From contig DATHZQ010000091.1 of NCBI GenBank assembly GCA_035458525.1, positions 70,201 to 134,200 on the forward strand: DNA of 64,000 nucleotides, in the 5' to 3' direction. The DNA is from Acidimicrobiia bacterium. GTDB taxonomy: Bacteria; Actinomycetota; Acidimicrobiia; Spongiisociales; UBA5794. Made by a program: the position numbers and the translations under genes. Of this stretch, positions 1-64,000 are shown piece after piece. The notes beneath the pieces were generated by a model that was given only the letters and a program-made list of their open reading frames with translations, had not been told where the DNA came from and did not search any database. Every line of letters begins with the position of its first letter. Positions within the stretch are counted from its first letter, which is position 1.

Positions 1-713
1 AGATACTGGGCGAGGTCGCCGTACGACGTCACCATCATCGGCTCGGTCTTCTTGGTCGTCCTCAGCTTGGCGCCCTTCGGTACGTCCCGGACGAGGAAGT
101 AGTACATGACGCCGTATACGCCCATCACGAGGCCGTTGATCGCCATCGCCCAGCGCCACGCGTCGTCGCCGAGCCCGAACCAGCCGTCCATGACGGTGAT
201 GGCGAACCACGGCAAGGTCATCGCGGCAAAAGCCGAGCCGAAGTTCCCCCAGCCGGCGTAGAAACCCTCGGCGCGGCCGATGTACTTCGGCGGGAACCAT
301 TGCGCCACCATCTTGATGCCGATGACGAAACCGGCGCCGACCGAGCTCAGGACCAGCCGGGCAATGAGCAGTTGCATGAACGAGTTGCCCATCGCAAAGG
401 CTACGGCCGGTATGGCCATGACGACCATGAGCCCGGAGAACACCACCCTGGCTCCGTAGCGGTCGATCAGCGCTCCCACCACGATCCGGGCCGGGATCGT
501 CAAGGCCACGTTGGCGATGAGCAGGATCTTGACGTGCTCTTCGGTGAGCCAGCCGACACTGTCGAGCATCGTCGTCGACAGCGGAGCCATGTTGAACCAT
601 ACGTAGAACGTCATGAAGAACGCGATCCACGTGTAGTGGAGCGTTCGGATGCGTTCTTGCTTGAAGTCGAGCAGCCTCGGTGCGCCCTCCTCCGTCCCAG
701 GTCTCAGCTCCAT
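1..713 (-). CDS. narK: Nitrate/nitrite MFS transporter (NarK/NNP family), N-terminal part; the ORF runs off the left edge of the window
   Basis: Absent from the ORF track because there is no stop inside the window. Reverse translation from ATG 713..711 gives MELRPGTEEGAPRLLDFKQERIRTLHYTWIAFFMTFYVWFNMAPLSTTMLDSVGW...GRAEGFYAGWGNFGSAFAAM. It is multi-TM and typical of nitrate/nitrite porters. A GGGAG Shine-Dalgarno lies 7 nt upstream. Confidence 0.8.
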   Translation of the reverse strand, partial: MELRPGTEEGAPRLLDFKQERIRTLHYTWIAFFMTFYVWFNMAPLSTTMLDSVGWLTEEHVKILLIANVALTIPARIVVGALIDRYGARVVFSGLMVVMAIPAVAFAMGNSFMQLLIARLVLSSVGAGFVIGIKMVAQWFPPKYIGRAEGFYAGWGNFGSAFAAMTLPWFAITVMDGWFGLGDDAWRWAMAINGLVMGVYGVMYYFLVRDVPKGAKLRTTKKTEPMMVTSYGDLAQY

Positions 714-730
714 ACAGCGACTCCCAGCCT

Positions 731-761
731 TTATTGATTTCTTGAGTCAAGAAATCAATAA
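731..761. promoter_or_regulatory. Perfect 31-bp AT-rich palindrome (15-1-15) immediately upstream of the narK RBS; candidate operator or 5' UTR hairpin
   Basis: ttattgatttcttga-g-tcaagaaatcaataa, with all 15 arm positions complementary. It is an AT-rich island in GC-rich DNA. It ends 18 nt before the narK ATG and overlaps the stop (749..747) of the upstream gene remnant. Confidence 0.6.
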
Positions 762-1302
762 GCGTCGATGCCGGGTAGAGGCGAAGGTCCTCCAACGTCC
801 CGTTGCCGGAACGACGCTGTGGTTCCCAGGAACCCCGTGGCGCTCAGTCGGCGGTGCGACGATCCTCGGACCGCCACCTCCGCCGCCCTCGACCGTGATG
901 GTCGGAAGGTTGCTCGCCGACTCGAACGCAAAGGTGACGGTGCCGCCGTCGGGAACCGTAGATGGGATGTTGGCGCCACCCAGCACGCCGCCGTCGCCGT
1001 AGTTCTCGTCCCACGATTTCGTTGATGGCGATCTTGGCCTCGTAGTCGCCTGCGGGTATGGCGCTGGTCGTGAAATCACCACGCCACACCCCGTCGCCGT
1101 TGGCCAAGAGGTCTGGATCGAGCTCGACGTCGGCGCAATCGGGCTGCCAATCGCCGGGACAACCGAGCGCAGCGTTGAAGCTGCCGGGCAAAGCAACACT
1201 GATTGGAGGCGTCGTGTGGTCGGCGACGGCCGTTGCGACCGGGGCAACGGTGATCAGCAGGACGATCGCGAGGAGCGCTCGCAACGGACGAGGAAGTTCC
1301 AT
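747..1302 (-). pseudogene. Secreted carbohydrate-binding-module-like protein remnant (amylase/pullulanase N-terminal type), frameshifted and without a catalytic domain
   Basis: A signal peptide MELPRPLRALLAIVLLITVAPVATAVA is followed by SVALPGSFNAALGCPGDWQPDCADVELD..GVWRGDFTTSAIPAGDYEAKIAINE (frame of ORF 844..1302). The sequence continues as SWDENYGDGGVLGGANIPSTVPDGGTVTFAFES in the frame of ORF 747..1247. The shift is at an A-run near 1017..1020. After a Gly6 run the reading frame degenerates. Confidence 0.6.
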
Positions 1303-1605
1303 CGTTCTCCGCTTCGGAAACGCTCGGTTTCCCCCCTGTTCCGCCTCCGAGGTCAGCCGACACGTCGAGGCCTACACATAGCTGCGAGCTGCAACCATCC
1401 GGCCACAAATGAGCCGCCGGACCCATGCTCTTTTTTTCCGGCGGGCTCCGGGTATTCGGTCCCTACTCACGGACGGCGGAAAGGCCCAAGATGGAACCAT
1501 ACGGAGAGTGACGGGGGGCGCTTGAAGTCCGGCTCAAATGCGGTCACCCGAGCCGGACCTAGCCAATGGTGAGACCGACCCGCATCTAGCGGCTGGGAGG
1601 TCGCC

Positions 1606-4443
1606 ATGGCGTTTGCTCGTACCTACCGAGTCATGGGGGCGCTCTTCCTCGTCGCGGGCATGCTGGTTGTTCCTGCAGTCCCCGCTGCAGGTGACGACGG
1701 CGTGGAATACCGAGGCAATCTCACGTGTGAGGACCTCGACGCAACGTGGACGACGCTCTACAAGGCCGACTTCGATGAAGGGGCTCCGGCATCAGGGAGT
1801 CACGGGCCCGTGACATGGGGCGTTCGCGACACGAGCAACGGTGAGGTGGTCGACTGGACCTCCACGACGCCCCTGATCGCCGTCCTCGTCAAAGGCGGGC
1901 CTGGTGGCTACGAATACGACTACTCCCCTGCCGGAACCAGCGGTGGAACCGGTCTCCATGCGTTGGAGCGACCGAGCGGCTCGTGGGCCGACATCAGCCA
2001 CGTGACGTTCTGCCAGGCGGAGCAACCACCGCCGGAGCCGGCGACGGTGACCGTCACCAAGCAGATGGTTCCTCCCGACGACAGCGTGGCCTTCACCTTC
2101 ACCTCGTCGCTCCCCGGGTTCCCAGTCGACTTGGGACACAACCAATCAGCAACGGCTGAGGTCGAGGCGGGCACGTACGCCGTCACCGAGGCAACCATCC
2201 CCGGCTGGATCCTGAGCGACATCGACTGCACGGGAGCAGGCGGCGCGGTCTCGGACCTCGGCACTGGGACCGTGAACGTGACCGTCGCCGCGGGCGACAA
2301 CGTCAACTGCACGTTCACCAACGAACAGGCACCGGAGCCCGAGCCGGCCACGCTCACGCTGGCCAAGGTCACCGACCCGGCGGACGACGACGTTTCGTTC
2401 CGCTTCTTCGGTCCGAACGGCTGGAAGCCCGTGCTCGGACACGGCGACTCGTCGACGATCGAAGTCGAGCCGGGCACGTACACGATGCGTGAGAAGTTCG
2501 ATCACGCGTGGGATCTCACGTCGATCGTCTGTGATGGAGGCGATCCTGCGATCGACCTCGCCGGCGGCACGGCGACCGTCACGGTCGGCGACGGAGACCA
2601 CGTCACGTGCACCTACACGAACACCGTGACCTGCCCGCAGCACGGCTACATCGCCATCGAGAAGTACACGGATCCGGTCGATGAGACGGTCCCGTTTGCG
2701 TTCACGTCCGATGCGGTGAGCCGCGAAGGCGATCCGTTCCTGCCGGTGCTCAACCACGGCGATTCGGACTACGTGATGGTGCAGCCCGGCACCTACTCGA
2801 TCACCGAGTTGGGGGTCCCGGGCTGGACACTGGGCAGCGTGGTCTGCGACGACCCTGATTCTGTCGTCGACCTGGCGACGGCCACCGCGACGGTGACGGT
2901 CTCCTCGGACGAGCTGGCCACGTGCGTGTTCACCAACAACGCCATCGACGAGCCCGACCCGGGCGAGCTCGTGATCCGCAAGTCAACGGACCCGCGAGGT
3001 TCGAGCGAGACGTGGACCTTCACCTCGGACATCGCCGGTTTCGAGCCAGTGCTCGGGGACGGCGAGTCGGCGTCGGTCTCCGTCGACGCGGGCACGTACA
3101 CGGTCACCGAGCAGCTCGACCAGAACTGGAAGCTCACAAACCTGACCTGCACGGATCCGGAAGCGGAGATCGACCTGGCAGCCGGTTCGGCAACCGTGGT
3201 CATCCCCGCGGGCGAGACCGTGACGTGCACCTACACCAACACGAGGATCCCAGAGCCGGAGCCGGCCACCATCGTCATCGAGAAAGAGACCGACCCGGTC
3301 GGGTCGCCGGATGAGTTCGGATTCCTGGTGATCGCAGGCGAGGACATGGTGATCCACGAAGCCGAGTTGTCGGATGGAGAACGTGTCGCCGTCGAGGTCG
3401 ATCCCGGCTCCTATGCCATCTACGAGGTCTTCCATCCCGATTGGGACCTGGCCGCGATCAGCTGCAGCCCCGACGGGGACGTCAGCATCGATCGGAGAAC
3501 GGCTCGCGTCGCCGTCGATGCCGGCGAAACGGTCACCTGCACCTTCACGAACGCGCGGGTGCCCGAGACACCGCCGGGGCGGGTCATCGTCGAGAAGGTC
3601 ACCGAGCCTGCGGGGGCCGACCAAGCGTTCGAGTTCACCGTGATGATGGGTGACGGCTCGATGTTCGACGGACCACTCCGCGACGGCGAGTCCGTCACGG
3701 TCGAGTTCACGACGCCGGATCGCATCTTCAACACCAAGTACGTGGAGATCGGGGAGATGTGGGTCGACGGTTGGAGGACCACCGACATCACCTGTGACGC
3801 CGATCCCGTCGTGCTCAGCCTGGAGAACTCCTACGTCGGACTCGAGGTCGATCCCGGGGAGACGGTGACTTGCACGTTCACCAACACGCAGGAAACACCG
3901 CGGCCGCTCGGGTCGATCGGCGACTTCGTGTGGAACGACGTCAATCGGAACGGGGTGCAGGATCCGGACGAACCCGGGATCCCCGGCGTCCGAGTCAACC
4001 TGTACGCCCCGCCGGGCGCGGCGCTCGGATCGCACGCCGCCGTGGCGAGCGCGCAGGCCACGACAGACGGCTTGACGTTGCTGGCGACGACCAAGACCGA
4101 CAGCGCCGGCAAGTACCTGTTCAGCGATCTCCCGGCGGGCGACTACGTCGTGGAGTTCACGGGAGTGCCGACGGGCTACAACTTCACCACGCCATTCGCC
4201 GCCGCTCGCACGATCGACAGCGACGCAGGAACGACAGACGGGCGCACCCCGGTGATGGTGCTGGCCGAGGGGTTCCACGACACGACCTGCGATGCAGGCC
4301 TCTATATCGTGAAAGGGCCGACCGGCGAGATCCTCCCGGTGACCGGGGCCGATCTCATGCAACCGCTGGTTGCGGGCACGGCGCTGCTTGCGCTTGGTCT
4401 GGTGCTCGTCGCTGCCACCCGGCCACGCCGCCAGACGGTGTGA
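1606..4443 (+). CDS. Sortase-anchored (LPXTG) cell-surface protein: signal peptide, N-terminal domain, six tandem ~100-aa Cys-pair Ig/prealbumin-like domains, SdrD B-like domain, LPVTG sorting signal
   Basis: A GGGAGG RBS lies 5 nt before the ATG. The N-terminus is MAFARTYRVMGALFLVAGMLVVPAVPAAG. Repeats end in C(T/V)(F/Y)TN. The stretch GDFVWNDVNRNGVQDPDEPGIPGVRVNLY...TDSAGKYLFSDLPAGDYVVEF is SdrD-B-like. The C-terminus is LPVTG (4333..4347) plus a hydrophobic stretch plus RPRRQTV. Confidence 0.9.
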   Translation: MAFARTYRVMGALFLVAGMLVVPAVPAAGDDGVEYRGNLTCEDLDATWTTLYKADFDEGAPASGSHGPVTWGVRDTSNGEVVDWTSTTPLIAVLVKGGPGGYEYDYSPAGTSGGTGLHALERPSGSWADISHVTFCQAEQPPPEPATVTVTKQMVPPDDSVAFTFTSSLPGFPVDLGHNQSATAEVEAGTYAVTEATIPGWILSDIDCTGAGGAVSDLGTGTVNVTVAAGDNVNCTFTNEQAPEPEPATLTLAKVTDPADDDVSFRFFGPNGWKPVLGHGDSSTIEVEPGTYTMREKFDHAWDLTSIVCDGGDPAIDLAGGTATVTVGDGDHVTCTYTNTVTCPQHGYIAIEKYTDPVDETVPFAFTSDAVSREGDPFLPVLNHGDSDYVMVQPGTYSITELGVPGWTLGSVVCDDPDSVVDLATATATVTVSSDELATCVFTNNAIDEPDPGELVIRKSTDPRGSSETWTFTSDIAGFEPVLGDGESASVSVDAGTYTVTEQLDQNWKLTNLTCTDPEAEIDLAAGSATVVIPAGETVTCTYTNTRIPEPEPATIVIEKETDPVGSPDEFGFLVIAGEDMVIHEAELSDGERVAVEVDPGSYAIYEVFHPDWDLAAISCSPDGDVSIDRRTARVAVDAGETVTCTFTNARVPETPPGRVIVEKVTEPAGADQAFEFTVMMGDGSMFDGPLRDGESVTVEFTTPDRIFNTKYVEIGEMWVDGWRTTDITCDADPVVLSLENSYVGLEVDPGETVTCTFTNTQETPRPLGSIGDFVWNDVNRNGVQDPDEPGIPGVRVNLYAPPGAALGSHAAVASAQATTDGLTLLATTKTDSAGKYLFSDLPAGDYVVEFTGVPTGYNFTTPFAAARTIDSDAGTTDGRTPVMVLAEGFHDTTCDAGLYIVKGPTGEILPVTGADLMQPLVAGTALLALGLVLVAATRPRRQTV
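2035..3891 (+). repeat. Six tandem coding repeats (~310 nt each) inside the surface-protein gene
   Basis: Units start at (P)EPATVTVTK, EPEPATLTLAK, GYIAIEK, PGELVIRK, EPEPATIVIEK and PPGRVIVEK. Each has a G(T/S)Y.(V/I)TE core and two conserved Cys, and each ends CTFTN, CTYTN or CVFTN. Confidence 0.8.
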
Positions 4444-4456
4444 CCGCATGACGCCC

Positions 4457-4483
4457 GGCGGGGGCTGCCGAGCAGCCCCCGCC
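4457..4483. terminator. GC-rich hairpin between convergent genes (candidate bidirectional terminator)
   Basis: ggcgggggctgc-cga-gcagcccccgcc gives a 12-bp perfect stem with a 3-nt loop. It lies between the stop at 4443 (+) and the stop at 4489 (-). There is no clear U-tract. Confidence 0.55.
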
Positions 4484-4488
4484 CGGTG

Positions 4489-4959
4489 TCAATAACGCGT
4501 CAACGCTCGGAGAACGGGCCGCCAGCCGGCACGCAGCTTGGCCGTCGTCTTGCCGTCCGGTCCGATGATCTCGGCTTCGACGACGAGTTCCGTCGACTTC
4601 CGCTCCACGAGACGGCCCACGAGACGAACAGGAGTCTCGACGGGTGTGGGCCTGCTGAGGGCAACGTCCAGGCGGTAGGTGAGGAAGGGAGGGTGCTCGG
4701 CCCAGTCGTAGCCGTGGAGCTCGTTCACCAAAACGGCTCCGGTGTGACAGTCGAGCAACGTCGTCACCACGCCGCCATTGGCGATGCCGTAGCCGTTCTC
4801 GTGTGTCGCAGGAATGACGACGTCGGCCGTGACGACCTCGCCGTCAGGGAAGCTGCGAAGACCCAGACCCACCGGGTTCGCCGGCCCACACCCGAAGCAC
4901 ATCCCCTCCGGGTTGTGCTGTTCCTGAATGCTGGTCGTGCCGCTTGCCTCGCCCGCCAT
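4489..4959 (-). CDS. PaaI-family hotdog-fold thioesterase
   Basis: MAGEASGTTSIQEQHNPEGMCFGCGPANPVGLGL...HENGYGIANGGVVTTLLDCHTGAV. The CFGCG motif and the GG..TLLD core are typical of PaaI / 4HBT-type thioesterases. Confidence 0.8.
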   Translation of the reverse strand: MAGEASGTTSIQEQHNPEGMCFGCGPANPVGLGLRSFPDGEVVTADVVIPATHENGYGIANGGVVTTLLDCHTGAVLVNELHGYDWAEHPPFLTYRLDVALSRPTPVETPVRLVGRLVERKSTELVVEAEIIGPDGKTTAKLRAGWRPVLRALTRY

Positions 4960-4998
4960 GTCCCCTCCCGAGAAGCTTCCGCGACGGTAGCGGGAGAC

Positions 4999-5238
4999 TC
5001 ACTCGTAGGCCACGGCACGGTCGATCCGCTCGTGCACCGTTTCCATGAGTGCCACTTCGAGTTTCCGCAACAATCGAGCCGTCACCAGGTCACAAGCCCA
5101 ACCGTCGATCGAGCCGTCATCGTGGCGCACCGCCCGCGCCTTCGCCTCGATCACGCCACTGGCTGCGTGTAAGGAGGCCACTCCCTCGACGGCATTCCCC
5201 ACCATGGACAGATCGATCGTGAGCGCTACCTCCGCCAT
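4999..5238 (-). CDS. Small hypothetical protein (79 aa)
   Basis: An internal ATG (aa 35 of ORF 4999..5340) is preceded by AAGGAGG. The protein MAEVALTIDLSMVGNAVEGVASLHAASGVIEAK... sits between the mtfA-like and paaI-like genes on the same strand. I recognise no family. Confidence 0.5.
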   Translation of the reverse strand: MAEVALTIDLSMVGNAVEGVASLHAASGVIEAKARAVRHDDGSIDGWACDLVTARLLRKLEVALMETVHERIDRAVAYE

Positions 5239-5340
5239 CGGGCCTCCTTTGCAGGCTGCCTCGTATCGTCCCCAACGGACGGCGTCGCAGAGTAGAGGCC
5301 GGAGGTCCCAGGCGCGGCACGATCGGGCTCGATCCGGCAC

Positions 5341-6081
5341 TCACTCGGGACGGCGTTGCGACGGGTCCTGCCGGAAGAAGCCGGCGAGCTGCCGGTACAG
5401 CGCGGGGTACCGGCGCATGAGCTCGGTGGGGCGTGTGAAGAACCGTTCGGTGGCAACGGCGAACAGCTCGCCGTGATTCGTCGTTGCGTAGCGTCCGAAA
5501 AAGAGGTCGATCTCCGCGATGAGCCCGGCGTAGACGGCTTGGAGCGTCTGTTGCCATTCCAGCTCTGCGGGCCTCCCACCCAGGGGCGGCATGCCGTCCA
5601 CCACGCCGTCCACCAAGTCGAGCCGGTGCGCCAGCTCGTGAATCGCGACGTTGCGACCGCGCTCGGGAAATCGGGAACCGGTGTCGACTGCCTTCCACAC
5701 GAGAACGACCGGACCGCCCCGCGTCGTCTCACCATGGATCGTCAGGGGCCCCGCCGAGGAAACCCCGCTGCCGAGATTGCGAACGCCACGGCGCACGATG
5801 GTGGTCGGATACAGCACCACCGAGCTCACGTCGGAGAAGGGATCCCTGTCGAATCCGAGCGTCATCAGCGCAGCGTGGGCGCCCACCACGATTTGCGCGG
5901 TCGGATCTACCTCCATCCCAATGCCCTCCCACCGGCAACCGCCGATGAAGCGCACACAGCCTTCGAGCAGGCGATCCTGGCCGGCCGCGTCGAGGTCCCT
6001 CCACAACGCCACCCGATCATCCAGCACGCGCCGCATCTCGGTTGGAGCGATCGACAAAGGCTTGCGACGCCTCGAGAACAT
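5341..6081 (-). CDS. mtfA: MtfA-like zinc metallopeptidase (peptidase M90 family)
   Basis: HELAH (HExxH) is followed by LDLVDGVVDGMPPL, and the C-terminal stretch YATTNHGELFAVATERFFTRPTELMRRYPALYRQLAGFFRQDP closely mirrors E. coli MtfA. Start chosen at Met22 (MFSRRRKPL). Confidence 0.85.
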   Translation of the reverse strand: MFSRRRKPLSIAPTEMRRVLDDRVALWRDLDAAGQDRLLEGCVRFIGGCRWEGIGMEVDPTAQIVVGAHAALMTLGFDRDPFSDVSSVVLYPTTIVRRGVRNLGSGVSSAGPLTIHGETTRGGPVVLVWKAVDTGSRFPERGRNVAIHELAHRLDLVDGVVDGMPPLGGRPAELEWQQTLQAVYAGLIAEIDLFFGRYATTNHGELFAVATERFFTRPTELMRRYPALYRQLAGFFRQDPSQRRPE

Positions 6082-6217
6082 GCCATGACGGTAGGCACAA
6101 TCCGCACCGGCGACCGCACTGGGCGACCTCGAGGCCACGATCACAATGGGCCGAGCGACTCTTGGTGTACCAGCAGAGAGTCGTCACACTGGTCGACAGG
6201 CCAGACACTAGACAGAG

Positions 6218-7264
6218 GTGATCGACGTGCCCATTCGACGAGGGGCGATGCTGATCGCCGTCTTTGCATTGCTAGCGGCCGCCTGTGGAGGCGGCGACGC
6301 AAGCGATACCGGGACGGCGTCAGACGACGAAACGAGAACAACCGCCGTAACCGAAACGACGGTTGCAGAGACGACAACGACCGCTGCCGCGGAAACGACG
6401 ACGACCGCCGCGCCGGAAACGACGACCACTGCGGTCGATCCGACGACGACAACCGTCGCCGGTGACACGCTTGCATTCAGCGAGCTCGACAGCGCCTTCG
6501 TCAAGACGAGCGAGATCGACGCGGCCCGCATGGAGGGATCGATCGTCATCGCCGGCATCGAAGGCCTCCCGAGCGGCACCGAGTTTGCCATGCCCTTCTC
6601 AGGAGCCTTCGACAACGCCACCGGGGCCTTCTCGTTCACCATGGACCTGAGCGGCATCGCAGCCGCCGCAGGCGAGGAGATTCCTGCCGAATTCGGGGAC
6701 CTGTTCTCGGAGATGGAGATCCGCACCATCGGCGACGTCGCCTACATGCGGTTCCCCTTCTTCAGCGCGTTCCTCGGAGTCGAGACCGAGTGGATCAAGA
6801 TCCCCGCAGATGAGGCCGGCTCTGCAGCCGGCGGCTTCTCCGGCGGCGTGAGCCCGGCGAACCCCACCGGCTCGCTCGACGCATTCCGCGATGCCGATGC
6901 GAAGGTGTCCGAGCTCGGACGCGAAGAGGTCCGCGGCGTCGAGACGACTCGCTATCTCGTCCTGATCGACATGGAGCAGCTGCTCGCCAATGCCACACCC
7001 GAAGAGCGTGCGGAGCTCGAAGCGCAGGGCCCGCTGCCCTTCGACGAGCTGCCGTTGCAGCTGTGGATCGGCGACGACGACCTCATCTATCGCTACGTGA
7101 TGGACATCTCGGGCGACTCCGTCGATGCTGCCCCGGGTGAGGGCTTCGAGCGGATGACGATGACGTTCGACATCTACGACTACGGCGCAACGATAGAGAT
7201 CGAAGAACCGCCTGCCGCGGACGTGACCGACGCCGAAGAACTCGGCGGCCTGTTCGACTTCTAG
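6218..7264 (+). CDS. Secreted protein or lipoprotein with a Thr-rich linker and a LolA/LprG-like globular domain (putative)
   Basis: GTG start. The signal is MLIAVFALLAAAC-GGG. The linker is TTAVTETTVAETTTTAAAETTTTAAPETTTTAVDPTTTT. The acidic beta-rich C-terminal domain precedes the LprG-like gene on the same strand. Confidence 0.7.
   Translation: MIDVPIRRGAMLIAVFALLAAACGGGDASDTGTASDDETRTTAVTETTVAETTTTAAAETTTTAAPETTTTAVDPTTTTVAGDTLAFSELDSAFVKTSEIDAARMEGSIVIAGIEGLPSGTEFAMPFSGAFDNATGAFSFTMDLSGIAAAAGEEIPAEFGDLFSEMEIRTIGDVAYMRFPFFSAFLGVETEWIKIPADEAGSAAGGFSGGVSPANPTGSLDAFRDADAKVSELGREEVRGVETTRYLVLIDMEQLLANATPEERAELEAQGPLPFDELPLQLWIGDDDLIYRYVMDISGDSVDAAPGEGFERMTMTFDIYDYGATIEIEEPPAADVTDAEELGGLFDF
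6329..6457 (+). repeat. Thr/Ala/Glu low-complexity coding repeat (imperfect ~24-nt units, gaaacgacgacgaccgc-like)
   Basis: AETTTTAA occurs three times in tandem at the protein level, with matching imperfect DNA repeats. Confidence 0.55.
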
Positions 7265-7269
7265 GGAAT

Positions 7270-7293
7270 TCGCTCGAAACAGGCTTCGAGCGA
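7270..7293 (+). terminator. Hairpin 6 nt after the lipoprotein stop (candidate terminator or attenuator)
   Basis: tcgctcgaa-acaggc-ttcgagcga gives a perfect 9-bp stem. It is followed by gttgcatgcg, a weak U-tract. Confidence 0.45.
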
Positions 7294-7510
7294 GTTGCAT
7301 GCGACCCGGAGCGGTGCTCGGGGTCGAACCGGTTGTCGGCCCTACAGGCCGGCAACGCTCCCCCTCCTCGGCCGCCCATCGCTTCGCTTGCGAACTCGGT
7401 ATCCCGATGTTGATCGGGCGGAGAGGGCTTGGACGGCCGAGGGGCTCAGGATCTCGCGGAGAAAGTCCCGGCATACCGGTATCGTGCGGGGAGCCGCGTT
7501 TGAGGAGACT

Positions 7511-8236
7511 GTGCGCCGTTTCGGACTGTCGATGCTCGCCGTCGTCGCGCTTGCGGCGGCCGTTGCGGGCTGCGGCGGTGACGCCGAAGCGACGGGGCCC
7601 ACGTTGGCTCCTGACGTTGCTGGGCTGCTGGCTGCATCCGCCACCACCATGGGTGAGGTGGACACCGTGCGTTTCACCATCGAGCGCGGTGGCGCTCCCG
7701 TGTACATCGACCCTCTCGATGCGCTGGAGTTCGTCAGTGCGGAGGGCCGCTACGAGGGCCCATCTTCGGCAGACGCCGTCGTCGTGGTGGCCGTCGGAGA
7801 CCTCCGCGCCCAAGTCGGCGCAGTAGCCATCGATGGCGACACCTGGATCACCAACCCCATCACTGGTGATTGGGAACCAACCCCGGAGGGCTATGCCTTC
7901 GATCCGGCGACCTTGTTCGATCCCGATCTCGGCTGGCGGCCGTTGCTGGCGAGCGAGCTGTCGGAGCCCGAGCTCGTCGGACTCGAGTCGGTGGATGGCG
8001 GGGACTTGTACCACGTGCGGGGCCTCGCCTCGGAGGACCGCATCGAGGTGATCACGGCCGGGCTGGTGAGCCAGGACGTGGTGCTCGACCTGTGGCTCGA
8101 CCCGGTCGACGGCGCGGTCCGGATTGCCGAGTTCCCGACGATCTACCGCGGCGATGAGAGCGACTGGTCGCTCGTCTTCTTCGATTACGGGGAGCCCCTC
8201 GAGATCACCGTGCCGGATCTCGACGACGGGAGCTGA
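7511..8236 (+). CDS. lprG: LppX/LprAFG-family lipoprotein (LprG-like)
   Basis: The GTG start has a GAGGAG RBS. The lipobox is AAAVAG-C-GG. The mature domain (GEVDTVRFTIERGG...IDGDTWITNPITGDWE...FDPATLFDPDLG...GGDLYHVRG) matches the LprG layout. It sits directly upstream of an MFS gene, as in the mycobacterial lprG-Rv1410c operon. Confidence 0.7.
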   Translation: MRRFGLSMLAVVALAAAVAGCGGDAEATGPTLAPDVAGLLAASATTMGEVDTVRFTIERGGAPVYIDPLDALEFVSAEGRYEGPSSADAVVVVAVGDLRAQVGAVAIDGDTWITNPITGDWEPTPEGYAFDPATLFDPDLGWRPLLASELSEPELVGLESVDGGDLYHVRGLASEDRIEVITAGLVSQDVVLDLWLDPVDGAVRIAEFPTIYRGDESDWSLVFFDYGEPLEITVPDLDDGS

Positions 8237-8238
8237 GT

Positions 8239-10485
8239 TTGGTACGCCGCAAAGCCTCACCGATGGCCGTGCTCGCCGTCGTCGGCTTCGGAGTGTTCGT
8301 CGCCGCCGACGACCTGACGGTCGTGTCCACGATGCTCCGACCCATCATCGGCGACCTCGGCATCGTGCTGCCGGACGGCCTCGACGATGCCGCGTGGATC
8401 GTCAACGCCTACCTCATCGCCTACATCGCCGTGATGCCCTTCTCGGGCCGGCTCAGCGACATCTTCGGACGCCGCCGCGTCTACCTGGCGGCGCTTGCGG
8501 TGTTCCTGATCGGTTCGATCATCATCCCGCAGACGAACACCCTCGGTCCCTTCCTGTTCGGCCGGGTGCTGACTGCCATCGGGGGCGGTGCGCTGGTCCC
8601 GATCGGCATGGCCGTGGTCGGCGATGCATTCGCCGAGGCACGGCGGGCCCGAGCCCTCGGCATCCTCGGCGCCATCGACACCCTGGGGTGGGTGTGGGGA
8701 CCGCTGTTCGGGGCGATGCTGGTGCGATTCCTCTCGTGGCAGTGGCAGTTCTACCTGAACGTGCCGCTCGCCATCATCGGCATGGTGGCCGCCTGGTGGG
8801 CGCTGGCCGAGTACGACAATCCGGTCCGAGCCGGCAAGATCGACTGGATCGGGGCCACTGCGCTCACGGTCGCCTTGGTCTCGCTGAACCTCGCGCTTCT
8901 CGGAAGCGCCGAGATCCAATCGGTCAGCGGACTGGAGGAACTCACAGGATCGACGGGGGAAAGCCTGCGCTGGCTGTATCCGGTCGCTGCCGTGGCTGCC
9001 GTGGTGTTCTTCATCCGGGAACGCCGTGCGGACGAGCCGATCGTCGACTTCGACCTGTTCGCCGGCAGAAACCTCACCGCCGCGGTCATCATCAATTTCC
9101 TCGTCGGCGCCGCGCTCGTGATCGCCATGGTCAACGTCCCCCTCTTCGTCAACATCGTGGAGGTCAACCTGGAGCGGTCCGCGGTGATCGCAGGTTGGGT
9201 GCTGAGTGCGTTGACGGCAGCGATGGCGATCGCCTCCTACGTCGGCGGCAGGCTCACCGAACGCTGGTGGTACCGGCCCCCTGTTCTGCTCGGCCTCGCC
9301 TTGGCCGCCGGTGGGTACCTCGCAATGGGCATCGGCTGGGATGCCGACACCGAGTATCTGGCCATGGCCGTGCAGCTCGCAGTCCTCGGCATCGGTTTCG
9401 GCCTGGTCTTCGCTCCCACCACGGCCGCCGTCGTCGACGGCGCACCGGCCGACCGGCGCGGGACGGCAGCCAGCCTGGTGATCGTGATGCGCCTCATCGG
9501 CCTCAGCGTCGGCTTGTCGGCGCTGACGGCGTGGGGCCTCTACCGCTTCAACCAGTTCCGGGAGAACGTGGAGCTGCCGCCGCTGACCGACCCCAACTAC
9601 GCAACGGCCCTCGAGACCGCCCAAATCGAGGTCACGACGTCGGCACTCGCCGAGACGTTCCTCGGGGCTGCGTTCGTCACCCTGATCGCGCTTGCGGTGG
9701 CCGGCTGGATGCGGCGCGACCGCCATCCACCCGACGCTGCCGTCATGCCAGACGCTGCCACCGACGAAGCGGGACCGGACTCTGCCGAGGACACCACGAT
9801 CGCTGCCTTCACCAGCCACCAGCAAGGAGCCACCATGACCACGGCCACGAGCAGAATCCTCGCCATCGGGTTCGGCGTGCTGCTGCTCCTCGTCATCGGT
9901 CTCGGTGTTCTCGTGCTGTCGCAACGCGGCCGCATCGACGATCTCGCGGCCGAGACCACGGCCTTGCGGGACGACCTCGAAAGGGTCGAGTCGGGGACCG
10001 CGATCTTCGCCGCACAGATCACTGCGTTCCAGGAGGAGCTCGCGGGCCTGGCGCCAACCGTCGGCGGCGGGCTGGATGAAGCGGTCGCCGGCTTGGAAAC
10101 CTTCCGTACGTCCTCGCTCGAATTCGTCGTCGACATCAACGAAGTGATCCCGATCGACGTCGACGTCGTGCTCGATCGCGTGATCCAGGTGCCGGTCAAC
10201 ACGTCGATCCCCATCACAGAGACGATCGACACGACGATCACCATTGCCGGTCCGTTCGGCATCGACATCCCCCTCGACGTCACGGTGCCGGTTGACGTGA
10301 CGGTTCCCGTCGATCTCGACCTCGAGTTCCCCATCAACGAGACGGTTCCGGTGCGGACGGAGATCCCGGTCGACCTGTCGGTGCCGATCACGGTCGACAT
10401 CGCAGGAACCGAGCTCGCAACGCTCGCCGAATCGCTACAGCAGGGGCTGATCGCCTTCAAGGACGTCATCGAAGGTCTCGGCTGA
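8239..10485 (+). CDS. DHA2-type 14-TMS MFS transporter (P55/Rv1410c-like) with an in-frame ~216-aa C-terminal extra module
   Basis: TTG start 2 nt after the lprG-like stop (alternative ATG at 8263). MFS motifs are GRLSDIFGRRRV and LGPFLFGRVLTAIGGGALVP. After about aa 495 comes an acidic linker, then a TM helix, a coiled-coil-like segment and an (I/V)P(I/V)D-rich region. There is no stop codon between the parts. Confidence 0.85.
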   Translation: MVRRKASPMAVLAVVGFGVFVAADDLTVVSTMLRPIIGDLGIVLPDGLDDAAWIVNAYLIAYIAVMPFSGRLSDIFGRRRVYLAALAVFLIGSIIIPQTNTLGPFLFGRVLTAIGGGALVPIGMAVVGDAFAEARRARALGILGAIDTLGWVWGPLFGAMLVRFLSWQWQFYLNVPLAIIGMVAAWWALAEYDNPVRAGKIDWIGATALTVALVSLNLALLGSAEIQSVSGLEELTGSTGESLRWLYPVAAVAAVVFFIRERRADEPIVDFDLFAGRNLTAAVIINFLVGAALVIAMVNVPLFVNIVEVNLERSAVIAGWVLSALTAAMAIASYVGGRLTERWWYRPPVLLGLALAAGGYLAMGIGWDADTEYLAMAVQLAVLGIGFGLVFAPTTAAVVDGAPADRRGTAASLVIVMRLIGLSVGLSALTAWGLYRFNQFRENVELPPLTDPNYATALETAQIEVTTSALAETFLGAAFVTLIALAVAGWMRRDRHPPDAAVMPDAATDEAGPDSAEDTTIAAFTSHQQGATMTTATSRILAIGFGVLLLLVIGLGVLVLSQRGRIDDLAAETTALRDDLERVESGTAIFAAQITAFQEELAGLAPTVGGGLDEAVAGLETFRTSSLEFVVDINEVIPIDVDVVLDRVIQVPVNTSIPITETIDTTITIAGPFGIDIPLDVTVPVDVTVPVDLDLEFPINETVPVRTEIPVDLSVPITVDIAGTELATLAESLQQGLIAFKDVIEGLG

Positions 10486-10511
10486 GCACCACCGGCTTGC
10501 CCGGCTAGCTT

Positions 10512-10537
10512 CAACGAGGTGAAGATTCACCTCGTTG
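10512..10537 (+). other. Perfect 11-bp-stem hairpin downstream of the MFS gene that covers the start of the exonuclease pseudogene
   Basis: caacgaggtga-agat-tcacctcgttg. It lies 27 nt after the MFS stop. The GTG at 10519 and codons KIHLV lie inside the stem. Confidence 0.45.
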
Positions 10538-11359
10538 ACGGCACGTTCGAGCTGTTCCGTTGCCACATGGGCACGCCGCCGGCGCAGACGGCAACGAGAT
10601 CGGCGCGGGCCGGGGCTTGTTGCACACGCTGACGTCGCTGCTTCGCCAGGAGGACGTGACACACGTGGCGATCGCGTTCGACACCGTGGTCGATGCACCG
10701 ATGGATCGAGGACCCGACGGTCCGTGGAAGCAGCACGTCCTGGCGGCCGACATTTGCCCGCGCCCTGGGTCTTGCGGTGTGGCCAATGGCGCGACGCTAT
10801 GAAACGGACGATGCGCTCGCCACCGGCGCCCACAAGTTTGCCGGGGCGCGGGGCGTCGACCAAGTCGTGCTGTGCACTCGCGCCAAAGACCTGGCGCAGT
10901 GCGTCTGCGGCCACCGCGTCGTGATGCTCGACCGGGTCAACGACGTCGTCAGCACCGAGCCAGACGTCGAGGCGAAGTGGGGCGTGCCAACCTGATTCCT
11001 TCGCTCCTGGCCTCGTGGGCGACCGCGCCGGCGGCTTGCCCGGAGTGCCCGGTTGGGGGAGGAAATCCACCGCGACCGTACTCCGCCGCTACGGATCGAT
11101 CGAAGCGATCCCACCGGACGGCGCCAGCTGGGACGTGCAGGTGCTCAGCGCACGCCGGCTGGCGGCAACGCTCGTCGAGTGGCGACGCGAGGTGGTGATC
11201 TACCGCGAGCTCATCACGCTGGCGACTGATGTGCCCATCCCCGACGAGGTCGAAGATCTGCAAGGGCGCGGCGCCAAACGCGATGCCTTGGAGGCGATCT
11301 GCGAGCGGCTCGACGCGCCGGAGATCCTGGATCGCATCCCGGTCTGGCGCCCCGGCTAA
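10519..11359 (+). pseudogene. 5'-3' exonuclease (FEN/PIN-like, Pol I N-terminal-domain family) disrupted by multiple frameshifts
   Basis: Family-typical segments are scattered over three frames. They are VKIHLVDGTFELFRCHMG, ADGNEIGAGRGLLHTLTSLLRQEDVTHVAIAFDTVV, ALGLAVWPMARRYETDDALATGAHKFA..VDQVVLCTRAKDLAQCV, NLIPSLLA and GDRAGGLPGVPGWGRKSTATVLRRYGSIEAIP. At least 5 frame changes are needed to join them. Confidence 0.75.
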
Positions 11360-11826
11360 TCGGGATGGTCGGTGCGCAGCCTGTCGAACACCCGGGACAC
11401 GGTCGCCATCTCCTCGCTGCTCATCTCGGCAACGAAATGGGCCTCGAGATCGGACAGGTGGGTCGCCGTCGCCGCTTCGATGACGTCCCGGCCGTGCGGC
11501 GTCAGCTTGGCCCACTGCACTCGCCGGTCAGACGCACACTGCAAGCGCTCGACCTGGCCCGCCGATGCCAACCGATCGACGAGGCGGGTGACGCCACCCG
11601 AGGTCAGCACCATCTGGTCGGCCAGTTCGGTCATCGACATCTGCTGCTCGCGTGAACGCCCGAGTCGCAACAGCGCTTCGAACGCGACGAGCGAGAGGTC
11701 GTGCCGTTCCCGCAGCGAGCGCTCGAACGTGCGCTCCAGCCGACGGGTCGCCTCGATCACCATGCCGAAAGCAGTGATTCGGTCGTCGGCGAGTACAGAT
11801 GCGGTATTTGGAGTGGCCATGACCAA
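11356..11826 (-). CDS. MarR-family transcriptional regulator
   Basis: LSLVAFEALLRLGRSREQQMSMTELADQMVLTSGGVTRLVDRLASAGQVERLQCASDRRVQWAKLTPHGR is a winged-HTH MarR signature. The probable start is ATG 11820. It is divergent from the YceI-like gene. Confidence 0.9.
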   Translation of the reverse strand: MVMATPNTASVLADDRITAFGMVIEATRRLERTFERSLRERHDLSLVAFEALLRLGRSREQQMSMTELADQMVLTSGGVTRLVDRLASAGQVERLQCASDRRVQWAKLTPHGRDVIEAATATHLSDLEAHFVAEMSSEEMATVSRVFDRLRTDHPD

Positions 11827-11845
11827 CTACCTTACTCGTCAACTA

Positions 11846-11873
11846 TTGACATGTCAGGTAAAGCTGATACGGT
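11846..11873 (+). promoter_or_regulatory. Candidate promoter TTGACA-16 nt-TACGGT overlapped by the palindrome TGACATGTCA (possible MarR operator)
   Basis: TTGACA is at 11846..11851, TACGGT at 11868..11873, and the perfect 10-bp palindrome at 11847..11856. All lie in the 91-bp MarR/YceI divergent intergenic region. Confidence 0.45.
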
Positions 11874-11917
11874 TACCTGCGCAGTCACATATCGCGCAAC
11901 GCAAGGAGTATCCCCTC

Positions 11918-12466
11918 ATGACCGAAACCCTCACGCTCCCCGCCGCTGGCACCTGGTCGCTCGACCCGGCGCACACCGTGGTCGGCTTCTCGGCGCGGCA
12001 TCTGATGGCCGCCAAGGTCCGTGGCACGTTCAAGTCGTTCAGCGGTGAGATCACGATCGGCGATTCACCGGAGAACTCATCCGTCACCGTGAGCATCGAT
12101 GCCGGATCGATCGACACCGGCGTGGAAGACCGTGACGGCCACCTGCGTTCGCCTGACTTCCTGAACATCGAGGAGTACGCAACCCTCGAATTCGCCTCGA
12201 CAGCGGTACGGCAGGCGGGGACTCACTACGAGGTCGACGGCGACTTGACCATCCGCGACATCACCAACCCGGTGACGCTCAAGCTCGAGCACCACGGTCT
12301 CGTGACCGATCCGTGGGGCAACAACAAGGCCCTCTTCTCGGCGAGCACCAAGATCAACCGGGAGGATTGGGGCCTCACCTGGAACGCACCGCTCGAAGCC
12401 GGCGGGTGGCTCGTTGGCAAGGACGTCACGATCGAGCTCGAAGTGCAGGCCGCACCCGCCTCCTGA
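11918..12466 (+). CDS. YceI-family (polyisoprenoid-binding-like) protein
   Basis: An AAGGAG RBS precedes MTETLTLPAAGTWSLDPAHTVVGFSARHLMAAKVRGTFKSFSGEI...DRDGHLRSPDFLNIEEYATLEF..., which is the canonical YceI pattern. Confidence 0.85.
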   Translation: MTETLTLPAAGTWSLDPAHTVVGFSARHLMAAKVRGTFKSFSGEITIGDSPENSSVTVSIDAGSIDTGVEDRDGHLRSPDFLNIEEYATLEFASTAVRQAGTHYEVDGDLTIRDITNPVTLKLEHHGLVTDPWGNNKALFSASTKINREDWGLTWNAPLEAGGWLVGKDVTIELEVQAAPAS

Positions 12467-12499
12467 ATCCCCCGACCCATCGACGCGGTCCCGGGGGAT
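12467..12499 (+). terminator. Weak hairpin directly after the YceI-like stop
   Basis: atcccccg ... cgggggat gives an 8-bp stem with a 17-nt loop. There is no U-tract. Confidence 0.3.
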
Positions 12500-12545
12500 C
12501 GCCCACTGACCCCCCGGACCGCTGCAACCTGGGAGAATCCTCACC

Positions 12546-13064
12546 ATGCCCGGCATCCGTCGCCTCAACCACGCCGTCCTGTACGTCACGGATCTCGATG
12601 CGGCCCAGCGCTTCTACACCGAGGTGCTCGGCTTCACCGTCATCAGCGAGGAGCCGCGCTTCAACGCAGCGTTCCTGCAAGCCGCCGACTCGGCGAACCA
12701 TCACGACCTGGGCCTGTTCGGCCTCGGGCCCGACGCTCCTCGCCCCCAACGCGGGCGCGCCGGCCTCTATCACCTGGCCTGGCAGGTCGACACCATCGAC
12801 GAGCTCGCTGCACTTCGGGGCGCCCTTCTCGAAGCCGGCGCACTGTCGGGCGAGTCCTCTCACGGAGCGACCAAGAGCCTCTACGGCGTCGACCCGGCGG
12901 GCAACGAGTTCGAGGTCATGTGGATGTTGCCGAAGGCCAGCTGGGGCGAGTTCGCCGACAAGGCGATCGTCGAGCGCCTCGACCTCGCCGCAGAGCTCGC
13001 CCGCTGGTCCGGTGTCGGCACCGCCGACGAGTTGGGGGTTGCCTCGGCTGCGGCAGCCGGGTGA
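12546..13064 (+). CDS. VOC (glyoxalase/bleomycin-resistance/extradiol dioxygenase) family protein
   Basis: MPGIRRLNHAVLYVTDLDAAQRFYTEVLGFTV...HHDLGLF...GLYHLAWQVDTIDEL...GVDPAGNEFEV. Confidence 0.85.
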   Translation: MPGIRRLNHAVLYVTDLDAAQRFYTEVLGFTVISEEPRFNAAFLQAADSANHHDLGLFGLGPDAPRPQRGRAGLYHLAWQVDTIDELAALRGALLEAGALSGESSHGATKSLYGVDPAGNEFEVMWMLPKASWGEFADKAIVERLDLAAELARWSGVGTADELGVASAAAAG

Positions 13065-13170
13065 CCTGAGGCAGCGCTTGCTCGACTCCTCCCTGCTCCC
13101 CGAAGCCGGCGAAACGCTGCGGTGCGGGGTGCACGCACGCCGGCACGACTACGACCCCGGGGGAACGGCG

Positions 13171-13992
13171 ATGAGCGCATCGACCCTGCTCGTCGCCGAG
13201 CTGGCCGGGCCTTGGCCCAAGCCGGTCTTCGAACATCCGGCACTGACGGGGCTGTCGGCCACCATTGAGATGCACTCCGGAACGGGGCGCATCCTCGCCG
13301 CGGTCCCTCCCCTGGGCTCCCATGAGCTGCGGCTGCATCGCTTCGACCGCGGACTCGATGGCGCCCTCGCCATGACTCATGTGGCGGAGACGCCGGACGA
13401 CATTCGCAGCCTGATCTCTGCCACCACTGCGCTCGACGCCATCCCGGCCGAAGCCGTCCTGGTCACAGAACCGGTGGTCTTGCTGTGCACGCAAGGCACC
13501 CACGATGTCTGCTGTGGCATCGAGGGCACCCGACTCGCCCTCGAGCTCGAGCAAGCGGGATTCAATGTGATGCGCGTCAGCCACACTGGCGGCCATCGCT
13601 TTGCGCCGACGGCACTCACACTGCCGAGCGGGCGGATGTGGGCATACCTCGATGCGCCGCTTCTGGCCGGCATCATCAAGCAGACCCTCGACCCCGCACA
13701 CGCCGCAGCCCTGTGCCGGGGATGGTGGGGTGCTGCGCCGGGCGCCGCCCAAGCCGCCGAGCGTGCGGTCTTTGCCCAGGTCGGATGGGCCTGGGAGCGC
13801 ATGGCGCGATCCGTCGCGCTGCAGGACCAGGACGGCGCACGATCGCTGTGGAGCGTTACCGGCAACGGTGCGACATGGCACGTTCGCACAGAGCCGGGTC
13901 GCACCGTGCCGGTGCTGGCATGCAGGGCATCCGGCGGACTCCCTGCCAAAGAGGCGACCGAGTACAGCGCAGTCGTGGTGGCCCGCCCCTGA
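13171..13992 (+). CDS. Sucrase/ferredoxin-like (thioredoxin-like) family protein
   Basis: LLCTQGTHDVCCGIEGTRLALELE...VSHTGGHRFAPTAL matches the Suc_Fer-like pattern (C..G.HD.CC ... H.GGH.FA). The upstream part of track ORF 12313..13992 is a shadow that overlaps the VOC gene. Confidence 0.7.
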   Translation: MSASTLLVAELAGPWPKPVFEHPALTGLSATIEMHSGTGRILAAVPPLGSHELRLHRFDRGLDGALAMTHVAETPDDIRSLISATTALDAIPAEAVLVTEPVVLLCTQGTHDVCCGIEGTRLALELEQAGFNVMRVSHTGGHRFAPTALTLPSGRMWAYLDAPLLAGIIKQTLDPAHAAALCRGWWGAAPGAAQAAERAVFAQVGWAWERMARSVALQDQDGARSLWSVTGNGATWHVRTEPGRTVPVLACRASGGLPAKEATEYSAVVVARP

Positions 13993-14688
13993 TCACGCAA
14001 GCCAGCGAACCGGCAGGCGCCGATCGATGCGAACCGACTCCGGCGTCACCGCACATCCGTACGCAACCACGTGGACGCCGACGGCCGCTGCAGCAGTGAC
14101 ATCGGCAACCCATCCTTGGTCTGCATCGCCACCAATCAGCAACTCGTCGACGTCCGGACGCTGCACGACGAAAGCGACCATCGCAGCTTGGCCGGCCGCT
14201 GCCGCTGCGCCGAGCGCAGCAAGCTGGCCGGCCGCCCGTGTCGACGGCGTCTGCGACAGTAGGGCGCTCCCCGCGCTCGCCCGACCACCCGACTTGACCT
14301 CGACCAACACCGGGCCATCGCTTGCGGTTGCCACGAGGTCGATGCGATGCCGCCCGAAGGGGACCTCACGATGGACATACGCCACGGGGCCGAACCCAGG
14401 CAGTTCGTGGCCGGCAAGCCAATCCGCCAGCAACGCAGGCGCACGCCAGGCTTCGAGCGCCACCCAGCAGCCGTCCCAAGCCCGGATTGCCGTGAATCGG
14501 GTCTTTCGTGTCGGATCCTCTGCGGGTCGGAGGAGGTAACGCCGTCCGGGCGTCGTCAGGTGGGTGAGGCGGCCGGTGTTGGGAAGGTGGGCACGAACCC
14601 GGCGACCGTCCTCCAAATCGACAACCACGACAAAGCGGTTGGGGCGCTCGACGAACGCGCCGGCGATCCACGATGTGGTGCCGCTCAC
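13993..14688 (-). CDS. sfsA: Sugar fermentation stimulation protein A homologue (SfsA nuclease-fold protein)
   Basis: [33 protein letters not shown]...GRHRIDLV...VLVEVKS. The GTG start at 14688 overlaps the thiolase TGA (GTGA overlap). Confidence 0.8.
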
Positions 14689-15890
14689 ACCGCCTCGAGC
14701 AACACGGCGATTCCTTGCCCCACGCCGATGCACATGGTTGCGAGGGCCCAGCGCCCGCCACGCCGCCGCAACTCGAGGGCTGCGGTGCCGGCAAGGCGCG
14801 CCCCGGACATGCCGGTGGGATGGCCGAGTGCGATGGCGCCACCGTTGGGATTGACGTGCTCGGCGTCGTCGGGGACACCGAGCTCACGAAGCGAGGCAAG
14901 CGCCTGGCTGGCGAACGCCTCGTTGAGCTCGATCACTTCGATCTCACCGATGCCGAGTCCGCGGCGTTCCAGCAGCTTCCGAGTCGCAGGAACCGGCCCG
15001 ATGCCCATGATGCGCGGTGGTACGCCGGCCACCGCGGAGCCTGCGATCCGAGCGATGGGCTCGAGCGAGTAGCGCTCCACAGCCTGCCCTGAAGCGACGA
15101 GCATGGCCGCCGCCCCGTCGTTGATGCCAGAGGAGTTGCCGGCTGTGACGGTGCCGCCGTCGCGAAAAGCCGGCCGCAGCGCCGCCAGTCGCTCGACCGT
15201 CGTCTCGGGCCTCGGATGCTCGTCCTGGGTGACGAGGGTTGGGGCCCCGCGCCGCTGGGGGACCTCCACGGGAGTGATCTCCTCGGCCAGCACCCCGCTC
15301 TTCACCGCAAGGGACGTGCGCTGCTGGCTACGCCAAGCAAAGGCATCCTGGTCGGAACGGCTCACGCTGAACTCGTCCGCGACGTTTTCGGCTGTGACAC
15401 CGAGCGCATCGGTGTGACCCATCGCGCGCATGGCTGGGTTGACGAGGCGCCAACCCAGCGTCGTGCTGGCAATCTCGGCGGTTCGCGCGAACGCCGTCTC
15501 CGATTTGGGTATGACATGCGGCGCCCGCGACATGGACTCGACGCCCCCGGCGACGATCAGGTCTGCATCGCCGAGCGCAATTGCACGGCCGGCCTGAATG
15601 ACCGCATCCATACCGGAGCCGCACAGGCGGTTCGTGGTCGAACCGGGCACGTCGGTCGACAGCCCGGCGAGCAGGCCGGCCATCCTCCCGACGTTGCGGT
15701 TGTCCTCTCCCGCCTGGTTGGTGGCTCCCAGGAGCACGTCGTCCAACGCACCCCAATCCACCGAGCCGAGACGCTCGACGAGTGCCCGGATCGGGACCGC
15801 TGCCAGGTCGTCGGCACGCACCGTTGCAAGGGCGCCGCCGTACCTGCCAATCGGCGTCCTCACGAAATCAACGAGGAAGGCATCGCTCAT
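14685..15890 (-). CDS. Acetyl-CoA C-acyltransferase (thiolase II, PcaF/FadA-like)
   Basis: [22 protein letters not shown]...[11 protein letters not shown]...[13 protein letters not shown]...[20 protein letters not shown]...[10 protein letters not shown] contains the thiolase active-site motifs. Confidence 0.9.
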
Positions 15891-15945
15891 GTGGCTCGAC
15901 GGTAGCGGCCCAGGGTTCCCCCTTTGACCTCCAATCCTAATTGTT

Positions 15946-15974
15946 TTAGTTTATTCACTATATTTCTTAGTTTA
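15946..15974. promoter_or_regulatory. AT-rich divergent promoter region with two TTAGTTTA direct repeats phased 21 bp apart (candidate TetR-type operator)
   Basis: ttagttta occurs at 15946..15953 and at 15967..15974, within ctaattgttttagtttattcactatatttcttagtttaactgaa. This is the most AT-rich stretch of the window. It lies between the thiolase start (15890, -) and the hydrolase start (15993, +). A TetR gene is in the downstream operon. Confidence 0.4.
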
Positions 15975-15992
15975 ACTGAACCCGGAGGGCGA

Positions 15993-16787
15993 ATGACCGA
16001 CATGCTCACGACCCAGCAAGGTTCGCTGGCCTACGACGACTACGGCGGAGAGGGACCACTTCTCCTCCTGCTGCCGGGAGCCGGAGACGTGCGATCCGAG
16101 CACCGCTTCCTCGCCTCTCGGCTGGCTGCGGTTGGCTACCGAGTGGTCACAATGGATCTGCGCGGCCATGGCGAGTCGACTGCCAGCTGGTCCGGCTATG
16201 GCGTCGCGGCCACGGCAGCCGACATCGTCGCCGCGATCCGCGGAATGGATGCAGGGCCGGCGACCGTGATCGGCAACTCGTTCTCCCCCGCCGCTGCGTT
16301 GTGGGCTGCCGCCGAGCATCCCGCGCTCGTCAGCGGTGTCGTCGCCATCAGCCCCCACCTCGACCAGGACGCCGGCGCCCTGCAACGGCTTGCGCTCGAG
16401 CTGACGCTGCGGGGACCGCTGGCCGGGCCGGTGTGGGAGAAGTTCTATCGAGGCTGGTACAAGTCCAATCCGCCGTCCGACCTGGATGAGCAGGTGGCCC
16501 TCCTCCGCGAGATGATGCAGGAACCTCTCCGGCGCAAAGCGGTGCGAGCCACACTGCTGGCGCATCGGGATGGACTCGACGAGAAGCTGAGTGCGCTAGC
16601 AACACCCGTGCTGGTGATCTTCGGCAGTGAAGACGACCACTTCGACACCCCGCATGTTGCGGCGGCCGACGCAGCCGAGAGAACCCGCGGCACCGCCGAG
16701 ATCATCGATGGCGCCGGGCACTACCCCCACGTGGAATACCCCGAGATCGCCGCCAGCATGGTCCGCGACTTCTTGGACGCTGACTGA
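15993..16787 (+). CDS. Alpha/beta-fold hydrolase
   Basis: A GGAGGG RBS precedes LLLLPGAGDVRSEHRFL...DLRGHGES...VIGNSFSPAAAL...GAGHYPHVEYPE, giving the nucleophile-elbow (G-N-S-F-S) and His motifs. Confidence 0.85.
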   Translation: MTDMLTTQQGSLAYDDYGGEGPLLLLLPGAGDVRSEHRFLASRLAAVGYRVVTMDLRGHGESTASWSGYGVAATAADIVAAIRGMDAGPATVIGNSFSPAAALWAAAEHPALVSGVVAISPHLDQDAGALQRLALELTLRGPLAGPVWEKFYRGWYKSNPPSDLDEQVALLREMMQEPLRRKAVRATLLAHRDGLDEKLSALATPVLVIFGSEDDHFDTPHVAAADAAERTRGTAEIIDGAGHYPHVEYPEIAASMVRDFLDAD

Positions 16788-17347
16788 TGCCCAGGGCCGG
16801 CCTGTCGGCCGACGCCGTCGTAGCCGTCGCCGCAGCCCTGCTCGATGCTGATCCCGCAACCGAGCTCACCCTCAGCCGAGTCGCCGTAGAGCTGGGCGTC
16901 AAAACGCCCTCGCTCTACAACCACGTGGCGGGTCTCGGGGATCTCCGCCGCCGCGTGGCGATGGCCGGCATCGTCGAACTCGGAGATGCGCTTCGCACTG
17001 CCGTGATGGGACGCAGCGGGCCGGACGCAGTGCGCGCACTCGCCGCCGCATATCGCGCATACGCCGTCGCGCACCCCGGCATCTACCCGCTCACGCAAGA
17101 AGCGAGACCAGGCGACCCCGAGTACGCCGCCCTGGGGCTGCGGACCATCGAGCCTGCCGCAGCCGCGCTACGGAGCTGCGACGTCGCAGAAGACGAGCTG
17201 ATCCATCGCATACGCGCGGTGCGGAGTGCGCTGCACGGGTTCGTTCTGCTGGAGACCCGACACGGATTCGGCATCCCCGTCGACATCGATGCCTCGTTCG
17301 AGACCCTCATCGAGATCCTGGTCACGTCGTGCCGGACGCCTGCTTGA
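16787..17347 (+). CDS. TetR/AcrR-family regulator
   Basis: The ATG overlaps the hydrolase TGA (TGATG). TLSRVAVELGVKTPSLYNHVAGLGDLRRRV is a TetR HTH. The C-terminal stretch ALHGFVLLE is WHG-like. Confidence 0.85.
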   Translation: MPRAGLSADAVVAVAAALLDADPATELTLSRVAVELGVKTPSLYNHVAGLGDLRRRVAMAGIVELGDALRTAVMGRSGPDAVRALAAAYRAYAVAHPGIYPLTQEARPGDPEYAALGLRTIEPAAAALRSCDVAEDELIHRIRAVRSALHGFVLLETRHGFGIPVDIDASFETLIEILVTSCRTPA

Positions 17348-17362
17348 CCGGCCCAGGAGTCG

Positions 17363-18061
17363 TCAGCCGGAGATCTCGAAGCGAAGTGCGACCCTCTTCG
17401 GAGTCACACCAACCACGGCGCTCGTCGCCGGAGCCGTCAGCGCAAACCGCTGGAACTCCACCAGCTCGAGGGGTGTACCGCACCACCGATTGCCCCGACC
17501 AACCGCGGCGACCGACGGCGACGGCCGGTAGTGGAGCGTCAGCCCGAGTTGCCAGATCGCATCGTCGTCCGCGTCGTGCTGGCACACCAGTTGCCGGGTG
17601 AGGCCGTATTCGAAGCTCGGCCCCTCGCCCCAGTCGTACACACCCCACTGCAAGAGCAGCATGTCCCCGTCCTCGTCGAGCGCAGCGTCTCCGATCCGCT
17701 GCGGCGCGTACCCGCTGCTCATCAGGGCAAGCGCACGACCGGCGTCGAGCGACTTCAGGTCGACTCCCCACGTCGTCGCAAAGCGCTCGAACGCAGCTCG
17801 GGCGCCGGCGACGTCGGCCGGCGGCAGCGCACGCTCGCCCGCAACGACCCGCCGCATCTCGTCTCCAGTGGTCACTGCCACGACCGGACCGGGGGCTTCG
17901 TGAGGAACCAGTGCGACGTGGTCCAACGACGAAACGAACGTCTCGCATCCGATGGGCATCACGAAGTAAGGCGCCACCGTCGCCAACTCGTGCATCACCG
18001 CCCACACCTCCTGACCGTCGGCGTGATCGAGCGTCAACCACCGATCCGTACACCTCGGCAC
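17363..18061 (-). CDS. Hypothetical protein; probably the distal part of a longer frameshifted gene that starts at 18191
   Basis: The sequence looks coding (WLTLDHADGQEVWAVMHELATVAPYFVMPIG...LLLQWGVYDWGEGPSFEYGLTRQLV). The upstream 130 nt also code well in another frame (MRFVIHLAPIPGVPFDAAGVHGVLDRHGARSDDGAIVITTGDGGAEVYG). The junction is near 18040. Confidence 0.55.
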   Translation of the reverse strand: MPRCTDRWLTLDHADGQEVWAVMHELATVAPYFVMPIGCETFVSSLDHVALVPHEAPGPVVAVTTGDEMRRVVAGERALPPADVAGARAAFERFATTWGVDLKSLDAGRALALMSSGYAPQRIGDAALDEDGDMLLLQWGVYDWGEGPSFEYGLTRQLVCQHDADDDAIWQLGLTLHYRPSPSVAAVGRGNRWCGTPLELVEFQRFALTAPATSAVVGVTPKRVALRFEISG

Positions 18062-18203
18062 CGCCGTCGCCAGTCGTGATCACGATTGCACCGTCATCGG
18101 ATCTCGCACCGTGCCGGTCGAGAACGCCGTGCACCCCTGCGGCGTCGAAGGGAACGCCGGGGATCGGGGCGAGATGGATGACGAAGCGCACGAGCGCAGG
18201 TCG

Positions 18204-19010
18204 TCAGCCGCCGGGACGCTTGTCGAGAAGCTGCGCCTGGTTGATGCGACCGATCGGCCCGTGCTCGTCGAAGACACGCGTGTCGGCGAGACCGATCCCG
18301 GATTCGTGCTGGTGAGCCGCCGACTTCATCCCGATCCAGTCACCCTCCGGCAGGCGGTGGGCGTAGAGCGTGATGTCGGGGTTAACGTAGATATAGGCGC
18401 TGGGATCGAGCGCCTGGGAGTTGCCGTTCGACATGTCGGCGACAGTCGCCAGCCGCACGAACGGGGACGGGTCTTCGCCTTCCACGACGGGGTGTCGCAG
18501 CCGGAACCATGACACGCCGGGGCCGGGCCGGAGGAAGCTGTCGCCGATCGACCGGATCTCGACCGCGTTGCGGTGGAATCGCACGATGTCGTCTCCGGCG
18601 AACGACCAGAAATCCTCGACGCGGATCGCCAACGAAGGACCAACCGGCTGTTCCCACGGCTCTCGATCGACGTCGGGAAGCTCGACGTCGGCGGTGCGGA
18701 TCTTGAGCCCGGTCGCCCGGCCGACCTCGACGTCATCGTGGGAGAGGATCGCCTCGACCACCTGGATGCGACGACCATTGCGCAGCACGTTCACCGAGAC
18801 AGAGAGCGGTTCGAGCGGAACCGGGCGAAACAGATCGATCGTGAACCGAGCAACCTGCATGGGCGCGCTCGTTTCGACCAGCTCGACAGCGCGCGCCAGC
18901 AGGCCCGACGGCGGGCTGCCGTGTTGCGCGTCGTCCGACCATCCGCCGCGAGTGAGCTCGGTTGGAACGAAGTGATCGCCGTCGAGTCGGAAGAGGGCTT
19001 CGTCGGTCAT
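18204..19010 (-). CDS. Acyl-CoA thioesterase (double hotdog, TesB-like family)
   Basis: Start at Met19 (MTDEALFRLDGDHFVPTELTRGGWSDDAQHGSPPSGLLARA), 21 nt after the upstream stop. The two-domain layout includes ...VSWFRLRHPVVEGEDPSPFVRLATVADMSNG. Confidence 0.75.
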   Translation of the reverse strand: MTDEALFRLDGDHFVPTELTRGGWSDDAQHGSPPSGLLARAVELVETSAPMQVARFTIDLFRPVPLEPLSVSVNVLRNGRRIQVVEAILSHDDVEVGRATGLKIRTADVELPDVDREPWEQPVGPSLAIRVEDFWSFAGDDIVRFHRNAVEIRSIGDSFLRPGPGVSWFRLRHPVVEGEDPSPFVRLATVADMSNGNSQALDPSAYIYVNPDITLYAHRLPEGDWIGMKSAAHQHESGIGLADTRVFDEHGPIGRINQAQLLDKRPGG

Positions 19011-19030
19011 GGAGCGCGCAGGGTACCGGC

Positions 19031-20317
19031 TCAGGTGAGCAGCTCGGTCCGGCGCTGCACCCAATCCGCCACGGCTGCCACGAACTCGCCGGCGTGGTCA
19101 TCGGTGATGTCGAGGCTCAGCGCGATGTAGCCACGCCTGGCCAGGTAGAAGCCGGCCTCGAGCATCTCGAGGAAAAAGAGCTCCTTGCTCGAGTCGTCAG
19201 CGCGGGTGAGGTCGGTCGGCGACCTCACCGGCCCCGCAACCGCATGGACGGTCATCAACGAGCCCCAACCGGTGACAGACATCGGCACCGCAGCGGCCGC
19301 GAACACCTCGTTCAGTCGCGCTCGTAGCTGATCGCCGCGCGCATTCAACGCGGTCAACCGGCCCGGCGTGGCGACGTGTTCCATCGCGGCGACGCCTGCG
19401 GTCATCGTGAAGGCATTGTTGTTGAACGTTCCACCGTGCGTCAGGGATCCGCCGTCGGACGAGAACGCCGCCATCACGTCCTTGCGTCCGCCGAACGCTC
19501 CGAAGCCGAGACCGCCGGCAAGGTACTTTCCGAGCGTCGTCATGTCGGGAGTGATGCCGAGCATCTCTTGCGCTCCGCCCCGGGCCAGGCGGGAGGTCAT
19601 GACTTCGTCGAAGATCAGGATGGCGCCGGACTCATGCGTTGCCGTGCGCAATGCCTCCAGGAACGCCGGATGTGCGGGAATACACCCACTGGCGCCCAGC
19701 ATCGGCTCGACCAGCACGCAGCCGATCTCCTCGCCGTGTCGGGCAAAAGCCTCGGTCACGGCGAGAGCGTCGTTGAAGTCGATCCGGACCCAGTCGTGGG
19801 GCACGAGGAGCGGCGCACCGGTGGGTCCGAAGTAGAGAACGCCGCCGTGATAGCCGCCGTTGCAGACGACCACCTTGGAACGCCCGGTGACGTGGAGCGC
19901 GGTGGCGATGGCCATGAGATTCGCTTCGGTGCCAGAATTCGTGAAGCGAACCTGCTCGACGCTGGGAAACCGTGACACCACGAGTTGTGCGAATCGGGCC
20001 TCCCGTTCATGCACGGCACCGAGCGACCACCCGGACTCGAGCACCTCGGTGACGGCATCGCGGACCGGTGCCGGGTCGTGACCCAGCAGGCCCGCCGAGT
20101 AGTTGCCCAGCAGGTCGACATAGCGATGCCCGTCGACATCCTCGATGTAGGCACCATGCGCACTCGCAACCCTGAACGGGTAGGGAGCGAAATCGAGCAC
20201 CGATCTTGTGTTCCCGCCCGGGAGAACCGCCGCCGCCTCGGCGGCGAGCGCTCGGCTTCGAGGATGCGCAGCTTCGTAACGCCGGCGGGCGTCCTTCACG
20301 GCCATTTCGAGACTCAT
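19031..20317 (-). CDS. Class III PLP aminotransferase (glutamate-1-semialdehyde aminomutase-like)
   Basis: LPGGNTRSV...HRYVDLLGNYSAGLLGH...RFTNSGTEANLMAIATA...ILIFDEVMTSR...TLGKYLAGGLGFGAFGG. Confidence 0.85.
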   Translation of the reverse strand: MSLEMAVKDARRRYEAAHPRSRALAAEAAAVLPGGNTRSVLDFAPYPFRVASAHGAYIEDVDGHRYVDLLGNYSAGLLGHDPAPVRDAVTEVLESGWSLGAVHEREARFAQLVVSRFPSVEQVRFTNSGTEANLMAIATALHVTGRSKVVVCNGGYHGGVLYFGPTGAPLLVPHDWVRIDFNDALAVTEAFARHGEEIGCVLVEPMLGASGCIPAHPAFLEALRTATHESGAILIFDEVMTSRLARGGAQEMLGITPDMTTLGKYLAGGLGFGAFGGRKDVMAAFSSDGGSLTHGGTFNNNAFTMTAGVAAMEHVATPGRLTALNARGDQLRARLNEVFAAAAVPMSVTGWGSLMTVHAVAGPVRSPTDLTRADDSSKELFFLEMLEAGFYLARRGYIALSLDITDDHAGEFVAAVADWVQRRTELLT

Positions 20318-20351
20318 GCCGACACGCTACCGCTGACCATTGCGGGGTGGC

Positions 20352-20365
20352 GGGACTAGCGTCCC
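20352..20365. promoter_or_regulatory. GGGAC-N4-GTCCC palindrome (DosR/NarL-type half-site arrangement) 20 nt upstream of the MBL lipoprotein gene
   Basis: gggactagcgtccc lies in the 68-bp divergent intergenic region. The core matches 12 of 14 positions of GGGACTWWAGTCCC. Confidence 0.3.
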
Positions 20366-20385
20366 ATGCTGAAAGGGAGGGAACC

Positions 20386-21231
20386 ATGGCGCGAAACCTC
20401 AACCGCAGATACTTCCTCGGCACCGTGGCGAAAGGCAGTGCCGCAATCGCCGTGTTCGGTACCGCAATGGTGGCATGCAGCGACGACGACGGCGGCGCCG
20501 GCCAGTTTGGCGATCCCCTCCCCGAGGGCTCCTCGACGACAAGCCTGCCAGATACCACGGCCGCGACTACAGATACGACCGCTGCGCCAACCACTACCAC
20601 GGCGGCAACCTCAGGCGGGGCTGGACCGACCACGCTCGAGCGGGTGTCCCTCGGATTCGTGTCGGCATACGTGCTCATGCGCAACGGCGAGGCAGCCATC
20701 GTCGACACCGGCGTACCGGGGAGCGAAGGGCAGATCGAGGCCGGTCTCGGCGCACTGGGGCTCGGGTGGGACGACGTCGGTCACGTCATCCTCACTCACC
20801 TTCACGGCGACCACATCGGCAGCCTGCCGGCCGTGCTCGGAGCGGCTGCAGGAGCCACGGGCTACGCCGGCGAGGCGGACATCCCAGGCATCGCGAGCCC
20901 GCGTCCGCTGACGCCGCTCGGCGACGGCGACCGGGTGTTCGACCTCGAGATCATCGCCACGCCCGGGCACACGCCGGGTCACGTCGCAGTCCTCGACCCG
21001 GTCGGTGGGATCCTCGTCGTCGGCGATGCGATGAACGGTGGCGATGCGATGGGGGGCCAAGCCGGAACCGTCGCCGGAGCGAACCCGCAGTTCACGCCGG
21101 ATCTCGTGGCGGCCGACGACAGCATCAGGAAACTGGCCGCATTCGACTTCGATGCGATCTACTTCGGCCACGGCGAGCCGGTGTTGGCGAACGCAAGCCA
21201 GCTGGTCGTCGACTTCGCCGCCGCGTTGTAA
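20386..21231 (+). CDS. Tat-signal lipoprotein, MBL-fold metallo-hydrolase
   Basis: An AGGGAGG RBS precedes MARNLNRRYFLGTVAKGSAAIAVFGTAMVAC (twin-Arg plus lipobox). A Thr-rich linker follows, then ILTHLHGDHIGS...TPGHTPGHV. Confidence 0.85.
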   Translation: MARNLNRRYFLGTVAKGSAAIAVFGTAMVACSDDDGGAGQFGDPLPEGSSTTSLPDTTAATTDTTAAPTTTTAATSGGAGPTTLERVSLGFVSAYVLMRNGEAAIVDTGVPGSEGQIEAGLGALGLGWDDVGHVILTHLHGDHIGSLPAVLGAAAGATGYAGEADIPGIASPRPLTPLGDGDRVFDLEIIATPGHTPGHVAVLDPVGGILVVGDAMNGGDAMGGQAGTVAGANPQFTPDLVAADDSIRKLAAFDFDAIYFGHGEPVLANASQLVVDFAAAL

Positions 21232-21242
21232 CGACGCGGCGA

Positions 21243-22160
21243 TCAGGGCAGCGGGACCTCGATCTCAGTGGCGACCGGGATCCCCAGCTCTGCCCGTGCC
21301 GTCAAGCGCAGTGTCGACGCCTCGTCCTGGTCGACCCGGAATCCGGGAGCCCAGAAGAACTCGATGGTGCCGGCACCGGCATCCGCGTCCAGCGAGCCGG
21401 ACCCACTGGCGTAGGAGTCGAACAACTCGCCCCCTTCGTCGAGCAGATCGGCGTCGAGCTCGACCACGCCCAAATCGGTCCCCTCGAGCCGCCACGCCGC
21501 ACCGCCGAGGAAGTTGCCGAGTTCGAGTTCGGTGATGACCACCGCGGTGCCTTCGGTGAGCTCCATCGAGATCGGCTCCTCACTCAGGAACGGAACGCCG
21601 GGCCACGCCAGCTCAACCTCGGCAGTGGCGGGTGAAGCATCCCAGCGCTCGACGAGTACCACCGACTCCGGTGCGGGATCGACGAACGGGAACTCGATGG
21701 AGAACACGCTCGGCCTGAAGACGTCGAAAACGGTCCCGACCGATGCGACGACCCCTTGGCCGGTGCGCATCTCCCATCGACCTCCCAATGGCCGCACGAC
21801 CGACGTGGCGTCCGCCCCCCGACGCAGCACCATCGTGACCGGCACGAGCATGCGATCGCCCAGGATGACCGGCGCTTCGGCACGCACCGCAACGTCGGTG
21901 GCGATGGCGACGTAGCCCTCGGGAAACGACTCCGACGTCTCGATCACCTCGGCGGCCGGGGGTGCACCGGGTGCCGTCGTGTCTACGGCGACGCCGGCAG
22001 CAGCCTCGTCGCCGGTTGCGACGACGAACCATGCGCCGATCACGATGCCGACCAGAAACAGCAGCGCCGCCCATCCCCAGGGACGTGCCGATGGATCGGA
22101 GGGATCGGGATCGAGCGGCGACCTGAGGATCTCAGCAAAGTCGAACTCGACGTCACTCAT
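21243..22160 (-). CDS. Single-pass membrane protein of unknown function (paralogue of the upstream gene)
   Basis: The ATG lies within ATGAGTGA and overlaps the upstream stop. MSDVEFDFAEILRSPLD...PWGWAALLFLVGIVIGAWFVVA contains the TM segment, followed by a beta-rich acidic ectodomain. It shares the LVP(V/I) and WE(M/L) blocks with its neighbour. Confidence 0.6.
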   Translation of the reverse strand: MSDVEFDFAEILRSPLDPDPSDPSARPWGWAALLFLVGIVIGAWFVVATGDEAAAGVAVDTTAPGAPPAAEVIETSESFPEGYVAIATDVAVRAEAPVILGDRMLVPVTMVLRRGADATSVVRPLGGRWEMRTGQGVVASVGTVFDVFRPSVFSIEFPFVDPAPESVVLVERWDASPATAEVELAWPGVPFLSEEPISMELTEGTAVVITELELGNFLGGAAWRLEGTDLGVVELDADLLDEGGELFDSYASGSGSLDADAGAGTIEFFWAPGFRVDQDEASTLRLTARAELGIPVATEIEVPLP

Positions 22161-22962
22161 CGGTTTCGCCAATCACGACCACGTCGGCGGCGATCGGCCG
22201 CCACGCCGGGTCGAGCTGGATCAACACGACCTCTCCCGGGGCTCCGGGCTCTTCCCAGATGAGTTGCACGTTGCTGGACTGCCCGAACCGGAAGCTGATC
22301 CGCCATCCCGGATCCTGGGTTCGGAAGGTCGCGAGCGAGTGCCCCGTCCAGGCCGCTTCTGTCGCCGTGCTGTCGAGCTGCACGATCGTGGACGTCGACT
22401 GTTCGAGCACCCGGTCGATCTCGACCGTGCTCCCGTCCGGGAATGATCCCGCAGCGCCCTCCTCGACCGGAAGCGTCATCTCGCCGCCGACCGGCACGGC
22501 GAGGCGCCAACCCGTCACGCGAACGGAGACGACGTCGGCGGCATCGACGTCGACCGGCACATCGAAGCGCACGACGGCGTCGTCGATCGTCGTCACGGCC
22601 TCGATGACCTGACCACCGTCCAGCGTCAGCTCCCAGAACTCAGGCTGTACAGGAAGCTCGTCGGCGAAGAGCTCATCCTCCTCATGACGCGCCGTCCAGT
22701 GGAGTGGGACGAGATCGAATTCCAGCTCCGCCGTGCCGTCACCAACCACAAACGAGATCGGAACCAAGACCGTTGAACGGAAGCGCACCCCGCCGTCCAC
22801 CCAAGGTGCTTCGACGACCACCGGGTCCACCGTGGGCGCAGTGGTCGTCGCCGGAGACGTGGTGTCCTCCGGCTCGTCACCCTCCACCCACGCGGCGGCC
22901 CCGCCACCGACGAGGGCGCCGGCTACAAGAGCGACGACCAGCCAGCCGAGCGACGTGCGCAT
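22153..22962 (-). CDS. Single-pass membrane protein of unknown function
   Basis: MRTSLGWLVVALVAGALVGGGAAAWV contains the TM segment. A Thr/Pro linker and an acidic beta-rich ectodomain follow (VLVPISFVVGDG..., FWELTLDGGQVIEAV...). Confidence 0.6.
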   Translation of the reverse strand: MRTSLGWLVVALVAGALVGGGAAAWVEGDEPEDTTSPATTTAPTVDPVVVEAPWVDGGVRFRSTVLVPISFVVGDGTAELEFDLVPLHWTARHEEDELFADELPVQPEFWELTLDGGQVIEAVTTIDDAVVRFDVPVDVDAADVVSVRVTGWRLAVPVGGEMTLPVEEGAAGSFPDGSTVEIDRVLEQSTSTIVQLDSTATEAAWTGHSLATFRTQDPGWRISFRFGQSSNVQLIWEEPGAPGEVVLIQLDPAWRPIAADVVVIGETDE

Positions 22963-23040
22963 ACCGCCATGGTACGGCGGCTATGGCGACGCACGCCCGA
23001 ATCGCACGGCCGAGCCACCTGCGGACTAGTTTCCCGAGGC

Positions 23041-23985
23041 ATGGTGCAACTCGGTGCGCATGTGGGTCAGCAGAACATGACGATGGACGACATGCGCTCG
23101 CTGTGGCGGAGACTGGACGAAGCGCGCTTGGACTGGATCTCGGCGTGGGACCACCTGTACGAGGTGCCGCCGGCCGGAGGCGGCCAGCCTCACTTCGAAG
23201 CGGTTGCGACGCTCGGCGCTTTGTGTGCAGAGACGTCGCACGCCCGGATCGGGTGCCTGGTGTTCTATGTCGGCTATCGGAACCCGGCCCACCTGGCCCG
23301 CATCGCCGTCACGCTCGATCACGTCAGCGGTGGCCGCTTCGAGCTCGGTCTCGGTTCCGGTTGGGCTGAGCTCGAAGCCCGAGCCCATGGCTACCCGTTC
23401 CCGTCGCTGCGTACCCGGATGGACATGGTGGATGAGGCCTTCCCGCTGGTGAGACAGATCCTGTCCCAAGAACGGACTTCCCACGACGGACGCTTCTACA
23501 CGACCTCGAATCTGTCGATGGAGCCGCGCCCGGTGCGCGGGCACATCCCGATGTGGGCGGGCGGGATCGGCGAAACCAGGACACTGCCCCTGGCGGCACG
23601 GCACGCCGATGGGTGGAACGCGCCGTACGTATCGCCTGGCGAGTTCGCCAGGCTCAACCGGCTCCTCGACGAGCGCTGTGAGGCTGTTGGACGCGACCCG
23701 TCGAGTCTCGAGCGCTCCGTCAACCTCATGTTCAATCTGGCGACCGACGCAGCCAAGGAGCATCTCATCGAGGAACAGCTCCGGGCGCAGTGGCGAGACA
23801 TGGCGCCGCGGGTGATGGGCGGCGCCCTGCTCGGCACTCCGGACCGTGCCGTCGAGCGGGTCCTCGCGTACATCGAAGCCGGAGCGGACGGCGTCAACGT
23901 CGCGCTGCGGTCGCCGGTCGACGAAGAAGCCCTCGAGGTGTACCTCAGCGATGTCGTACCTGCGGTACGGGCCGCTGCGCCCTGA
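23041..23985 (+). CDS. LLM-class (luciferase-like) F420-dependent oxidoreductase
   Basis: MVQLGAHVGQQN...WDHLY...LDHVSGGRFELGLGSGW...PMWAGGIGETRTLPLAARHADGWN is the typical LLM pattern. Confidence 0.85.
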   Translation: MVQLGAHVGQQNMTMDDMRSLWRRLDEARLDWISAWDHLYEVPPAGGGQPHFEAVATLGALCAETSHARIGCLVFYVGYRNPAHLARIAVTLDHVSGGRFELGLGSGWAELEARAHGYPFPSLRTRMDMVDEAFPLVRQILSQERTSHDGRFYTTSNLSMEPRPVRGHIPMWAGGIGETRTLPLAARHADGWNAPYVSPGEFARLNRLLDERCEAVGRDPSSLERSVNLMFNLATDAAKEHLIEEQLRAQWRDMAPRVMGGALLGTPDRAVERVLAYIEAGADGVNVALRSPVDEEALEVYLSDVVPAVRAAAP

Positions 23986-23990
23986 AACGA

Positions 23991-24344
23991 TCAGGCGAGC
24001 AGGAGCAGCTCGTCGGTGGATTGGAGTTCCTCGATCGCCTTGACGTACTCGCGCAGGACGGAACGGCGCAAGCAGTACCAGGTGCGGGGACCGTCCCTAC
24101 TGGCGAACACCACGTCGGCCTCGCGCAGAATGCGCAAGTGCTCAGAGATCGTCGATTGAGCGAGGTCGCACTCTTCAACGATGTCCTGCACCTTGTGGGG
24201 GTGACAGATACGGAAGAGATTGACGATCCGAACACGGGCGGGGTGGGCGAGCGCCTTGCCGATCTCGGCGATCCGAGCCACTGTCATGGGAGCGGGCTCG
24301 GGGAGACCCGCTTCGGTACAGGACGGGGTGGGCGCAAAGGTCAT
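23991..24344 (-). CDS. ArsR/SmtB-family metalloregulator-type repressor
   Basis: IGKALAHPARVRIVNLF....VQDIVEECDLAQSTISEHLRILREADVVFASRDGPRTWYCL. The true start may be Met20 (24287). Confidence 0.85.
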   Translation of the reverse strand: MTFAPTPSCTEAGLPEPAPMTVARIAEIGKALAHPARVRIVNLFRICHPHKVQDIVEECDLAQSTISEHLRILREADVVFASRDGPRTWYCLRRSVLREYVKAIEELQSTDELLLLA

Positions 24345-24346
24345 TA

Positions 24347-24362
24347 TGTGAATTGTTTCACA
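24347..24362. promoter_or_regulatory. Perfect TGTGA-N6-TCACA inverted repeat, site 1 (ArsR operator or CRP/GlxR-type site)
   Basis: tgtgaattgtttcaca lies 3 nt upstream of the longest ArsR ORF start. The extended form is TGTGAA-N4-TTCACAA. Confidence 0.55.
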
Positions 24363-24455
24363 AAGTGACCTGATCCGGCAGGCCCTTTGGCCCTTCCTGG
24401 CTGGTGCAAAGGTCCCTATCGCTTATCGACGATTCACGAAATGATGGCCCTAGAT

Positions 24456-24471
24456 TGTGAAATAGTTCACA
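24456..24471. promoter_or_regulatory. Perfect TGTGA-N6-TCACA inverted repeat, site 2
   Basis: tgtgaaatagttcaca lies 30 nt upstream of ATG 24501 of the membrane-protein gene. It has the same extended consensus as site 1. Confidence 0.55.
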
Positions 24472-24500
24472 AGACACTCACTCACCGAGGAGGAACACTC

Positions 24501-25199
24501 ATGATGGCCAAGCGACTGAGAATGCTAGGCACGGTCCTGGCGCTGATCGGGCTCGGCTTTATGGTCGCGGGCGTCGTCGCCTACACGCGAGTGCAGGACG
24601 GCTACGAATCGCTCCAGGCGTTCAGCGAGACGCAGAACGTCAGCCTGAGCTACAACGAGGATGGCCAGCTCATCGATCGCGGCACCACTGAGGGCGCCGA
24701 GGCGATCATGACGACGCTGACCGACGACTGGGGCTACCCGGTCAACGAAGCAGACCTCGACCCGAACGATCCCCTCGTGAACACGGCAAGCGAGTACATG
24801 TACCAGATGGCCACGATCGTCTACCACGTGATCCACGGCACGCAGACGATCGAGCTGACCGAAACCGTTGAGTACAACGGCGAGACCTTCGCCGCGGGCA
24901 CGTACGAGTTCGACATCGATGGCCGCTACTGGACCGACTTCGACCGCATGCATCCGCTCGAGGGCCCGGCACGCGGCCAGGCCTGGACCGGAACCGTGCA
25001 TGGCCTCGTTGGCGAGCTCGGTGTAGGCACCGTGACGCACTCCACCCTGCAGATGGGCTTGGCCCTGGCAGGCATCCTGGGCGCCATCGGCCTCACCTCG
25101 CTGCTGGCGGGCGGCGGCCTCTGGTGGGCAGGCCGTGAAGAGACGACCGTTGTTCCCGACACCGTCCCAGCCGACTGGAAGAAGGAGACCACCGTCTAG
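24501..25199 (+). CDS. Membrane protein with N- and C-terminal TM helices and a large extracytoplasmic domain (unknown function)
   Basis: A GAGGAGG RBS precedes MMAKRLRMLGTVLALIGLGFMVAGVVAY. The ectodomain includes WGYPVNEADLDPNDPLVNTASEYMYQMATIVYHVIHG. The C-terminal part is LALAGILGAIGLTSLLAGGGLWWAG. Confidence 0.65.
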   Translation: MMAKRLRMLGTVLALIGLGFMVAGVVAYTRVQDGYESLQAFSETQNVSLSYNEDGQLIDRGTTEGAEAIMTTLTDDWGYPVNEADLDPNDPLVNTASEYMYQMATIVYHVIHGTQTIELTETVEYNGETFAAGTYEFDIDGRYWTDFDRMHPLEGPARGQAWTGTVHGLVGELGVGTVTHSTLQMGLALAGILGAIGLTSLLAGGGLWWAGREETTVVPDTVPADWKKETTV

Positions 25200-25220
25200 G
25201 CATCCACAACCCTGGCATGA

Positions 25221-25246
25221 CTCGAGGCCCCTGCGGGGGCCTCGAG
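25221..25246 (+). terminator. Intrinsic-terminator-like hairpin after the membrane-protein gene
   Basis: ctcgaggcccc-tgcg-ggggcctcgag gives an 11-bp perfect stem. It is followed by tgcgtttgcgattc. Confidence 0.65.
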
Positions 25247-25422
25247 TGCGTTTGCGATTCTCATCAGTAACGGTATCGCCAAAGGACGCACGTTCACCGA
25301 TCTCCCGGCCCAGCCGCAGGTGGCGCAGCGCGGAGCTCTCCTCCAAGGTTCGGAGGTAGGCACCGGCGACACGGAGCCATTCGTTCGCGTACCGTTGAGG
25401 TGACCCCTCTCCCGGAGGCCCG

Positions 25423-25752
25423 ATGCTGCACGCACCCAATGTCCGACCACTGGAACGTCGCATCCACTCGATGCGCGCCGAAGGAATGTCCCTCGACGAG
25501 ATTGCTGCCCGGTTCGATCGGAGCCCCGATCACATCAGCCGCGTGATCGAGTGGAGTGCGATCCCGCGACCACAGCCGCGGACCGGCCGCGTCGCCGAAG
25601 CGATGGAACGCCGGGTGTTGCGACTCCGCTTCGCTGGAGAGACCCACGAACAGATTGGGACGCGGTTCCGCCGCAGCGCACGCTTCATCCGACAGGTCGA
25701 GGGCCTCGCCCACTATCGCCGCGGTCTCGAGCTGCTGACGGCACCCTCCTAG
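25423..25752 (+). CDS. Small protein made of two tandem sigma-70 region-4 / LuxR-like HTH units
   Basis: A GGAGG RBS lies 4 nt upstream. There is an internal duplication: LERRIHSMRAEGMSLDEIAARFDRSPDHISRVIEW and MERRVLRLRFAGETHEQIGTRFRRSARFIRQVEGL. Its TAG stop shares the palindrome CTAG with the convergent protease stop. Confidence 0.55.
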   Translation: MLHAPNVRPLERRIHSMRAEGMSLDEIAARFDRSPDHISRVIEWSAIPRPQPRTGRVAEAMERRVLRLRFAGETHEQIGTRFRRSARFIRQVEGLAHYRRGLELLTAPS

Positions 25753-26891
25753 CGCCGCCGGAGCAGACCCAAACCCGCCAACACCGATCCGAGCGGCAGA
25801 CATCCTTGCTGGGCCGGCCCGCCACCGCCGCCGCTCGTTGCGTCGATACCGACGGCCGTCCAGCCGTTGGCGACTGCGGTCTGCTGCGCACTGCCAGTCC
25901 CGTGGAGCTCACCGGCGATCGTCCAGGTCAGGTTGGCGCAATCCTGGAACACCGCCTGCGAGGTGAGCCGGTTGTCGGTCAGGGTGCGGAACCAGATGTT
26001 GCCGGCATCACCCCACGCATTGCCGCCGAGCTCCAGCGCCACGGTGTAGAACGCCTTGTTCGGGATGCCGGAGTTGATGTGGACGCCGCCATTGTCCGAG
26101 GTCGTCGTGACGAAGTCGTCCATATGCCCGGGCTGAGGGTCCTTGCCCAGCACCGGGTCGTCGTACGCCGTTCCCGGCGCCTTCATCGACCTGATGCCGT
26201 CGCCGTTGACGTTCCCGGTGAACAGGTCGCCTCCGATGATCCAATCAGCCGCGGCGGCCGACTGGTTGAGCGTGCGCTGGCGAACCAGCGAGCCGAAGAC
26301 ATCCGAGAAGTGCTCGTTGAGAGCGCCGGGCTGGTTGAAATACACCAACCCAGCCGTGAATTCCGTCACACCATGGGTCAGCTCATGGCCGATGACGTCG
26401 AGCGACTTCGTGAATCGATTGAACAGTCGCTGGTCCTCGGGCAGATCTTCGTCGCCATCGCCGTAGACCATCTGGGAGCCGTTCCAGAACGCGTTGTCGT
26501 AGCCAACTTGGTAGTGCACGGTGGAGTCGAGCCGCATGCCGCTGCCATCGATGGAGTCGCGCCCGAACACGTCCATGAAGAGGTCATAGGTGTCCCCGGA
26601 GCCGTCGTAGGCCTCGTCGACCGCCGGATCGCCTGAGGGCGGGTCGCCTTCGTTGCGCACCGGCGTGCCCGGCAGCGAACTGCCGTTGTTGGCGGTATAG
26701 ACGATTCGTTCCTTGCCGGGCATCGCAGCCGGCGCGGCCTCGAGACCGCCCTGCTGGCGCTGATCGCGGATCGCCTCGGAGACCTCCATGCTGGATTCGG
26801 CCGCTTGGCGTTGCGCCTCCGTGCCGTGCTCGACGACCTCTTCGTACATGTGGGGCGGAATGATGCAATGCAATCCGTGCCGTCCGGTCAT
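25749..26891 (-). CDS. M4 (thermolysin-family) zinc metalloprotease of the protealysin-like subgroup, with a Gly-rich linker and a hydrophobic C-terminal tail ending in RRR
   Basis: VIGHELTHGV (HExxH) and GALNEHFSDVFG (the Glu zinc ligand) are present. There is no signal peptide. The short propeptide carries HCIIPPHMYEEV, a PPL-like motif of protealysin-like proteases. The tail is SGGGGGPAQQGCLPLGSVLAGLGLLRRR. Confidence 0.9.
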   Translation of the reverse strand: MTGRHGLHCIIPPHMYEEVVEHGTEAQRQAAESSMEVSEAIRDQRQQGGLEAAPAAMPGKERIVYTANNGSSLPGTPVRNEGDPPSGDPAVDEAYDGSGDTYDLFMDVFGRDSIDGSGMRLDSTVHYQVGYDNAFWNGSQMVYGDGDEDLPEDQRLFNRFTKSLDVIGHELTHGVTEFTAGLVYFNQPGALNEHFSDVFGSLVRQRTLNQSAAAADWIIGGDLFTGNVNGDGIRSMKAPGTAYDDPVLGKDPQPGHMDDFVTTTSDNGGVHINSGIPNKAFYTVALELGGNAWGDAGNIWFRTLTDNRLTSQAVFQDCANLTWTIAGELHGTGSAQQTAVANGWTAVGIDATSGGGGGPAQQGCLPLGSVLAGLGLLRRR

Positions 26892-26936
26892 CCTGCGCTC
26901 TCCCTCGCTCGGTGGCCGCTTGTGTTGTCGATTCCG

Positions 26937-27359
26937 CTACCCGCCGCCGGCTCGCGCTGCCTGGTTGAGCCAGCCCAACAGAGGCACCAACGTCTCGGGC
27001 GCCCCGGCGTCGCCGGTGCGCACCGAGACCCGACGATCCCCTGTCTCGATCACGACGACGTAGTTGAACTCGTCGGCGACGGTGCCATCCCCCGCGATCT
27101 CCTCAGGAAGGTCGAAGAAGCCTGACTCGTCGATCAGCCGGCGGAGATACGCCGCATCCTCCGCGGCGAGGTCCTCCGTCGATATCTCGACCGTGCGCGT
27201 GATTCCGGCAAAGCCACCGGACCGTTCGAACATGATCTTCACGACCTCAACCTCGCCGCTCGCCGTCGTCGCACTCCTGGCTTCTGTTTCCCCGATTGGA
27301 TCGCCGCAGCCGGCGCCCGCCAACAGGAGAACCGCTACCACGAAGATACGCAACGCCAC
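26937..27359 (-). CDS. Emfourin-like protein (inhibitor of protealysin-like proteases) with an N-terminal signal peptide, possibly a lipoprotein
   Basis: MALRIFVVAVLLLAGAGCGD is followed by VKIMFERSGGFAGITRTVEISTEDLAAEDAAYLRRLIDESGFFDLP...DEFNYVVVIETGDRRVSV...LVPLLGWL. This matches my recollection of the RSGGFAGI...(F/Y)-containing emfourin fold family. It lies 45 nt upstream of the M4 protease on the same strand. Confidence 0.65.
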   Translation of the reverse strand: MALRIFVVAVLLLAGAGCGDPIGETEARSATTASGEVEVVKIMFERSGGFAGITRTVEISTEDLAAEDAAYLRRLIDESGFFDLPEEIAGDGTVADEFNYVVVIETGDRRVSVRTGDAGAPETLVPLLGWLNQAARAGGG

Positions 27360-27416
27360 GGGTCCATGCTGTCACGCGGTGCCGGGCGGCTCAAGGTGGT
27401 TGGAACACGGATGGTG

Positions 27417-27656
27417 TCAGGTCGGAACGCGGCGGGTCTCGGCAAGGTCGCGAAGCGCCCGGTTTGGTGGCACGTTCTCGAGAAACGAACGCTGCATCTC
27501 GTGGTTGGCGATTCTCGAGCTCATCCGGTCGAGGCCGCCGAGACGCATCGACTCTGCGCGCGGGTCCCCGAAACTCGCCAAGACACCATGTGAGGTGAGA
27601 AACAGGTCGATCGGAAGCTCTGTGCTGTCGACGTCGTCAGATCCCCGCCATCGCAC
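27417..27656 (-). CDS. Possible small hypothetical protein (79 aa or shorter)
   Basis: Its GC3 is somewhat higher than that of the competing plus-strand ORF. It overlaps the patatin stop by 20 nt. I recognise no family (…MSSRIANHEMQRSFLENVPPNRALRDLAETRRV). Confidence 0.3.
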   Translation of the reverse strand: MRWRGSDDVDSTELPIDLFLTSHGVLASFGDPRAESMRLGGLDRMSSRIANHEMQRSFLENVPPNRALRDLAETRRVPT

Positions 27657-28515
27657 ATGCCTTCGTCACGTCCTTCTGCGCTTGCTGCTCAATGGCCGTG
27701 GCGGCCCCCGGGTTGCGTCGCGGGAAGCCTGCCGCAACCTCCATCAGCTCGAGGGTTGGTTCCACGACCACGACGCGGCGGCCGGCGCCTCGGAGTCGGC
27801 CGAGCTCGACGTTGAGCTGCTTGCGGGCGTGGCGCGCAAGAAGCCGCCGCGAGGGTCGCGTCATCGGCGACGAAACCAGCACCACATCGCCGGGGACTCC
27901 CAGAGCCAGGTCGGCGTGGGTGGGCGATACGACACCGCCGTCGATGTAGTCGTGGCCATCGATGTGCTTGGGTTGAAACATCCCAGGCACAGCTGAAGAG
28001 GCCGCAACGGCGTCGGCGACGCTCACGTCGGTGCGATCGCGACCGAACACGACGAGCTCACCGTCAGTGACCCGGACAGCAGGAATCCAAAGCCCTGGAG
28101 GCCACCCGTCGAGATCGGGCACGCCCGGGAACTGCTCGGCAAACGCGGTGGGAAACAAGCCCCGCGGAAGCAGCCCGGAGAGGGCCAAGACCACATTCGC
28201 GCGGGCATGCCACGCATCCCGTGCGAGCTTCACCGACAACGGGCGGACACTCTTTCGAGCTTCGCGCACCTCGCTGAGGACGGCATCCCGCTGTTCGGCG
28301 CTGGGCGGTCGGCCCATGGTGGCCACGATCCGTTCCGGGTCGGCGCCGCTGCGAACGGACGCCGCCACGGCGGCGCCGGCGGATGTGCCGATGACCGTCG
28401 CAACGGCGGACAGCGTGACGCCTCGGTCGCGCAACGCAGCGAGCACGCCGGCGTGATACACCCATCCGAGCGCCCCGCCCCCGCCGAGCACCAAGGACAG
28501 CCGAGCAGGATTCAC
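27637..28515 (-). CDS. Patatin-like phospholipase
   Basis: SLVLGGGGALGWVYHAGV (oxyanion GGG.xG), GTSAGA (GxSxG nucleophile) and YIDGGV (DGG catalytic Asp). Confidence 0.9.
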   Translation of the reverse strand: MNPARLSLVLGGGGALGWVYHAGVLAALRDRGVTLSAVATVIGTSAGAAVAASVRSGADPERIVATMGRPPSAEQRDAVLSEVREARKSVRPLSVKLARDAWHARANVVLALSGLLPRGLFPTAFAEQFPGVPDLDGWPPGLWIPAVRVTDGELVVFGRDRTDVSVADAVAASSAVPGMFQPKHIDGHDYIDGGVVSPTHADLALGVPGDVVLVSSPMTRPSRRLLARHARKQLNVELGRLRGAGRRVVVVEPTLELMEVAAGFPRRNPGAATAIEQQAQKDVTKACAMAGI

Positions 28516-28640
28516 CGGCCGTCGCCAGAACTACCGGAAGCCGAACGGCGCTGCCTATTCACAACAGCACGCTACCTCGATGATGACCCGACGATGCGGC
28601 GTCCGGCAGTATCTGCGCGCCTCACCGTAAGCTCGGGTCG

Positions 28641-29576
28641 ATGAACGGTGAACATGGCGGACAGGGCAAGAACGACACACGCGCCGGGTTGATCGAAGTG
28701 CGTGAGGGGCGAACCGCTGATATCAACGGCATGGGCGTCGTGCGGGTGCTGCCCACCAAGGGGCGCCGCACCGTCGGCCCCTGGTGCTTCGTCGACCTGA
28801 TGTCCGCCGCCGACGTCGCCGAACCTGACCCGATGGAGGTTGGCCCGCATCCCCACATCGGCTTGAGCACCGTGACCTGGCTGTTCGAGGGAGAGGCGTT
28901 GCACACGGACTCCCTCGGCACGGAACAGGTCATTCGGCCGGGTGAGCTGAACCTCATGACTGCGGGCCATGGGATCGCCCACGCCGAACTGGAGGTCAGG
29001 CGAGGCAGCGCGCCTGCTGCGGCTGACGCCGTGAAAGGTATCCAGATGTGGCTCGCCCAGACCGACGCAACGCGGCACGGACCTTCGAGCTTCGTTCACC
29101 ACAAGAACCTGCCGCATCTCGAGTTGGGCGGGGCTGAGGTGAGCCTGCTCGCCGGGACCATGGCGGGCGCAACGTCTCCTGTGGCCACCGACTGGCCGCT
29201 CCTCGGGGTCGACGCCACCCTCCACCTGAACGAGGCGACCCTGCCGGTCGAGCCCTCCTTCGAACACGCCATCGTTCCGATCGACCGACGCGCCAAGGTG
29301 AACGACACGATCGTGGAGCCCGGGTCGCTGGCCATCGTTTCACCAGGAGTCGAGCGGCTCAACATCGCAACGGCCGGCTCGCCCGGGCGGGTCATGCTCC
29401 TTGGCGGCCTCCCGTTCCCAGCTCGCATTCAGATGTGGTGGAACTTCGTCGCACGAAATCGCGAGGAACTGACGCAGGCCTGGCTCGACTGGCGCAACCA
29501 CAATGACGATCGGTTCGCACGGGTCCCATCTCGACTCGACCGCATCGAAGCACCGCAGCCCATCTGGATTCGCTGA
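28641..29576 (+). CDS. Pirin-family (bicupin) protein
   Basis: GPHPHIGLSTVTWLFEGEALHTDSLG..QVIRPGELNLMTAGHGIAHAE is the pirin metal-site pattern. A second cupin half follows. Confidence 0.85.
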   Translation: MNGEHGGQGKNDTRAGLIEVREGRTADINGMGVVRVLPTKGRRTVGPWCFVDLMSAADVAEPDPMEVGPHPHIGLSTVTWLFEGEALHTDSLGTEQVIRPGELNLMTAGHGIAHAELEVRRGSAPAAADAVKGIQMWLAQTDATRHGPSSFVHHKNLPHLELGGAEVSLLAGTMAGATSPVATDWPLLGVDATLHLNEATLPVEPSFEHAIVPIDRRAKVNDTIVEPGSLAIVSPGVERLNIATAGSPGRVMLLGGLPFPARIQMWWNFVARNREELTQAWLDWRNHNDDRFARVPSRLDRIEAPQPIWIR

Positions 29577-29635
29577 GCGGGGCCGCACGGCTCCGCGACG
29601 CTGCGTAGCGTGGGCGCCAGGAAACGGAGGCCGCG

Positions 29636-30685
29636 ATGGAACATGTGGTGCAGTCCGGCGAGACGCTGAAGACGATCGCCGCCGCATACGGAACGACCGT
29701 TGCCCAGATGATTGCGGCCAACCCGGACCTGGAGGATCCGGATCGCATCGCCAAGAACCAGGTGTTGCAGATCCCGTCCGGCGAGGTCGCCTCTGCCGAG
29801 GAGCCGCAAGCAGCACCCGGGGACACGACGACTACCTCCTACACGGTGCAATCGGGCGACACGTTGAAGGCCATCGCAGCCAGCCACGACGTGACCCTGA
29901 CGGCAGTGATCGCAGCCAACCCTGACATCGAACCCGACAACATCCGTCGCGGGCAAGTGATCACCATTCCGGCAGCAACCGCCACGGCTGGGTCCCCGCC
30001 ACGCGGGACGACGTCCAACCGGCCGGCACCCAAGCCGCGACCGCCGCGCCGCACACCCGGGGGTCGCGACTGGTCAACGGTCCATGTGAACGAACGCATG
30101 GTCTACGTGATGGAGCGGCTCGTCGAGTACGGCTACCCGGTGAACGGTTCCGCAGGCGTCCTGGGCAACCTCTATTACGAGTCCGGCGTCCTGCCCAACC
30201 GCATCGAGGGAAGCAACGCCAAGACACCGATGCGCGCACCCGGATTCGACGGGAAGAAGCATGACTTCTCACCCGAGGAGGTGATGCGCCGCAAGCCGGA
30301 TGCGGAGGAGGGTCCGCGCAAGGCGGGCATCGGCCTCGCCCAGTGGACGGCGCCTCCGCGGCGGCGGAGGCTCTTCGAGCACGAGTACGACGGTCGGGTA
30401 CTCGGCGCTGCGATCCTGTCGGACATGGATGCTCAGATCGACTTCCTGGTCGAAGAGTTGCGCTCGCGGTACAGAGCGGTGGAGGCCGTGGTCTCCAACC
30501 CGAAGGTCCGCCTCAACGATGCCTGCGACGAGGTGCTGTACAGCTTCGAGACGCCGGGCTCGGTGATCGGCAACGACGGCAAGAGGCTGCCCCGCACCGA
30601 CCCGGCCGTCGAGACCGTCTTTCTCGTGCGGCGCAAACACGCCAGGAGAGCCAGGCGCCTCTACCTGAAGGCGAACCCGGCCTGA
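29636..30685 (+). CDS. Two LysM domains fused to a phage-tail-lysozyme-like (Phage_lysozyme2-type) domain; no signal peptide
   Basis: HVVQSGETLKTIAAAYGTTVAQMIAANPDL and YTVQSGDTLKAIAASHDVTLTAVIAANPDI are LysM units. A Pro/Arg linker follows. GSAGVLGNLYYESG...GIGLAQWT is the lysozyme-like core. Confidence 0.8.
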   Translation: MEHVVQSGETLKTIAAAYGTTVAQMIAANPDLEDPDRIAKNQVLQIPSGEVASAEEPQAAPGDTTTTSYTVQSGDTLKAIAASHDVTLTAVIAANPDIEPDNIRRGQVITIPAATATAGSPPRGTTSNRPAPKPRPPRRTPGGRDWSTVHVNERMVYVMERLVEYGYPVNGSAGVLGNLYYESGVLPNRIEGSNAKTPMRAPGFDGKKHDFSPEEVMRRKPDAEEGPRKAGIGLAQWTAPPRRRRLFEHEYDGRVLGAAILSDMDAQIDFLVEELRSRYRAVEAVVSNPKVRLNDACDEVLYSFETPGSVIGNDGKRLPRTDPAVETVFLVRRKHARRARRLYLKANPA

Positions 30686-30759
30686 GCACGACCATGAGTT
30701 TGTGATCGAAGGGCTTGACGCCCCTAGCCGGTCTTGGCCTTGCATCGTAGCGTCGCACA

Positions 30760-32076
30760 ATGGAAACGACGCTGGAATCCGCCGCCTCCATCGACCGCCA
30801 CATCCCCCTGGCCGCCGCCCTCACCGAGGCGAACCGCTGCCTCATGTGCTGGGACGCCCCGTGCACGAGGGCCTGCCCAACCTCGATCGACGTCCCCGGC
30901 TTCATCAAGCGCATCGCCAACCGGGACGACCTCGGTGCAGCGCGGGTCATCCTCGACGCCAACGTCCTTGGCGACTCGTGCGCCCATGCCTGCCCGACCA
31001 CAGTGCTGTGCGAGGGAGCGTGCGTGATGAACGACGTGGACGGCAGGGCCGTCGCCATCGGCGCCCTCCAGGGGTACGCCACCGGCCCGTTGATCGATGC
31101 GGGTATCCAGCCGTTCCCCTCGAAGCCGCCCACCGGCAAACATGTCGCCGTCGTCGGAGGGGGTCCGGCCGGCTTGGCGTGCGCGGCGGAGCTGCAGCGC
31201 CGCGGCCACACCGCAGTCGTCTTCGACGCAGCCGACGAGCCCGGCGGATTGAACACCCACGGCGTAGCGGAGTACAAGGTTCCGCACGAAGCTGCGCTGG
31301 CTGAGATCGCCTGGATCGAGGCCGGCGGCGTTGAGATTCGGCGCAACGCCCTGATCGCGGATGCGAGTGCGTTCGACTCCTTGCTCGACGGATACGACGC
31401 CGTGTTTGTCGGCGTCGGGCTCGGCAGGATTCGCCCGCTGCAGCTGCCGGGCGAGGACCTGCAAGGGGTGCACGATGCGCTCGCCCTCATCGCCGCCTCC
31501 AAAGCCGAGATGATCGCCCAGGACCTGTTTCGGGGGCAGACGGTGGTCGTGCTGGGCGGGGGCAACACGGCGATCGATGCTGCTCGGCTGGCAACACGAC
31601 TCGCCGCTGCGAGAGTCAGCCTCGTCTATCGACGCGGACCCGACCACATGCCGGCGTACCGCCACGAAATCGACGAAGCCCGAGCAGAGGGTGTGACGTT
31701 CTCGTTCTGGCTTTCGCCTGTAGGCGTCGAGGGCGAGGGTGCGGTTGCATCGCTTCGGTGTGAGCGCACGGCTCCGGGGGTACCCGGCACCGACGGGCGA
31801 CCCTCGGTCGTCGGCACCGGGGAGACCGAGCTCGTCCCATGCGACGTCGTGATCGTCGCGACCGGGCAGGAGACGCACGCGGCTTTCCTGGAGTCGGCGG
31901 CGCTCGATCTCGACGCAAGCGGCCGGGTCGTCACCGACGACCACGGTCGGACGTCCCGCGCACGGGTGTGGGCCGGAGGCGACTGCGTCAACGGCGGCAA
32001 GGAGGTCGTCAATGCGGTTGCCGAGGGTATGGCGGCGGCACGGAGCATCGACGACGCACTGAGCGGAAGGAGGTGA
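30760..32076 (+). CDS. preT: NAD-dependent dihydropyrimidine dehydrogenase subunit PreT (GltD-like FAD/Fe-S flavoprotein)
   Basis: EANRCLMCWDAPCTRACPTSIDVPGFI, CEGACV and VAVVGGGPAGLACAAEL. It is followed directly by preA. No SD precedes the ATG. Confidence 0.85.
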   Translation: METTLESAASIDRHIPLAAALTEANRCLMCWDAPCTRACPTSIDVPGFIKRIANRDDLGAARVILDANVLGDSCAHACPTTVLCEGACVMNDVDGRAVAIGALQGYATGPLIDAGIQPFPSKPPTGKHVAVVGGGPAGLACAAELQRRGHTAVVFDAADEPGGLNTHGVAEYKVPHEAALAEIAWIEAGGVEIRRNALIADASAFDSLLDGYDAVFVGVGLGRIRPLQLPGEDLQGVHDALALIAASKAEMIAQDLFRGQTVVVLGGGNTAIDAARLATRLAAARVSLVYRRGPDHMPAYRHEIDEARAEGVTFSFWLSPVGVEGEGAVASLRCERTAPGVPGTDGRPSVVGTGETELVPCDVVIVATGQETHAAFLESAALDLDASGRVVTDDHGRTSRARVWAGGDCVNGGKEVVNAVAEGMAAARSIDDALSGRR

Positions 32077-32081
32077 CGGGG

Positions 32082-33377
32082 ATGGCCGATCTCTCCGTCA
32101 ATATCTGCGGCATCGAGTCCCCAAATCCTTTCTGGCTCGCCTCGGCGCCACCGACCAACACTGGGGACCAGATTGCCCGCGCTTTCGAGGCGGGTTGGGG
32201 CGGCGCCGTCTGGAAGACGCTCGGAGAGCCGATCGAGAACACGTGGTCGCGCTACAGCTCGGTCGATCTCAACGGGCAGCGCATGATGGGCTTCAACAAC
32301 ATCGAGCTCATCACGGACCGACCGCTCGACGTGAACCTCGAGGAGATCACCGCAGTCAAGAACCGCTATCCGGACCATGCGCTGATCGTCAGCCTGATGG
32401 TCGAGTCCACCCAGAAGGCTTGGCACGAGATCGTCAAGCAGGCGCAGGACGCCGGCGCCGATGGACTCGAGCTGAATTTCGGATGCCCGCACGGCATGTC
32501 GGAGCGAGGCATGGGCAGCGCCATCGGCCAGGTGCCCGAGTACGCGTGCCAGATCACCACCTGGGCCAAGGAAGCGGCAACCGTCCCCGTGCTCGTGAAG
32601 CTGACCCCGAACGTAGCGGACATCCGGCCTCCGGCCCGAGCCGCGTTCGAGGGCGGCGCCGACGCGGTGAGCCTGATCAACACCATCAACAGCATCACCG
32701 GCATCGATCTCGACACGTTTGCGCCGCGGCCGTCGGTCCGGGGGGAGTCGAGTCACGGCGGCTACTGCGGCCCGGCCGTCAAGCCCATCGCACTCCACAT
32801 GGTGTCGGCGATCGCCGGCGATCGGGAACTCGATGATCCCGTGATCAGCGGCATCGGCGGCATCGGCACGTGGCGGGATGCGGCAGAGTTCATTCTGCTC
32901 GGCGCCACGACCGTGCAGGTCTGTACCGCGGTGATGCATTGGGGTTACCGAATCGTGGAAGGCATGATCGACGGGCTGAGCAACTACCTCGACCACAAGG
33001 GCATGGCGAGCGTCAACGAGTTGCGGGGTCGCAGCCTCGAGCGGGTGAAGGACTGGCAACACCTCGATCTGAATTACGTGATCAAGGCCCACATCGACCA
33101 GGACGCCTGCATCGGCTGCGGGCTATGCCACATCGCGTGCCATGATGGCGCCCATCAAGCCATCGGGGCCGAGCGCAAAGGCGAGCGGACCCGGGTGTGG
33201 ATCAAGGAGGACGCCTGTGTGGGCTGCAATCTGTGCAGCCTGGTGTGCCCGGTACCGGGCTGCATCACGATGCAGGAGCAAGACGTCGCCGAAGGCTCGC
33301 TCACCTGGTCGGACTATCAGGAAGGCAAGGGTCCCGACCTGATCCCGCGCCCCAAGCACGGCCTCACGATCGGCTGA
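32082..33377 (+). CDS. preA: Dihydropyrimidine dehydrogenase subunit PreA (DHOD-like TIM barrel plus 2x[4Fe-4S] ferredoxin tail)
   Basis: A GGAAGGAGG RBS precedes MADLSVNICGIESPNPFWLASAPP...ELNFGCPHGM...GGYCGPAVKPIAL...CIGCGLCHIACHD...CVGCNLCSLVCP. Confidence 0.9.
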   Translation: MADLSVNICGIESPNPFWLASAPPTNTGDQIARAFEAGWGGAVWKTLGEPIENTWSRYSSVDLNGQRMMGFNNIELITDRPLDVNLEEITAVKNRYPDHALIVSLMVESTQKAWHEIVKQAQDAGADGLELNFGCPHGMSERGMGSAIGQVPEYACQITTWAKEAATVPVLVKLTPNVADIRPPARAAFEGGADAVSLINTINSITGIDLDTFAPRPSVRGESSHGGYCGPAVKPIALHMVSAIAGDRELDDPVISGIGGIGTWRDAAEFILLGATTVQVCTAVMHWGYRIVEGMIDGLSNYLDHKGMASVNELRGRSLERVKDWQHLDLNYVIKAHIDQDACIGCGLCHIACHDGAHQAIGAERKGERTRVWIKEDACVGCNLCSLVCPVPGCITMQEQDVAEGSLTWSDYQEGKGPDLIPRPKHGLTIG

Positions 33378-33498
33378 GCCGACCGGCGCGCACGTCGCGC
33401 CGCCGAGATTGCAGCCGCGTCGTGGAACTGCACCTCCTCGCGTCATCGGCGCGGAATCTGCCGCGCTCGACCTCCCCACGCGGCATACTGAACACGAG

Positions 33499-33933
33499 AT
33501 GACGGAACTGGAACGACGCGAGATCGAGCGAGCGAGGTCCTTGCAGGAGCTCGCCGGGCTGCGCATCGCCATCGACGACGCCCGGCGGGAAGTCGACGTG
33601 CCCCGCCTCGCCGAGCTCACCCGTCGTCGCGATCGGTTGCGGCAGCGTATTGCGGTCCTCGAAGACCCGAGCGTCGAGCGCACGATGCTCGAGCACGAGC
33701 TGGCGGGATTGCGCGAGCAGGTGTCAGCGCCGCCACCGAACCTGGGCCTGTCGCTTGCGACCACCTCATCGGTGGGTCAGGGTGGCAGCGCATCGGCCGG
33801 CTTCGCCCACGGGAAGTACAACCGTGCCGTCAACAACGACGACACGGGCGGGCATCGCAGCCGCAACGACGCGCTGGCCCGCATTGCTTGGATCGAGCAG
33901 CGCCTCGCCGAGCTGGGCCCAACCGCGGTGTAG
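33499..33933 (+). CDS. Hypothetical coiled-coil protein
   Basis: MTELERREIERARSLQELAGLRIAIDDARREV...RIAWIEQRLAELG. I recognise no family. The start is taken at the first ATG of the coding-looking part. Confidence 0.45.
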   Translation: MTELERREIERARSLQELAGLRIAIDDARREVDVPRLAELTRRRDRLRQRIAVLEDPSVERTMLEHELAGLREQVSAPPPNLGLSLATTSSVGQGGSASAGFAHGKYNRAVNNDDTGGHRSRNDALARIAWIEQRLAELGPTAV

Positions 33934-33974
33934 GTTGACCGTCGATTGCATCCCCCATCTCGAGGAGCCTCGCC

Positions 33975-34769
33975 ATGCGACCGATCCGCATCGCCGTTCA
34001 GTTCCACCCGCAACACGGGGACTACACCGTCCTGCGTCGCCAGCTCGTAGCCGCCGAAGAGGCGGGCGCCGACATCGCCTACAACTGGGATCACTTCTAC
34101 CCGCTCTACGGGCCCCCGGACGGAGCACACCTGGAGTGCTGGACCATGCTGGCGGCATGGGCCGAGCAGACAGAGCGCATCGAAATCGGGGCGCTCGTCA
34201 CGTGTAATTCGTATCGCAATCCCCAGCTCCTCGCCGACATGGCGCGCACCGTCGACCACATCTCGGGCGGACGGCTCATCCTGGGCATCGGTTCGGGGTG
34301 GTTCCAACGCGACTACGACGAGTACGGCTACGAGTTCGGCACGGCCGGGAGCCGGCTGGACGACCTGGCTGAAGCGCTGCCGCAGATCGAGCAACGCTGG
34401 ACGAAGCTCAATCCGCCGCCCACCCGGGACATCCCGATCCTGATCGGCGGCACCGGCGAGCGGAAGACGTTGCGTATGGTGGCGAAGCACGCATCCGGCT
34501 GGCATGCACTCTTCCCCGACCGGCCCGGCGTCCTCGAGCCAAAGGTGGCTGCGCTGGAACAGTGGTGTGCCGAGTACGAGCGGGACCCCCACGACATCGA
34601 GTGGGGTTTGGGGCTCGAGCCGGGCGACGCCGACCGGGCGCTGAATGAGGACGCCAACACGTATGTCGAGATGGGGTTCACCCAATTCACGCTCGGCACC
34701 ACGGGTCCGGCTTGGTCCCTCGACGGCTTGGAGGACTGGCTCGCCTGGCGCGACGAGCGCAACGGCTGA
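33975..34769 (+). CDS. LLM-class F420-dependent oxidoreductase (short form)
   Basis: IAVQFHPQHGDY...NWDHFYPLYG...VDHISGGRLILGIGSGWFQRDYDEYGYEFG...ILIGGTGERKTLRMVAKHASGW. Confidence 0.85.
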   Translation: MRPIRIAVQFHPQHGDYTVLRRQLVAAEEAGADIAYNWDHFYPLYGPPDGAHLECWTMLAAWAEQTERIEIGALVTCNSYRNPQLLADMARTVDHISGGRLILGIGSGWFQRDYDEYGYEFGTAGSRLDDLAEALPQIEQRWTKLNPPPTRDIPILIGGTGERKTLRMVAKHASGWHALFPDRPGVLEPKVAALEQWCAEYERDPHDIEWGLGLEPGDADRALNEDANTYVEMGFTQFTLGTTGPAWSLDGLEDWLAWRDERNG

Positions 34770-34850
34770 CCGGCACGACCACGGGCACCCGTGTCGGAAG
34801 GCCCCGACGCATAGGATCAGCGGGGAGCGGACCCGAGGAGCAACACCATT

Positions 34851-35075
34851 GTGCTGGCCATCGACGGATTCCGCGAGGTCTCTGTGCTGGCGGAAGGCCC
34901 TGAATCTCGACTCGTTCGCGCCGCCAACGACGGCGGGGAGACGGTGCTCATCAAGACGACCACGCGGCCGCGCGCCAAGTCAGAGCTCATTGCTTCCCTC
35001 GAGCGGGAGTTCGAGCTCGAGAAGAGTCTCGATCACGCCGCGCTCGTAGCGCCGCTTCGGCAAACGCTCGACCGG
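34851..35075 (+). pseudogene. Possible N-terminal fragment of a protein-kinase-like/multidomain sensor gene
   Basis: IDGFREVSVLAEGPESRLVRAANDGGETVLIKTTTRPRAKSELIASLEREFELEKSLDHAALVAPLR resembles a kinase N-lobe (G-loop, VxxK, E...L.H). The frame then degenerates into Pro/Arg/Ser junk. Confidence 0.3.
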
Positions 35076-35080
35076 CCGGG

Positions 35081-35305
35081 GAGCGCCCAAACCCGTGGGT
35101 GGCCAACGTCGCCCCCGCCGGTCAGGCAACGATCGCCAACCGTGGCGAGCCCGTTGCCGTTTCCGCCCGCACGCTCGACGACGCGGAGGCGGATGCGTGG
35201 TGGCCCGCACTCGTCGAGGTGTAGCCGGCCTTCGCACAGCACTACGCCGCGACCGGGGCACGTTCGGTTTTCCTGCTCGAGCCCGATGCCGGCAACCACG
35301 GCTGA
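35081..35305 (+). pseudogene. C-terminal remnant of a deazaflavin (F420H2)-dependent nitroreductase-family gene with an in-frame TAG
   Basis: A third frame reads ERPNPWVANVAPAGQATIANRGEPVAVSARTLDDAEADAWWPALVEV*PAFAQHYAATGARSVFLLEPDAGNHG. The TAG at 35222..35224 stands where family members have Tyr. No N-terminal half is present. Confidence 0.5.
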
Positions 35306-35371
35306 GAACCCTCCCCCCAAACGCAGCACTCGACGCGTACCGTTGAGATACCTCAACCCAAGGAGGACGTG

Positions 35372-35671
35372 ATGGGATTGCGCTTCATGCGCAAGGCACA
35401 TGTTGCTCGCGGAAAAGGCGACGAGGCGATGGCATTCGCCGCGGAGATATCCGCACACTGGAAGGAGACCTACGGCACGGAATTGACGTGGGGCTTCGAG
35501 GTGGGCGGCGAATGGGGAACCCTCTACTGGTTCTCCGACCACGACAGCATGGCCAACCTCGAAGCGGAGATGATGGCCTCGATGGCCAACGAGGAGACGG
35601 GGAAGAGGCTCGCCGAGGGAGCCGATCTGTTTGAAGGAAGGACCGAGGACCGACTCATCATGACGATGTAG
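35372..35671 (+). CDS. Small hypothetical protein (99 aa)
   Basis: An AAGGAGG RBS lies 5 nt upstream of the ATG. The protein is MGLRFMRKAHVARGKGDEAMAFAAEISAHWKETYGTELTWGFEVGGEWGTLYWFSDHDSMANLEAE. It may have a dimeric alpha-beta-barrel-like fold, but this is unverified. Confidence 0.6.
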   Translation: MGLRFMRKAHVARGKGDEAMAFAAEISAHWKETYGTELTWGFEVGGEWGTLYWFSDHDSMANLEAEMMASMANEETGKRLAEGADLFEGRTEDRLIMTM

Positions 35672-35689
35672 TCGCCATCGGCTTTCATG

Positions 35690-35713
35690 GGAGGGCGCCT
35701 CCGGGCGCCCTCC
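35690..35713 (+). terminator. GC hairpin between two same-strand genes
   Basis: ggagggcgcc-tccg-ggcgccctcc gives a 10-bp perfect stem. There is no U-tract. Confidence 0.35.
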
Positions 35714-35728
35714 TGTCGCGAGCGAAGG

Positions 35729-36136
35729 ATGATGCCCATGACCGGTCAACCGCAGCCGACCGAAATGCGCCTGGTGATAACGACAAACGACTTCGACCGG
35801 CTCGTCGGCTTCTACCGGGCCGGGCTCGGGTTGGTCGTGCGGGAGTCGTTCGAGACGCACGGCCGCGGCATCGTGCTCGAAGCGGGCGTCGCCACCCTCG
35901 AGATCCTCGACGAGGAGCACGCCGCCCATGTCGACGCCGTCGAAGTCGGTGCTCCGGTGGCGGGACCATTGCGCGTCGCCTTCGAGGTGGCCGACACCGT
36001 CACAGCGTCCGCTTCCGCGGCAGCCGCCGGCGCCATGCCACTTGCACCGCCGGCGTTGACGCCATGGAGCTCGATCAACAGCAGGATGGAAACACCCGAC
36101 GGACTGCAGATGACGCTGTTCAGCAACGCGGGGTGA
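35729..36136 (+). CDS. VOC/glyoxalase-family protein
   Basis: MRLVITTNDFDRLVGFYRAGLGLVVRESFE...GIVLEAGVATLEILDEEHA...RVAFEV is a VOC beta-alpha-beta-beta-beta pattern. The start is ambiguous (35729, 35732 or 35738). Confidence 0.75.
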   Translation: MMPMTGQPQPTEMRLVITTNDFDRLVGFYRAGLGLVVRESFETHGRGIVLEAGVATLEILDEEHAAHVDAVEVGAPVAGPLRVAFEVADTVTASASAAAAGAMPLAPPALTPWSSINSRMETPDGLQMTLFSNAG

Positions 36137-36147
36137 CGGGAGACGAC

Positions 36148-37035
36148 TCAGTCGTCGTCATCGTCGCAGTCAGCTGAGACCGTGGTGCTGTACGTGCCGT
36201 GGCCCGAGTCCGGCTCGCCGCCGTGGACCCAACGGACGGTCACCGACAGCGTATGGCTCCCCGAGTCGACAACCTCGTCGGCCTTCTCCGTCTTGCCTCG
36301 CTTGACGGTCTCGCCGGAATCGAAGACGCCGCGGCTGTCACCGTCGATGACCATGGTCCAGCCCTTGTTCCAATCCTCTTTCGGGTTCGTCACCTTCCAA
36401 GTGACCTCCGCGTCGTCGCACGACACGTCGGCCGACACGATGGCGTAGAAGGCCAGGTCCGACGGAGGCTCGGTCGTCGTCGGCGGCGGCTCGGTCGTGG
36501 GAGGCGGGGGCAGCGTCGTCGTCGGCGGGGGCAGCGTCGTCGTCGGCGGCGGGACCGTGGTAGTCGGTGGTGGCGACACCGTGACGGCAGGGGGCGGGAC
36601 GGTGGTGGTTGGCGGAGGCGTCGTGGTCGTGGGAGGCGGAGGCGCGGTCGTCGTAGGCGGCGTGGTCGTGATTACGACGGTGGTCGTCGGCACGTCCTCG
36701 GCGGCGCCTCCTTCAGCCCTATCTTCCGCGTCGTCGACGAATGCCACGATCGGATCGAGCGGGGCAACCACACCGACGTCGAAGATGGGGGCTTCGTTGC
36801 GGGGCGGCTCGACGTCGCGAATGGCCCCTGCGTTGGATACGGGCAGGTCTGCGGACACACCGGCAGCCACGAAATCGAAAGCGGCAGGACCGCCGACCGG
36901 TCCAGGTTCAGGGTCGGGTGCCGTCTCGTTGGCGGCGGCAAACACCGCCGTGAGGACAAGCACCGCGACGAGCGCGATGCGGGAACGTCGGTTGACGACG
37001 TCCGCGTGGGTGTCCCGTCCGCTGATCTGCCTCAC
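36148..37035 (-). CDS. Membrane-anchored protein with a long Pro/Thr-rich spacer and a small Cys-containing C-terminal domain (unknown function)
   Basis: The GTG at 37035 is preceded by GGAGAGGGG. The TM segment is RSRIALVAVLVLTAVFAAA. The spacer consists of PPTTT repeats. The C-terminal domain reads FYAIVSADVSCDDAEVTWKVTNPKEDWNKGWTMVIDGD...SADCDDDDD. Confidence 0.65.
   Translation of the reverse strand: MRQISGRDTHADVVNRRSRIALVAVLVLTAVFAAANETAPDPEPGPVGGPAAFDFVAAGVSADLPVSNAGAIRDVEPPRNEAPIFDVGVVAPLDPIVAFVDDAEDRAEGGAAEDVPTTTVVITTTPPTTTAPPPPTTTTPPPTTTVPPPAVTVSPPPTTTVPPPTTTLPPPTTTLPPPPTTEPPPTTTEPPSDLAFYAIVSADVSCDDAEVTWKVTNPKEDWNKGWTMVIDGDSRGVFDSGETVKRGKTEKADEVVDSGSHTLSVTVRWVHGGEPDSGHGTYSTTVSADCDDDDD
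36461..36695 (-). repeat. Tandem PPPTTT(V/L)-encoding repeats
   Basis: TTTPPTTTAPPPPTTTTPPPTTTVPPPAVTVSPPPTTTVPPPTTTLPPPTTTLPPPPTTEPPPTTTEPP. At the DNA level these are imperfect 21-24-nt ggcgg/gtcgtcgt units. Confidence 0.7.
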
Positions 37036-37133
37036 CCCTCTCCCCTTCGGTGACCGCAACAGCACTGCACTATACGGCGTCGGGGCGAGCAACGGCCATC
37101 GGAGGCATGACCTATCGCGTCGAGGTCACCCCC

Positions 37134-37799
37134 TCAACCAGCGTCACCCCGTGAGAGAAGCCCCCGCTCGTACGCATTCGCAACGGCAGCGGCACGATCG
37201 TTGACGCCCAGTTTCTCGTAGATGTGCAACAGATGCGTCTTCACGGTTGCCTCGCTGATGAAGAGCTCGCGGGCAACGGACTTGTTGGTGCCGCCGCGGG
37301 CTACCAGCACGAGGACCTCCAACTCGCGCTCGCTCAGCACCCCGCGGCGAGGATGCCGGACCTGACCGAGCAGTTGACGCGCCACGAGCGGAGACAAGAC
37401 CGATTCGCCGGCGGCAGCAGCCTGGACTGCCCTTCGCAACTCGTCACGCGGGGTGTCCTTGAGGAGGTAGCCGATGGCGCCTGCTTCGATTGCCAGCAAC
37501 ACGTCGTGTTCGGTGTCATAGGTGGTCAGGATCAGTACCTGAGCTGCGAGACCGCTGGCAACGATCTCACGAGTCGCGCCCACACCGTCCATCTCGGGCA
37601 TACGCAAGTCCATGAGCACCACGTCTGGCAGGGATGCCTGTGCTCGCTCGATCGCAACACGCCCGTTCTCGGCTTCAGCGACCACATCGAAGCCGGGGTC
37701 GCCCGCAAAGATCCCGCGAATCCCGTCCCGAACAATCGGATGATCGTCGACGATCAGCAGACGAATCGGCCGAGGCTCCCCGCCGCCACCGTCACGCAT
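37134..37799 (-). CDS. NarL/LuxR-family two-component response regulator
   Basis: IRLLIVDDHPIVRDGI...DVVLMDLRMPEMDG is the receiver domain. LSERELEVLVLVARGGTNKSVARELFISEATVKTHLLHIYEKLGV is the LuxR HTH. The ATG overlaps the kinase stop (ATGCGTGA). Confidence 0.9.
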   Translation of the reverse strand: MRDGGGGEPRPIRLLIVDDHPIVRDGIRGIFAGDPGFDVVAEAENGRVAIERAQASLPDVVLMDLRMPEMDGVGATREIVASGLAAQVLILTTYDTEHDVLLAIEAGAIGYLLKDTPRDELRRAVQAAAAGESVLSPLVARQLLGQVRHPRRGVLSERELEVLVLVARGGTNKSVARELFISEATVKTHLLHIYEKLGVNDRAAAVANAYERGLLSRGDAG

Positions 37800-39102
37800 G
37801 CGCTGCAGCAACGAGTTCGGTCGGGATGTTGATCGAAAGCGCAGTTCCTTCGAGCGGAGCGGACTCGATCTCGAGCGAGCCACCCGCTCGTTCGATCCGC
37901 TGCGCCATGCCGGCGAGGCCATAGCTCTGGGCCGCCGGCAAGCCGGAAGGGTCGAAGCCCGCACCGTCGTCGCGGACGTCGAGGCTCACCGAACCGGACA
38001 AGAACGTCAGCGTGACCCCGGCCCGTGACGCTGCGGCGTGCTTGGCGGTGTTGGCGAGGGCCTCCTGCGCCGCCCTCAGCAGAGCCACTTCGACGTGAGG
38101 CGCCAGTGGGCGTGTTTCGCCGACGATCCGCATGCTCGCTGCCACCCCGGAAACCGACGACCACCTATCCGTGACCTCGGAGAGCGCATCCGGCAAGCGA
38201 CTGCGATCGAGGGGGCCGGGTCGGATCGCCTGCACCGATCGCCTCGCTTCAGCGAGACTCGAACGAGCCAGGCCGGCCGCGTTGGCGAGATGCCTCCGCA
38301 TCTCGGCTTCGTCGTTCCACGACTGCTGCGCCGCCTCCAGCTGCGTGATGACGCCGGTGAGCCCTTGGGCGATGGTGTCGTGGATCTCACGAGCCATGCG
38401 CTGGCGCTCGTCGAGCACGCCGGCTTCTCTCGCTTGCGCCACGAGCTGGTCGTGGAGTCCGGCATTCTCCTCCATCGCGAGCTCCAGCTGCTCGAGGGCG
38501 GCTCGCCGCTCCTCCGCGATCCCCGCTATCCGCTCCCCGCCGTAGAGCCCAAAGCCGACCGCGAACGTCTGCACCAGGACGACACCGGCGTAGATCGACC
38601 AGCTCGCCAGGGTGCTCTCGGTGACGACGATGTTCGAGTGCACCACGAGCGCCGTTGCACCAAGACCGAGAAACGCCAGCGGCCAAGGCCGCAGCAACGC
38701 GGCATGGAAGAAGCCGGTGATGCCGTAAGCGAGAAACACGGCCTGCTGCATCACGAGAGCCGCAGCGATGACCACGAATCCGCCGAAGTAGAGACGGACC
38801 ATCGCCTGCGGCACCCGGGTGGGAGCAGCGAGCCTGGTGAACGTCACCCAGGTCCACACCGCGGCGACTCCAACCAGAGCCGGGACGAGCACCCGATTGG
38901 TCTCTGCATCGGAGCTGACCACCCCGAGCACCGCAGACCCTGCGAGCGTGACGTAGGGGACCCAGGCGAAGAAGGAGTCGACCCTTCGTTCCCACGACGT
39001 CGGCGCCGAAAGCGTCATGGTCTCGGTGGTCACTTGCGCCACGTGCATCAAGGCTCCTGAGGTGGTACCGGCACCCGCAGCCGGCACCACCCGATCGTAC
39101 AA
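37792..39102 (-). CDS. Sensor histidine kinase (HisKA_3 / DesK-NarX type) with a multi-TM N-terminal sensor
   Basis: ERQRMAREIHDTIAQGLTGV is the H-box. LLRAAQEALANTAKHAAAS...DDGAGFDP...YGLAGMAQRIERAGGSLEIES is the ATPase domain. There are 5-6 predicted TM helices. The start could be 39102, 39048 or 39018. Confidence 0.85.
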   Translation of the reverse strand: MYDRVVPAAGAGTTSGALMHVAQVTTETMTLSAPTSWERRVDSFFAWVPYVTLAGSAVLGVVSSDAETNRVLVPALVGVAAVWTWVTFTRLAAPTRVPQAMVRLYFGGFVVIAAALVMQQAVFLAYGITGFFHAALLRPWPLAFLGLGATALVVHSNIVVTESTLASWSIYAGVVLVQTFAVGFGLYGGERIAGIAEERRAALEQLELAMEENAGLHDQLVAQAREAGVLDERQRMAREIHDTIAQGLTGVITQLEAAQQSWNDEAEMRRHLANAAGLARSSLAEARRSVQAIRPGPLDRSRLPDALSEVTDRWSSVSGVAASMRIVGETRPLAPHVEVALLRAAQEALANTAKHAAASRAGVTLTFLSGSVSLDVRDDGAGFDPSGLPAAQSYGLAGMAQRIERAGGSLEIESAPLEGTALSINIPTELVAAAHA

Positions 39103-39181
39103 GTCCGGTTCCGTGAGCTCCTACGGCCGGTTGGCGGAATGTACGAGCCAACTGGGGATTGGTCCGAAGCCACGAGCAGGC

Positions 39182-39925
39182 TCACTCCCAGCGGAACCCG
39201 CGTACGGCGACCAACCCCACGACCAGGGCATACGCCAGCATGACCGTGAGGTTCAGCAGGCTTGGAGTGGCGCCGAACCACGAGTCTTCCAGCGCCTGAA
39301 CCGCAGAGCCGAGCGGGGTGAGGTCACTCACCGCCAGCAGCCCGTCGGGCATCACCGAGCGGGGAATCCACACGCCGGCGAAGAACAGCATCGGGAAGTA
39401 GATCGCCATCCCGATCGCCTGCCCCGACACCTGGGTGCTCGCCCGCGCTCCGACGAGCAGCCCGATTGCGAAGATCGAGGCCGCGGCGAGCAGGAACGAC
39501 AGGAGGAACCACAATGGGCTCTCCGGCACCGGCACATCGAACGCGGTCACGACCACACCGATGGCGAGCGCCGCAGCTGCGACGGCGACGGCCACGTGGA
39601 CGATGAGCTGCGCCGAAAGCAACCGGACCGGGTGCACCGGTGTCGTACGCAGCCGTCGCAGAATCCCAAACTGCCGATACGCACCGAAGATGGGCGGCAT
39701 CGTGACGAGGCCGAGGGTGGCCAGGCCAAGTACGAGGGCGATCGGCGCATAGACGTCGATGTAGCGCTTGCCGTCGAGATCGGCCGACGGCTCATCGAAT
39801 CCCGGGTAGAGGTATCCAAGCGCGAATAGCAGCACCGCTGGGAAGACGAGGCCAAAGAAGAGGGCGATCGGGTCCCGAACGAAGAGCTTGCTCTCGGTCT
39901 TGGTGAGTTGCAGGGTGGCAGCCAT
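39182..39925 (-). CDS. ABC-2-type exporter permease
   Basis: MAATLQLTKTESKLFVRDPIALFFGLVFPAVLLF... has six hydrophobic segments. The ATG overlaps the ATPase TGA (TGATG). Confidence 0.85.
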   Translation of the reverse strand: MAATLQLTKTESKLFVRDPIALFFGLVFPAVLLFALGYLYPGFDEPSADLDGKRYIDVYAPIALVLGLATLGLVTMPPIFGAYRQFGILRRLRTTPVHPVRLLSAQLIVHVAVAVAAAALAIGVVVTAFDVPVPESPLWFLLSFLLAAASIFAIGLLVGARASTQVSGQAIGMAIYFPMLFFAGVWIPRSVMPDGLLAVSDLTPLGSAVQALEDSWFGATPSLLNLTVMLAYALVVGLVAVRGFRWE

Positions 39926-40857
39926 CAGCGATCCTCCCGACCGCTCGTCGAGAACCCCGACCCACTGCCGGTGAGGGCCAGGTAGGCATCCTCGAGGGTG
40001 TGTTGTTCGATGCGGAGGTCTTCGGCAATCACCCGCCGTTGCGCCAGCAACGCCGTCACGGCATGGACGACGTTTCCCGTTCCGGCAACCTCGAGCTGCT
40101 GCCCGTGGTGGGCCACCGACGCCACCTCCGGCAGTGCCGTGAGCAGTCCGTCGTCGATGGCCACCGAGGGCCGGAACCGGAGCACTTGGCGTGAGCCGAT
40201 GCGATCGACGAGACCTGCCGGGGTGTCGATCGCCACGACCCGGCCACCGTCGACGACCATGATCCGGTCGCAGAGGCGTTCGGCTTCCTCCATGAAATGC
40301 GTGACCAGGACGACGGTCACGCCACCCGCTCTGATCTCCTCGATCGTTTCCCACGTCGACCGGCGGGCCGCTGGATCGAGGCCAGTCGTCAGCTCATCGA
40401 GCACGGCGACCTCCGGTGACCCGACCAATGCCAGCGCCACCGACAGCCGCTGCTTCTGGCCCCCGGACAGGTCGCTGTATCTCGTGTCAGCCTTCCCCGC
40501 CAGGCCGAGCCGCTCGATCAGCTGCGGCCAGTCCGCCGGATTGCGATAGAACGACGCATACAGCTCCAAAGCCTCGCTGACCTTGATACGGTCTTGGAGC
40601 CGGCTCTCCTGGAGCTGCGCTCCGAGCCGCTCGGTGATCTCGTAGCGATCCTCGATCGGGTGGAGACCAAGGACCCGAATCGATCCGCCGTCCGGCACCC
40701 GCAGGCCTTCAACAGACTCCACCGTGGTCGTCTTGCCTGCACCGTTCGGACCTACGATCCCGAAGATCTCGCCCTCGTCCACGGTGAAGGAAATGCCATC
40801 GACCACGTTCACGCCGTCGTAGGTCTTCACCAGATTCTCGACCTCGATGACCGGCAT
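39925..40857 (-). CDS. ABC transporter ATP-binding protein (DrrA-like)
   Basis: An AAGGAG RBS precedes the start. GPNGAGKTTT is Walker A, LSGGQKQRLSVALAL is the signature motif, and VLDELTTGLD is Walker B. Confidence 0.9.
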   Translation of the reverse strand: MPVIEVENLVKTYDGVNVVDGISFTVDEGEIFGIVGPNGAGKTTTVESVEGLRVPDGGSIRVLGLHPIEDRYEITERLGAQLQESRLQDRIKVSEALELYASFYRNPADWPQLIERLGLAGKADTRYSDLSGGQKQRLSVALALVGSPEVAVLDELTTGLDPAARRSTWETIEEIRAGGVTVVLVTHFMEEAERLCDRIMVVDGGRVVAIDTPAGLVDRIGSRQVLRFRPSVAIDDGLLTALPEVASVAHHGQQLEVAGTGNVVHAVTALLAQRRVIAEDLRIEQHTLEDAYLALTGSGSGFSTSGREDR

Positions 40858-40957
40858 CGCTGCTCCTTCCAACGCCGTTCTCCACAGCGTCTCGGAAAGG
40901 CGCGCGGCCCGGTATCCCCTACGCGGCTCCTCGTTGCGCTCCGGTGGATGACACGGC

Positions 40958-40977
40958 CATCAACCGATCGGTTGATG
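40958..40977. promoter_or_regulatory. Perfect 20-bp palindrome in the divergent promoter region of the ABC/TCS operon and the 2TM gene
   Basis: catcaaccga|tcggttgatg lies 101 nt upstream of the ABC ATPase start and 82 nt upstream of the 2TM gene start. Confidence 0.5.
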
Positions 40978-41058
40978 CCGAAAAAGCGACCGTTGGCCGA
41001 CTAGACGGTACCGAGCGAACGGCGGATGATGCCGCGAGAACTCGATGAGGAGGTACGC

Positions 41059-41358
41059 ATGACGCACCCCAACGACAGCACCCCCGAGGACCGCGCCCGC
41101 AGTCGCGTGAAGAGCTTCAGCGATGTGATGTGGCACGCCGCGACGTTCCTGATCGTCAACGGATTCTTGTGGTCGCTCGACATCGTCCAGGGCGACGGCG
41201 TCAACTGGGCATTCTGGGTGACGATCACCTGGGGCATCGGCCTCGCGTTCCACATCGCCTCGTACTTCCTGGACGAGAACGGCCTCCAGAATCGCCGGTA
41301 CCAGCGCTTCCTCGACGAGGAGCGGGCGCGAGACGCAGGTTCGCCGACTGGCGCGTAG
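41059..41358 (+). CDS. 2TM-domain membrane protein
   Basis: A GAGGAGG RBS precedes the start. VMWHAATFLIVNGFLWSLDIV..GVNWAFWVTITWGIGLAFHIASYF is the typical 2TM-domain pattern. Confidence 0.7.
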   Translation: MTHPNDSTPEDRARSRVKSFSDVMWHAATFLIVNGFLWSLDIVQGDGVNWAFWVTITWGIGLAFHIASYFLDENGLQNRRYQRFLDEERARDAGSPTGA

Positions 41359-41359
41359 G

Positions 41360-41662
41360 TCAGCGACTCGCCCGATGCGCCCCGGCGCCGCCGCCGCCCA
41401 ATGACATCGAGGCACCGAAGACGAAGCCGAAGTCGTACCAGCCTCCGCTGTTGTGGACCTCGTAGACGCTCACCGATTCGGTGAACAACGACACGACAAA
41501 CGTGATGGGCACGATGAGCCCGTGCCACAACCCCATGAAGAATCCGGCAACGTCCCCATCCTGTGCAGGCACGTCCACGGCCGGGTTGGCCCCGGGTGCG
41601 CACGCAGTGAGCAACAGCATGAGCGCCAACGCAATCGTGCCCACGCGGAGATACTTCGCCAT
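41360..41662 (-). CDS. Small lipoprotein/membrane protein (100 aa)
   Basis: A GAGGGAGG RBS precedes MAKYLRVGTIALALMLLLTAC (lipobox). A hydrophobic segment GFFMGLWHGLIVPITFVVSLF follows. The rest of track ORF 41360..42214 is a shadow of the ligase gene. Confidence 0.6.
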   Translation of the reverse strand: MAKYLRVGTIALALMLLLTACAPGANPAVDVPAQDGDVAGFFMGLWHGLIVPITFVVSLFTESVSVYEVHNSGGWYDFGFVFGASMSLGGGGAGAHRASR

Positions 41663-41711
41663 GTTCCTCCCTCGGCTCGCCCTCACGCTACCTGGATCAA
41701 CAGGACAAAGC

Positions 41712-43487
41712 TCAACTCGCACCCAACTCCTCGAGTAACGCTGCCTGCTCCCGGACGGTCGCCGCCCGGTAGAACGCCAGCAGTGGCAGCTCGATTCCAA
41801 ACTCGTCTTCCATCGCAACTGCCAGCGCCGTCGCCGACAACGAGTCGCCCCCTGATTCGAGGAACGGCTCGTCGGTCCCGACGTCGTCGAGCTCGAGGGT
41901 GGCCTGCCAAATCCGCTGGACCCGAGCCAGGACCGACTCGTCGGGGGAAGCTGCAGGTTCGGACCTGACTCCTGTGACGCCGAGCCGCTCGGCGAGACCG
42001 ATGCGCTGCAGCTTCCCGGTGGGGCCCTTGGGCACCTCTTCCACGATGACGATCCGCTTCGGAACCTTGGCGAGCGTGAGCGACACAGCCGCCAGGTCCT
42101 GCAACTCCCGTTCGTCGAGCGAAGCGCCGTCCTCGAGGACCACTGCAGCAGCCACTTCCTCGCCCAGCGCATGATCGGGGACGGCGAAGGCGACCGCTTG
42201 GCGCACACCGTCAACCGCCAGCAGCACCTCGTCGATCTCCCGGGGAGCGATCGTTTCGCCGCCGCGATTGATGATCTCTTTCAACCGCCCGGTCAGGAAC
42301 AGGTAGCCGTCGTCGTCGAGGTAGCCCTGATCACCCGTGCGGAACCAGCCGCCCGGGTGAAAGTGCTGCGACCGGTCGTCGAGCCCGTGGTACCCGGCCG
42401 TCACGTTGGCCCCGCGGATCACGACTTCGCCAACCGCACCTGCCCCGAGAGTGGCACCATCTTCATCGGCGATCGCCAGCTCCGGGCCGGCGGCGGGCCC
42501 GACCGATCCCGGCTTGCGTAAGCCGGGCGGCAGCGGGTTGCTCGCCATCTGATGGGCAGCCTCGGTCATGCCGTAGGACTCGATCACCGGCACTCCCAGC
42601 GCCCCTTCGAGACCATGGATGATCGACGGCGCCAGCGATGCTGAAGAGGACCGTGCCAGACGCAGCCGAGCCGTCGCCGAATCGAACTCGCCGGTCCGGG
42701 CCCGCTCCAGGATCGCCTGGTGCATCGTCGGCACCGCCGTGTACCACGAAGCCGACGACTCGGTCAGCCATCGGAAGAATGCAGGTGCGCTGAAGCCAGG
42801 GGAGCACACGACCGACGCACCTGCCGACATCGTTGCCAGCAACGCGGCGACCAGGCCGTGGATGTGAAACAGTGGCATGACGTTGAGGCAACAGTCACTC
42901 GGGGTCAACCGCAGCGTTGTCGCCACGTTGGCCGCAGAGACACACAAGTTGGCGTGCGAGAGGGGCACGATCTTCGGGCGCGCCGTCGTCCCCGACGTAT
43001 GGAGCACCAGGGCAATGTCGGCCGGCGCCGGCGATGGAGCTGCGACGCCACCCGTCGTCGTCCCGTCAAGAGTGAAGGCGGCGGCTCCTTCGGCGCCCGG
43101 CCGCAGATACATCACGGGGATCCCGAGTCGCGCTGCAGCCCCGACACTGGGCGAGTCATCCCCGTGCGCCACGATCAGCGCCTTGGCATCGAGGTCGGAC
43201 AGGTAGAACTCGAACTCGCTCGACGTGAGGCGTGGGTTGAGTGGTGCCGCAGTGGCGACATCGGCCACGGCCAAGAAGGCGGCAGCGAGGTGCGGTCCGT
43301 TCGGGAGCACGACGGCGATACGGTCGCCCCGCGTGATGCCAGAAGCCGTGAGATCCGACCCCCGGCCTTGCACCAACTCGGCGAGCGCGCTGTAGCTCGC
43401 GACGTCACCGGCGACACTCGCCAAGGCGACCGCTTCCGGCGTATCCGTCGCCCACTGGGCGATGACATGGCGCAGCGTCGATTCCAT
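41712..43487 (-). CDS. AMP-dependent acyl-CoA/acyl-carrier ligase (oxalate-CoA-ligase/AAE3-like adenylation domain) fused to a C-terminal carrier-protein domain
   Basis: LHTSGTTARPKIV, YGMTEA, GWFRTGDQGYLDDDGYLFLTGRLKEIINRGGETI and PKGPTGK are adenylation motifs. FLESGGDSLSATALAVAMEDEFGIELP is a phosphopantetheine attachment site. Start at Met178 of track ORF 41712..44018. Confidence 0.85.
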   Translation of the reverse strand: MESTLRHVIAQWATDTPEAVALASVAGDVASYSALAELVQGRGSDLTASGITRGDRIAVVLPNGPHLAAAFLAVADVATAAPLNPRLTSSEFEFYLSDLDAKALIVAHGDDSPSVGAAARLGIPVMYLRPGAEGAAAFTLDGTTTGGVAAPSPAPADIALVLHTSGTTARPKIVPLSHANLCVSAANVATTLRLTPSDCCLNVMPLFHIHGLVAALLATMSAGASVVCSPGFSAPAFFRWLTESSASWYTAVPTMHQAILERARTGEFDSATARLRLARSSSASLAPSIIHGLEGALGVPVIESYGMTEAAHQMASNPLPPGLRKPGSVGPAAGPELAIADEDGATLGAGAVGEVVIRGANVTAGYHGLDDRSQHFHPGGWFRTGDQGYLDDDGYLFLTGRLKEIINRGGETIAPREIDEVLLAVDGVRQAVAFAVPDHALGEEVAAAVVLEDGASLDERELQDLAAVSLTLAKVPKRIVIVEEVPKGPTGKLQRIGLAERLGVTGVRSEPAASPDESVLARVQRIWQATLELDDVGTDEPFLESGGDSLSATALAVAMEDEFGIELPLLAFYRAATVREQAALLEELGAS

Positions 43488-43571
43488 ACGGGCCCCCGGC
43501 TCCTGGCAATATCGGATGCTATACCATCGAATGTGGTGGAGTTGTCGCCGGACCAAAGGGGGGTACGGACC

Positions 43572-44654
43572 ATGGCAGAGGAATACCGGGTCGTTCCCTA
43601 CGCACCGGAACACCGCTCCGCCGTACTCGATCTCCACGGCCGGCTCCTGCCGAGGGCTCGCAGCGTCAACGAGCGCTACTTCACTTGGAAGTACGAGGAG
43701 AATCCACACATCGCCGAACCGCTCCTCGCCCTCGTCTTCTCGGGCAATCACCTCGTCGCGATGCGCGGGCTGTGTGGCACCCAATGGGTCGCACGAGGTC
43801 AGACATCGGAAACGGTCCCCGCCGCCGAGGACCTCATCATCCATCCGGCGCATCGCAACCGAGGTCTGTTTCTCCTCATTGATCGCAAGCTGGTCGAGAT
43901 CGCAGCCGAGAGGGGCTACTCCCGGCTGATCAGCCTGTCGGCGAATTCCGCCACCCGAGGCCTGCAAGACATCACAGGCTGGGACCGCGTCGCAGCTTTC
44001 GGCGGCTCGACGCGTCAACCGCTCCAGGTGCCGGGTGGCCTCGCCGACAACCCAGTGATCCGTCGCTGGCGCACCCGCGGGACGGCACTGGCCCGGCGCA
44101 CCGGCATCGAGGTCCCACGGCCCGTCACCGCACTGAGCGTGGATCGAGCACTCGAAGGCGTCGAAGGGGCACTCCCGAGCGTCCGACTCAGCGCCGCGCC
44201 GAACGTCGATGTCTTCGAATCGCTCTCGCCGACACCCGATGCGCTACACCAAGCCCACACCGCGGAGTTCTTCGACTGGCGATTGCGGAACCCTGACCGG
44301 GAGTACCGCTATCTGTACTGGGATGATGGCGGCATCGAGGGATACCTCATCCTGGGTCTGCAGCCGTCGAACCCACGCCGGGTGATGATTGTCGACGGCG
44401 GAGCAACCGACGGAGCGATCCTCCTCGACCTCGTGAATGCGCTTGGCTGCGCAACGCGCCCCTCGCTGACCGCGCTCACGTCGACCCTCCCGAGTCCCCT
44501 CGGTGATCGGCTGCCTCGTCTCGGATTCGTCGAGTCCGACGCAGCAGCCGGGGAGCCGATGGTGGAGGTCTTCACCCGGACAACCTCAGGAACCGCCGCA
44601 ATCCAGCGTGGGGAACGCTGGCACACCGCCCTCATCGACACGATGCTCGGCTGA
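43572..44654 (+). CDS. GNAT-fold acyltransferase with an extra C-terminal domain
   Basis: MAEEYRVVPYAPEHRSAVLDLHGRLL...LVAMRGLCGTQW...DLIIHPAHRNRGLFLLIDRKLVEIAAERGY has a Q/RxxGxG/A-like acyl-CoA pocket (HRNRGLF). It is divergent from the ligase-carrier gene. Confidence 0.6.
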   Translation: MAEEYRVVPYAPEHRSAVLDLHGRLLPRARSVNERYFTWKYEENPHIAEPLLALVFSGNHLVAMRGLCGTQWVARGQTSETVPAAEDLIIHPAHRNRGLFLLIDRKLVEIAAERGYSRLISLSANSATRGLQDITGWDRVAAFGGSTRQPLQVPGGLADNPVIRRWRTRGTALARRTGIEVPRPVTALSVDRALEGVEGALPSVRLSAAPNVDVFESLSPTPDALHQAHTAEFFDWRLRNPDREYRYLYWDDGGIEGYLILGLQPSNPRRVMIVDGGATDGAILLDLVNALGCATRPSLTALTSTLPSPLGDRLPRLGFVESDAAAGEPMVEVFTRTTSGTAAIQRGERWHTALIDTMLG

Positions 44655-44709
44655 GCCGACGTCTGACGAAATCGGGAGGCGAGCTGCGCTCTCGACCAGA
44701 TGCCGGCCC

Positions 44710-44749
44710 TTATTGCGGACGATTTGCAGGTGCAGTATGTTCGCAATAA
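44710..44749. promoter_or_regulatory. AT-rich inverted repeat TTATTGCG-N24-CGCAATAA upstream of the ECF transporter operon
   Basis: The perfect 8-bp arms are at 44710..44717 and 44742..44749. The repeat ends 22 nt before the GTG start of cbiM. Confidence 0.35.
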
Positions 44750-44770
44750 CAGGACCAAGGGGGACGAGAC

Positions 44771-45757
44771 GTGCATGCGCCCGACGGATTCCTCAACGCG
44801 GGAACCGCAGTCGCCACCGGGGCGATCAGCATCGGCACGATCGGTGTTGCGCTGCGGCAAGTGCAGGACACGATCAAGGACAAGCAGGTTCCGCTCGCCG
44901 GGATCGCGGCCGCATTCATCTTCGCCGCCCAGATGTTCAACTTCCCGGTCGCGGCGGGAACCACGGGCCACCTCCTCGGCGGTGCACTGGCTGCCATCCT
45001 GCTGGGCCCGCACATGGGTGCGATCGTCGTGACGATCGTCGTCGTCGTTCAGGCTCTCATGTTCGCGGACGGCGGGCTCACCGCACTCGGCTACAACGTT
45101 CTCAACATGGCGATCGTGCCGGCGTACGGCGGGTACGCAGTGTTCCGTCTCTTCCGTCGCGTCGTGCCGCAAACGAGCGGTGGCGTCGTGGCCGCGACCG
45201 GACTTGCCGGTCTGGTATCCGTGGTCCTGTCGGCCGCCGCCTTTTCGATTCAATGGCTGTTCGGCGCCACTGCCCCGGTCACCTTCGCCGAGGTCTTCAC
45301 CGCCATGGTCGGTGTGCATTTCCTCATCGGAATCGGCGAAGGTGTGGTCTCCGCGTTGGCGGTTGGCGCCGTGCTGGCCGCACGGCCGGACCTCGTCCAT
45401 GGCGCTTCCGACCTCGATCCGTCGCAGATCTCACAACAGCACCGTGTCCCGATTCGCACGTTCCTCATCGGAGGCCTCCTGGCGGCGCTGTTCCTCGCTG
45501 CAGTGGTGAGCCAGTTCGCCGCCGACGATCCCGACGGCCTCGAGAGTGTGGCGATCGCAACCGGCATCGACGAGAGCGGCGAAGACCATGCGCTCGGAGG
45601 GAGCATCTTCGCCGACTACGCCACGGAAGGCCTCGAGAACGAGTCGGCCAGCCTCGCCATCGCGGGCATCACCGGCACGCTGATCGTGCTTGCGGTCGGC
45701 TGGGGTCTCTTCGCTGCGGTTCGTGAGAAGAAACCGACCGCCTCGGCGAACGCCTGA
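44771..45757 (+). CDS. cbiM: ECF-type Co/Ni transporter substrate-capture component CbiM fused to a PDGLE (CbiN-like) domain
   Basis: The GTG start gives MHAPDGFL, the metal-binding N-terminus of CbiM/NikM. AAQMFNFPVAAGTTGHLLGG is also present. The C-terminal part contains DDPDGLESVA plus a final TM helix. Confidence 0.85.
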   Translation: MHAPDGFLNAGTAVATGAISIGTIGVALRQVQDTIKDKQVPLAGIAAAFIFAAQMFNFPVAAGTTGHLLGGALAAILLGPHMGAIVVTIVVVVQALMFADGGLTALGYNVLNMAIVPAYGGYAVFRLFRRVVPQTSGGVVAATGLAGLVSVVLSAAAFSIQWLFGATAPVTFAEVFTAMVGVHFLIGIGEGVVSALAVGAVLAARPDLVHGASDLDPSQISQQHRVPIRTFLIGGLLAALFLAAVVSQFAADDPDGLESVAIATGIDESGEDHALGGSIFADYATEGLENESASLAIAGITGTLIVLAVGWGLFAAVREKKPTASANA

Positions 45758-45761
45758 TCCG

Positions 45762-46526
45762 ATGGGCGCAGGCCACACTCACGCGCTCTACGTCCACGAG
45801 CACAGCCCGATTCACCGTCTGCCCCCTCAGGTCAAGATCGCCGCTGCGGTGCTCTTCGTGTTCTCAGTCGCCGTGACACCTCGGGAGGCGATCTGGGCAT
45901 TCGCCGGCTACGCCGTTGCGATCGCTGCCCTCTCCCGGATCTCCAGAGTGGGGCTCCACTTCCTGCTCATCCGGCTGGTCGGCGTCGTCCCGTTCATCGC
46001 GTTTGCCTTCCTGATTCCGTTCATTGCCTCTGGGCAGCAGGTGGAGGTACTCGGGATCTCGGTGTCGCAGGAAGGGCTGCAGGCGGCGTGGAACATCATC
46101 GCCAAGGCGACCATCGGTGCGTCAACCAGCATCCTGCTCGCCGGCACGACCGAGATCCCTGACATCCTCGCCGGAATGGCACGCTTGAAGGTTCCCGTCG
46201 TTTTCACGTCGATCGCGGGATTCATGATTCGCTACCTCGGCTTGATCGTCGACGAGATCGGACGCATGCGAGTGGCCATGACGGCCCGTGGCTACGACCC
46301 GCGCTGGCTCTGGCAAGCGAAGCCCATCGCTCAGTCCGCCGGGGCGATGTTCATCAGGTCATACGAACGGGGGGAACGCGTGCACGACGCCATGGTGGCT
46401 AGGGGCTACCGGGGTGAGATGCCGGAACTGCGACGTCGCGAGCCGACGGTGCGGGAGTGGCTGCTGGGGGCCATGCTCCCGCTCTTCGGAATCTCGGTGA
46501 TGGTGGCGGCCATGGTGACCACGTGA
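45762..46526 (+). CDS. cbiQ: ECF transporter transmembrane (T) component CbiQ
   Basis: HRLPPQVKIAAAVLFVFSV...MTARGYDPRWLW....AQSAGAMFIRSYERGERVHDAMVARGY is the conserved ARG motif region. Confidence 0.85.
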   Translation: MGAGHTHALYVHEHSPIHRLPPQVKIAAAVLFVFSVAVTPREAIWAFAGYAVAIAALSRISRVGLHFLLIRLVGVVPFIAFAFLIPFIASGQQVEVLGISVSQEGLQAAWNIIAKATIGASTSILLAGTTEIPDILAGMARLKVPVVFTSIAGFMIRYLGLIVDEIGRMRVAMTARGYDPRWLWQAKPIAQSAGAMFIRSYERGERVHDAMVARGYRGEMPELRRREPTVREWLLGAMLPLFGISVMVAAMVTT

Positions 46527-47257
46527 GCCCCGCGCTCGAAGTTCGCGGACTTCGATTCACGTACCCCGACGGTCGGCTGGCGCTCGGCGGCATCGAACTC
46601 ACGGTCGAGGAAGGTCAGCGCGTCGCCGTATTGGGTCCGAACGGTGCCGGCAAGACGACGCTGGCGCTGCACCTGAACGGCATCCTGCGGGGCTCGGGAT
46701 CCATCACCGTCGACGGGCTCGAATTGAACGACGACAACCTCGACGAGATTCGCCGCAGGGTCGGGCTCGTGTTCCAGGACGCCAACGATCAGCTCTTCAT
46801 GCCAACCGTGGCCGAGGACGTGGCGTTTGGTCCGGCCAACCTCGGCCTTGCGGGTGCGGAGCTGGAGGAACGGGTCGCCGCAGCGCTGCGCCAGGTGAAC
46901 GCGGCCGATCTGGCCCGGAGACCCCCGCACCACCTGAGTGGCGGCGAGAAACGATCGGCAGCCATTGCGACGGCCCTCGCCATGGAGCCACAAATGCTCG
47001 TGCTCGACGAACCCACCTCCGGACTCGATCCGCTCGGGCGTCGCGAGCTCGTCGAGACACTGCAGGCGCTCGACATGACGCTCCTGATCATCACCCACGA
47101 TCTGCCGTTCGCCCTCGAGTTGTGCGAACGGTCCGTGATCGTCGACGGCGGGGAAGTAGTGGCCACGGGAGCGACGCCCGACATCCTCGCCAATGACGCC
47201 CTGTTGCGAAGGCATCGGCTCGAGATGCCCTTCGGGTTCAGGAAGGACAACGCCTGA
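46523..47257 (+). CDS. cbiO: ECF transporter ATPase CbiO
   Basis: The GTG overlaps the cbiQ TGA (GTGA). GPNGAGKTTL, LSGGEKRSAAIATALAM and VLDEPTSGLD are present. Confidence 0.9.
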   Translation: MSPALEVRGLRFTYPDGRLALGGIELTVEEGQRVAVLGPNGAGKTTLALHLNGILRGSGSITVDGLELNDDNLDEIRRRVGLVFQDANDQLFMPTVAEDVAFGPANLGLAGAELEERVAAALRQVNAADLARRPPHHLSGGEKRSAAIATALAMEPQMLVLDEPTSGLDPLGRRELVETLQALDMTLLIITHDLPFALELCERSVIVDGGEVVATGATPDILANDALLRRHRLEMPFGFRKDNA

Positions 47258-47345
47258 CCCGGCGGCAGCCCGCACCAGCGCTGCACGATCCGCTCCTATA
47301 GGTTGGCGCACACCAGCGCGAAGGCGACTGCGAGGAGGAGACCGA

Positions 47346-47869
47346 ATGGCGATCTTTGCGAAGCTACGACGGTGTCGACGGTGAGGCGAAGGACGAAGCC
47401 ACCACAGGTGGATCGAGATCCTGTCGTTCGGCTGGGGCGTGGAACGAAGCGGCGAGCCTGTCTCGGGTAGCAGCCGGCAACGCGGTGCAGCGACCGTCGA
47501 CCATCTCGTGCTGGCGTTTGACTACGAGAGGGCCGCTCCGAAGCTCCTCGAGAAGTGCCCGACGGGCACAGTGCTGCCAATGCTCGAGGTCGAGCTCGCC
47601 CGATCCATAGGGGAGCAAGGCCGGTCGACATACCTCAAGTACCCCTCACCAACGTCATGGTGACCTCGTACCAGGTGAGCGGCTCGGGCGATGCGGGCGG
47701 GCCGCCGACCGTCGTCGTCGACAACAACTCCGAGGAGATCAAGGTCACCCAAACCGAATACGGGGAGGACGGCACGGAACTCGGCAACGTCGAAGCGGAG
47801 TTCGACGACACGGCAACGGCAGCGAAGGTGCTCGAAGCCTCGAGCAAGAAGAAGACCAAGAAGAAGTAG
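47346..47869 (+). pseudogene. hcp: Hcp-family (type VI secretion tube protein-like) gene with at least 3 frameshifts and a Lys-rich tail
   Basis: A GAGGAGGAG RBS precedes the start. The pieces are MAIFAK / YDGVDGEAKDEA / WIEILSFGWGVERSG...VDHLVLAFDYERAAPKLLEKCPTGTVLPMLEVELARSIGEQGRSTYLKY / LTNVMVTSYQVSGSGDAGG...EEIKVTQTEYGEDG. Together they align along the whole of P. aeruginosa Hcp1 as I remember it. The frames used are 0, 1, 0 and 2. Confidence 0.65.
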
Positions 47870-47872
47870 GGC

Positions 47873-48742
47873 TCACGGCTCCACTCGGCCGTACGCCGCC
47901 AGCGTGTGCACCGCAAGCAGGGTCTTGATGCCGCGCCATTCCCACCGCGCCGCCTCACCGGGCGGCTCCCAAGCGATTGGCCAGCCACCGTCGCTCTCCT
48001 GGAGGCGCTCGAGGAGGTCGAGGTGGGCATCGATGAGATCGTCCGCAAACCACGAGCGAGCGATCGACTTCGGAGTGGGAGCGAAATCCAGCGGGGTGAC
48101 GCCGTACGCGTCGGGATCCGGTTCGAGATGCATGAACGCCGCCGCCGGCAATGCCGCCGCCACCGCGTCGCCGATCGAAGCCGCCTGCGCAGGATCAGGC
48201 GCTTGGTCCAAGAGCTTGGCGACACAGAGCAGCGCATGCGCCTCGGCCGGGATGTAACCGCTGTCCAAAGCGGAAAAGCAATGTGACGAAGCGCGGTCGA
48301 CCCAGGGGTGGCCGATCTCGAGGGCCCTGGCGTGGGCGACGATGGCCGCGGTCGGGTTCAACCCGGCGGGATACTCATCGGCGTACGTCCAGTGCTGCGC
48401 TCTCGGATAGCCCGCGATGGACGGCAAGAGCACAGGGACGGCACCCGATGGCTCAGCGACCGAGGCAAGCCAGTCGCACGCTCGAAGGGCCATCTCGACC
48501 TCCCCGCTGCCGACCATCACGAGGCGCTCCAAGGCGATCTCGACGTCGAGTGGCTGGCTTGCAGGAACGCGCTTGTCCGGTTCGAGGCCATGGCCGAACC
48601 CGCCGTCGTCGTTCTGATATCCGGCGAGCGCATCAACGACGCCCGCCGGCGCTCCGTCTTCGAACAACGCGGCGAACGCTCGCCGCTCCAGCACCCGCGC
48701 GTTGGCGTGAATGAACGTACGTGCGGACCCGATGTCGACCAC
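47873..48742 (-). CDS. Prenyltransferase/squalene-oxidase-repeat (alpha-alpha toroid) protein
   Basis: The GTG at 48742 has an AAGGAG RBS. GYQNDDGGFGHGLEPD and LQESDGGWPIAWEPP are QxxDGG(F/W)-type repeats. Confidence 0.7.
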   Translation of the reverse strand: MVDIGSARTFIHANARVLERRAFAALFEDGAPAGVVDALAGYQNDDGGFGHGLEPDKRVPASQPLDVEIALERLVMVGSGEVEMALRACDWLASVAEPSGAVPVLLPSIAGYPRAQHWTYADEYPAGLNPTAAIVAHARALEIGHPWVDRASSHCFSALDSGYIPAEAHALLCVAKLLDQAPDPAQAASIGDAVAAALPAAAFMHLEPDPDAYGVTPLDFAPTPKSIARSWFADDLIDAHLDLLERLQESDGGWPIAWEPPGEAARWEWRGIKTLLAVHTLAAYGRVEP

Positions 48743-48788
48743 GCGTGGTCTCCTTCTCTCCGGGGCGCCGCACGGTACAGACTCTCCA

Positions 48789-48898
48789 GCAGGGTGCGGA
48801 AAAGGGGTCCGCCGGTTCGGTTGACCGAGAACGCGGCAACGCCACGCACGATTTGACGTTGTTTGCCGAGCCGGCACTGGTGCTTTTCCGCATCCTGC
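48789..48898. other. Long-range 16-nt inverted repeat (15/16) bracketing the intergenic region downstream of znuC
   Basis: gcagggtgcggaaaag (48789..48804) pairs with cttttccgcatcctgc (48883..48898). The second arm touches the znuC stop codon. Confidence 0.3.
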
Positions 48899-49722
48899 TA
48901 GGCGGGGTGAGCATCAGTCGGCGACGACTCGGTGTGGATGGAGCGCTCCCGATGGACGTGCCGCTCGTCCGCAGGGGTGTGCGCCGCGTCGTCGATGAAG
49001 ATCCGGTCCTCGGAAACGTGGAGCAGGGCCGGCCCGTACGCATCCGCCAAGTGCTCCTTGGTGAGCACGTCGGCGGGGCGGCCGGCAGCGACGACGCGCC
49101 CCGAAAGCAGGACGACGTAATCGGCCACCTGAGCCTCGGACAGGTCGTGCGTTGTCAGGATGACCGAGCACCCACGACCGATCTCGTCGTGAATCGCCTC
49201 GTCGATTGTCTGTGCCGCCGTGAGGTCGATACCCGTGAGCGGTTCGTCGAGCAGCAAGACGTCGTGATCCTGGGCCATGCCCTGGGCCACGAACACCCGC
49301 TGCCGCTGCCCGCCCGACAGCTCGGTGAGATGGCGGGCCGCCAAGTCCGTGATACCGGTTCGCTCCATCGCCGATCTCACAGCCGTGCGGTCCTCGGCCG
49401 TGAGCCAGCGATACGCTCCCAGACTGGCGTAGCGACCCATGGTCACCACTTCCTGCACCGTCACCGGGAGCATGTCGTTGATCTTGGTTGTCTGGAACAC
49501 GTAGGAGATCCGGTGCGCTCCGCCTGCCCGCGCCGGCACGGAGATCGAACCGGCCGCGGGTTCGACCAGACCGGCGATCGCGTTGAGCAGCGTCGATTTC
49601 CCCGACCCGTTCGGGCCGATCACAGCCGTGACCTTGCCCGAAGGAATCGAGAACGTGGATCGGCGGATCGCCACCATGTCGCCGTAGGCGAGCACGAGCT
49701 CCTCGGCCGTCACGGCATTCAC
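48898..49722 (-). CDS. znuC: Metal (Zn/Mn-type) ABC transporter ATP-binding protein
   Basis: The GTG at 49722 overlaps the zur TGA (GTGA). GPNGSGKSTLL, LSGGQRQRVFVAQGMA and LLLDEPLTGID are present. The C-terminal tail is His/Asp-rich. Confidence 0.8.
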   Translation of the reverse strand: MNAVTAEELVLAYGDMVAIRRSTFSIPSGKVTAVIGPNGSGKSTLLNAIAGLVEPAAGSISVPARAGGAHRISYVFQTTKINDMLPVTVQEVVTMGRYASLGAYRWLTAEDRTAVRSAMERTGITDLAARHLTELSGGQRQRVFVAQGMAQDHDVLLLDEPLTGIDLTAAQTIDEAIHDEIGRGCSVILTTHDLSEAQVADYVVLLSGRVVAAGRPADVLTKEHLADAYGPALLHVSEDRIFIDDAAHTPADERHVHRERSIHTESSPTDAHPA

Positions 49723-50165
49723 CGGCACCGTGCGCACCGACCCTCGATCTCGAGCGCGTGATTCAGGGCGGCGAAGGACGCCGCCGCGCTGATCTCCCCG
49801 ACCACACGATCGACTTGCCGCTCGTGCGCGTCGGTGACCACGATGTCCTCCACAGATCCGCACTCGATGCAGATGAGATGGTGATGGTGGCCGCCGAGCC
49901 ATTCGGCTAGTTCGTAGCGGGTGAGGCCCTTGGTGCCATGGTGCGGGGCCAGCACGCCCACCTCCTCCAACACCGTGAGCGTGCGGTAGATCGACGACAA
50001 CGGCAACTGTCCATCGATCGTCGCGTGCAGCTCTGCAGCAGACATCGGTCCGTCGGCCGCGTCGAGCGCCGCGACGACCGTGCGCCGACCTGCGGTGTAG
50101 CGCACGTCGTGGTCGAGCAGTCGCTTCTCTATTTGGCGATCGAGGGAGGTCACTGGCATAGCCAC
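49719..50165 (-). CDS. zur: Fur-family metalloregulator, Zur by context
   Basis: SAAELHATIDGQLPLSSIYRTLTVLEEVGVL is the winged HTH. GGHHHHLICIECGSV...CARC are the metal sites. It is co-operonic with znuC and divergent from znuAB. Confidence 0.8.
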   Translation of the reverse strand: MAMPVTSLDRQIEKRLLDHDVRYTAGRRTVVAALDAADGPMSAAELHATIDGQLPLSSIYRTLTVLEEVGVLAPHHGTKGLTRYELAEWLGGHHHHLICIECGSVEDIVVTDAHERQVDRVVGEISAAASFAALNHALEIEGRCARCR

Positions 50166-50172
50166 AGTCTCA

Positions 50173-50210
50173 TGAGTATGGTTCTCATTCTCAAATGATA
50201 ACTGTTCTCA
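50173..50210. promoter_or_regulatory. Candidate Zur boxes in the zur-znuC / znuAB divergent region
   Basis: tgataac-t-gttctca (50196..50210) is a 7-1-7 palindrome with 6/7 pairs, of the TGAnAAn..nTTnTCA type. A weaker copy, tgagtatggttctca, is at 50173..50187. Confidence 0.5.
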
Positions 50211-51184
50211 ACAGCAAGGTCGGATTGAGACCCACTCGACGCGAGGTCCGCAGGCGCACCGAGCTCCTGGCATCGATCGTCCTGGTGGCCATCATCGCCG
50301 CGGCCTGTGGCGGCACGGTGGAAGAGGACGCAACCGCTTCCACTGAAGGTAACCCGGGGCTCCGCATCGTCGCCACCACCACGATCCTCGGCGACGTGGT
50401 CTCGAACATCGTCGGTACTGATGGTGCCGTCGACGTATTGATGCCGCGCGGCGCCGACCCCCACGATTTTCAGGCCTCGGCGGCGCAGATTGCGAGCGTC
50501 AACCGAGCCGATCTCGTGATCGCCAACGGGCTGGGACTCGAGGAGAGCCTCACGGACGTCTTGGCGTCGGCTGCCGACGACGGGGTGACGGTGGTCGAGC
50601 TCGCTCCCCTGCTCGATCCGCTTCCGTTCGGCGGCAGCAACGGTGCGCAGGATTCCGACGATCCGCACGTTTGGCTGGATCCGTTGCGGATGGTCGAAGG
50701 AGTACGCCTCATCGGTGCCGAGCTTGCTGCAATCCAGCCGGCGATCGACTGGTCGTCCGCCGCGGACGCCTATGCGACGGACCTCACCGCGGCCCACGAA
50801 GCCATCGTCGCAAGACTCTCGGCGATCCCCGGCGAGCGGCGGCGCCTGGTGACCAACCACGATGCGCTTGGCTACTTTGCAGACCGCTACGGATTCCTGG
50901 TCGTCGGCACGGTGATTCCGGCCGGCTCGACGCTGGCCGACCCGAGCTCGGAAGCCCTCGCCGAGCTCATCGAGGTCATGCAGCGGGAAGGCGTTTCGGT
51001 GATCTTCGGGGAGACCACCCAGCCGGATGCCATTGCCGACGCTGTAGCTGCGGAGTTGGGGCAAGAGGCGCAGGTCGTCGAGCTGTTCACCGGGTCCTTG
51101 GGGGAGGCCGGCAGCGGCGCCGACACGTTGATCGGACTTCTCACCACCAACGCCGACCGCATCGCATCTGCGCTGGCTGGGTGA
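50195..51184 (+). CDS. znuA: Metal ABC transporter substrate-binding lipoprotein (TroA/ZnuA family)
   Basis: The lipobox is VAIIAAAC-GG. IVATTTILGDVVSNIVG...DPHDFQAS...DPHVWLDP...TNHDALGYFADRYG follows. The start may instead be TTG 50225 (AAGG 5 nt upstream), which would place the Zur box outside the CDS. Confidence 0.85.
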   Translation: MITVLNSKVGLRPTRREVRRRTELLASIVLVAIIAAACGGTVEEDATASTEGNPGLRIVATTTILGDVVSNIVGTDGAVDVLMPRGADPHDFQASAAQIASVNRADLVIANGLGLEESLTDVLASAADDGVTVVELAPLLDPLPFGGSNGAQDSDDPHVWLDPLRMVEGVRLIGAELAAIQPAIDWSSAADAYATDLTAAHEAIVARLSAIPGERRRLVTNHDALGYFADRYGFLVVGTVIPAGSTLADPSSEALAELIEVMQREGVSVIFGETTQPDAIADAVAAELGQEAQVVELFTGSLGEAGSGADTLIGLLTTNADRIASALAG

Positions 51185-51211
51185 TCGAGTGCGACCGGGT
51201 ACGGTGCTGAC

Positions 51212-52045
51212 GTGGATTGGCTGATCGAGCCGTTCGAGTTCGCGTTCCAGCAGCGTGCGCTGGCTGCAGGCTCCCTGGCGGCGATCGCCCTGGCGCTCGT
51301 GGGGACCTGGGTGGTGATCCGAGGAATGAGCTTTCTCGGTGATGCGCTGGTGCATGGCGTCATCCCCGGCATCGCCCTGGCGATCTTGTTCGACTTCAAC
51401 GTCATGATCGGCGCCGCGGCGGCGGCATTCGTCATGATCCTCGGCATAAACCTCGTGCACCGCCAGACGACCTTCTCCGAGGACACCGGCATCGGGTTGC
51501 TCTTCGTCGGCATGCTTGCGGTCGGCGTGATCCTCATCTCCCGGACTGCCTCCTATTCGGGCAATCTCACGTCGATCCTGTTCGGCGACGTCCTCGGGGT
51601 GACGACGACTGACGTGGCGGTCGCCGGGGCCCTCCTCTTCGTGGCCCTGCTCACCTCGGCCCTGCTCTACCGGCCCTTCCTCGTCCTGGCGTTCAACGAG
51701 CAGAAGGCGCAGCTGCTGGGCCTACGGCCGGGGTTTGCGCACTGGATGCTGCTCGGTCTCCTCACCGCGGTCATCGTTGGTTCGTTCCAGACGGTTGGCA
51801 CCCTGCTCGTGTTCGGAATGCTGGTTGGCCCGCCGGCTACGGCCGCCCTCATCGTGCGGCGACTGCCTTTGATGATGTTCACCGCAGCACTGATCGGCGT
51901 GCTCTCCGTCGTCCTCGGGCTCATCGTGAGCTTTCACCTCGATACAGCGGGGTCAGCAACGATGGCATTGATTCCGATCATCCTCTTCTTCCTCGTACTC
52001 ACCGCACGCAACCTCACCTCAGGGCATCGAACCCGCACTGCCTGA
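51212..52045 (+). CDS. znuB: Metal ABC transporter permease (ZnuB/MntC family)
   Basis: FEFAFQQRALAAGSLAAIALALVGTWVVIRGMSFLGDALVHGVIPGIA... is the canonical ABC-3 permease pattern. Confidence 0.85.
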   Translation: MDWLIEPFEFAFQQRALAAGSLAAIALALVGTWVVIRGMSFLGDALVHGVIPGIALAILFDFNVMIGAAAAAFVMILGINLVHRQTTFSEDTGIGLLFVGMLAVGVILISRTASYSGNLTSILFGDVLGVTTTDVAVAGALLFVALLTSALLYRPFLVLAFNEQKAQLLGLRPGFAHWMLLGLLTAVIVGSFQTVGTLLVFGMLVGPPATAALIVRRLPLMMFTAALIGVLSVVLGLIVSFHLDTAGSATMALIPIILFFLVLTARNLTSGHRTRTA

Positions 52046-52141
52046 CGGGCTCATCGCCGCGCCGAATATCGCGGTACGTGATACATCACGACGCCGATTG
52101 CGGCGGAGCGGCGTTCGAAACGGGCCCGGGCTCGCCGCCGC

Positions 52142-52498
52142 TCAGCCACGCAGCCTGCGGAGCTGCGAGTCGACATAGCGGCGTGCTTTGCGCTGCCCAC
52201 CCCGCGATGCGATCGCATCCTCGAGCGACTCGAGAGTACGCACCACCACCTCCCGCTTCGGCCGCCAGCCGCGCCGCTCACACTCGTCGATCCAATCGCC
52301 GAGCGTGCGGTGGCCGCGCTGCCCGTTGCACCTCCGGCAGGCGGCGACCTCGTTCTCCAGCCAGCTCGGTCCGCCCTTGATGCGGGGTACGAGGTGCTCG
52401 GTCGTAGCGGCGACGAGACCCTGGAGTGTGCGCCCGCACCACACACAGGCATTGCCGTCACGGCCGAGGATCATTTCCATCCGCTGTCGCCGATTCAT
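52142..52498 (-). CDS. HNH endonuclease-domain protein
   Basis: DGNACVWCGR....TTEHLVPRIKGGPSWLENEVAACRRCNGQRGH gives the H-N-H core with CxxC pairs. Confidence 0.85.
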   Translation of the reverse strand: MNRRQRMEMILGRDGNACVWCGRTLQGLVAATTEHLVPRIKGGPSWLENEVAACRRCNGQRGHRTLGDWIDECERRGWRPKREVVVRTLESLEDAIASRGGQRKARRYVDSQLRRLRG

Positions 52499-52574
52499 CG
52501 ATGCCGCTCACTGGTCCCGTCCCGACCCAACCCTAGAAACGTGCGTTGCACTGCACCGAGTCGGCGTCATCGAG

Positions 52575-53402
52575 TCAGAGATCGAATCCAATGCCCGCCT
52601 TTCCAGGCACGAATTCGAATGGCACGTCCCACTCTTCGATCGCGGCGGCGACCGCATCGAGCATGGCGTCGTCGTGGGCCGGATCGTGATGAAAACTGAC
52701 GAGTCGCGAGGCACCCGCCAGCGTGGCGAGGGCTGCGGCATGGCGAAACGTGCTGTGACCCCAACCCCGGCGCGTCTCGTACTCCTCCTCGGTGTACTGC
52801 GCATCGTGGATCAGGAGATCGGCACCGTTGACGAGGTCGAATCCGGACACCCACTCCGGATCGCCGGGGAAGTCGACAGCACCGAGCGCCGGTTCGTGAT
52901 CCGGAACGTAGGCGACCGTGCCACCGTCCGCAGTGATCCGGTAGCCGTATGTCAGCCCCGGGTGCACGACGAAGTCGGCCTGCACCGTCGCTCCGCCCAG
53001 TTCCACGGTTCCCGGATCGAGGTCGTGCACATAGACGTTGTCGGTGTCGCGAAGCCGAACCGGGAACAGCGGAGGCGACAGGTACCGCGAGAGACGGTGC
53101 TCCAGCGTGAATCGCGGGGATGCGGGTCCCCACAGGTGCACCTCCACGTCGGGGTCCAACAGCGGGGCGAAGAAGCCCAGGCCTTGGATGTGATCCATGT
53201 GCAGGTGGGTCAGCAACACGTCGATCCGCCGGCAATGCGCGAGTTCATCGCTCAGTCGCCGGATGCCGGATCCAGCGTCCAGCACCAATGCCGTATCGTC
53301 ATCGATCCGCAGCTCGACCGCCGAGGTGTCGCCGCCGTAGGCAACCGTGTCGGGTCCTGACGCCGCCAACGATCCACGGGTGCCCCACAGCTTGACCCTC
53401 AC
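52575..53402 (-). CDS. MBL-fold metallo-hydrolase
   Basis: The GTG at 53402 overlaps the PAS gene stop (GTGA). KLWGTRGS...GGDTSAVEL...DAGSG...LLTHLHMDHIQG...HDAQYTEEEY....GWGHST. Confidence 0.85.
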   Translation of the reverse strand: MRVKLWGTRGSLAASGPDTVAYGGDTSAVELRIDDDTALVLDAGSGIRRLSDELAHCRRIDVLLTHLHMDHIQGLGFFAPLLDPDVEVHLWGPASPRFTLEHRLSRYLSPPLFPVRLRDTDNVYVHDLDPGTVELGGATVQADFVVHPGLTYGYRITADGGTVAYVPDHEPALGAVDFPGDPEWVSGFDLVNGADLLIHDAQYTEEEYETRRGWGHSTFRHAAALATLAGASRLVSFHHDPAHDDAMLDAVAAAIEEWDVPFEFVPGKAGIGFDL

Positions 53403-53791
53403 CCGGCTTCGCTCTCCCAGAACATGGCAACCACGCCGTGACGGCGACCCATGGCATCTACGGGGAACGCTGTCACCTTGATGCGGCGCCAAACCCCGTC
53501 GGCGGCACCGAATCGAAGCTCACCGTGGGCGGGCCGTCCCGTGTGCATCGCGGCAACGATGGGCAACTCCTCAGCCGGCATGGGCGAGCCATCCAACCGG
53601 GTGGTACCGAAGATCTCGCTGAGCTGAGATGCGTTGATCCGTCCGGCTTCCTCGAAACGCAGCCCCAATATGGCCTCGGCGGGCTCGTTGTAGAAGAGGA
53701 GGTCGCCGTGAACATCCATCAACCACACCGGGATGTCCAGGTAGGAGGCCCACTGGCGCAGCAAGATCAATTCGATCGGTTGTTGTTCCAC
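53399..53791 (-). CDS. Stand-alone PAS-domain protein
   Basis: The 130-aa protein contains PVWLMDVHGDLLFYNEPAEAILGLRFEE...GRPAHGELRFGAADGVWRRIKVTAFPV, a PAS beta-sheet pattern. Confidence 0.7.
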   Translation of the reverse strand: MEQQPIELILLRQWASYLDIPVWLMDVHGDLLFYNEPAEAILGLRFEEAGRINASQLSEIFGTTRLDGSPMPAEELPIVAAMHTGRPAHGELRFGAADGVWRRIKVTAFPVDAMGRRHGVVAMFWESEAG

Positions 53792-53874
53792 ATCGTCCCG
53801 CTCTGCAGGTGGTCCTCAGGCTACGCCGCAGTTGCTGCCCTTGCCCGACCAGACCGCCCGCTCGTCGCCGAGAG

Positions 53875-55233
53875 CTACGTTGGCGGCGTCTGTTGCGATC
53901 TGCGGCCCGCCCCGGGATTGCGGTGGTGCCACTCAGGCAACGCACCGAGCAGCCATGCACCGAGGAGCGCAGCGATGGGAATGCTCCAGTTGACCACCGC
54001 GTCCGGGGTCACGATGCCGAAATTGGCGATCGCCGCGGCAGAACCGGCTGTCAACAGCACGCCGGTCAGGACGCGTCGCCGCGTGTGCGGCGGAGGCGCC
54101 GACGACGTGCGCCATTCGAAGCGGGCGAACACCGCAACCAAGGCTGCGGTCACGGCGCTGAGCGCAGCCAGCCACAGCGGACGCGAAAGCCACCACACCC
54201 ACGTGCCCGGCTCCACCTGAAACACCACCCCGTCGAAGACGTTGAGGAACAGCGCCCCCACGAACGACATCGCCGTCAGGTGCCACAGATACACGGTCAT
54301 GATGACACCGGAAATGGCAACCACAACGTGCCACGAGCGCGTCGGTTGCATCATGCGGGCCACGTGATGCTGGGTGGCCCAGATCCCACCGGCCTGCACG
54401 AGGCCGAGCAGGAACATCGCTGCCGTGGGCGGTGTCATGTTCGTGACGCCGGCGCCGGGCACTCCCACCATCGCAACGGGGTACCAGCCGACCCACGTCA
54501 CCGCGACCAGCACGGCGAGCCCTGCCGCGAAGATCAGACCACCGTCACGGGCGGGGAAGCCGCCGGCGGCATCGCGGCGCGCCCACCAGTACCCCAACTG
54601 GTGCACCGCAGCCCAGACGAAGAGGAAGTTGACCCAGCCGATCCCGGGAACGTCGACGGCGAAGCGCAGCAGATCCACCGCCACCGCACATCCGAGGAGC
54701 GCCGCAACGCTGACGAGGCCGGCTCGCTTCCACCAGGCGTGGGTGAACGGCGCCAGGGCCGTGAGGGAGATGTACACGGCCAGGAACCAGATTGGGACGG
54801 TCGCCGACATCGCCCCCGCGTAGACCACCTCAGGAGCAACCAGCGGTCGCAACAGGACGATCAGCATCACCCAGACCACGAGCAGGGGGATGACCGGCGT
54901 GAACAGCCGACGGGTGCGAGCGGTGATCCAGTCTCTCCTCAGCTGCTCGCCGCGCTCGACCTTGCCGAGACCGCGGGCGTTGGCGTATCCCCCGGCGATG
55001 AAGAAGATCGGCATCACTTGGACGAGCCAGGTGATCCAGCCCGCATAGGGAACCCACTCGAGCGAGTTGAGCAATTCGATCTCACCGCTGGGTGTCAGCC
55101 ATATCGATGCCGCCAGCCAGTGGCCGAAGACGACTACGCAGATGGCCGCCGCTCGCCAGAAGTCCACAACGCGGTTCCGGCTCGCCGGTGTGGCTTCCGC
55201 AAGTCCTCTGGTGTGATCGACGTACGACGACAT
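53875..55233 (-). CDS. Acyltransferase-3 family integral membrane O-acyltransferase
   Basis: RNRVVDFWRAAAICVVVFGHW...MPIFFIAGGY..., with about 10 TM helices. Start at Met119 of track ORF 53875..55587. Confidence 0.85.
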   Translation of the reverse strand: MSSYVDHTRGLAEATPASRNRVVDFWRAAAICVVVFGHWLAASIWLTPSGEIELLNSLEWVPYAGWITWLVQVMPIFFIAGGYANARGLGKVERGEQLRRDWITARTRRLFTPVIPLLVVWVMLIVLLRPLVAPEVVYAGAMSATVPIWFLAVYISLTALAPFTHAWWKRAGLVSVAALLGCAVAVDLLRFAVDVPGIGWVNFLFVWAAVHQLGYWWARRDAAGGFPARDGGLIFAAGLAVLVAVTWVGWYPVAMVGVPGAGVTNMTPPTAAMFLLGLVQAGGIWATQHHVARMMQPTRSWHVVVAISGVIMTVYLWHLTAMSFVGALFLNVFDGVVFQVEPGTWVWWLSRPLWLAALSAVTAALVAVFARFEWRTSSAPPPHTRRRVLTGVLLTAGSAAAIANFGIVTPDAVVNWSIPIAALLGAWLLGALPEWHHRNPGAGRRSQQTPPT

Positions 55234-55362
55234 CGGGCCTCCTACGGCGAGCCTGTCACCAAAGGGACCACCTCGGCAATAGGGGGATTCCCCGAGGAAT
55301 CGAATATCGCATCGAACCTGGGTCCGACCTGCAAGAATGGTCGGGCCGAGCCAGGAGGCACC

Positions 55363-55806
55363 ATGACGACTGAGCGCGCACCGCACCTTGCGCGGAGCTA
55401 CCGCCAATCCGCCGCCCTCCCTTATCGATACCGAGATGGCGATTTGGAAGTGCTGCTCGTCACGTCGCGCAAGCGAGGGCGTTGGATCGCCCCGAAAGGC
55501 ATCGTTGAACGGGGCCTGACACCGGCCGCATCGGCGGCAAAGGAAGCGCTCGAAGAAGCCGGCGTCGAGGGGGACGTGAGTGAGCATGCGCTGGGCTCAT
55601 ACCGCCATTCGAAGTGGCACGGCGTGCGCAACGTCGAGCTCTTCCCGCTGCTCGTCACGACGGAGCTGGACCAATGGGACGAATCCGCCTTCCGTGAGCG
55701 GCGCTGGATGCCGGTCACAAAGGCGATGAGCAAAGTGGACAACTTGAAGCTGGCGCGCCTCATCGGACGCCTCCCCGAGTTCGTTGGTGTCGCCCAGCCA
55801 CGCTGA
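55363..55806 (+). CDS. NUDIX hydrolase
   Basis: An AGGAGG RBS precedes the start. WIAPKGIVERGLTPAASAAKEALEEAGVEG is the Nudix box (GX5EX7REUXEEXGU-like). Confidence 0.85.
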   Translation: MTTERAPHLARSYRQSAALPYRYRDGDLEVLLVTSRKRGRWIAPKGIVERGLTPAASAAKEALEEAGVEGDVSEHALGSYRHSKWHGVRNVELFPLLVTTELDQWDESAFRERRWMPVTKAMSKVDNLKLARLIGRLPEFVGVAQPR

Positions 55807-55869
55807 CCAACCTCGGCCGGGAATCGATCACGAAAAAACTCGCACATCGACGGAACCTGTCGCGTACGC

Positions 55870-56202
55870 TTGACGCAGGACATCCACGAGGCAGGACAAA
55901 TCGTGGCACCGAGTACCGCGCAGGTGACGATCACGGCGACGACCGGCACAGCAGCGACTGCCGTGCTCCTCTTCGCAACGACGATGGGCGGCATGCCGGG
56001 AGCAATCGCCGCCATCCTGGCCATGTTCACAGCAGCGGTGACCCTGGGCCTTCTGGCATTTCTCCTCTCGGAACGCCGCGGTCACCGTGCGAGCGGAGCT
56101 CAGGGCGGTGATCCGGAAACGTGCGGATCCTGTGGGCGACGTCGCAGGCTGCAACGCGAGGTCCACGTCTGCACCGTCTGCGACGCAAGGGCGGTTGCCT
56201 GA
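55870..56202 (+). CDS. Possible small membrane protein with a C-terminal CxxC...CxxC zinc-ribbon
   Basis: Two hydrophobic segments (TAATAVLLFATTMGGMPGAIAAILAMFTAAVTLGLLAFLL) are followed by CGSCGRRRRLQREVHVCTVCD. The start is uncertain and I recognise no family. Confidence 0.4.
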   Translation: MTQDIHEAGQIVAPSTAQVTITATTGTAATAVLLFATTMGGMPGAIAAILAMFTAAVTLGLLAFLLSERRGHRASGAQGGDPETCGSCGRRRRLQREVHVCTVCDARAVA

Positions 56203-56296
56203 AACGCCGCGGTGCGCCGTCAACGATCCCGCAAGCCAGACGACCTCCACGCCCGGCGCGTATCCTGATCGTGCCCAAACAATCAGGAGGTGTGGC

Positions 56297-56598
56297 ATGC
56301 CCGAACCTGCGCCCAACCCGGTTCCCGGGGGGATGTCGACCGTGACCGCACATCTGTGGTTCAACGGCGACTGTGGCAGCGCCATCGATTTCTACGAGAC
56401 CGCGCTCGACGCCACGCCCGGCGGCGACCGAGTCCCCGCTCCTGACGGCAGCGGGATACGGCACGCGATGCTGCGCATTGGCGACGCAGACGTGATCGGG
56501 TCGGCAAGGTGAAGGACCCCTTCGGCCACAACTGGGCGTTTGCCACCCACAAGTGGGTGTACAGCGAAGAGGAGATGGCGGCCGCCATGGGCGGCTGA
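56297..56598 (+). pseudogene. PhnB-like VOC-family gene with an internal deletion/frameshift
   Basis: An AGGAGG RBS precedes the start. The N-terminal part MSTVTAHLWFNGDCGSAIDFYETALDA...IRHAMLRIGDADVIGS stops at 56512. The family-typical end KVKDPFGHNWAFATHKWVYSEEEMAAAMGG is in another frame. About 45 central residues are missing. Confidence 0.55.
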
Positions 56599-56602
56599 GT
56601 CG

Positions 56603-57646
56603 ATGCCGCTTCAGACCACGGCAATCGGGGCGTTCCCGAAGCCGTCCTACGTCGAGCTTCCGGACTGGTTCGCCGGCGATTCGACGGCGGGCTCCGACGC
56701 GACGGTCGCAACGACCAACCTGGTGGTGACCGAGCAACTGGAGTCAGAGGTGGCCCGGGGCGTGCACGACGTCGTGAGGTTGCAGCTCGCCGCAGGCGTC
56801 GACATCCCGACCGATGGTGAGGTGGCGCGGGAGAACTACGTCCACTACCACTGTCGCCATCTCGACGGCATCGACTTCAACACGCTGACTGAGAAGGTCG
56901 TCCGCGACGGTACGTGGACCGCACAGCTCCCGACGTTCGTCGGACCGGTAGCGCCGCGCAGTCACTTCCTCGACGCCGACTACCGCATCGCGCAGGCGGC
57001 AAGCGAGCGACCCGTGAAGATGACCATGCCCGGCCCGCTCACGATCATGGACAGCACCGCGGACGACTACTACGGATCGGAGCTGACGTGGGGCCACGCC
57101 CTTGCCGAGGCACTCAATCACGAGGTGGGCGCCCTCGTCCTCGCCGGCTGTACGCAGATCCAGATCGACGAACCCGTGTTCGCCCGCTACCCGCAGGCCG
57201 CCCGTTCGTACGGCTTCGATCTCCTGGAGATCGCGCTGCATGGCGTTCCGCCGTGCGTCACCACGACACTCCACATGTGTTGCGGGTACCCCGACAGGCT
57301 GGACAACCCGGACTACCCCAAGGCGGACCCGGAGTCATATGTGGAGCTCGCCGACCTCGTCGATCGCAGCAGCATCGATGCAGTGTCGTTGGAGGACGCA
57401 CATCGCCCCAACCCGTTGCAGCTCTTCGAGCGGTTCGAGAGGACGACGGTCGTCCTCGGTTCGGTTCAGATCGCGAGCTCGCGCATCGAACCGGAGGACG
57501 AGATTGCCACACGAGTTGAAACTGTCCTGCGGGTGCTGCCGGCGAGCCGGCTCGTGCTCGCACCTGACTGCGGGCTCGGCATGCTCTCGCCCGACGTCGC
57601 GGTCGCCAAGTTGCGCAACATTCGAAGGGCCGCCGACCGATTCTGA
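56603..57646 (+). CDS. Cobalamin-independent methionine synthase II-family (MetE C-terminal-like) protein
   Basis: MPLQTTAIGAFPKPSY...DIPTDGEVARENYVHY...IQIDEPVFAR...LHMCCGYPD...LAPDCGLGML contains the Zn ligands His/Cys/Cys. Confidence 0.85.
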   Translation: MPLQTTAIGAFPKPSYVELPDWFAGDSTAGSDATVATTNLVVTEQLESEVARGVHDVVRLQLAAGVDIPTDGEVARENYVHYHCRHLDGIDFNTLTEKVVRDGTWTAQLPTFVGPVAPRSHFLDADYRIAQAASERPVKMTMPGPLTIMDSTADDYYGSELTWGHALAEALNHEVGALVLAGCTQIQIDEPVFARYPQAARSYGFDLLEIALHGVPPCVTTTLHMCCGYPDRLDNPDYPKADPESYVELADLVDRSSIDAVSLEDAHRPNPLQLFERFERTTVVLGSVQIASSRIEPEDEIATRVETVLRVLPASRLVLAPDCGLGMLSPDVAVAKLRNIRRAADRF

Positions 57647-58134
57647 TCCGCTGGACCGCCCACTAGGGCGGCTTCGCTCTCCACCACAGCCTTGAGCGTG
57701 GCGAGGCCTTTCTCGAAGTCGGGACCGACCATGCTGTCCATGCTCTTGAAAATGCCCAAGATCCGCGTCATGAAGGTCTTCTTGCCAGTCATTGCCCACG
57801 TGACGTTGGTGCCGTCCGACGTGGGCTCGAGCGAGAACTCGGTCCGGTTCCTTGCCTTGAAGGGCTTGATGAACTCGAGCGCGATGTGGACGCTCGAAGG
57901 CTCCGTGGCGTCCTTGATCTCCATCCTCCCCTGCCCAACCTTACGATTGCCGGACCACGAGTACTTGGCCCCCGGCCCCGAATCAGGGCCCGAGAACTTC
58001 TTCTCCATCTCCGGATCCATCTCATCCCAAGGGGACCAGGCACCCCAATTGTGGAAGTCGACGATGTGGGCGAAGACCCGATCCGGGGCGGCGCCGATGG
58101 TTGCAGAACGCTGAACCGTGCACGTGTCGCCCAT
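57466..58134 (-). CDS. SRPBCC (polyketide cyclase / START-like) protein with an anomalous ~60-aa C-terminal read-through
   Basis: MGDTCTVQRSATIGAAPDRVFAHIVDFHNWGAWSPWDEMDP...GKKTFMTRILGIFKSMDSMVGPDFEKGLATLKAVVE is a complete domain of about 155 aa. The ORF then continues 181 nt into the convergent metE-like gene, across a hairpin at 57656..57671. Confidence 0.7.
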   Translation of the reverse strand: MGDTCTVQRSATIGAAPDRVFAHIVDFHNWGAWSPWDEMDPEMEKKFSGPDSGPGAKYSWSGNRKVGQGRMEIKDATEPSSVHIALEFIKPFKARNRTEFSLEPTSDGTNVTWAMTGKKTFMTRILGIFKSMDSMVGPDFEKGLATLKAVVESEAALVGGPADQNRSAALRMLRNLATATSGESMPSPQSGASTSRLAGSTRRTVSTRVAISSSGSMRELAI

Positions 58135-58298
58135 GCACCCGAACATAGCAAGCGAGGCTCGCCGCGTCGCTGCCCTGCGGTGAGGGATCGAGGCGGCGGC
58201 TTCAAGCACGCGACCATCCGAGAACGCGATCCGACCTTCGCCCCTATTCCACCCGGTGCGAGGAGCGCGATCGTGGGACGTTGCGATCCGGAGGTCGA

Positions 58299-59648
58299 AT
58301 GCTCCTACGACACTGTCTCGGCGCTTCAGCTCTGGTCGTGGCCGTGCTGGCCGCATGCGGAGGCGGTGGGTCCGACACCATGCACGTCGTCGTCGACGCA
58401 GACGGCGGCTTCGACGACGTCAAAGCCATCCTCTACTTGTTGGAGCGGCCGGATGTGGAGCTGCTCGCCGTAGCGGTGTCCGGCACCGGGATCGCACACT
58501 GCCCCGAGGCGGCACGGAACATCGCCGGCATGCTGGCAATGGTCGGTGCTTCGGAGATTCCGGTTGCGTGCGGCCGCACTACGCCGCTCGAGGGCTCCAA
58601 CGAGGCACCGATCGCCTTTCGGAACGCTGCCGACACGCTGGGCGGCGTCTACCTGCCCGAGGTGACGGGCGTTGACGAGACCGATGCCGTGACCCTGCTG
58701 CGCGACACCTTGCAGGGCGCCAAGGACGTCGTTCTCTTGGCAATCGGCCCCTTGACCAACGTTGCTGAGGCGCTCGAACAGGACGCGGCGCTCGTCGACA
58801 ACATCGAGATGATCTACCTCATGGGGGGCGCCGTCGACGTCGGCGGCAACGTGCTGTATGCCAATCCGGACGCCGAGTTCAACATATGGGCCGATCCCCG
58901 CGCCGCAACGATGGTGTTTGCGACGGACGTGCCCATCACCATGATTCCGCTCGATGCAACGAACGCCGTTCCCGTCACGCCCTATCTCTACGACGTGGTG
59001 GCGGCCCATCGTGACACGTCGCCCGCAACGGACTTCCTGGCCCAATACCTCGACGTGAGTCCGCTCTATGGCGGCATGTACCACTGGGACGAGCTGGCTG
59101 CGGTTGCGGTAACGGACGAATCAGTGGTGACGATCGAAGAACGGCGAGTTGCGGTGATCGACGAGGGCGGAGCTGCGGCGGGAGCAACCGTCGAGGCCGA
59201 CGACGGTCGATCGATCCGCATGGCTACGGACGCCGACCGGGAGCTTTTCGAGGAGCTGTTTTACCGAGCGGTTCTCCGTACCGGCGACACCGGCGTTGTC
59301 GCATGGGCGGCCGACGCGACGTTGTCCTGGGACGGCGTGACGTGCGAATACCAAGGCCCGGATCCCTTGCTCGATGCGATGTGGATTCGCATCGACAACA
59401 CGAGCTCGGCGATGATCGCATGGATCGTCGGATCGTACGCCCCGGGCACCACCACCGACGACTGGGACGACTACGTCGCCGGGGGCGCAGACGCCCCGCC
59501 CGCTTGGTGGAGACAGCAGAGCCAGATCATCGTCCCGGCCGGCGCCCACGATGTGTGGCAAGTCAGCGCCGGAGCAGACGCCACGGCGTTGTGTGTGGCG
59601 GATACCTCTCGCATCTGGGAAGTCGCGGGTCCCCGCCTCAGCGGTTGA
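58299..59648 (+). CDS. Lipoprotein nucleoside hydrolase (IU-NH family) with an extra ~130-aa C-terminal domain
   Basis: The lipobox is AVLAAC-GG. VVVDADGGFDDVKAILYLL is the DxDxxxDD motif. LLAIGPLTNVA...WDELAA follows. I do not recognise the C-terminal domain (LSWDGVTCEYQG...). Confidence 0.85.
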   Translation: MLLRHCLGASALVVAVLAACGGGGSDTMHVVVDADGGFDDVKAILYLLERPDVELLAVAVSGTGIAHCPEAARNIAGMLAMVGASEIPVACGRTTPLEGSNEAPIAFRNAADTLGGVYLPEVTGVDETDAVTLLRDTLQGAKDVVLLAIGPLTNVAEALEQDAALVDNIEMIYLMGGAVDVGGNVLYANPDAEFNIWADPRAATMVFATDVPITMIPLDATNAVPVTPYLYDVVAAHRDTSPATDFLAQYLDVSPLYGGMYHWDELAAVAVTDESVVTIEERRVAVIDEGGAAAGATVEADDGRSIRMATDADRELFEELFYRAVLRTGDTGVVAWAADATLSWDGVTCEYQGPDPLLDAMWIRIDNTSSAMIAWIVGSYAPGTTTDDWDDYVAGGADAPPAWWRQQSQIIVPAGAHDVWQVSAGADATALCVADTSRIWEVAGPRLSG

Positions 59649-59677
59649 TGCAACACGGGGTGCCGTAGCATCCCTGC

Positions 59678-60235
59678 GTGCATCGATTCACCACGATCGT
59701 CTCGGTGATCTCGCCGGCGGCCGGCGAGATCGTGGACGCCGTCGCAGCGGGCGCGGCCAACGTCACCGCGGTTCGCCAGGCCCACGTGGAGGCGGGCGGC
59801 GAGCCGAGTCGTCGTCGGTTGGCATGGGCTGAAGCCGCCCGCGGTCGCAACATCTACACGCTCGTCGACTTCGACCCGGCACAACCCCTCGTCGATGCGT
59901 GGGTCGCCCGGCTGGGTGGAGATCCGCACGCAATGGACACGGTCTCCGGAGTGGTCGGCCAAGGAGGCCTGGCCGAGTACTTCCTCGTCGCCGACGACGT
60001 CGCGGGCGAAAGAGTCCACTGGTACCACGGCCTCCTGCACTCCCTGGCGCCGCGGCGCGTCGTTCCGATCGAGAGCCGACCGGCTTCGGTCGTCGATTCG
60101 CTTGCACATCTCCGGCCGTCACCTCCCTTCCCCGACGCCGCCACCCTCGTCCGCGCTGCGCTGAGCTACGTCCCCACGGGACTCTCGGCTGATGCGAGCG
60201 ACGAGCCCGCCACCCTGGTGATCGACGTCGGCTGA
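59678..60235 (+). CDS. Hypothetical protein
   Basis: The composition looks coding (…NIYTLVDFDPAQPLVDAWVARLGGDPHAMDTV…HWYHGLLHSLAPRRVVPIE). I recognise no family. Confidence 0.5.
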   Translation: MHRFTTIVSVISPAAGEIVDAVAAGAANVTAVRQAHVEAGGEPSRRRLAWAEAARGRNIYTLVDFDPAQPLVDAWVARLGGDPHAMDTVSGVVGQGGLAEYFLVADDVAGERVHWYHGLLHSLAPRRVVPIESRPASVVDSLAHLRPSPPFPDAATLVRAALSYVPTGLSADASDEPATLVIDVG

Positions 60236-60299
60236 CCGGGCAAGTCGATACCGATGCTCCCCGATCAGTACGCTGCTCGACAACAACGACGGGAGTGTC

Positions 60300-64000: not shown

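Follow-up and report, generated by a model that had tools for sequence, protein, structure and literature searches.

An inhibitor-first pair of a Gly-Cys-tailed protealysin-like protease and a lipoprotein-type emfourin in an Acidimicrobiia bacterium

The window, a stretch of 64,000 nucleotides analysed as a whole, carries a known protease-inhibitor pair in what is, judged from sequence, a variant form, with an inhibitor of exported type and a Gly-Cys-tailed protease. As the best explanation of the whole, we propose an emfourin-first module that would combine a membrane-bound leaderless protease with an exported lipoprotein inhibitor, and we give this reading a probability of about 0.55. The lipobox, the inhibitor-first order and the Gly-Cys tail all recur in the nearest relatives and are therefore not noise; the signal peptide and the tail, expected to be absent from all orthologues if they were noise, are both conserved instead.

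The protease-inhibitor pair and its neighbours

The protease matches Pfam Peptidase_M4 (6.4e-28) and Peptidase_M4_C (2e-50), and its best solved relative is the protealysin precursor, PDB 2VQX (E = 2.2e-101, residues 9-349). Its AF2 model has a pLDDT of 85.8, with 2VQX as the top Foldseek match (E = 3.9e-36, TM 0.94). Sequence and model thus identify it as a protealysin-like M4 metalloprotease (PLP), and the predicted motifs IIPPHM, HELTH and NEHFSD are all found in the translation (Table 1). Cys9 is aligned to P1 of the first autoprocessing site of protealysin, with Ile at P1'; among 120 homologues it is conserved to at least 90%, and the propeptide residues P12 and P13 vary little or not at all. 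Only 15 codons separate the ATG at 26891 from an in-frame stop upstream of it, which leaves no room for a signal peptide, in agreement with the original prediction. The JGI gene caller picked a 366-aa start, which would cut off the conserved CIIPPHM; the 380-aa start is favoured because of the Shine-Dalgarno-like GAGGGAGAG before its ATG.

The product of the upstream gene matches Pfam PF20242 (4.6e-19; 69.1 bits, cut-off 27). The core of its AF2 model has a pLDDT above 90, and the 6ZYG emfourin is the top Foldseek match and the only one with E ≤ 0.001. The similarity to Serratia emfourin is remote (22% identity, TM 0.37-0.44). Profile and predicted fold mark it as a bona fide emfourin-family protein. 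With Pfam matches above threshold, and 2VQX and 6ZYG as the best solved relatives, the pair is the one that had been predicted.

An emfourin gene adjoins the PLP gene in 72 of the 80 genome loci, a pairing that is near-universal in the sequences compared, and no third gene is conserved with the pair in these 80 loci. The inhibitor-first order, which had been called unusual, is found in 3/72 genome and 4/52 metagenome loci, and is a minority arrangement of about 5-8% of loci. L082-L085, the closest of the relatives without a signal, show that the exported form is no requirement of the inhibitor-first order. The ORF coordinates give spacings of 45 nt between protease and emfourin and 57 nt between emfourin and the 79-aa ORF, and an overlap of 20 nt between the latter and the patatin gene. 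The protease and HTH genes are convergent, and both stop codons lie within the CTAG at 25749..25752. These coordinates, gaps and overlaps were confirmed from the sequence as predicted. The spacing suggests that the pair is probably co-transcribed.

Table 1. Features of the locus, in positions of the window
Feature	Position	Strand	Remarks
HTH gene	25423..25752	+	109 aa; GGAGG before its ATG; called by JGI
M4 protease	25749..26891	-	protealysin-like precursor, 380 aa
16-aa tail LPLGSVLAGLGLLRRR	25752..25799	-	local form of the short basic amphipathic tail of the subclade
Gly363-Cys364	25800..25805	-	codons GGA TGT; invariant in 120/120 best homologues
Gly/Pro-rich disordered linker D350-Q362	25806..25844	-	AF2 pLDDT <50 from residue 356
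NEHFSD, third zinc ligand E193	26301..26318	-	N192, E193, D197 invariant (120 homologues)
HELTH zinc-binding motif (H169, E170, H173)	26373..26387	-	invariant in 120 homologues
Cys9-Ile-Ile-Pro-Pro-His-Met, propeptide PPL motif	26847..26867	-	aligns with S8-VIPPYM of 2VQX
Shine-Dalgarno-like GAGGGAGAG	26898..26906	-	6-14 nt before protease ATG; read from sequence
Emfourin-family inhibitor precursor	26937..27359	-	140 aa
Emfourin domain, residues 44-131	26967..27230	-	Pfam envelope; invariant R46-S-G-G, F81-F-D-L-P
Internal starts GTG (V40, ancestral emfourin start position), ATG (M43)	27231..27242	-	retained
Low-complexity tether of about 21 aa, G19-V39	27243..27305	-	AF2 pLDDT <50, residues 1-34
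Lipoprotein-type signal peptide, residues 1-17, and lipobox Cys18	27306..27359	-	KD15 2.53; Cys18 = TGC 27306..27308
79-aa ORF	27417..27656	-	doubtful as gene
Patatin-like phospholipase	27637..28515	-	Pfam PF01734 at 3e-21; GTSAG serine, DGG aspartate

The original prediction also lined up the patatin gene and the 79-aa ORF with the pair, which the comparison of loci did not bear out. A patatin gene stands near the module only in the closest genome, L001, as a 76%-identical copy, with two opposite-strand genes between copy and module and no operon. The 79-aa ORF gave no match in a family search and has relatives in none of the 80 genome loci and none in the closest genome; its GC3 is 0.74 against 0.80-0.84 in the adjoining genes, and the original JGI gene caller placed just 43 aa at the site. 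The convergent 109-aa protein does consist of two tandem HTH units as proposed, matching Pfam HTH_38 at residues 11-42 (5.5e-8) and Sigma70_r4 at 62-93 (2.3e-7). Its gene is absent from L001 and all other loci compared, and by this comparison is specific to the lineage of this sequence. None of the three (patatin gene, 79-aa ORF, HTH gene) is a conserved partner of the pair, and all are best seen as incidental neighbours.

The N-terminus of the inhibitor

The inhibitor begins with M-ALR-IFVVAVLLLAGAG-C18-GD. The predicted signal peptide with a Cys is thus of lipoprotein type, and the pattern is conserved in the closest relatives: the lipobox is kept as ...AACGD, VAGC, LQGCGT, LHGCGT and LAAGCGD in P0122-P0125, L001, L002, L006 and L003, and is also conserved in L126/127. 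The inhibitor appears to be exported and lipid-anchored. The further claim that an exported emfourin is an exception to its family did not hold, as a hydrophobic N-terminus is present in at least 48 of the best 150 emfourin-family representatives and a lipobox-type N-terminus in 21 of them. Such putatively exported emfourins are common in metagenomes.

The signal peptide might be an annotation artefact, in which case the true inhibitor would start at V40/M43 and be an ordinary emfourin of the cytoplasm, about 100 aa long. The ancestral start codon persists, and the last 12 nt of the tether region (GAGGTTGAGGTC) form a Shine-Dalgarno-like GAGG run before the internal GTG/ATG, whereas the GTG start of the long form has no obvious Shine-Dalgarno sequence; in addition, the nearest relatives L083 and L085 are short emfourins with strong Shine-Dalgarno sequences. 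However, the in-frame extension with a hydrophobic core followed by [AG]-C-G-[DT] is found in at least nine relatives from three phyla, its reading frame and features persist although the tether has diverged, lipobox-type N-termini recur in the family as counted above, and the GC3 of the entire 140-codon ORF is 0.80, matching the adjoining genes. We regard an artefact as highly unlikely. In each of the five long-form loci examined at the DNA level, ATG or GTG occupies the ancestral start position, which is Met in 31/48 signal-bearing family members versus 1/15 in the repeats of multidomain members. Exported emfourins usually retain this internal start codon, a hint that they may be made in two isoforms, one cytosolic and one exported.

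The C-terminal tail of the protease

The translated protease ends in GGGGGPAQQ-GC-LPLGSVLAGLGLL-RRR. Tails of this kind mark one large PLP subclade. They begin with a disordered linker of Pro and Gly, followed by an invariant Gly-Cys and then by some 12 residues that are amphipathic and basic. In the NJ tree, the tail-bearing proteases form one clade, with 4 state changes versus 28.7 expected; the subclade spans Chloroflexota, Gemmatimonadota, Woeseiaceae and Acidimicrobiia. The linkers of the homologues are 7-69 aa long and rich in P, G and T. Their tails have 8-19 aa (median 12), a net charge of +1 to +3 in 91/97 homologues, Leu directly after Gly-Cys in 75/97 and an amphipathicity above that of shuffles (z = 5). 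The tail of this protease is itself Gly-rich and moderately amphipathic (muH 0.38). A generic amphipathic anchor would leave the invariance of the Gly-Cys unexplained.

The original prediction took the tail as MYXO-CTERM-like. Under that reading the protease would be exported and lipidated at the Cys, with the tail removed by a dedicated intramembrane protease. The tail does have GC, a 14-residue uncharged run and RRR, and in the scan with sorting-signal HMMs that had been suggested, MYXO-CTERM was the sole model with any score. However, its 9 bits (E = 1.8) fell short of the cut-off of 20, leaving no model above cut-off, and ten orthologous tails gave no match to the sorting models. With transmembrane hydrophobicity set at KD19 1.6, this tail scored 1.08 and none of 120 homologue tails reached the threshold, whereas an LPVTG control from the same window scored 2.14; the median uncharged run in the 120 tails is 7 residues. 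Only this sequence has the 14-residue run and the RRR ending; in relatives an Arg interrupts the stretch in the middle, and the closest ones have neither RRR nor an unbroken hydrophobic run. No sorting-enzyme gene is conserved beside the tail-bearing proteases at 39 loci. A MYXO-CTERM or other sorting-tag reading was rejected on the subthreshold HMM score, the lack of transmembrane hydrophobicity and the missing N-terminal signal; the MYXO-CTERM reading is largely refuted and barely credible.

By analogy, the tail is most likely a peripheral membrane-binding helix. It might instead act on the enzyme itself, either as a pseudo-substrate or cysteine switch, with Cys364 on the catalytic zinc and Leu365 in S1', or as a second autoprocessing site between Cys and Leu, which would add zymogen latency. 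M4 enzymes favour a hydrophobic P1' and are classically inhibited by thiols, which bind the zinc. The invariant Gly-Cys with its following hydrophobic residue (mostly Leu) fits such a role, as do the linkers, never shorter than 7 residues, and the Cys-Ile at the aligned N-terminal site. We nevertheless consider it rather unlikely: AF2 docks the propeptide confidently and leaves the tail disordered (pLDDT <50), the active site of the zymogen is already filled by the propeptide, as in 2VQX, and conservation beyond the first residue follows an amphipathic pattern, not a substrate-like motif. In addition, L013 and L100 of the tail clade have lost the Cys yet keep strongly amphipathic, Trp-rich tails.

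The tail might also serve as a C-terminal export signal of the leaderless protease for some secretion route, so that protease and inhibitor would meet outside the membrane. PLPs are not known to carry signal peptides, yet some are found extracellularly or in vesicles; the existence of an exported inhibitor of lipoprotein type implies that the protease gets outside, and the invariant dipeptide suggests specific recognition. This function seems doubtful, as for most of the tail-bearing PLPs (Chloroflexota) the partner is a cytoplasmic emfourin without a signal, exported emfourins are also paired with tail-less PLPs (L054, L138-L144), and no transporter gene is conserved nearby. Since each occurs without the other in PLP-emfourin pairs, tail and exported inhibitor are independent features.

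Proposed working and comparison with known systems

All named best matches of a thiolase in the window are from Acidimicrobiia, and an LPVTG sortase substrate is encoded in the same window; therefore, the host is taken to be a monoderm (actinobacterial). In the module that we propose, the protease is, by homology, synthesised as a cytoplasmic zymogen that has a short propeptide with the PPL motif and lacks a Sec signal. Its last 31 residues comprise the disordered linker, Gly-Cys and 16 hydrophobic residues that end in basic ones, and this kind of tail is too short to span a membrane; most likely it would lie in the plane of the membrane as a MinD/FtsA-style binding helix and park the protease on the inside of the cytoplasmic membrane. 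The inhibitor would be exported by Sec and, as its pattern suggests, lipidated at Cys18, and the tether of about 21 residues would hold it on the outer face. There it may block any protease that gets to the surface of the producing cell itself, by analogy with potempins and serralysin inhibitors. As a cytoplasmic protease and an exported inhibitor lie in different compartments, this logic needs an export route for the protease, which speculatively might get outside via vesicles or lysis, or be freed by self-cleavage between Cys and Leu. Protealysin is intracellular and stored as a precursor, and a homologue was found in membrane vesicles (PMC9505478, PMC6778150, PMC7311988).

Similar to the pln-m4in operon of Serratia proteamaculans (PMC9505478), the pair comprises a leaderless M4 protease whose short propeptide has the PPL motif, adjoined on the same strand by an emfourin-family inhibitor, but the gene order is reversed. 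The core of the 6ZYG emfourin begins at about residue 12 of 113, leaving no room for a signal, whereas the Acidimicrobiia inhibitor has a lipoprotein signal and a tether. Protealysin ends in WHQVGV, whereas the protease here has a 31-residue linker and Gly-Cys tail; at P1 of the aligned autoprocessing site it has a Cys where protealysin has a Ser.

Potempins are small lipoprotein inhibitors of Tannerella forsythia, encoded just upstream of their cognate secreted KLIKK peptidases (PMC9890683). The inhibitor-first order and the self-protection logic are alike; however, the folds are unrelated, and KLIKK peptidases, with their signal peptides and C-terminal T9SS domains, belong to a diderm host with outer-membrane anchoring, in contrast to the leaderless protease and monoderm host here. 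AprI, Inh and SmaPI are periplasmic inhibitors that guard the extracytoplasmic compartment against serralysins, which have no N-terminal signal peptide. The pairing of an exported inhibitor with a metalloprotease lacking such a signal is shared, but serralysins are M10B proteases with type I export via a C-terminal signal, their inhibitors have a different fold and are soluble, whereas the Acidimicrobiia inhibitor is of lipoprotein type and no type I system is evident here.

For the tail, MYXO-CTERM (GC_trans_RRR) shares the Gly-Cys ahead of hydrophobic residues and, with this sequence alone, the Arg3 end; the PLP tail differs in its HMM score below the cut-off, has no transmembrane-length helix, no N-terminal signal peptide on its protein and no associated sorting enzyme at the loci compared, and is found in other phyla. 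Similar in layout are the targeting sequences of MinD and FtsA, cytoplasmic proteins that end, after a flexible linker, in a basic amphipathic helix of 8-16 residues. The invariant Gly-Cys of the PLP tail is foreign to them, and the analogy would be functional only. The C-terminus of B. subtilis MinD reads ...IKSFFGV, and some homologue tails resemble it with ...LKSFFGF; the hydrophobic moment is similar as well.

Identity of the protease and its gene neighbourhood

Pfam searches placed both M4 domains in the 380-aa protein well above the gathering scores (Peptidase_M4, 98.5 bits against 22.4, E = 6.4e-28; Peptidase_M4_C, 171.4 bits against 24.4, E = 2e-50), with no match to an FTP or PepSY propeptide. 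By sequence, the solved structure closest to the protease is that of the protealysin precursor 2VQX (E = 2.2e-101), in which residues 8-340 of 341 align with residues 9-349 of the protease. The same structure was the top Foldseek match of the AF2 model (pLDDT 85.8), with an E-value of 3.9e-36, a TM-score of 0.94 and 49% identity. The hallmarks of the original prediction are all present, namely the PPL-type motif, HELTH, NEHFSD and an N-terminus without a signal. Over 120 homologues, H169-ELT-H173 and the downstream Glu ligand E193 do not vary, and conservation extends to the PPL-type motif, C9-IIPPHM, which aligns with S8-VIPPYM of 2VQX. The propeptide is short (about 50 aa), with helices 13-47 modelled at pLDDT 84-94. 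Judged from its sequence and modelled fold, the protein is a protealysin-like protease (PLP) of the M4 family.

The N-terminus of the protease is hydrophilic, and an in-frame stop 15 codons upstream of the start leaves no room for a signal peptide. The JGI/public call of the gene (L086:10511-11611) begins at Met15, resulting in a protein of 366 aa and the loss of the conserved CIIPPHM. The better start is the ATG at 26891, which is preceded by GAGGGAGAG at a distance of 6-14 nt.

The ORFs predicted around the protease were all found in place (Table), with gaps of 45 and 57 nt and one overlap of 20 nt, and the stop codons of the convergent HTH and protease genes both lie within the CTAG at 25749..25752.

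Table. Features of the protease/inhibitor region and of the riboswitch-linked surface protein gene in the window
Feature	Coordinates	Strand	Basis
c-di-GMP-II-GAG riboswitch	1505..1589	+	58.5 bits against a cut-off of 40
SpaA/SdrD-domain surface protein, 945 aa	1606..4443	+	N-terminal signal; LPVTG sortase signal
Membrane protein, 270 aa (orf270)	24387..25199	+	Hydrophobic segments near both ends
HTH protein, 109 aa	25423..25752	+	ORF; two Pfam HTH matches
M4 protease, 380 aa	25749..26891	-	ORF; Pfam
Emfourin-family protein, 140 aa	26937..27359	-	ORF; Pfam
79-aa ORF	27417..27656	-	ORF only, doubtful
Patatin, 292 aa	27637..28515	-	ORF; Pfam 3e-21

The patatin had been placed in line with the protease and its inhibitor, and no sign of its membership in the module was seen. 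Its family match is clear (PF01734, 76.9 bits against a gathering score of 27.7) and the Ser-Asp dyad motifs G43-T-S-A-G47 and YIDGG (GxSxG, DGA/G) are present in the translation; the public gene call gives 285 aa, not 292 aa. When the patatin, the 79-aa ORF, the HTH protein, orf270 and ArsR were searched by tblastn against all loci, the patatin, orf270 and ArsR were common only to L001, the closest genome, in which two opposite-strand genes separate the patatin from the module. The HTH gene has a good GGAGG, is also called by JGI and encodes separate Pfam HTH matches at residues 11-42 and 62-93, and tblastn revealed no relative of it in L001 or any other locus. All-against-all clustering of the flanking ORFs of 82 loci yielded no third partner gene or sorting enzyme, and scanning 24.3-29.7 kb for promoters, terminators and repeats gave nothing exceeding chance. 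These searches provided no evidence that the patatin, orf270, ArsR or HTH genes belong to the module, and the patatin and HTH neighbours are probably unrelated to it. The 79-aa ORF is doubtful as a gene: it has no family match and no relative in any locus searched, its GC3 is below that of the neighbouring genes, and the original JGI pipeline called 43 aa only. The orf270 product, without a family match, is 78% identical to that of the L001 gene lying directly after the protease in convergent orientation, and is the sole conserved downstream neighbour in this lineage.

Inhibitor-first order and the exported emfourins

Of the 80 genome loci, 72 have an emfourin gene adjoining the PLP, nearly always downstream on the same strand, whereas in the window it lies 45 nt upstream of the protease on the same strand. 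The inhibitor-first order holds and is unusual against the downstream norm. The same upstream, same-strand position was found in L002 and L006 from Gemmatimonadota and L003 from Woeseiaceae, and an emfourin-anchored metagenome sample contained 48 downstream and 4 upstream cases. The nearest relatives of the window protease are all inhibitor-first, namely L001 (76% identical) and the loci L082, L083/L084 and L085 (69-73%). The emfourins of L082-L085 are short and signal-less, with a strong Shine-Dalgarno sequence in L083 and L085. Taken together, these layouts indicate that this branch is characterised by the inhibitor-first order, and only part of it by the lipoprotein signal.

Several loci showed further arrangements. 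In L083/L084, where the emfourin is signal-less, an LGT (prolipoprotein diacylglyceryl transferase) gene (L083:9409-10242; L084:6168-7001), a ceramidase and an S8 peptidase are located at most 3 kb downstream of the module; L001 likewise has an S8 peptidase beside its module. In L042 and L056, tandem PLP genes are followed by one emfourin gene on the opposite strand. In a Thermoanaerobaculaceae MAG (L047:5508-6932), protease and emfourin share one frame (...WAQVGVFLGSA-MRVKLERSGG...), which may reflect a natural fusion of the two proteins or else internal initiation of inhibitor translation.

The 140-aa protein is a member of the emfourin family, matching PF20242 at 69.1 bits against a gathering score of 27 (E = 4.6e-19), with 90 of the 91 positions of the model covered. 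In the AF2 structure, residues 40-138 form a core at pLDDT >90 and residues 1-34 are disordered. The emfourin structure 6ZYG was the top Foldseek match and the sole one with E <= 0.001 (E = 5e-4, probability 1.0), at a modest TM-score of 0.37-0.44 against the NMR model; the profile-to-sequence match was weak (E = 0.96). The proposed similarity to emfourin is thus significant by both the family model and the 6ZYG fold match.

The N-terminus of the inhibitor, M-ALR-IFVVAVLLLAGAG-C18-GD, has the layout of an n-region with R4, an h-region IFVVAVLLL (KD15 2.53) and a lipobox A-G-A-G-C18. This signal agrees with the PROSITE PS51257-type rule and with the relaxed lipobox pattern of Gram-positive bacteria. 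The Gly at -3 is atypical, the relatives having the canonical LAAC, IAAC and VAGC. Lipoboxes of the closest homologues read LLAACGD, VIAACGD, AAAACGD and VAGC, those of the Gemmatimonadota/Woeseiaceae relatives LLQGCGT, LHGCGT and LAAGCGD, and a metagenome lineage (L126/127) also carries one. The lipoprotein-type signal claimed for the inhibitor is therefore upheld, with lipidation predicted and the lipobox kept in the closest relatives. A profile search of 1.84 billion representatives gave 4576 emfourin clusters; among the best 150 of the 4576, a hydrophobic N-terminal extension was seen in 48 single-domain members, of which 21 carry a lipobox, in a ranking biased to signal-bearing forms because the signal region was part of the profile. 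Exported emfourins appear to be real and recurrent, and not special to the window. A metagenome scan with the single emfourin protein gave no match, and an alignment-based scan gave matches. Eight family members (P0136-P0139, P0141, P0166, P0173 and P0249) contain 2-4 tandem emfourin domains in 259-601 aa, several with signal peptides.

The long-form, signal-bearing emfourins retain a start codon inside the gene. Signal-less emfourins start six residues before R-S-G-G, and at this position ATG or GTG is present in all five long-form loci whose DNA was examined, each with a GAGG- or AAGG-like run 6-12 nt upstream. The residue is Met in 31 of the 48 signal-bearing members and Val or Leu in 13 more, against Met in 1 of 15 multidomain emfourin repeats (Fisher p = 8e-5). 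It is possible that the N-terminal extensions arose repeatedly and recently; it is also possible that the internal start is still used and yields a cytosolic isoform beside the lipoprotein. The latter, if true, would reconcile the topology of a leaderless protease with that of an exported inhibitor. The cytosolic isoform would restrain the zymogen and the surface-tethered one would protect the envelope of the producer.

The C-terminal tail of the protease

Protealysin ends in WHQVGV, and the window protease runs on with GIDATSGGGGGPAQQ-GC-LPLGSVLAGLGLLRRR. The 120 best homologues in the database (61-76% identity, lengths of 364-415 aa) are all extended as well: their linkers measure 7-69 residues and are rich in P, G and T, Gly-Cys follows without exception, and the chain closes with a tail of 8-19 residues (median 12), typical tails being GCLESLLRLIGAAPAK, GCLTAVLRALGLAK, GCLPTLKSFFGF and GCNPFARLFARFRS. 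The tail is short, basic and amphipathic: among 97 distinct tails, 75 have Leu at position +1, an Arg stands near +6, the net charge is +1 to +3 in 91 of the 97, and the hydrophobic moment exceeds that of shuffled tails (z = 5).

Among 69 scored loci of species-representative genomes, the tail was found in 39, from Chloroflexota, Gemmatimonadota, Woeseiaceae and a few Bacteroidota and cyanobacteria; the 30 without it belong to Nostocales, Acidobacteriota, Methylomirabilis and Methanoperedens. In an NJ tree built from 88 catalytic domains, 4 state changes account for the tail against 28.7 in shuffles, and one clade of 54 tips is 93% tail-bearing. Distribution and tree together make the tail the hallmark of one PLP subclade rather than a strain quirk. 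Two members of the tail clade (L013:5938-7176 and L100:3039-4262) have no Gly-Cys, the Cys having been lost, and retain longer, Trp-rich, strongly amphipathic tails (...WRQILAWLIDLLTAL... and ...WVQILLDWLISLFGKR, respectively). Exported emfourins are found beside PLPs without a tail as well (L054, L138-L144), and the emfourin partner of most tail-bearing PLPs is signal-less, indicating that the tail and the exported inhibitor are independent.

The original prediction had likened the layout of the tail to MYXO-CTERM and related sorting tags, and this part of it fell, while the protease/inhibitor pair, the gene order and the lipoprotein signal stood. The isolated tail scored 9 bits against the curated cut-off of 20 for TIGR03901 (E = 1.8), MYXO-CTERM matched neither the whole protease, its 37-aa fragment nor ten orthologous tails, and no NCBIfam sorting-signal family was found in the isolated tail, the ten orthologous tails or the signal peptide region. 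The transmembrane helix of a MYXO-CTERM tag was rejected, as the Kyte-Doolittle 19-residue score is 1.08 here and below the threshold of 1.6 in all 120 homologues, with tails of 8-19 aa, while the LPVTG protein of the same window scores 2.14. The N-terminal signal peptide that goes with such a tag on the same protein is likewise absent from the protease. The uncharged run after the Cys has a median of 7 residues in the 120 homologues; the 14 residues of the window are an outlier, because a Gly replaces the Arg of the closest relatives (VLAGLGLL versus VLARIGLV/VLARLGLV), and the RRR ending is not conserved in relatives. Of the 49 gene calls of the 64-kb window, none but the protease carries such a tail, and no conserved partner gene was found beside the 39 tail-bearing loci. 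A Gly-Cys followed by a hydrophobic stretch and three Arg is therefore not automatically a MYXO-CTERM-type tag, and a tempting misannotation is corrected.

On the features of the tail, the reading we consider best is a helix that binds in the plane of the membrane and is tethered by the linker, comparable to those of MinD and FtsA. A second reading, that the tail serves as a cysteine switch or a second autoprocessing site, is still alive, since the invariant Gly-Cys is not accounted for by a membrane helix. The first autoprocessing site of protealysin is R-S|V-I (PMC6778150), and the residue aligned to its P1 is a Cys in the window protease (C|I-I-P-P), which also favours the second reading; this N-terminal Cys, however, is general in PLPs with or without a tail. 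The AF2 model of the protease, based on the 120-sequence alignment, docks the propeptide confidently and leaves residues 356-380 disordered; built without zinc, it is uninformative on a cysteine switch. Self-cleavage at Cys|Leu may possibly remove the tail.

Cys9 (26865..26867) is a Cys in at least 90% of the 120 homologues and a Ser in Serratia protealysin, and Cys-Cys is frequent at this position in cyanobacterial PLPs. Covariation of Cys9 with the tail Cys was considered and rejected, Cys9 being present in 36 PLPs with the tail and 29 without. From its place beside the PPL motif that blocks the active site, the propeptide Cys could itself act as a cysteine switch.

Host and comparison with known systems

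The contig derives from a JGI metagenome. All named best matches of the thiolase encoded in the window are Acidimicrobiia MAGs, and other genes of the window specify a SpaA-type protein anchored through LPVTG and a lipoprotein of the SCO4651 family, which together point to a monoderm actinobacterium as the host. The c-di-GMP-II-GAG riboswitch lies 16 nt upstream of the 945-aa surface protein gene, and the pair looks like a c-di-GMP-controlled, sortase-anchored adhesin or pilin of an Acidimicrobiia genome.

PLPs are widespread and implicated in virulence, and have no signal peptide. How they leave the cytoplasm and why they have a dedicated inhibitor is the question addressed by the tail and the putatively lipid-anchored inhibitors; the subclade-wide tail and the recurrent exported emfourins provide two concrete handles on it. 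In the proposed arrangement, the tail would hold the stored zymogen on the cytoplasmic side of the membrane, and the inhibitor, lipid-anchored on the outer face, would guard the surface of the producer once the protease is out. We give a probability of roughly one in four to the combined proposal that the subclade tail is a new determinant of membrane targeting or release and that the exported emfourin gene produces two isoforms by alternative initiation. Such a tail determinant, if true, could explain how leaderless PLPs reach membranes, vesicles or the outside. As far as could be checked, and the key primary papers aside, the Gly-Cys tail of the subclade and the internal start that exported emfourins retain are provisionally taken as undescribed.

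According to the literature, protealysin is intracellular, kept as a precursor and co-operonic with emfourin; it may be a toxin to which emfourin confers immunity, and a protealysin homologue was found in membrane vesicles (PMC9505478, PMC6778150, PMC7311988). Taken by itself, the window is a modest case, a lineage variant of this known two-gene protease/inhibitor module. The potempins are likewise lipoprotein inhibitors encoded just upstream of their peptidases, with the same protective logic (PMC9890683).
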